Shown: in pieces, positions 1 through 5,925 of the stretch
How positions within the stretch are numbered: position 1 is the first letter of the stretch
Layout of the letters: every line of letters begins with the position of its first letter
Virus record (IMG/VR): IMGVR_UViG_3300010262_000127
DNA length: 5,925 bases
Origin: a virus
Taxonomy: Duplodnaviria; Heunggongvirae; Uroviricota; Caudoviricetes
Direction: 5' to 3' (one strand)
Notes under the pieces: generated by a model
What the model was told of the DNA's origin: nothing
What the model saw: the letters and a program-made list of their open reading frames with translations, nothing else
Databases searched by the model: none
Translations under genes and position numbers: made by a program

Positions 1-18
1 ATTGTGTCGAAATCCATA

Positions 19-255
19 TCACTCACCTGAGTTTCTTTCCAGCCAGCGACGGGCACCATTTTCGGTTTTAAACGTTTTGCTTTTGGTATACGTCATCGCG
101 GTGAACGTGCCGTCCTGGTTGGGAAACACGCAGTACACCAGAGATTCGTTGTTGCCAAGATCGATAGTATCCATGCTGACCTCATTTCCCCTTAACGCCG
201 GGGTAGCGGAACAAAAACCTGCTGCATAGTTATTAAAGTTGAACCCTGCCGTCAT
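19..255 (-). CDS. hypothetical small protein (78 aa), downstream of and co-oriented with the repressor gene
   Basis: Complete ORF on the minus strand, ATG at 253-255 to stop at 19-21. GAGG lies about 9 nt upstream of the ATG. Codon choice (CTG, GGC, CGT, CGC, GAA, AAC, ACC) looks more enterobacterial than the fully overlapping plus-strand ORF 2..229, which uses CGA, CGG, ATA and GTA. No protein family recognised by eye. Confidence 0.45.
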   Translation of the reverse strand: MTAGFNFNNYAAGFCSATPALRGNEVSMDTIDLGNNESLVYCVFPNQDGTFTAMTYTKSKTFKTENGARRWLERNSGE

Positions 256-360
256 GTTCTTACGCCTCGGGCTGGCTACTTAACCCCTGACCACTGCCTG
301 GTAACTCGAAGTATTGCCCTGCATTCTGTGGGGCGGGGTGGGTTGGTATGAAAAGAAGGA

Positions 361-397
361 TACCCATAGGTATTTAAAAAGTAAATACCTATGGGTA
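361..397. promoter_or_regulatory. inverted repeat (15-bp arms, 7-bp spacer) carrying the operator 12-mer; candidate distal repressor-binding site and/or bidirectional terminator
   Basis: TACCCATAGGTATTT (361-375) and AAATACCTATGGGTA (383-397) are perfect reverse complements. The arms contain ATACCCATAGGT (360-371), which matches the reverse complement of the promoter-proximal repeat ACCTGTGGGTAT at 11 of 12 positions. The repeat is flanked by a T-run on the plus strand (400-405) and by TCCTTCTTTT on the minus strand (reverse complement of 345-360). Confidence 0.5.
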
Positions 398-439
398 AAT
401 TTTTGCGGTGTCTTAACTGGTGACTAGTTGTTTGGTGAG

Positions 440-859
440 CTATGATGCGTTTTGTGCTTTCTTTTTACGGATTTCTTCGTAGATCATATTGTAATACTGT
501 TTTTTCTCTTCAAGAGTTTTTAATAATTTATCCGCTTCACTTTCTGGCAGTTCGTCTAAGAGATCTAAAAAAATACGTTGTCGTGGCGTTAGAACCCTTG
601 TTTCATAACTGGAGGCTGTGTTCGTTGATGATGAAACGATACCATCCATCCATCCCCGGGGTAACCCAAAGGACTCTTCGATAATCTCCACCATATCATC
701 AGCGATCCGTTTTTTTCCCTTTTTCCCCTCTGGGTACAACATTCTTGATACATAAGAAGGCTCGCGCCCGATCTTTCTGGCCACGTTAACCGCTTTACCA
801 TCGCATTTCTCATCACGAATTTTGATGAGTTGCTGTCGTCTAAATTCATATTTGTCCAT
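440..859 (-). CDS. CI-type prophage repressor, HTH N-terminal domain of the Phage_CI_repr type (RacR / phage 186 CI-like), 139 aa, no peptidase domain
   Basis: The translation contains VARKIGREPSYVSRML...KKRIADDMVEIIEESFGLPRGWMDG, which fits the HTH signature of the phage CI repressor family. The C-terminal part (LTPRQRIFLDLLDELPESEADKLLKTLEE) resembles the helical tail of DicA/RacR-type repressors. The gene is divergent from a Cro-like gene across a repeat-containing intergenic region. No SD precedes the ATG (see findings). Confidence 0.85.
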   Translation of the reverse strand: MDKYEFRRQQLIKIRDEKCDGKAVNVARKIGREPSYVSRMLYPEGKKGKKRIADDMVEIIEESFGLPRGWMDGIVSSSTNTASSYETRVLTPRQRIFLDLLDELPESEADKLLKTLEEKKQYYNMIYEEIRKKKAQNAS

Positions 860-959
860 AGGTAAATAATAGATGCGATTACCGCAAGGTAAACAACCTG
901 TGGGTATTGACTTTTGTTTACCTGTGGGTATTCTTTGCTGTGTTTACTAAGGAGTAGTT
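860..959. promoter_or_regulatory. divergent early promoter/operator region between the repressor and Cro-like genes
   Basis: A 13-bp direct repeat ACCTGTGGGTATT occurs at 896-908 and 920-932, 24 bp apart. A candidate rightward promoter has -35 TTGACT (907-912), a 16-bp spacer and -10 TATTCT (929-934); the repeats overlap both hexamers. SD AAGGAG (949-954) precedes the ATG at 960. A candidate leftward -10 TATTAT sits on the minus strand (866-871), ending 6 nt before the repressor ATG. Confidence 0.6.
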
Positions 960-1241
960 ATGGAAGAATTAAGAATATTTCTCAATTCTCTTTCGTCAGA
1001 TGAACAGCGTATGTTTGCATGCGAGTGTGGTACCAGCATCGGTTATCTAAGAAAGGCATTGAGTAAAGGTCAAGTGTTAGGGGCATCGTTATGTGTCCTT
1101 ATTGAGCGAGCCAGTAATGGTGAAGTTACACGTCAGCAACTAAGGCCTTTTGATTGGATGAATATTTGGCCCGAGCTGGAAGATACCAAAACGTTAACAC
1201 AACCACTTTCTAGGAGCTTGATTCATGAAAATCAAGCATGA
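960..1241 (+). CDS. Cro-like HTH regulator (YdaS-like, Cro/CI family), 93 aa
   Basis: SD AAGGAG 5 nt upstream of the ATG. The translation contains ...CGTSIGYLRKALSKGQ...LIERASNGEVTRQQLRPFDW, which resembles YdaS-type Cro-like proteins of Rac-like prophages (compare ERATRGEV..EELRPD..W). It sits at the cro position, divergent from the repressor. Confidence 0.8.
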   Translation: MEELRIFLNSLSSDEQRMFACECGTSIGYLRKALSKGQVLGASLCVLIERASNGEVTRQQLRPFDWMNIWPELEDTKTLTQPLSRSLIHENQA

Positions 1242-1650
1242 ACACATCCGCATGGCGATGAATGTCTGGGCGCATCCGGACGGCGAAAAAGTACCGGCTG
1301 CGAAAATTACCAAAGCGTATTTCGAGCTGGGAATGACGTTCCCGGAACTGTATGACGACAGCCATCCGGAAGCCCTGGCCCGTAATACCCAGAAAATTTT
1401 CCGTTGGCTGGATAAAGACACCCCTGATGCTGTTGAAAAAATGCAGGCTCTGTTACCGGCGATCGAAAAGGCGATGCCGCCTTTGCTGGTGGCCCGTATG
1501 CGCAGCCACAGTTCTGAATATTACCGTGAGATCGTCGAACGGAGGGATCGGCTGGTGAAGGATGTCGATGATTTTGTTGCGTCAGCGGTTGTTTTGTATG
1601 ACCAGATGAATCGCGGCGGCCCGGCAGGGAATGCTGTGGTGATGCACTAA
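1225..1650 (+). CDS. YdaT-like protein (CII-like regulator, reported as toxic when overexpressed), 141 aa
   Basis: The N-terminus MKIKHEHI and the overall pattern (..RWLDKDT..EKMQALLPAIEKAMPP..) match the YdaT family of Rac-like prophages. SD AGGAG (1212-1216) lies 8 nt before the ATG. The start overlaps the 3' end of the upstream gene by 17 nt. Confidence 0.85.
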   Translation: MKIKHEHIRMAMNVWAHPDGEKVPAAKITKAYFELGMTFPELYDDSHPEALARNTQKIFRWLDKDTPDAVEKMQALLPAIEKAMPPLLVARMRSHSSEYYREIVERRDRLVKDVDDFVASAVVLYDQMNRGGPAGNAVVMH

Positions 1651-1672
1651 AAGCACGGTGTTCGGGGGTTTT

Positions 1673-2635
1673 ATGAGCAGCAAGCTTCATGGTCTTGTCT
1701 GGGAAGGGTGCGCCTTCACCGGCATGATCTTATCCAGGGTGGCGGTTATGGCCCGTCTTGCAGACTACAGCAATGATGAGGGCGTGTCATGGCCTGCCAT
1801 TGAAACTATCCGGCGTCAGATCGGTGCAAGAAGTGAATCCACAGTGAAATCGGCTATTGCAGAACTGGCGAAAGAGGGCTGGCTGACGAAGGAAGAGCGT
1901 AAGGTCGGTGGGCGTAATGTAAGCAATATCTATCGGCTTAATGTGGAAAAACTCGAAGCAGCTGCTGCGGCGGCGCGTGAGTCATATAAACCGAAAAGAA
2001 AAATTAGCCCGGCAAAAAATGACCCGTTAACAGTTGACCCGTCAAATATTGCCCCCTCAACGGTTGACCCGTCAAATTTTGATGGATCAACTGTTGATAA
2101 CAAACTGCCGATTAGGGGGGCGATGATTGACCCCGATCCGTCAGTATTAAAACCTGATCCGTCAGATAAAAGATCTTCTTGTCCGGACGCTTCGCAACCG
2201 GACCCGCAGACGGCTGAACAGAATTTTTTAACCCGACACCCTGACGCGGTTGTGTTCAGTGCGAAAAAACGCCAGTGGGGAAGTCAGGAAGATTTGGTGT
2301 GCGCACAGTGGATCTGGGGACGAATCGTGAGTCTTTACGAGCAGGCGGCCAGCGATGATGGCGAGATCACGAGACCGAAAGAACCCAACTGGACTGCATG
2401 GGCCAATGACGTGCGGACAATGCGGATGCTGGATGGCAGAACTCACAGACAAATTTGTGAAATGTTTGGGCGTCTCCAGCGGGATTCGTTCTGGGTAAAA
2501 AACATCATGAGTCCGGCAAAACTCCGGGAAAAATGGGATGAACTGGTTATCCGCCTGGGGCGTTCGCCCGCGCAGCGTTGCGTGAATCACATTTCTGAAC
2601 CGGACACTGAAATACCGCCGGGATTCAGGGGGTGA
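1673..2635 (+). CDS. phage replication initiation protein (lambda O-like / replisome organizer) with N-terminal winged-helix domain and a repetitive DPS-rich linker
   Basis: Long ORF directly upstream of a DnaC-like gene (7-nt gap). The N-terminus (ARLADYSNDEGVSWPAIETIRRQIGARSESTVKSAIAELAKEGWL) is a typical winged-helix DNA-binding region of phage replication initiators. The start is placed at ATG 1673, preceded by a GGGGG run; the ORF track's alternative is GTG 1658, which has no SD. Tandem DNA repeats in the middle of the gene encode the linker. Confidence 0.8.
   Translation: MSSKLHGLVWEGCAFTGMILSRVAVMARLADYSNDEGVSWPAIETIRRQIGARSESTVKSAIAELAKEGWLTKEERKVGGRNVSNIYRLNVEKLEAAAAAARESYKPKRKISPAKNDPLTVDPSNIAPSTVDPSNFDGSTVDNKLPIRGAMIDPDPSVLKPDPSDKRSSCPDASQPDPQTAEQNFLTRHPDAVVFSAKKRQWGSQEDLVCAQWIWGRIVSLYEQAASDDGEITRPKEPNWTAWANDVRTMRMLDGRTHRQICEMFGRLQRDSFWVKNIMSPAKLREKWDELVIRLGRSPAQRCVNHISEPDTEIPPGFRG
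2027..2165. repeat. iteron-like direct repeat array inside the initiator gene (candidate replication origin)
   Basis: Three tandem 30-bp units start at 2027, 2057 and 2087 (TTAACAGTTGACCCGTCAAAT / TCAACGGTTGACCCGTCAAAT / TCAACTGTTGA...). Each contains the near-palindrome TCAAC-N-GTTGA. Two further copies of GATCCGTCAG lie at 2135-2144 and 2156-2165, 21 bp apart. A-rich sequence follows at 2166-2172. Confidence 0.5.
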
Positions 2636-2641
2636 CGTGTC

Positions 2642-3382
2642 ATGAAAAACATTCCGGCAGTTGGGGTTCTTGAACGTATTCGCAGACTTGCACCACAGGG
2701 GGCGGTTCCACCGTACCGGACGGTGGAGGAGTGGCGGGAATGGCAACTTGCTGAAGGACGAAAACGCAGCGAGGAGATTAACCGCCTGAATCATCAGGTG
2801 TGGGTTGAAAAAATCCTGAACCGTGCGGGCATCCAGCCGCTTCACAGGAAGTGCTCATTCGGGAACTACCGGGTGCAGAACGACGGTCAGCGCCATGCTC
2901 TGAGCCAGGCGAAATCCATTGCCGATGAATTGATGACCGGATGTACAAACTTCGTGTTCAGCGGTAAACCTGGTACCGGTAAAAATCACCTGGCAGCAGC
3001 GATTGGCAATCGGCTGATGGCGAAGGGGAGAAGCGTGATTATCGTCACCGTGTCCGATGTCATGAGCGTGTTGCATGACGGCTACGACAACGGCCAGTCC
3101 GGGGAAAAATTTTTACAGGAGCTTTGTGGAGTTGACCTTCTGGTCCTTGATGAAATTGGCATGCAGCGGGATACGCGCAACGAGCAGGTCACGCTGAACC
3201 AGATAGTCGACCGCAGAACGGCTTCGATGCGTAGTGTCGGAATGCTGACGAACCTGAATCACGCAGCGATGAGCACACTCCTCGGAGATCGGGTGATGGA
3301 CCGTATGACCATGAATGGTGGTCGTTGGGTGAATTTTAACTGGGAGAGCTGGCGGTCAAACGTTGGACGTCAGGGTATGTGA
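2642..3382 (+). CDS. DnaC-like replicative helicase loader (AAA+ ATPase, IstB/DnaC family), 246 aa
   Basis: Walker A GKPGTGKN (2963-2986) and Walker B LLVLDEIG are present. Extended similarity to DnaC is visible by eye (FSGKPGTGKNHLAAAI..., NQIVDRR..., GMLTNLN..., LLGDRVMDRM, FNWESWR). It follows the initiator gene with a 7-nt gap, as in lambdoid O-P-type modules. Confidence 0.9.
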   Translation: MKNIPAVGVLERIRRLAPQGAVPPYRTVEEWREWQLAEGRKRSEEINRLNHQVWVEKILNRAGIQPLHRKCSFGNYRVQNDGQRHALSQAKSIADELMTGCTNFVFSGKPGTGKNHLAAAIGNRLMAKGRSVIIVTVSDVMSVLHDGYDNGQSGEKFLQELCGVDLLVLDEIGMQRDTRNEQVTLNQIVDRRTASMRSVGMLTNLNHAAMSTLLGDRVMDRMTMNGGRWVNFNWESWRSNVGRQGM

Positions 3383-3407
3383 GAATTTTTGACGAGGTAA
3401 ATTTTCG

Positions 3408-3836
3408 ATGGAAACTGTATTGCATGCACTGAAAGCGATGGGAAAAGCCAATTCTGTTGAACTGGCGGCGCGGCTTGATATCAGCCGTGAAGAAGTTCTT
3501 AACGAACTGTGGGAACTCAAAAAAAATGGCGTTGTTGATAAAACGGGTCACACCTGGTTTCTGGCTGTCGAAGGTGAAGCCGGGGTAACCGAAGGGCAGG
3601 CACTACAACCTGAAGCGCCGGATGTGGTAACCGAAGAGGTCGCTCCAAAAGTTACCGCAGACATGATGGTTGAGTTTATCGGTCAGGATGGTGCTAAAAC
3701 GTGTGAGGAACTGGCGGGTAAGTTCGGCGTCAGTACTCGCAAGGTTGCTTCCACGCTGGCGGTGGTAACCGCAACGGGGCGGCTGGCACGCGTTAATCAG
3801 AACGGTAAATTTCGTTACTGCATGTCGGGGGGGTAA
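3408..3836 (+). CDS. winged-helix (DUF1627-like) prophage protein, probably the 5' portion of a gene interrupted by a frameshift
   Basis: SD GAGG about 10 nt before ATG 3408. The translation shows two winged-helix-like segments (ANSVELAARLDISREEVLNELWELKKNGVV and KTCEELAGKFGVSTRKVASTLAVVTATGRL). The ORF ends at TAA 3834-3836, immediately after a G7 run (3827-3833), and the +1 frame stays open from 3769 to 4179. Confidence 0.7.
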   Translation: METVLHALKAMGKANSVELAARLDISREEVLNELWELKKNGVVDKTGHTWFLAVEGEAGVTEGQALQPEAPDVVTEEVAPKVTADMMVEFIGQDGAKTCEELAGKFGVSTRKVASTLAVVTATGRLARVNQNGKFRYCMSGG

Positions 3837-3837
3837 T

Positions 3838-4179
3838 TTACCAGCAGATCCGAAAGCCGCGCCGGTAACGAAAAATGATGGTAAGGCCTTTCCTCAGCCA
3901 GCAGGTGCTGCGTTACCAGTCCGGGAAGCCGCAACACAGGAAGAAATTAAAACAGAAACTGTGGCGGACATTGTGCAGCCGTTGCTATCGTTTACCGAAA
4001 CGCAAGCAGATGAGCTGATTTTTCCGTCCCTGCGCAGGGCAAACCTGGCGCTGCGCAGGGCGAAAAGTGATGTTCAGAAGTGGGAGCGAGTCTGCGCCGC
4101 GCTGCGGGAGCTGAACAAGCACCGGGATATTGTTCGACAGATTACTGATTCTTCCCGCCGTGTTGTATCGGAAAAGTGA
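3838..4179 (+). pseudogene. out-of-frame 3' continuation of the 3408 gene (frameshift at the G7 tract); the only in-frame start for independent translation is GTG 3961, with no SD
   Basis: The frame is open from 3769 to TGA 4177-4179 with no ATG, GTG or TTG before GTG 3961. Removing one G from the 3827-3833 run joins the 3408 frame to this frame, giving a single ORF of about 257 codons. Confidence 0.5.
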
Positions 4180-4194
4180 TAGCCGGAGGCGCTT

Positions 4195-4590
4195 ATGGCG
4201 AAACCTTTTACACACGAACAGCGTGAAGAACTGAAGGCCCGAATTATCGGGCTGGTACGCAAAAATGAACGCATGACGATATCACAACTGGAGAGAGCGA
4301 CGGGAGCAGGCTGGCATTCAGTCAGACGTTGCCTTGTGGATGTACTGGCTTGTGGCGATTTATACATGCCCGGTAAATACGGTGTTTTTACATCAGAACA
4401 GGTGTATCGCGTATGGCGTAAGGCAGCGGAGAAAGCAACCGACCAGACATTGATTCGAAAGTTACCAGACGGAGAAATACGCCGCTACGACAGACAACAG
4501 AACATAATCTGTGGCGAGTGCCGGAAGAGTGAAGTTATGCTGCGTGTACTGGCGTTCTATCAGGGCAATTTTCAGGAGGCGGTACTGTGA
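4195..4590 (+). CDS. hypothetical prophage protein (131 aa) with a winged-helix-like N-terminal segment and a C-terminal CGEC motif
   Basis: SD GGAGG (4185-4189) lies 5 nt before the ATG. The ORF is clean and its stop overlaps the downstream start (GTGA at 4587-4590). No family recognised with confidence. Confidence 0.75.
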   Translation: MAKPFTHEQREELKARIIGLVRKNERMTISQLERATGAGWHSVRRCLVDVLACGDLYMPGKYGVFTSEQVYRVWRKAAEKATDQTLIRKLPDGEIRRYDRQQNIICGECRKSEVMLRVLAFYQGNFQEAVL

Positions 4591-5231
4591 GTGAATTAGC
4601 TATCAGGCTTCAATTGTCGCTGGCATTCGCATCAAAGGAGAATGAGATGACCACTTTTACAAAAGAGCAGTTAATCAGTCATGTTAGTGAAAATGTAAAG
4701 GCGATGAAATTTGCAGTAAAACAGACAGTATTCAAAAATTCTCTCGAGGCAATTGAGTTGGATTTAGCACTGGCCCTTGTTGCTCAGGCTTCGCTGGAAG
4801 CAGAGCCCGTGCTTTATATGAATCGATTTACCGGAAAGACATTCTCACTGGAAGAGCAACCCGGTGCTGATAAGGAACCGGAAATATACGTGCCGCTATA
4901 TGCTGCCCCGCCAGACAGCGCCGCCATGCTTCAGGCTGGAAACTTTCGGGAAAATAAGGGTTCGTCAACCAATAATTTTCGGGAAATCTCGGAAACGTCA
5001 ACCAACTATCCGGTAACTCCGGATGGTTGGATAAGCTGTAGTGAGCGAATGCCGGATGATGGTCAGCACGTAATTATTTTATGTGATGGCGCATTCGTTC
5101 TTTATGCGCAATATCGAGACGGTGAGTTTTTTGATGTAGTCCGTAATGGTGATGAATTTTTCGAAACACAGAGCCGCAATGTAACCGACTGGATGCCGCT
5201 ACCAGAACCGCCGCAGGAGGTGCGCCAATGA
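4587..5231 (+). CDS. DUF551-like phage protein (214 aa by the GTG start)
   Basis: The C-terminal region (GWISCSERMPDDGQHVIIL...VTDWMPLPEPP) matches the DUF551 signature common in lambdoid prophage early regions. The GTG 4587 start has AGGAGG 7 nt upstream and overlaps the upstream stop. An alternative in-frame start is ATG 4647 with AAAGGAG 6 nt upstream, giving 194 aa. Confidence 0.8.
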   Translation: MSELAIRLQLSLAFASKENEMTTFTKEQLISHVSENVKAMKFAVKQTVFKNSLEAIELDLALALVAQASLEAEPVLYMNRFTGKTFSLEEQPGADKEPEIYVPLYAAPPDSAAMLQAGNFRENKGSSTNNFREISETSTNYPVTPDGWISCSERMPDDGQHVIILCDGAFVLYAQYRDGEFFDVVRNGDEFFETQSRNVTDWMPLPEPPQEVRQ

Positions 5232-5311
5232 TCTGGCCTGAAGCCTTTGCAATTACAGGCGTTGCTATAGCTATTGATTTTTTAGTATATGTTATTTGTC
5301 GGTGGGGGTAA
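5228..5311 (+). CDS. small hydrophobic peptide (27 aa, MIWPEAFAITGVAIAIDFLVYVICRWG), not in the ORF track
   Basis: The ATG overlaps the upstream stop (ATGA at 5228-5231). AGGAGG (5215-5220) lies 7 nt upstream. The predicted peptide is a single hydrophobic helix with a C-terminal RWG. Confidence 0.4.
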   Translation: MIWPEAFAITGVAIAIDFLVYVICRWG

Positions 5312-5346
5312 AAACGTTCGCCGGGATTCACACCAAAGGAGGGAAT

Positions 5347-5451
5347 ATGTCGGATGATATTTCACTGGCAATGGAAGGTGCTCTGGCTGTTATTGCTGTT
5401 GTGGGCGTTTACTGCCTGGTTGTGTTTTTGATGGATCGACTAGGGAACTGA
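5347..5451 (+). CDS. small membrane peptide (34 aa, MSDDISLAMEGALAVIAVVGVYCLVVFLMDRLGN), not in the ORF track
   Basis: AAGGAGG (5336-5342) lies 4 nt before ATG 5347; stop is TGA 5449-5451. The peptide has an acidic N-terminus, one predicted transmembrane helix and a short polar C-terminus. Confidence 0.45.
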   Translation: MSDDISLAMEGALAVIAVVGVYCLVVFLMDRLGN

Positions 5452-5460
5452 ATTCATTAC

Positions 5461-5480
5461 GATATGGGAATTCCCATATC
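5461..5480. repeat. perfect 20-bp palindrome GATATGGGAATTCCCATATC
   Basis: The sequence equals its own reverse complement. It lies 10 nt after the small-ORF stop. No U-tract follows on either strand, so a protein-binding site is more likely than an intrinsic terminator. Confidence 0.6.
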
Positions 5481-5539
5481 GGGTAAAAACGGTTTGCGGT
5501 AAAGCGAGAGTTAAGTAGAATTGCTGCGGGTGCTTGAGG

Positions 5540-5575
5540 CTGTCTGCCTCGGGCATGCCACCGTAAGGCAGACAG
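5540..5575. repeat. inverted repeat (10-bp stem CTGTCTGCCT / AGGCAGACAG, 16-nt loop containing the palindrome GGCATGCC)
   Basis: Direct reading of complementary arms at 5540-5549 and 5566-5575, with an inner palindrome at 5552-5559. Neither strand has a U-tract after it. Confidence 0.4.
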
Positions 5576-5637
5576 AGAAAAGCCCCAGTTAACATTACGC
5601 GTCCTGCAAGACGCCTAACATTAATCTGAGGCCAATT

Positions 5638-5925
5638 TCATGCTAGACATATGTAGGTTAGCCTCTTACGCGCCGAAAGGCAAGGAGATGTATGGGTCCA
5701 CCACATATTGCAATTTTTATTCTCTTTTAAAATATATTCCACGGGCGTCATTAGTGCGAGCGCCTTGTGGGGTCTTTTGCTGTTATACAGCACCAGATAT
5801 TCCGCCAGCTTCTGGTTAAATAGCGCCAGATCTTCAAAGAGTAAAATCTCATTAAATTCAATAAACTGCTCTCTTAACGTCCGGTTAAAACGTTCACAGA
5901 TAGCGTTCATTTTTGGCGTGTAGGG
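5638..5925 (-). CDS. DDE transposase / integrase catalytic-core (rve-type) protein, C-terminal portion only; the gene continues beyond the window edge
   Basis: The minus-strand frame is open from the window end (..PLHAKMNAICERFNRTLREQ...YLVLYNSKRPHKALALMTPVEYILKE..) to the stop at 5638-5640. The motif ERFNRTL followed by YN..RPH.AL...TP.EY is characteristic of the C-terminus of rve-domain transposases (IS481-like by eye). The M reported at 5910 by the ORF track is an internal residue. Confidence 0.65.
   Translation of the reverse strand, partial: PYTPKMNAICERFNRTLREQFIEFNEILLFEDLALFNQKLAEYLVLYNSKRPHKALALMTPVEYILKENKNCNMWWTHTSPCLSARKRLTYICLA

Follow-up and report, generated by a model that had tools for sequence, protein, structure and literature searches.

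Probable replication origin within the linker-coding part of the initiator gene of a Rac-like lambdoid prophage

The window analyzed, a stretch of 5,925 nucleotides from the IMG/VR record IMGVR_UViG_3300010262_000127 (Caudoviricetes), contains an immunity and early region followed by a replication initiator gene and the gene of its presumed partner:

440 to 1650, no single strand: immunity and early region (Pfam; synteny with racR-ydaS-ydaT of K-12 Rac), with a repressor gene at 440-859 (minus strand), a YdaS/Cro-like gene at 960-1241 and a YdaT/CII-like gene at 1225-1650
1673 to 2635, plus strand: replication initiator gene, 320 aa (Pfam, PHROG, BLASTP, AlphaFold)
2642 to 3382, plus strand: DnaC/IstB-like helicase-loader ATPase, presumed initiator partner (Pfam, NCBIfam, PHROG)

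The product of 2642-3382 matched IstB_IS21 (E 7e-19), NCBIfam PRK12377 (E 5e-149), DnaC (E 1e-91) and PHROG 50. It occupies the position directly downstream of the window initiator, where no lambda P-family partner was found. A close Erwinia relative has PF06992 (Phage_lambda_P) downstream of the initiator, and Phage_lambda_P-like proteins follow the initiator gene in Mixta, Edwardsiella, and Morganella relatives. No promoter or terminator was detected within 1600-2700.

The initiator starts with a winged-helix N-domain (aa 1-105); a linker (aa 107-174) connects it to a lambda-O-like C-domain (aa 178-297), and the protein ends in a short C-tail that is DnaT-like. The N-domain matched Pfam HTH_36 (PF13730) at aa 25-71 and, weakly, DnaD_N, and the Foldseek matches were winged-helix regulators. 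PF04492 (Phage_rep_O), which is matched by both lambda O and phi80 gp15, was absent from the window initiator in the Pfam analysis, and BLASTP revealed no N-terminal similarity to either protein. The C-domain, however, is 34% identical to lambda O over 148 alignment columns (BLASTP E 3e-25; tblastn E 5e-18) and 36% identical to phi80 gp15 (BLASTP E 4e-26). The initiator also matched PHROG 391, 'replication initiation O-like' (E 7e-115); its C-tail matched DnaT, and a PDB sequence search returned matches to this DnaT-like tail only. Judged from these matches, the gene is a chimera of an HTH_36 N-domain and a C-domain of the lambda O/phi80 gp15 type, so that the comparison with lambda made in the original prediction holds for the C-domain but not for the N-domain, which is PF13730 instead of PF04492. 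The linker lies between the folded domains with an AlphaFold pLDDT below 50, and its peptide is predicted to be disordered. In the records examined, the gene is annotated just as 'helix-turn-helix domain-containing protein'.

The gene neighbourhood is that of the K-12 Rac prophage, with DUF1391 ydaF-like, repressor, ydaS-like, ydaT-like, initiator, DnaC-like ydaV, and DUF1627/DUF977 genes. The Rac initiator YdaU, however, is a DUF1376 protein and not an HTH_36 protein. Since the initiator families differ, the initiator-plus-origin modules differ as well; the literature on oriJ is therefore not transferable, and we rejected K-12 Rac oriJ as a model for the candidate origin in the window.

The linker-coding part of the initiator gene contains the following features:

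2019 to 2030, plus strand: unit 1, ATGACCCGTTAA, with 2 mismatches to the consensus 12-mer and in 15-bp register with the other units
2034 to 2045, plus strand: unit 2, TTGACCCGTCAA, a perfect dyad-symmetric site with the arms TTGAC/GTCAA
2049 to 2060, plus strand: unit 3, TTGCCCCCTCAA, from the 12-mer scan
2064 to 2075, plus strand: unit 4, TTGACCCGTCAA, perfect
2079 to 2090, minus strand: unit 5, TTGATGGATCAA, an opposite-orientation site that reads TTGATCCATCAA on the minus strand and encodes DGS instead of DPS
2094 to 2138, no strand assigned: degenerate units TTGATAACAAAC (2094), TTAGGGGGGCGA (2112), and TTGACCCCGATC (2127)
2135 to 2144, plus strand: GATCCGTCAG copy 1, an iteron-like DPS site carrying a Dam GATC
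2156 to 2165, plus strand: GATCCGTCAG copy 2, 21 bp from copy 1
2141 to 2180, no strand assigned: candidate unwinding tract, the least stable 40-mer of the gene, at the position of the lambda/phi80 A/T-rich tracts
2166 to 2195, no strand assigned: modestly A/T-rich right arm and module junction, ATAAAAGATCTTCTTGTCCGGACGCTTCGC, common to phi80 and lambda origin DNA

The segment from 2019 to 2165 has a period of 15/30 bp. At lags of 15 and 30, 50-51 out of 75 positions matched, as compared to 35.6 ± 1.4 (maximum 41) when 200 dinucleotide shuffles were each scored at their best lag and position. Tandem Repeats Finder reported a period of 30 bp (2.5-3.0 copies, 76-80% matches, 2008-2097) and also one of 15 bp (3.7-5 copies). 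A repeat search located GACCCGTYAA-type units at 2021, 2036, 2051, and 2066, corresponding to a 15-bp spacing, and CCYGATCCGTCAG at 2132 and 2153, 21 bp apart. Every 12-mer of the window with up to 2 mismatches from TTGACCCGTCAA fell within 2019-2090, and all 4 occurrences of GAYCCGTCA in the window, for an expectation of 0.10, were inside the array. At 15-bp phasing, five to six 12-mers can be recognised in the initiator ORF, only two of them perfect, in addition to the two GATCCGTCAG sites. The binding-site candidate is the 12-bp dyad-symmetric TTGAC-CC-GTCAA, whose reverse strand matches with only 2 mismatches.

All repeat elements listed in the original prediction were recovered at their proposed positions: TTAACAGTTGA, TCAACGGTTGA, and TCAACTGTTGA start at 2027, 2057, and 2087, their translation TVDPSNIAPS/TVDPSNFDGS/TVDNKLPIRG corresponds to aa 120-149 of the 1673-2635 ORF, and the two 21-bp-spaced copies of GATCCGTCAG are present at 2135-2144 and 2156-2165. 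The description as three exact 30-bp units proved only partly correct. The fundamental period is 15 bp (5 codons), from which the alternation of neighbouring units produces one of 30 bp, and beyond its first ~13 bases the third 30-bp unit has degenerated. A site of 12 bp, TTGAC-CC-GTCAA, repeated at 15-bp phasing is a better candidate for the binding unit than a segment of 30 bp. With a unit length of exactly five codons, the gain or loss of sites leaves the reading frame intact. With the array starting at 2019, degenerate units following at 2094, 2112, and 2127, and constrained DNA extending to ~2200, the feature is slightly wider than the 2027-2165 segment initially proposed.

We then considered the conservation of this DNA in a set of ~80 Enterobacterales homologues, with codon counts taken from 81 genes. 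Third-position (synonymous) identity was 0.85-0.97 over nt 2033-2200, as opposed to 0.30-0.55 in the flanking domain-coding parts, and in 72 other homologues the linker codons were nearly fixed, whereas the N-domain codons were not. The constraint was strongest at 2093-2195, to the right of the regular array, and very strong on the synonymous sites of the degenerate units at 2094-2138. Serine in the repeat units was encoded by TCA in 436 of 510 cases (85%), compared to 232 of 1464 (16%) elsewhere in the same 81 genes. According to the original prediction, homologues that keep the peptide repeats with fully divergent synonymous DNA would refute an origin within the gene; we found the opposite, in that the DNA core is kept and the peptide varies (DPS, APS, DGS, EGS, EGL, DPP, DAS, VPS). 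One and the same 12-mer is even used both ways in phase, encoding DPS in the forward form TTGACCCCTCAA and EGS in the reversed form TTGAGGGGTCAA. Unit 3 is TTGACCCCTCAA in the Edwardsiella and Erwinia relatives, and its peptide is IAPS in the window versus IDPS in the commonest E. coli allele; the degenerate unit at 2112 is TTAAGGGGTCAA in relatives. The GATCCGTCAG site is conserved in groups A and B of the homologues, and natural variants of 308 and 303 aa miss one of the two copies. Because the spacing of the GATCCGTCAG pair in relatives is 18, 21, or 24 bp, no fixed helical phase is kept. These patterns indicate that selection acts on the DNA of 2033-2200 far beyond the needs of the encoded peptide. 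The near absence of synonymous change over ~170 bp in ~80 species would follow from a division of roles, with the DNA serving as binding sites and the peptide as a disordered linker that tolerates variation.

The origin of phage lambda is located in the middle of gene O, between the DNA-binding N-domain and the C-domain that recruits the helicase loader, and it consists of several dyad-symmetric initiator sites followed by an A/T-rich tract on the right (PMC7466680). The lambda-like arrangement suggested for the window reflects real homology, since aa 153-300 of the window initiator and aa 145-277 of lambda O can be aligned (E 3e-25). On this basis, the position of lambda iterons 1-4 (aa 117-144) is occupied by the array (aa 116-155), and that of the lambda A/T-rich tract by 2141-2180. 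The two systems thus have in common an array in the initiator linker at equivalent residues, a homologous C-domain, and similar right-arm DNA. They differ in the N-domain (PF13730 HTH_36 here, PF04492 in lambda), in the sites (12 bp at 15-bp phasing, or ~1.4 helical turns, in both orientations here; 18-19 bp at 20-24 bp in lambda), in the window units being exactly five codons each, in the much weaker A/T tract of the window, and in the downstream partner, which is DnaC-like and not lambda P. The layout of phage phi80 is the same: four sites annotated as bound by gp15 lie in the stretch of gene 15 that codes for the linker. Phi80 carries CAGTATTAAAAGATCTTCGTCCG where the window has CAGTATTAAAA...AAAAGATCTTCTTGTCCG. 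In contrast to the window, the N-domain of gp15 is PF04492, its sites (TTCCCGAAAACGGGAA type) are 20-21 bp apart, and its partner gp14 is annotated as lambda P-like. The right-hand DNA AAAAGATCTTC(T)TGTCCG is common to the window and to the phi80 and lambda origin regions, and homology to genes with other N-domains starts at query position 496, corresponding to nt 2168.

The stability of the candidate unwinding tract at 2141-2180 corresponds to z = 1.9 for the window, many intergenic stretches of which are less stable. The tract is partly alignable to those of lambda and phi80 and contains GATC at 2156 and 2172. Four GATC sites in 100 bp form the densest cluster of the window, but this density is not significant alone (P about 0.08), and we discarded a Dam/SeqA cluster as a signal. 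Similarly, the A-rich left flank at 1983-2007, the least stable 25-mer of the gene, was rejected as unwinding element, as its synonymous sites are not conserved.

The layout also resembles iteron origins of theta plasmids in its combination of a winged-helix initiator and a phased repeat array. In the plasmids pPS10, R6K, F, and P1, a winged-helix Rep protein binds phased repeats beside an unwinding element; the origins often have Dam/GATC sites, and the iterons are direct repeats of ~17-22 bp at ~22-bp phasing outside the rep gene (see also the review PMC4980987). Full-text searches for prophage iterons with DnaC, for non-lambdoid Stx replication regions, and for the SfIV/SfII/SfV genome papers returned no literature on the origin of the HTH_36 initiator family. 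The matches were just lambda-type O/iteron work (PMC7466680) and replication-module surveys without mention of iterons, and the motif as a text string retrieved unrelated primer sequences only.

Taken together, these comparisons make it likely that a Rac-like lambdoid prophage of E. coli has its replication origin at 2019 to ~2195, inside the linker-coding part of its initiator gene. Its layout is lambda-style, with a putative binding-site type that is different and undescribed. Upon derepression, rightward transcription would produce the initiator, and the immunity and early region at 440-1650 would drive transcription through the origin. The winged-helix N-domain (aa 1-105), probably as dimers, would fill the array, and the neighbouring tract (~2141-2180) would be where the duplex opens. 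The lambda-O-like C-domain, possibly together with the DnaT-like tail, would then bring in host DnaB via the DnaC-like loader (2642-3382), which would replace lambda P.

Alternatively, the sites may be bound by the N-domain or another phage or host protein for regulation, such as autorepression, attenuation, 'handcuffing', or a partition-like function, with the true origin elsewhere. Plasmid iteron arrays serve control as well, the A/T-rich tract of the window is weak, and the conserved GATC could be SeqA/Dam control sites. We nevertheless consider this improbable, because both the place of the array and the right-arm DNA have homologous counterparts in the lambda/phi80 origins, which are defined by experiment, and the 5.9 kb of prophage analyzed contained no second repeat array or cluster of sites.

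A further possibility is that the conserved feature is a nucleic-acid structure, namely an mRNA hairpin for initiator translation or stability, an antisense RNA, a cruciform, or an antisense ORF (1930-2103, minus strand). The sense and antisense RNA folds of 2005-2200 surpassed all 200 shuffles (z -4.4 and -3.2), as did those of group B relatives (z -5.9 and -5.1); an imperfect inverted repeat of 33 nt has its centre at 2062, and antisense frames across the linker are often open. However, the complementarity between forward and reverse units was 10.15/12 within a genome and 10.24/12 between genomes, so there is no covariation beyond the shared palindromic sites. Furthermore, stem partners and loop lengths vary from genome to genome, the region contains no promoter or terminator match and no Rfam family, and dual coding would not require all three codon positions to be as nearly frozen as they are. 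Despite the strongly negative energies, a hairpin or cruciform was therefore rejected as the selected feature, since covariation is absent and the best stems differ between genomes, and we regard structure as a very unlikely explanation. Least credible of all is that the repeats are a peptide feature only, a low-complexity DPS-rich linker generated by slippage with passive DNA periodicity and no cis role: they are in frame (15 and 21 bp), encode a segment predicted to be disordered, and vary in copy number as slippage would cause, but the peptide changes while the DNA core stays, TCA encodes Ser far more often in the units than elsewhere, one DNA word in both orientations encodes unrelated tripeptides, and the near-frozen synonymous sites over ~170 bp in ~80 species contradict free drift.

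The origin reading is also supported by the combinations in which N-domains, repeats, and C-domains occur. The N-domain and its repeats were found together with at least three unrelated C-domains, and, conversely, the same C-domain is joined in other genes to a different N-domain, with 23-24-bp repeats of its own in the corresponding place. The repeat is TTGACCC(C/G)TCAA for the class A N-domain, TCTGACNCRTCAAAA for class B (its site is also given as TCTGACCCGTCAAAA), and TCTGAACCTTCAAAA for class C, whereas a further N-domain class has GGTCAAAATG at 23-24 bp. A more distant class has TGAA-CC-TTCA units, both arms of which are unlike the window site, one via a synonymous CCG>CCT change. The initiator of Edwardsiella phage GF-2 aligns mainly through its C-domain and has lambda-like palindromic 24-bp repeats at the array position, and the PF04492 initiators of lambda and phi80 come with palindromic sites of their own, spaced 20-24 bp. 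Across these sequences, the repeat co-varies with the N-domain class, which indicates that N-domain and array are inherited as one module.

The comparison of repeat number among homologues that had been suggested was also carried out and revealed frame-neutral steps: E. coli genes that are 85-90% identical differ in copy number by steps of 15 bp (305/310/315/320 aa). Across species, the number of units ranged from 3 to 9. Matches to close IMG/VR relatives were all equal in length and thus hold no copy-number information.

A broader proposal, which we put forward tentatively and regard as rather less probable than not, is that HTH_36 initiators have an undescribed origin architecture of 12-bp dyad sites at 15-bp (five-codon) phasing in either orientation. 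The initiator would coat this DNA, as opposed to the wrapping in the lambda O-some, and the number of sites could change without a break in the gene. In addition, ~100 bp of separate, ultra-conserved right-arm DNA (2093-2195), partly common to lambda and phi80, might form a shared loading or unwinding module into which different N-domain/iteron cassettes are inserted by recombination.

That an origin can be located inside the initiator gene is textbook knowledge dating back to lambda, and the conceptual gain is therefore small. The locus nevertheless provides a concrete candidate origin for a very common and uncharacterised class of enterobacterial prophage replication modules, as well as a clean natural example of dual coding, in which binding-site DNA and a disordered-linker peptide share ~170 bp of ORF. 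In annotation, such arrays can serve as markers of origins and of the points at which mosaic phage replication modules recombine. HTH_36-type initiators were found in 1515 of 5426 complete E. coli genomes (~28%). They also occur in the serotype-converting Shigella phages SfII/SfIV, in phiP27, and in some Stx phages, and the class includes O157:H7 prophages.

The 5.9-kb window corresponds to the immunity and replication region of an E. coli prophage that is lambdoid and Rac-like, and it contains the following genes:

19-255, minus strand, DUF1391 (ydaF-like) gene
440-859, minus strand, repressor
960-1241, YdaS/Cro-like gene
1225-1650, YdaT/CII-like gene
1673-2635, initiator
2642-3382, DnaC/IstB-like ATPase
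right of the DnaC/IstB-like ATPase, DUF1627, DUF977 and DUF551 genes

This gene order is that of racR-ydaS-ydaT-ydaU-ydaV-ydaW in the Rac prophage of K-12. However, K-12 YdaU is a DUF1376 protein and the window initiator an HTH_36 protein, and the initiator module therefore differs from that of Rac. The full-length window was 99.3% identical to one E. coli chromosome. The initiator gene was present in 1515 of the 5426 complete E. coli genomes (coverage of at least 80%), including O157:H7 strains at 99.9% identity, and its sole annotation among the matches listed was "helix-turn-helix domain-containing protein."

The original prediction had placed an iteron array within the initiator gene, and all of its repeat elements were recovered. 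Tandem Repeats Finder detected periods of 30 (2.5-3.0 copies, 76-80% matches) and 15 (up to 5 copies) at 2008-2097, and a repeat search returned 15-bp-spaced units at 2021, 2036, 2051, and 2066, CCYGATCCGTCAG copies at 2132 and 2153, 21 bp apart, and an imperfect 33-nt inverted repeat centered at 2062. When the whole window was scanned without bias for autocorrelation, the top-scoring 75-nt segments started at 1993 (lag 30, 51 matches) and 2008 (lag 15, 50 matches); 200 dinucleotide shuffles, scored at every lag and position, gave best values of 35.6 ± 1.4 and never exceeded 41. The motif GAYCCGTCA occurred four times in the window, always in the array, versus an expected 0.10. The real repeat unit is a 12-mer with dyad-symmetric arms, TTGAC-CC-GTCAA, distributed as follows:

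2034 and 2064, perfect 12-mers
2019 and 2049, imperfect 12-mers
2079, inverted 12-mer (TTGATGGATCAA)
2094, 2112, and 2127, degenerate units

The 30-bp period initially proposed exists but is produced by alternating unit types, and the TCAAC-N-GTTGA palindromes assigned to it are the junctions of adjacent units. Unit 3 (2049-2060) reads TTGCCCCCTCAA and encodes IAPS. In the protein cluster with the most members (3163), this position encodes IDPS, implying that the unit differs by one base, so that this site may be weakened in the window allele. Both alleles are common.

Copy number varied among homologues. E. coli genes with 85-90% identity encode 320, 315, 310, or 305 residues, differing by one, two, or three five-residue units, and variants of 308 and 303 residues have only a single seven-residue DPS(V/D) unit instead of two, corresponding to the loss of one GATCCGTCAG copy. 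Between species, the regular array comprises 3 to 9 units. Because every unit consists of five codons, the reading frame survives their gain or loss.

We compared 80 homologous loci of different Enterobacterales species, 80 near-identical viral contigs, and several phage records, all of which contained in-frame repeats at the equivalent place. Five comparisons of these sequences show that the DNA, and not the encoded peptide, is what is conserved in the array. First, serine was encoded by TCA in 436 of 510 cases (85%) in the linker [D/E]-x-S units versus 232 of 1464 (16%) elsewhere in the same 81 genes. Second, in the window's own subfamily (seven relatives from Erwinia, Mixta, Edwardsiella, and Morganella, 60-65% identical over N-domain and linker), third-position identity at conserved residues was 0.30-0.55 in the domain-coding parts versus 0.85-0.97 from nt 2033 to about 2200, peaking at 0.92-0.97 over 2093-2195. 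Third, among 72 distinct genes of other subfamilies, the commonest-codon fraction was about 0.3-0.8 in the N-domain and mostly 0.8-1.0 in the linker. Fourth, the units of the window subfamily, ATTGACCCCTCAAAT (coding I-D-P-S-N) and GTTGAGGGGTCAACG (coding V-E-G-S-T), are one 12-mer, TTGACCCCTCAA, in opposite orientations and in phase, coding unrelated peptides. Fifth, the units of an N-domain class at greater distance (43% identical) are of the form TCTGAACCTTCAAAA, in which both arms of the dyad are changed (TGAA-CC-TTCA versus TGAC-CC-GTCA), one change being the synonymous CCG>CCT. A purely peptide repeat is excluded, since the synonymous-site data contradict it; the pattern that would have spoken against the original prediction, peptide repeats kept in homologues over diverged synonymous DNA, was looked for, and the opposite was seen.

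We also considered a structural RNA or cruciform, given that the region folds far better than shuffled sequences on both strands, in the window and in relatives (z of -3.2 to -5.9). However, the best stems vary from genome to genome, forward and reverse units are as complementary between genomes (10.24 of 12) as within a genome (10.15), and no promoter, terminator, or Rfam family was found in the region. The strong folding is thus most readily explained as a side effect of the palindromic-site array. Owing to the palindromic DNA, the repeat peptide is mirrored (STVDPSKFDGSTVEG) in an antisense ORF of 57 aa (1930-2103, minus strand), and antisense frames are often open over the linker in homologues (median of 78 stop-free codons out of 110).

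The initiator N-terminus matches Pfam HTH_36, and the complete sequence was assigned to PHROG 391, "replication initiation O-like" (E 7e-115). Lambda O 145-277 aligns with residues 153-300 (34% identity, E 3e-25) and phi80 gp15 with residues 183-304 (36% identity, E 4e-26), whereas the N-terminal part resembles neither protein, both of which have an N-terminal PF04492 domain in place of HTH_36. An AlphaFold model from a 30-sequence alignment comprised a winged-helix N-domain (aa 1-105, pLDDT 73-89) and a helical C-domain (aa 178-297, pLDDT 75-92). The pLDDT was below 50 over aa 107-174, and the array (aa 116-165) is thus predicted to encode a disordered linker. In Foldseek, the N-domain weakly matched MarR-, PadR-, and ArsR-type winged-helix regulators (E about 4e-3), which bind DNA as dimers.

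That the origin of lambda and related phages lies within the initiator gene is textbook knowledge (PMC7466680), and this arrangement is annotated for phi80. In the protein alignment, the array occupies exactly the place of annotated lambda iterons 1-4 (39034-39118, O residues 117-144), and window 2141-2180 that of the lambda A/T-rich tract. At the DNA level, window CAGTATTAAAA...AAAAGATCTTCTTGTCCGGA aligns with phi80 CAGTATTAAAAGATCTTCGTCCGAGA and lambda AAAAGATTATTCGTCAGAGA, which lie immediately right of the annotated initiator-binding sites of those phages. That the sites are regulatory only, with the origin elsewhere, is less likely in view of this homology to origin DNA. The window array is distinctive in the compact phasing of its units at five codons, in its use of both site orientations, and in its ultra-conserved right arm (the DNA right of the regular units); lambda iterons, in contrast, are spaced 20, 24, and 23 bp and have no frame-neutral unit. 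In the literature searched, we found no description of the origin or sites of the HTH_36/O-like family, whose members include Shigella phages SfII and SfIV, phiP27, Citrobacter phiNP, Yersinia YeP1-3, and many Klebsiella and E. coli prophages. The conceptual gain is moderate to low, and the array is of somewhat greater value as an illustration of dual coding and as a well-supported annotation.

The array is inherited together with the N-domain. The two are fused to at least three unrelated C-domains (lambda-O type in 22 classified loci, a second type in 54, and a third in 2), and, conversely, in many E. coli genomes the similarity to the window gene begins only at query position 496 (nt 2168). 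In one of these genes, the N-terminal part is unrelated and includes five repeat copies with GGTCAAAATG at 23-24-bp spacing, followed by a purine-rich A/T stretch and then ...TCTCGTCCGGAAGCTTCGCAACCGGACCCGCAGACGG as in the window. An Edwardsiella phage initiator, 28% identical mainly through its lambda-O-like C-domain, has three copies of a palindromic 24-bp unit, AATGATCCCAAAATTGGGATTTTG, at the equivalent place. The repeats are therefore specific to the N-domain class, and recombination joins the modules at the right arm, as expected of an initiator-specificity domain with its cognate sites.

The genes downstream of HTH_36 initiators vary (2436-3158 in homologous locus L008 and 2445-2933 in homologous locus L003). 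The window encodes a DnaC-like protein, whereas the Erwinia relative L008 encodes a lambda-P-family protein (PF06992), to which the downstream proteins of Mixta, Edwardsiella, and Morganella relatives are similar. YfdN and then a methyltransferase follow the initiator in the e14-like phage PhiR49_1, and a methyltransferase is downstream in many loci of other subfamilies. The type of loader thus seems to be independent of the N-domain/origin module. The initiator ends in some 20 residues (EPDTEIPPGFRG; 2573-2635, aa 300-320) that match the very end of the primosomal protein DnaT (NCBIfam positions 159-179; PDB 2ru8, 6aep, and 9zbt). This tail is present in homologues with a DnaC-like gene or no loader gene downstream, is absent from close relatives with a lambda-P-family gene, and may serve to recruit DnaC/DnaB, which would be reminiscent of the dnaT-dnaC operon of the host.

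In the mechanism we propose, N-domain dimers would bind the 12-mers, the duplex would open in 2141-2180, which is the least stable 40-mer in the initiator gene, though with a z of only 1.9, and the C-domain would recruit DnaB via the downstream-encoded DnaC-like ATPase. The 15-bp spacing corresponds to about 1.4 helical turns, placing neighboring sites on nearly opposite faces of the helix, whereas the 30 bp between the two perfect sites bring these almost into phase. The initiator-DNA complex may therefore be coat-like rather than wrapped as in the O-some of lambda. A GATC cluster (2085, 2135, 2156, and 2172) is kept in relatives but is statistically unremarkable in the window (P about 0.08); its two central sites can be 18, 21, or 24 bp apart, and a SeqA/Dam role can therefore be seen only as a possibility.

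Operator-like sites were observed on both sides of the repressor gene (357-405 and 878-935); one is a 37-bp palindrome, TACCCATAGGTATTTAAAAAGTAAATACCTATGGGTA, and TACCGCAAGGTA, AACCTGTGGGTA, and TACCTGTGGGTA lie between the repressor and cro-like genes. Two ORFs separated by a 125-bp gap (3408-3836 and 3961-4179) share the match to the DUF1627 family (profile positions 1-52 and 96-155), and this gene is probably frameshifted or disrupted. A full-length sok antitoxin RNA (5528-5694, plus strand; Rfam, 109 bits, E 5e-25) is abutted and overlapped by a C-terminal transposase fragment (5638-5910, minus strand; Pfam rve_3, E 9e-12), and the homology of related prophages ends at 5688; an insertion sequence thus appears to have disrupted a hok/sok locus here.

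Follow-up and report, generated by a model that had tools for sequence, protein, structure and literature searches.

The window analyzed here, a 5,925-nt stretch of viral DNA (IMG/VR record IMGVR_UViG_3300010262_000127), is, judged by its sequence, the early-right region or operon of a Rac-like lambdoid prophage of E. coli. A repressor gene lies on the minus strand (440–859) and is followed on the plus strand by genes for a Cro-like protein (960–1241), a YdaT/CII-like protein (1225–1650), an O-like HTH_36 protein (1658–2635), and a DnaC/IstB-like ATPase (2642–3382). A split DUF1627 gene (3408–4179), the subject of this study, comes next, and is succeeded on the same strand by a DUF977 gene (4195–4590), a DUF551 gene that extends to position 5231, and a sok/hok leader (5528–5694) recognized by its match to the Rfam sok model. 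The DUF1627 gene sits directly downstream of the DnaC-like (YdaV/P-like) gene not only in the window but also in its four closest relatives, in phage PhiR5_2, and in the Rac prophage of K-12. At E ≤ 1e-5, NCBIfam yielded no model for the DUF1627, repressor, Cro-like, or YdaT-like proteins.

Two further features lie on either side of the split gene. Within the region of the O-like gene that encodes a repetitive peptide, a 13-nt direct repeat, CC(C/T)GATCCGTCAG, is present in two copies 21 nt apart (2132–2165), which may represent iteron-like origin repeats. At its far end, the window runs into an IS481-like element that begins at 5689 and continues past the window end, so that the window covers only 5689–5925 of it. 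The full 1,095-bp insertion sequence is found on a related contig (L008, 6282–7376) that shares the seven-G allele described below; its 362-aa transposase scores 221 bits on NF033577 (cut-off 224). The element sits exactly at the Shine-Dalgarno sequence of hokD, where it has duplicated a 6-bp target (AGGAGA), and its insertion cuts the hok ORF off from the sok/mok leader. Three metagenome contigs of diverged prophages, none of which carries the G tract, contain the same 36-nt junction between insertion sequence and hok, and this recurrence points to a target-site preference or to an insertion that is old.

A DUF1627 gene in two reading frames

The first part of the split gene is an ORF on the plus strand (3408–3836) that encodes 142 residues, starting from an ATG at 3408, which is also the annotated CDS start in relatives. 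It terminates at a premature TAA (3834–3836) located directly 3′ of a run of seven G (3827–3833), with the frame reading ...TGC ATG TCG GGG GGG TAA T... and the local sequence at 3820–3839 being GCATGTC GGGGGGG TAATTT. In an allele with six G, the same bases that make up this stop are part of GGT AAT. The +1 frame is closed by a TAA at 3766–3768 and then remains open from 3769 to a TGA at 4177–4179; its section at 3835–4179, likewise on the plus strand, corresponds to 114 further residues. This downstream frame has no usable start of its own: as the sequence-only reading had described, no ATG, GTG, or TTG occurs in the open +1 frame ahead of a GTG at 3961, and the 20 bases 5′ of that GTG (AAGAAATTAAAACAGAAACT) contain no Shine-Dalgarno-like motif. 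The 72-aa ORF that begins there (3961–4179, plus strand) is a mechanical ORF call, which some public records list as a small "DUF1627 domain-containing protein" but which, from its sequence context, is probably not translated.

Deletion of one G, the edit that the earlier reading had expected to restore a continuous ORF, does indeed yield 771 nt (256 codons plus stop), and the encoded product is identical to WP_000450874.1, a protein annotated in many genomes. In the closest complete genomes, the interval equivalent to 3408–4179 is a single 771-nt CDS for this 256-aa "DUF1627 domain-containing protein." The copy in E. coli O103:H2 12009 has the same start codon and is identical to the window gene over its 771 nt except for the extra G, and it occupies the same place in a Rac-like prophage, between the DnaC-like gene, which it directly follows, and the DUF977 gene. 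The window copy differs from it in having seven rather than six G (G7 and G6 hereafter), with the result that its ORF is broken after codon 142.

Together the two parts account for every residue of the 256-aa DUF1627 (YdaW-family) protein that Rac-like E. coli prophages encode, with no residue covered twice: the upstream ORF supplies residues 1–142 and the downstream frame residues 143–256. Aligning both halves to full-length homologs, as had been proposed, thus gives an exact tiling (142 + 114 = 256), and the claim that a frameshift at the G run has divided one gene is borne out by halves that abut exactly on the intact homolog. A single Pfam domain and a single PHROG family span the break. 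The Pfam DUF1627 profile (PF07789) is cut at 52/53, its positions 1–52 matching upstream residues 91–142 and positions 53–155 lying in the downstream frame; each part passes the gathering score of 28.1 bits by itself (93.5 bits for the upstream ORF; 216.3 bits, E 2.3e-64, for the downstream frame). The phrog_630 profile is cut at 141/143, with positions 1–141 in the upstream ORF and 143–252 in the downstream frame.

Homologs in which the halves form two separate genes would have spoken against a split gene and were looked for; what was found instead, down to ~21% identity, are single proteins of 220–267 aa that align end to end. In a collection of proteins clustered at 90% identity, 2,240 clusters matched, and the best 120 of these are nearly all 253–256 aa long, the length of the intact relatives of the window protein, with most covering 96–100% of the query. 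A scan of 1.84 billion representatives at 50% identity returned a small family of 173 clusters, whose distant members (21–50% identity) account for the length range given above. Against this one-polypeptide architecture of ~220–260 aa, the window copy retains all of the sequence, split over two frames. Because its complete domain set is divided in this way, the window copy is a disrupted member of the DUF1627 family, that is, a pseudogene. A G or C run of at least seven arises in 45% of mononucleotide shuffles of the window, and the G7 run alone is therefore not improbable; its placement exactly at the frame switch of one conserved protein family is nonrandom.

The alignment of distant homologs resolves the architecture of the intact protein into a first winged helix (residues ~1–55), a variable linker, a second winged helix (~85–140), a second variable linker rich in proline and acidic residues, and a conserved C-terminal block (~190–245) that is also seen in the distant homologs. 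The frameshift falls on the first residues of the second linker, leaving this linker and the C-terminal helical module in the downstream frame. The earlier description of two winged helices followed by a C-terminal helix is supported by profile matches and, at low confidence, by predicted secondary structure. Module 1 matches Pfam HTH_11 (residues 3–52, 26.6 bits; cut-off 25), and many family members match the MarR, TrmB, HTH_20, and HTH_24 profiles. A sequence search of the PDB with a shallow alignment gave nothing significant, whereas a deeper alignment of distant homologs gave weak to moderate matches, for module 2 only, to ADAR1 Z-domains, AspA, and ArsR/MarR proteins. An AF2 prediction (20-sequence alignment) of a protein 97% identical to the repaired one reached a mean pLDDT of 44 and a pTM of 0.22. 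As this model was too poor for a fold search, we used its secondary-structure pattern alone, which comprises two three-helix bundles and a long helix at residues 197–255.

Tract length and recurrent lesions among relatives

To place the tract among its relatives, we took a census with queries of 78–81 nt, each with 36–37 nt of exact flank on either side of the tract, and counted exact matches in complete E. coli genomes (n = 5,426). The in-frame G6 form was found in 434 genomes and represents 99% of close alleles. G7 was found in three (CFSAN027343, 99_0849, and A1) and G5 in one (RM8426), and these G7 and G5 copies are labeled "frameshifted" by PGAP; G8 was found in none. Between the window and its four closest relatives, the extra G is the sole indel in 4,470–5,646 aligned bases. 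As read from these comparisons, the ancestral tract is G6 and the window carries a +1 G insertion.

A single added base in a homopolymer also invites the explanation, left open by the sequence-only reading, that the true genome is G6 and the gene intact, the seventh G being a sequencing or assembly error. Homopolymers are classic sites of indel errors, and one base alone separates the window from intact alleles. The exact 142-aa product is, however, present on more than 20 public contigs. Among 10 such contigs listed, 7 are true G7 (two GCA, two ENA, and three Logan run assemblies); the other 3 are G6 contigs that end at the tract, and these were left out of the G7 count. In each of the seven sampled G7 assemblies, the tract reads, at the level of the consensus, as a clean G7. 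One of them, ERZ27241761 (ENA), matches the window at every one of its 5,925 bases (100% identity), and another lacks the insertion sequence and differs from the window by four SNPs. For comparison, the exact 72-aa sequence of the GTG ORF occurs on 8 contigs and the intact 256-aa protein on at least 1,000.

Because G7 is reproduced in at least seven independently assembled datasets, a one-off error is unlikely, and the best reading of these sequences is a G7 allele that is heritable in a lineage. A systematic homopolymer miscall common to assemblies of one clone may be envisaged, and in the complete O26 assemblies with G7 or G5 the neighboring DnaC-like gene is also frameshifted, a possible hint of platform error. 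The G6 sibling RM10386, however, shares that second frameshift, which is hence inherited rather than noise; nor does the window have any other indel relative to its relatives, unlike error-prone homopolymer data. We therefore regard an artifact as highly improbable, and of the causes that had been proposed it is a real mutation, and with it a pseudogene, that is favored. In the O26-type prophage itself (CFSAN027343, 99_0849, RM8426, and RM10386), the DnaC-like ATPase gene carries an extra G at a site equivalent to about window position 2698 and is annotated as frameshifted; the replication module of that prophage therefore contains at least one fixed lesion.

Three allele backgrounds include G7 copies, and each also has G6 siblings without any other difference, a pattern that indicates at least three independent origins. 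The first is the window lineage, where the gene grows from 771 to 772 nt. The second is the O26 prophage (762 to 763 nt), in which RM10386 is G6 and intact and RM8426 is G5. The third is strain A1 (750 to 751 nt), whose allele has a 21-bp in-frame deletion and whose siblings B19374 and OkiPb01684 are G6. The copies in CFSAN027343, 99_0849, and A1 have a G7 tract and flanks identical to those of the window but a gene of 762 or 750 nt and other downstream genes, with the 21-bp deletion in A1, and because their allele backgrounds differ in this way, their G7 is independent of the window lineage. Given its recurrence in three backgrounds, the G tract behaves as a slippage hot spot, like any G6 run. 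The 21-bp deletion shared by A1, B19374, and OkiPb01684 (window positions 4030–4050) is bounded by 11-bp direct repeats, CTGCGCAGGGC, and from this arrangement appears typical of slipped mispairing.

The G tract is not the only site in this gene at which the frame has been lost. An A8 tract (3519–3526, plus strand), in frame in the window, forms another frameshift hot spot among relatives, and we examined it as a control: 287 complete E. coli genomes have A7 and one (MBT-5) has A9, making its lesions far commoner than those of the G tract. The copies in O157:H7 TR01 (A7) and MBT-5 (A9) are annotated "frameshifted," and together with those of CFSAN027343, 99_0849, A1, and RM8426 they represent the same kind of lesion as in the window, a one-base homopolymer indel. 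The 287 A7 genomes, among whose displayed records are O157:H7 strains, are consistent with one event followed by clonal inheritance. In the cryptic Rac prophage of E. coli K-12, YdaW (b1361) represents a further disrupted relative, a member of the same family at the same locus after ydaV. This diverged allele is naturally truncated at its C terminus and retains both winged helices, with 57% identity over residues 1–154, where the aligned region ends; unlike in the window gene, the cause is a deletion that joined the gene to unrelated sequence and not a homopolymer frameshift. From this set of sequences, the DUF1627 gene appears to have been repeatedly inactivated in resident prophages, at homopolymers, and to be dispensable there.

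Phase variation and programmed recoding

Recurrent changes at a slippery tract could reflect slipped-strand phase variation, with a contingency G tract reversibly switching the C-terminal half or the whole gene on and off. Such a tract would be expected to occur at several common lengths among relatives and to be conserved in the family, and the gene shows neither pattern. The origin of G7 at least three times and of G5 once, in different backgrounds, can be read as a mutational switch rather than as simple decay, and the variation of the second tract, A8, points the same way. Against this, the length classes are extremely skewed (G6:G7:G5:G8 = 434:3:1:0), G7 is stable in all sampled members of the window lineage, and the 287 A7 genomes fit a single clonally inherited event. 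In an enterobacterium proficient in mismatch repair, a run of 6–7 G is short for a contingency tract.

The tract itself is also absent from most alleles of the family, which encode P-G-D-N at this site, the start of a variable linker in distant homologs. The single P-G-D-N allele that we read at the DNA level (L019) has CCG GGC GAT AAT and no G run (CCGGGCGAT; CCGGGCGATAAT). Because G6 is confined to, and peculiar to, the S/P-G-G-N allele group, the gene does not carry the G tract as a conserved feature. Tract length may vary at a low level within a culture, but we consider a phase-variable switch very unlikely, and the length distribution leaves this proposed cause unsupported.

The other mechanism that would rescue a full-length protein from G7 is programmed recoding, either by +1 ribosomal frameshifting on GGG GGG UAA or by transcriptional slippage. 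The geometry is suggestive, in that an in-frame stop adjoins the tract, as in prfB, and a tRNA-Gly slipping by +1 from GGG 3828–3830 to GGG 3829–3831 would re-pair perfectly and give the wild-type S-G-G-N. In the population, however, the in-frame G6 is the norm (99% of close alleles), and homologs are single uninterrupted ORFs in a family in which the tract is not conserved. We considered a stimulatory RNA fold and rejected it: the 106 nt around and after the slip site have a minimum free energy of −29.6 versus a shuffle mean of −30.65 (z = +0.30), and are thus no more stable than shuffled sequence. Neither a prfB-like Shine-Dalgarno sequence 3 nt upstream of the shift codon nor a separate Shine-Dalgarno-like element upstream of the tract was found. 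Seven G also fall short of the tracts of ~9 or more A/T that support efficient transcriptional slippage in E. coli.

The likeness of the window gene to prfB-type +1 frameshifting and to simple-sequence contingency loci is thus one of a slippery run beside an in-frame stop and of a tract whose length varies between strains. It differs from both in that the frameshift is not conserved, stimulatory elements are absent, and 99% of the lengths are in frame. Trace leakiness through a +1 slip of tRNA-Gly is mechanistically conceivable, and nothing indicates a programmed event. With no conserved tract and no stimulatory structure following it, the suggestion of a programmed frameshift finds no support, and we judge it exceedingly improbable.

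Consequences of the lesion and implications for the family

Taken together, the split gene is very probably a recent pseudogene in a resident prophage, produced by a slipped-strand +1 G frameshift, and not a programmed frameshift or a genetic switch. The DUF1627 (YdaW-family) gene normally yields one 256-aa protein consisting of two winged-helix modules, a variable linker, and a C-terminal helical module. Replication slippage in this lineage would then have added one G to G6, converting TCG GGG GGT AAT to TCG GGG GGG TAA. Translation would end after residue 142 and leave the linker and C-terminal module (114 codons) stranded in the +1 frame. Apart from the tract, the gene matches the intact allele base for base, and the event is therefore recent.

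At the level of the sequence, loss of the full-length protein is shown. The truncated gene may still yield a 142-aa protein that contains both winged helices, and this putative product would resemble, by analogy, the naturally truncated YdaW of K-12. The C-terminal helical module that it would lack is plausibly an oligomerization or partner-binding element. In addition, ~360 nt of untranslated mRNA would precede the DUF977 start at 4195, which may exert some polarity on DUF977 and DUF551.

A more functional reading of the same events is that homopolymer frameshifts recur because lysogens with the full-length DUF1627 protein are selected against, or because the gene is a switch that reverses at low frequency, and that the 142-aa product could retain a function, such as toxin blocking. 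The changes that would be drawn together in this way are at least three gains of a G in the G6 tract (G7) and one loss (G5), the A8-to-A7 change fixed in 287 complete genomes, one A8-to-A9 change, and the K-12 deletion. In a preprint screen, prophage genes that blocked RcaT, the toxin of retron-Sen2, were recovered, and ydaW of Rac was one of them (bioRxiv 10.1101/2020.06.22.160242). We regard this reading as unlikely and retain the simple slippage pseudogene as our interpretation.

The lesion itself is ordinary and of a kind already recognized by standard annotation pipelines. Annotation should treat both ORFs as a single frameshifted DUF1627 pseudogene rather than as two small genes. In public databases, the 142-aa and 72-aa fragments currently appear as two distinct "DUF1627 domain-containing proteins," and some PHROG families consist of fragments only: phrog_29124 (72 positions, equal to the 72-aa fragment), phrog_16668 (59), and phrog_11856 (160). 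Because pieces of pseudogenes have been deposited as proteins, family counts are inflated. Beyond annotation hygiene the split gene carries little weight, and only the repeated independent inactivation at homopolymers is of mild further interest.

As to what the intact protein does, lambda carries ren directly after its replication genes, a position that matches that of the DUF1627 gene, and module 2 has a weak Ren-like PHROG match (E 1.5e-6). This Ren-like position and weak match could guide functional work on DUF1627. For the prophages themselves, the recurrent homopolymer inactivation in E. coli implies that the gene is dispensable, or possibly disadvantageous, once they are resident.

Follow-up and report, generated by a model that had tools for sequence, protein, structure and literature searches.

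Do the few hundred nucleotides that separate a DUF551-domain gene from a hok/sok locus in this phage sequence encode small membrane proteins and, if so, are these proteins toxins? The window, by which we mean the whole analysed stretch of 5,925 nucleotides, contains two short plus-strand frames here, ORF1 and ORF2. A preliminary description had regarded them as tandem, unannotated genes for hydrophobic peptides, possibly small membrane toxins of the Hok, Ldr or TisB kind.

Two small frames between DUF551 and hok

ORF1 (5228-5311, plus strand) comprises 27 codons, from an ATG at 5228-5230 to a TAA stop at 5309-5311, and encodes the predicted single-helix membrane microprotein MIWPEAFAITGVAIAIDFLVYVICRWG (27 aa). 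Its Shine-Dalgarno (SD) sequence, AGGAGG at 5215-5220 on the plus strand, leaves a 7-nt spacer to the ATG, as had been described. Directly 5' lies a gene with a DUF551 domain (Pfam PF04448, E 6.7e-21), which in an identical locus (L001) is annotated as RefSeq CDS WP_000627694.1. With the RefSeq start it occupies 4647-5231 on the plus strand; the frame is open as far back as 4587, where there is a GTG. Its TGA stop at 5229-5231 is shared with the ORF1 start in an ATGA overlap, and its final codons, PPQEVRQ, contain the SD of ORF1, which therefore lies within the DUF551 coding sequence. The translational coupling proposed earlier is thus borne out as geometry and may be predicted from the sequence on that basis.

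ORF2 (5347-5451, plus strand) has 34 codons ending in a TGA stop at 5449-5451 and encodes MSDDISLAMEGALAVIAVVGVYCLVVFLMDRLGN (34 aa), likewise a predicted single-helix membrane microprotein, of the form that we call type A. The strong SD reported for it, AAGGAGG, is found at 5336-5342 on the plus strand, 4 nt from the ATG, and the centroid RNA fold leaves it unpaired; the coordinates given previously for this frame hold.

The two frames differ in their annotation, so that only half of the claim that they were unannotated stands. ORF1 is annotated neither in the RefSeq genomes nor in any reference phage examined, while ORF2 is an already annotated gene that has been reported as translated. The amino-acid sequence of ORF2 is identical to that of the RefSeq hypothetical protein WP_001278450.1, which is ECs_5710 of strain Sakai and also XECs145, and Sakai prophage Sp6 carries the same DUF551-ORF1-ORF2-hok context (identity with Sp6 was verified). 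Hücker et al., 2017 (PMC5597208) reported XECs145 as translated in RIBOseq of EHEC Sakai and as a predicted inner-membrane protein. In LB its transcriptome RPKM was 79.1 and its translatome RPKM 346.1, with a ribosomal coverage value of 4.35 and a coverage of 0.99; these reads come from uninduced cultures and may multi-map among prophage copies or stem from spontaneously induced cells. That study listed XECs145 as an N-terminally extended frame of 54 aa, whereas a start at the SD-proximal ATG yields 34 aa, the length that RefSeq also gives. It was also limited to ORFs of at least 30 aa, and ORF1 has 27. When N-terminally extended versions of the peptides were searched for in a database of 5.8 billion proteins, only Escherichia entries named 'hypothetical protein' were returned, with no Pfam domain. 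Neither the peptide strings nor the accession was found in the text of published papers, and no match came from the supplements of 'The Cryptic Bacterial Microproteome'.

Conservation and genomic context of ORF1 and ORF2

Roughly 17-18% of same-base shuffles stay open at this ORF length. Since an open frame alone is not rare, the case for coding had to be decided by comparative evidence, and this settled that each of the two frames is a real coding sequence that has been conserved, as the preliminary description had thought possible.

The ORF1 family has the consensus M-x-WPEAF...G.A.A.A...YSICRWG. When IMG/VR was scanned for the motif, the fetched loci yielded 126 ORF1 matches, representing 42 distinct peptides of one family. 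Every copy is 27 codons long, a length that the scan pattern itself fixed; length and some residues were set in advance in the scans for both ORFs. The start overlaps the upstream stop in 123 of the 126 copies, as ATGA in 103 and as TGATG or TAATG in 20. The genes found 5' of it belong to at least four unrelated families (Eaa/DUF551 among them), and a GGAGG- or GAGG-like motif is maintained at SD distance behind these unrelated genes. This combination of a conserved start/stop overlap and an SD inside the upstream coding sequence is that expected, on sequence, of a translationally coupled pair.

A tblastn search with ORF1 gave full-length matches in 92 phage records; those in BP-4795, VT2-Sakai, Av-05 and pPE4 are each an unannotated 27-codon ORF starting in an ATGA overlap. 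The carriers include lambdoid and Stx phages, phage-plasmids and lytic Vequintavirinae. Matches were also found in 181 plasmid records, and the one that was inspected has an unannotated 27-codon ORF with an ATGA overlap behind a DUF551 gene. Among 80 relatives of the DUF551 gene, 69 are followed by an ORF1-like frame of 27 codons. Scanning one genome per species returned only eight matches, three in Escherichia or Shigella, three in the unrelated genera Barnesiella, Lentzea and Oxalobacter, and two in other genera, on contigs just a few hundred bases long. Two chance pattern matches in unrelated genomes served as negative controls, and they showed stops or hydrophilic sequence, unlike ORF1. 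The ORF1-ORF2 segment is covered over at least 80% of the query in 633 of 5426 complete E. coli genomes (~12%).

Substitution rates say little about ORF1. Across 13 divergent representatives its pN/pS was 0.67 (95% CI 0.51-0.87), not different from the 0.62 of frame +1, so dN/dS is too weak to separate the frames, and allele counts per codon position were uninformative as well. In place of these measures we used a test of block boundaries and open frames on 42 context representatives whose mutual identity is below 80%. DNA identity was 0.80 in ORF1 codons 8-25, and fell to 0.26-0.30 directly past the stop and to 0.32-0.53 upstream, the conserved block being bounded by the ORF1 ATG and the ORF1 stop. 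Frame 0 was open in all 42 representatives, and both alternative frames were closed in all 42. Because dN/dS is weak, it is the boundaries, the length, the motif and the coupling that carry the case for ORF1; judged from these sequence comparisons, ORF1 is a widespread conserved family that annotation nearly always misses.

The ORF2 family comprises two types, A and B, which have their C-terminal half in common. Within types, pN/pS was 0.27-0.30 in frame, compared with 0.44-0.48 and 1.1-1.5 in the other frames; variation by codon position followed the order 3>1>2, and entropy was 0.44 in the core versus 0.89 and 0.76 in the flanks. Upstream of type-B ORF2, a sigma-70-like promoter (TTGAAN/TTGCTG-17-CATATT) is conserved in 9 of 11 divergent contexts. 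For type A, the form in the window, a promoter scan recognised no promoter of its own within the conserved unit.

Just downstream of ORF2, and not mentioned in the preliminary description, is a bona fide hok/sok locus, interrupted by an IS481-family element. Rfam RF01794 matches 5528-5694 (109.4 bits, E 5.4e-25), 3' of both ORFs, and the hok mRNA leader with its sok-complementary region occupies 5528-5688 on the plus strand, starting 77 nt after ORF2. The mok start lies at 5640 and the hok SD, AAGGAGA, at 5682-5688. As far as 5688 this leader has the same sequence as the intact hokD locus of E. coli O103:H2 12009. A break in the alignment follows at 5688/5689, where the end of the insertion sequence (5689-5925, minus strand) cuts mok and parts the hokD coding sequence from its leader; identical copies of the element are annotated as an IS481 family transposase. 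We place a putative hok promoter at 5493-5521 on the plus strand (-35 TTTGCG, 17-nt spacer, -10 TAGAAT). A simple promoter scan did not flag it; its sequence is conserved directly 5' of the hok mRNA start in all arrangements. Two other candidates were set aside: a degenerate second hok locus under ORF2, for which there was no second Rfam match on the plus strand, and a speF-leader match at 3559-3664, which at E 0.11 and below the gathering score was treated as chance.

ORF2 sits within a 175-nt segment between two 11-bp direct repeats, GGGTAAAAACG, at 5306-5316 (spanning the ORF1 stop) and at 5481-5491. Loci that lack the segment have a single copy of GGGTAAAAACG, and there ORF1 abuts the hok promoter directly. 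ORF2 is thus, like a moron, an extra unit whose two neighbours adjoin each other in related genomes. A perfect 22-bp palindrome, CGATATGGGAATTCCCATATCG (5460-5481), follows ORF2; it would form a hairpin and has no U-tract. It is retained in some hok upstream contexts in which ORF2 has been replaced, and it could mark the end of the cassette or be a protein-binding site.

The view of the two frames as a tandem unit did not survive this comparison, as ORF1 goes with the preceding early gene and ORF2 with the downstream hok locus. Homology between the two peptides was considered and rejected, BLASTP returning no alignment.

The toxin question and other readings

Each peptide has one predicted hydrophobic helix long enough to span a bilayer, as was first suggested, and on this prediction both are single-pass membrane microproteins. 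The best 17-residue Kyte-Doolittle means are 2.32 for ORF1 and 2.95 for ORF2 (3.22 for HokD), and AlphaFold2, applied to a natural ORF1-ORF2 fusion (P0051), agrees, with long helices at 3-34 and 41-72 (mean pLDDT 71). Such 74-aa fusions were rejected as evidence for an interaction between the two peptides; they are rare, and the 125 local copies include no example.

Overexpression of small hydrophobic peptides is often toxic, and one or both of these could be type I-like toxins that depolarise the inner membrane and are kept under control by an antisense RNA that has escaped recognition. Their size and hydrophobicity are within the type I range, a real hok/sok locus adjoins them, and two weak minus-strand sigma-70-like matches, running from 5371 to 5344 and from 5312 to 5284, could drive antisense RNAs. 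We nevertheless consider this unlikely, and the specific resemblance to Hok, Ldr or TisB proposed at the outset was not upheld by similarity searches. Neither peptide matched a toxin family in Pfam or NCBIfam at E<=1; with PHROG and PADLOC added, the only matches were chance-level ones to SecE, Cmr5 (the sole match from PADLOC), phrog_38566 and phrog_4612. ORF2 and HokD gave no BLASTP alignment at E<=100. Members of Hok/Gef PF01848 have about 50 aa, an N-terminal helix and a periplasmic domain with a conserved Cys; the window peptides, at 27 and 34 aa, did not match PF01848 at E<=1. Rfam detected no RNA family over 5212-5451, hence neither an antitoxin RNA nor a hok-type locus at the ORFs themselves. 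Promoter-like matches were not clearly above expectation (three found, against 0.9 +/- 1.2 in shuffles), and the candidate from 5312 to 5284 differs in sequence in the commonest ORF1 variant. The SD of ORF2 is strong and, in the predicted fold, not sequestered, arguing against a translational hold-off in the type I style, and the ribosomal coverage noted above was obtained from a growing culture. ORF1 is embedded in an operon and coupled to the gene of a 214-aa protein, unlike stand-alone toxin mRNAs. Type I toxins typically carry positively charged residues; the window peptides lack these, with net charges of -1 and -3. Neither ORF1 nor ORF2 is in a known toxin family.

ORF2 might instead be a working part of the hok/sok cassette, either as a cis element or as a partner or modulator of the Hok protein. 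In the cis form of this explanation, translation of ORF2, or its DNA, would set the activity of the hok promoter or insulate it from read-through. The positional link is close: in 110 of ~116 unique contexts the ORF2 stop precedes the 5' end of the hok mRNA by a fixed distance of 44 or 77-78 nt, and ORF2 is essentially never met away from hok. Where the remainder has been lost, 3' remnants of ORF2 and the palindrome persist beside hok. In other hok loci ORF1 takes the equivalent place, its stop 43 nt from the hok start; in Sp5, for example, 43 nt separate the end of the ORF1 homologue from the start of the hokW transcript. However, when the unique contexts upstream of close HokD relatives are compared, some two thirds have an intact hok and no ORF2. 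It is often deleted or truncated beside an intact hok, so that any role it has must be dispensable for hok. Purifying selection on the peptide speaks against a purely cis-acting role, and the published hok work that was searched (reviews and papers) mentions neither a third protein nor upstream ORFs. ORF2 is also intact in the window although hok is disrupted, a weak argument, as the IS insertion may be recent. Taken together we find a working part in the cassette quite doubtful. We would give equally little credence to a bolder version in which both ORFs encode hok-promoter-proximal peptides that modulate Hok, or a membrane target shared with it, during induction, the ORF1 family being obligately co-translated with variable early genes and placed repeatedly directly upstream of hok/sok. 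If this were true, a toxin system whose control has been ascribed to RNA only would gain a protein layer.

That both frames are non-functional, as chance spacer ORFs or decaying relics, is very improbable. Their openness in a sizeable share of shuffles, the weak dN/dS of ORF1 and sporadic frameshifted or fused versions (P0050, P0051, P0055; L144) could be read this way. However, in the 42 contexts the conserved block begins and ends exactly where ORF1 does, the 27 codons are invariant and start/stop coupling is retained behind unrelated genes, none of the 125 local copies has the frameshift, and ORF2 has both a low pN/pS and ribosome footprints. Finally, we rejected as scarcely credible a programmed -1 ribosomal frameshift that would add ORF1 as a membrane anchor to the DUF551 protein, since, although ORF1 overlaps the DUF551 stop and is shifted by -1 from the DUF551 frame, inspection of the sequence before the junction revealed no slippery heptamer, the ATG and SD of ORF1 are conserved, and the module is found behind at least four unrelated genes in ATGA or TGATG geometry.

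Proposed role and comparison with known systems

We therefore favour, as probable though well short of certain, the reading that ORF1 and ORF2 encode two unrelated and independently mobile single-helix inner-membrane microproteins of temperate coliphages, acting as non-lethal accessory factors. ORF1 is a discrete 84-nt module whose ATG is set onto the stop of whichever early gene precedes it. Ribosomes that finish the upstream gene would re-initiate on ORF1, and in consequence any translation of the phage early operon would also yield the peptide. Both peptides carry conserved residues at the two membrane interfaces (WPEAF and YSICRWG in ORF1, YCL..LMDRL in ORF2), and the ORF1 helix has a face of small residues, G11/A13/A15/A17. 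Because of these interface residues and this small-residue face, we suggest, as the weakest step of the proposal, that both might be moron-type membrane factors that act by helix-helix contact, either among their own copies or with a membrane protein of the host or the phage. Superinfection exclusion and modulation of membrane proteins are examples of what they might do, rather than forming pores in the manner of Hok-like type I toxins. From their sequences, ORF1 and ORF2 are at present ordinary-looking accessory microproteins.

Recognition of ORF1 closes a systematic gap in annotation, as this 84-nt gene is missing from the annotation of the reference Stx phages VT2-Sakai (933W-type) and BP-4795, of phage-plasmids and of Vequintavirinae. 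It also offers a clean natural case of a fixed small gene whose stop/start coupling is retained although one upstream partner takes the place of another. ORF2, in turn, means that a subset of prophage hok/sok loci bears a translated membrane peptide at the hok promoter, and studies that clone or delete 'hok-sok' fragments should reckon with it. Should either peptide have an effect on membrane physiology or on superinfection, this would bear on the biology of EHEC prophages.

Several known systems invite comparison. Coupled ATGA or TGATG pairs are common in phage operons, and the overlap and internal SD of ORF1 are a textbook arrangement; unlike in ordinary pairs, it is the downstream partner that is constant and the upstream gene that varies, the junction being kept or recreated each time. 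The products of hokD and hokW, which are paired with Sok, are likewise small single-helix membrane peptides encoded in the same prophages, physically adjacent to ORF2. ORF1 and ORF2, however, are dissimilar to them in sequence, shorter and devoid of a periplasmic domain, and at the two frames we detected no mok-like overlapping frame, fold-back mRNA or antisense RNA such as hok loci possess. With Ldr, TisB, Ibs, ShoB, DinQ and Zor they share the length class (~20-35 aa) and a single hydrophobic helix. They differ in being acidic or neutral and in having no family match at E<=1; in addition, ORF1 is coupled inside an operon, and Rfam found no partner sRNA of the kind that accompanies Ldr/TisB-type toxins. 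Phage morons and small membrane proteins expressed in the lysogen, such as HK97 gp15, are a further case. ORF2 resembles them in looking like an inserted extra unit, one that gave ribosome footprints in lysogen cultures, perhaps from the repressed prophage, and that in type B has a predicted promoter of its own; it differs from them in lacking homology and in being followed by a hairpin without a U-tract, hence by no canonical terminator. AcrZ, MgrB, MgtS and KdpF are bacterial regulatory membrane microproteins of ~30-50 aa with a single helix. ORF1 and ORF2 have no homology to these and differ in being phage-borne and mobile, but they share with them a pattern of conserved residues at the membrane interfaces and along one face of the helix, as for binding a partner.

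Two short frames in a Rac-like early region

The window corresponds to the early-right part of a lambdoid prophage of Rac-like type, with genes in the order racR-like repressor (minus strand), cro-like, YdaT-like, O-like, DnaC-like, DUF1627, DUF977 and DUF551. Up to position 5688 it matches E. coli O103:H2 strain 12009 base for base. Of 5426 complete E. coli genomes, 1166 carry some part of a 371-nt stretch around the two frames discussed here (633 at ≥80% coverage). A weak Rfam match to the speF leader falls within the DUF1627 gene, at 3559-3664; it scores 19 bits where the gathering score is 37 (E 0.11) and is almost certainly due to chance.

The preliminary description had noted two tandem small hydrophobic-peptide ORFs with strong Shine-Dalgarno (SD) sites, and all its coordinates were correct when read from the sequence. 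ORF1 (27 codons, ATG at 5228 to 5311) has AGGAGG (5215-5220) 7 nt upstream, while ORF2 (34 codons, ATG at 5347 to 5451) has AAGGAGG (5336-5342) 4 nt before its ATG, in a site left unpaired in the predicted RNA fold. The expected single helix per peptide was borne out: each contains one strongly hydrophobic 17-residue stretch (Kyte-Doolittle means 2.32 for ORF1 and 2.95 for ORF2), and each forms one long helix in an AlphaFold2 model of a natural ORF1-ORF2 fusion protein. The peptides do not resemble each other. Comparison of their contexts established them as two separate genes that move independently, each encoding a single-helix peptide.

Conservation, coupling and distribution of ORF1

The boundaries of conservation argue most strongly for ORF1 as a gene. 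In 42 representative contexts, which share less than 80% identity across 264 nt, pairwise identity averages 0.80 for codons 8-25, a stretch that our search pattern left unconstrained. It falls to 0.26-0.30 (random level) from the first base past the stop, and upstream of the ORF it is 0.32-0.53. All 42 have frame 0 open and stops in both other frames. A bias towards synonymous change, suggested earlier as a check, was found in frame for ORF2 (pN/pS 0.27-0.30 within its two types, compared with 0.44-0.48 and 1.1-1.5 for the two alternative frames), but for ORF1 dN/dS is only weakly supportive (0.51 over all pairs; 0.67, CI 0.51-0.87, over 13 divergent representatives, with frame +1 no different), as expected for a transmembrane core in which hydrophobicity alone matters. 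The case made here for ORF1 is not built on this ratio.

The proposed coupling to the DUF551 gene (4647-5231, plus strand) is physical, since the ORF1 start overlaps the DUF551 stop as ATGA. Stop/start overlap recurs in 123 of the 126 matches listed (ATGA in 103, TGATG or TAATG in 20), with a GGAGG-like motif 7-10 nt 5' of ORF1 copies. DUF551 precedes ORF1 in the window and BP-4795, and another gene does so in VT2-Sakai (orf75), Av-05 and pPE4; by clustering, the upstream genes fall into at least four unrelated families. Conversely, an ORF1-like 27-codon ORF comes next in 69 of 80 relatives of the window DUF551 protein, and in the remainder a different gene is coupled at the same CAGGAGGTG...TGATG junction. 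The DUF551 3' junction thus behaves, as far as sequence comparison can tell, like a conserved ‘coupling socket’ behind which one gene can be exchanged for another, and termination-reinitiation would yield ORF1 whenever the early operon is translated. At this junction the DUF551 C-terminus PEPPQEV(R/K/N) is encoded by CCGCCGCAGGAGGTG (window 5200-5231; loci L172, L198, L201, L204 and L206), which serves also as SD for the next gene, always with stop/start overlap; the genes that follow are ORF1 or those for a 92-95-aa membrane protein, a 190-aa exonuclease-like protein or a 131-aa coiled-coil protein.

By tblastn the 27-aa peptide matched 92 phage records, 90 of them over at least 80% of its length, including the lytic Vequintavirinae phage Av-05. 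Every match in BP-4795, VT2-Sakai, Av-05 and pPE4 is a 27-codon ORF whose ATG overlaps the preceding stop. A degenerate motif scan of IMG/VR gave, among the matches listed in the fetched loci, at least 126 matches and at least 42 distinct peptides, obviously one family, with the consensus M-(T/N/S/I)-WPEAF-..-(V)G-.A.A.A....-YSICRWG; as a negative control, two sequences that fit the pattern by chance, from unrelated bacterial genomes, were hydrophilic or stop-containing. Members of the family are also present in 181 plasmid records, for the most part non-mobilizable replicons of ~80-130 kb from E. coli, Salmonella and Klebsiella; in the one examined, pRM10386-1, the 27-codon ORF lies unannotated behind a DUF551 gene with an ATGA overlap.

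Both frames had been thought absent from annotation. This held for ORF1, which has no CDS in BP-4795, VT2-Sakai, Av-05 or pPE4, but not for ORF2 (RefSeq WP_001278450.1). Searches of Pfam, NCBIfam, PHROG and PADLOC returned no family for ORF1, and in a database of 5.8 billion proteins its family amounts to a handful of Escherichia ‘hypothetical proteins’, most of them mis-started at 43-47 aa. Rare 74-aa entries (P0050, P0051 and P0055) are in-frame ORF1-ORF2 fusions, arising from a 1-nt change in the GGGGG run at the ORF1 stop (window 5303-5307) or a frameshift within ORF1; the fusion change is absent from all 125 copies in the fetched loci, and the fusions are probably sporadic mutants or homopolymer sequencing errors.

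ORF2 and the hok neighbourhood

ORF2 is an already known, annotated and translated hypothetical protein. The window peptides are identical to those of Sakai prophage Sp6, where ORF2 is ECs_5710. Ribosome profiling, proposed earlier as a check, has in effect been published for Sakai lysogen cultures: XECs145, the ORF2 frame plus a 20-codon 5' extension, had a transcriptome RPKM of 79.1, a translatome RPKM of 346.1, a ribosomal coverage value of 4.35 and coverage of 0.99 in LB, compared with 121, 150 and 1.14 for the first three in the BHI control, and its translation was nearly off in cold and osmotic stress (Hücker et al., 2017, PMC5597208). The authors classed it as ‘real’ and predicted an inner-membrane protein; their 30-aa cut-off left out ORF1 (PMC5597208).

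A motif scan divided the ORF2 family into two types with a common C-terminal half (...YCL.V.LMD(R/H)L(G/S)(N/D)): type A, the window's form, of 34 aa, and type B, of 29 aa, with a GTG start 5-6 nt after AGGAG(G). The ORF2 core is far better conserved than both flanks, and variation by codon position runs 3>1>2. In 9 of 11 divergent type-B contexts TTGAAN/TTGCTG-17 nt-CATATT occurs at -66 to -38 with a variable spacer sequence, ~30 nt upstream of the SD (e.g. phage Tritos, L006, ~2450-2480, and HannyBb, L007), an apparent phylogenetic footprint of a sigma-70-like promoter of its own. No such element was found in the conserved unit of type A, which begins ~30 nt before the ATG. Neither the Tritos nor the HannyBb record annotates type-B ORF2 on its own strand, and in HannyBb a minus-strand hypothetical CDS overlies it.

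ORF2 lies at the upstream edge of the hok promoter. In the window a hokD-type hok/sok locus starts 77 nt past ORF2 at 5528 (mok ATG 5640; Rfam sok RF01794, 5528-5694, 109 bits), with its leader at 5528-5688 on the plus strand. Directly after the hok SD AAGGAGA, at 5688/5689, it is broken by an insertion sequence of the IS481 family (to 5925), whose transposase is encoded on the minus strand, and the Hok coding sequence is severed from its leader in the window strain. In 110 of ~116 unique contexts the ORF2 stop lies upstream of the conserved hok mRNA 5' end, by 44 nt for type B and by 77-78 nt for type A; ORF1 is absent from 64 of those 110.

Two 11-bp direct repeats of GGGTAAAAACG (5306-5316 and 5481-5491) bracket a 175-nt segment that contains the SD, ORF2 and a perfect 22-bp palindrome, while loci in which ORF1 abuts hok (ORF1 stop, 43 nt, hok 5' end) have a single copy of this motif, within ...TAAaaacggtttgcgg...; the segment looks like an insertion. 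The sequence past each repeat is also similar (TTCGCCGGG and GTTTGCGG), which suggests duplication or recombination involving sequence close to the hok promoter more than a classical target-site duplication. The palindrome, CGATATGGGAATTCCCATATCG (5460-5481), comes after ORF2 and before the hok -35, and may form a hairpin or serve as binding site for a dimeric protein. It is kept in some hok contexts that have lost ORF2, and the variant CGATGCGGGACTTCCCACATCG (L330) shows a single compensatory change of a pair (A-T to G-C) together with one mismatch.

The hok mRNA starts within ~320 nt downstream of ORF1 in 71 of 121 unique contexts, 24 of which have the ORF1 stop 43 nt from the hok 5' end (e.g. 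L013, of the 157-nt class), a spacing close to the 44 nt of type-B ORF2. Among these is VT2-Sakai/Sp5 (L003, 1201-1284), where ORF1 sits beside hokW-sokW, an experimentally studied locus. This recurrent adjacency is either functional or a mere reflection of module boundaries.

Possible roles and comparison with known systems

Both peptides would insert into the inner membrane, and ORF2 would be a moron-like accessory gene. Conserved residues at both interfaces, with a small-residue face G11/A13/A15/A17 in ORF1, point to specific helix-helix contacts as a possible mode of action. Exclusion or membrane-protein modulation is a plausible role for both, as a guess with modest support.

That the peptides are type I-like toxins, as their size and composition had suggested, we consider unlikely. 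ORF1 is operon-embedded and coupled, the SD of ORF2 is unpaired and both peptides are acidic or neutral, an anatomy that does not fit a type I toxin-antitoxin locus. The antisense RNA envisaged earlier did not emerge: Rfam gives the hok/sok leader at 5528-5694 and no RNA over ORF1 or ORF2, and minus-strand promoter-like matches were not clearly above shuffle expectation. Slightly less probable still, ORF2 would be a functional or cis-acting part of the hok cassette, consistent with its fixed spacing to hok. Among close HokD relatives ORF2 is kept in only ~17-20 of 62 unique upstream contexts, with others retaining just its last codons or the palindrome, so it is dispensable for hok. Two loci (L182 and L183, ~2320-2480) have an intact type-A ORF2 and a variant palindrome, with the hok leader deleted and a degenerate hok start left; ORF2 can thus outlive hok, as hok can outlive ORF2. 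It is very improbable that the frames are non-functional. Frames of this size stay open in ~17-18% of shuffles and are not improbable by themselves, so the verdict rests on the comparative data. We give hardly any credence to ORF1 as a membrane anchor added to DUF551 by frameshift, a reading that the ATGA overlap might invite and that sits poorly with its varied upstream partners.

The preferred reading, two independent membrane-peptide genes, is a solid finding at the level of annotation and describes no new kind of system. The literature searched names neither peptide. In sequence neither is similar to Hok, to Ldr or TisB, with which they had been compared, or to any other catalogued family. 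Within the general class of phage membrane microproteins ORF1 is a new member, essentially unannotated, and its signature is unusually clean: length and coupling are fixed and the upstream partner varies.
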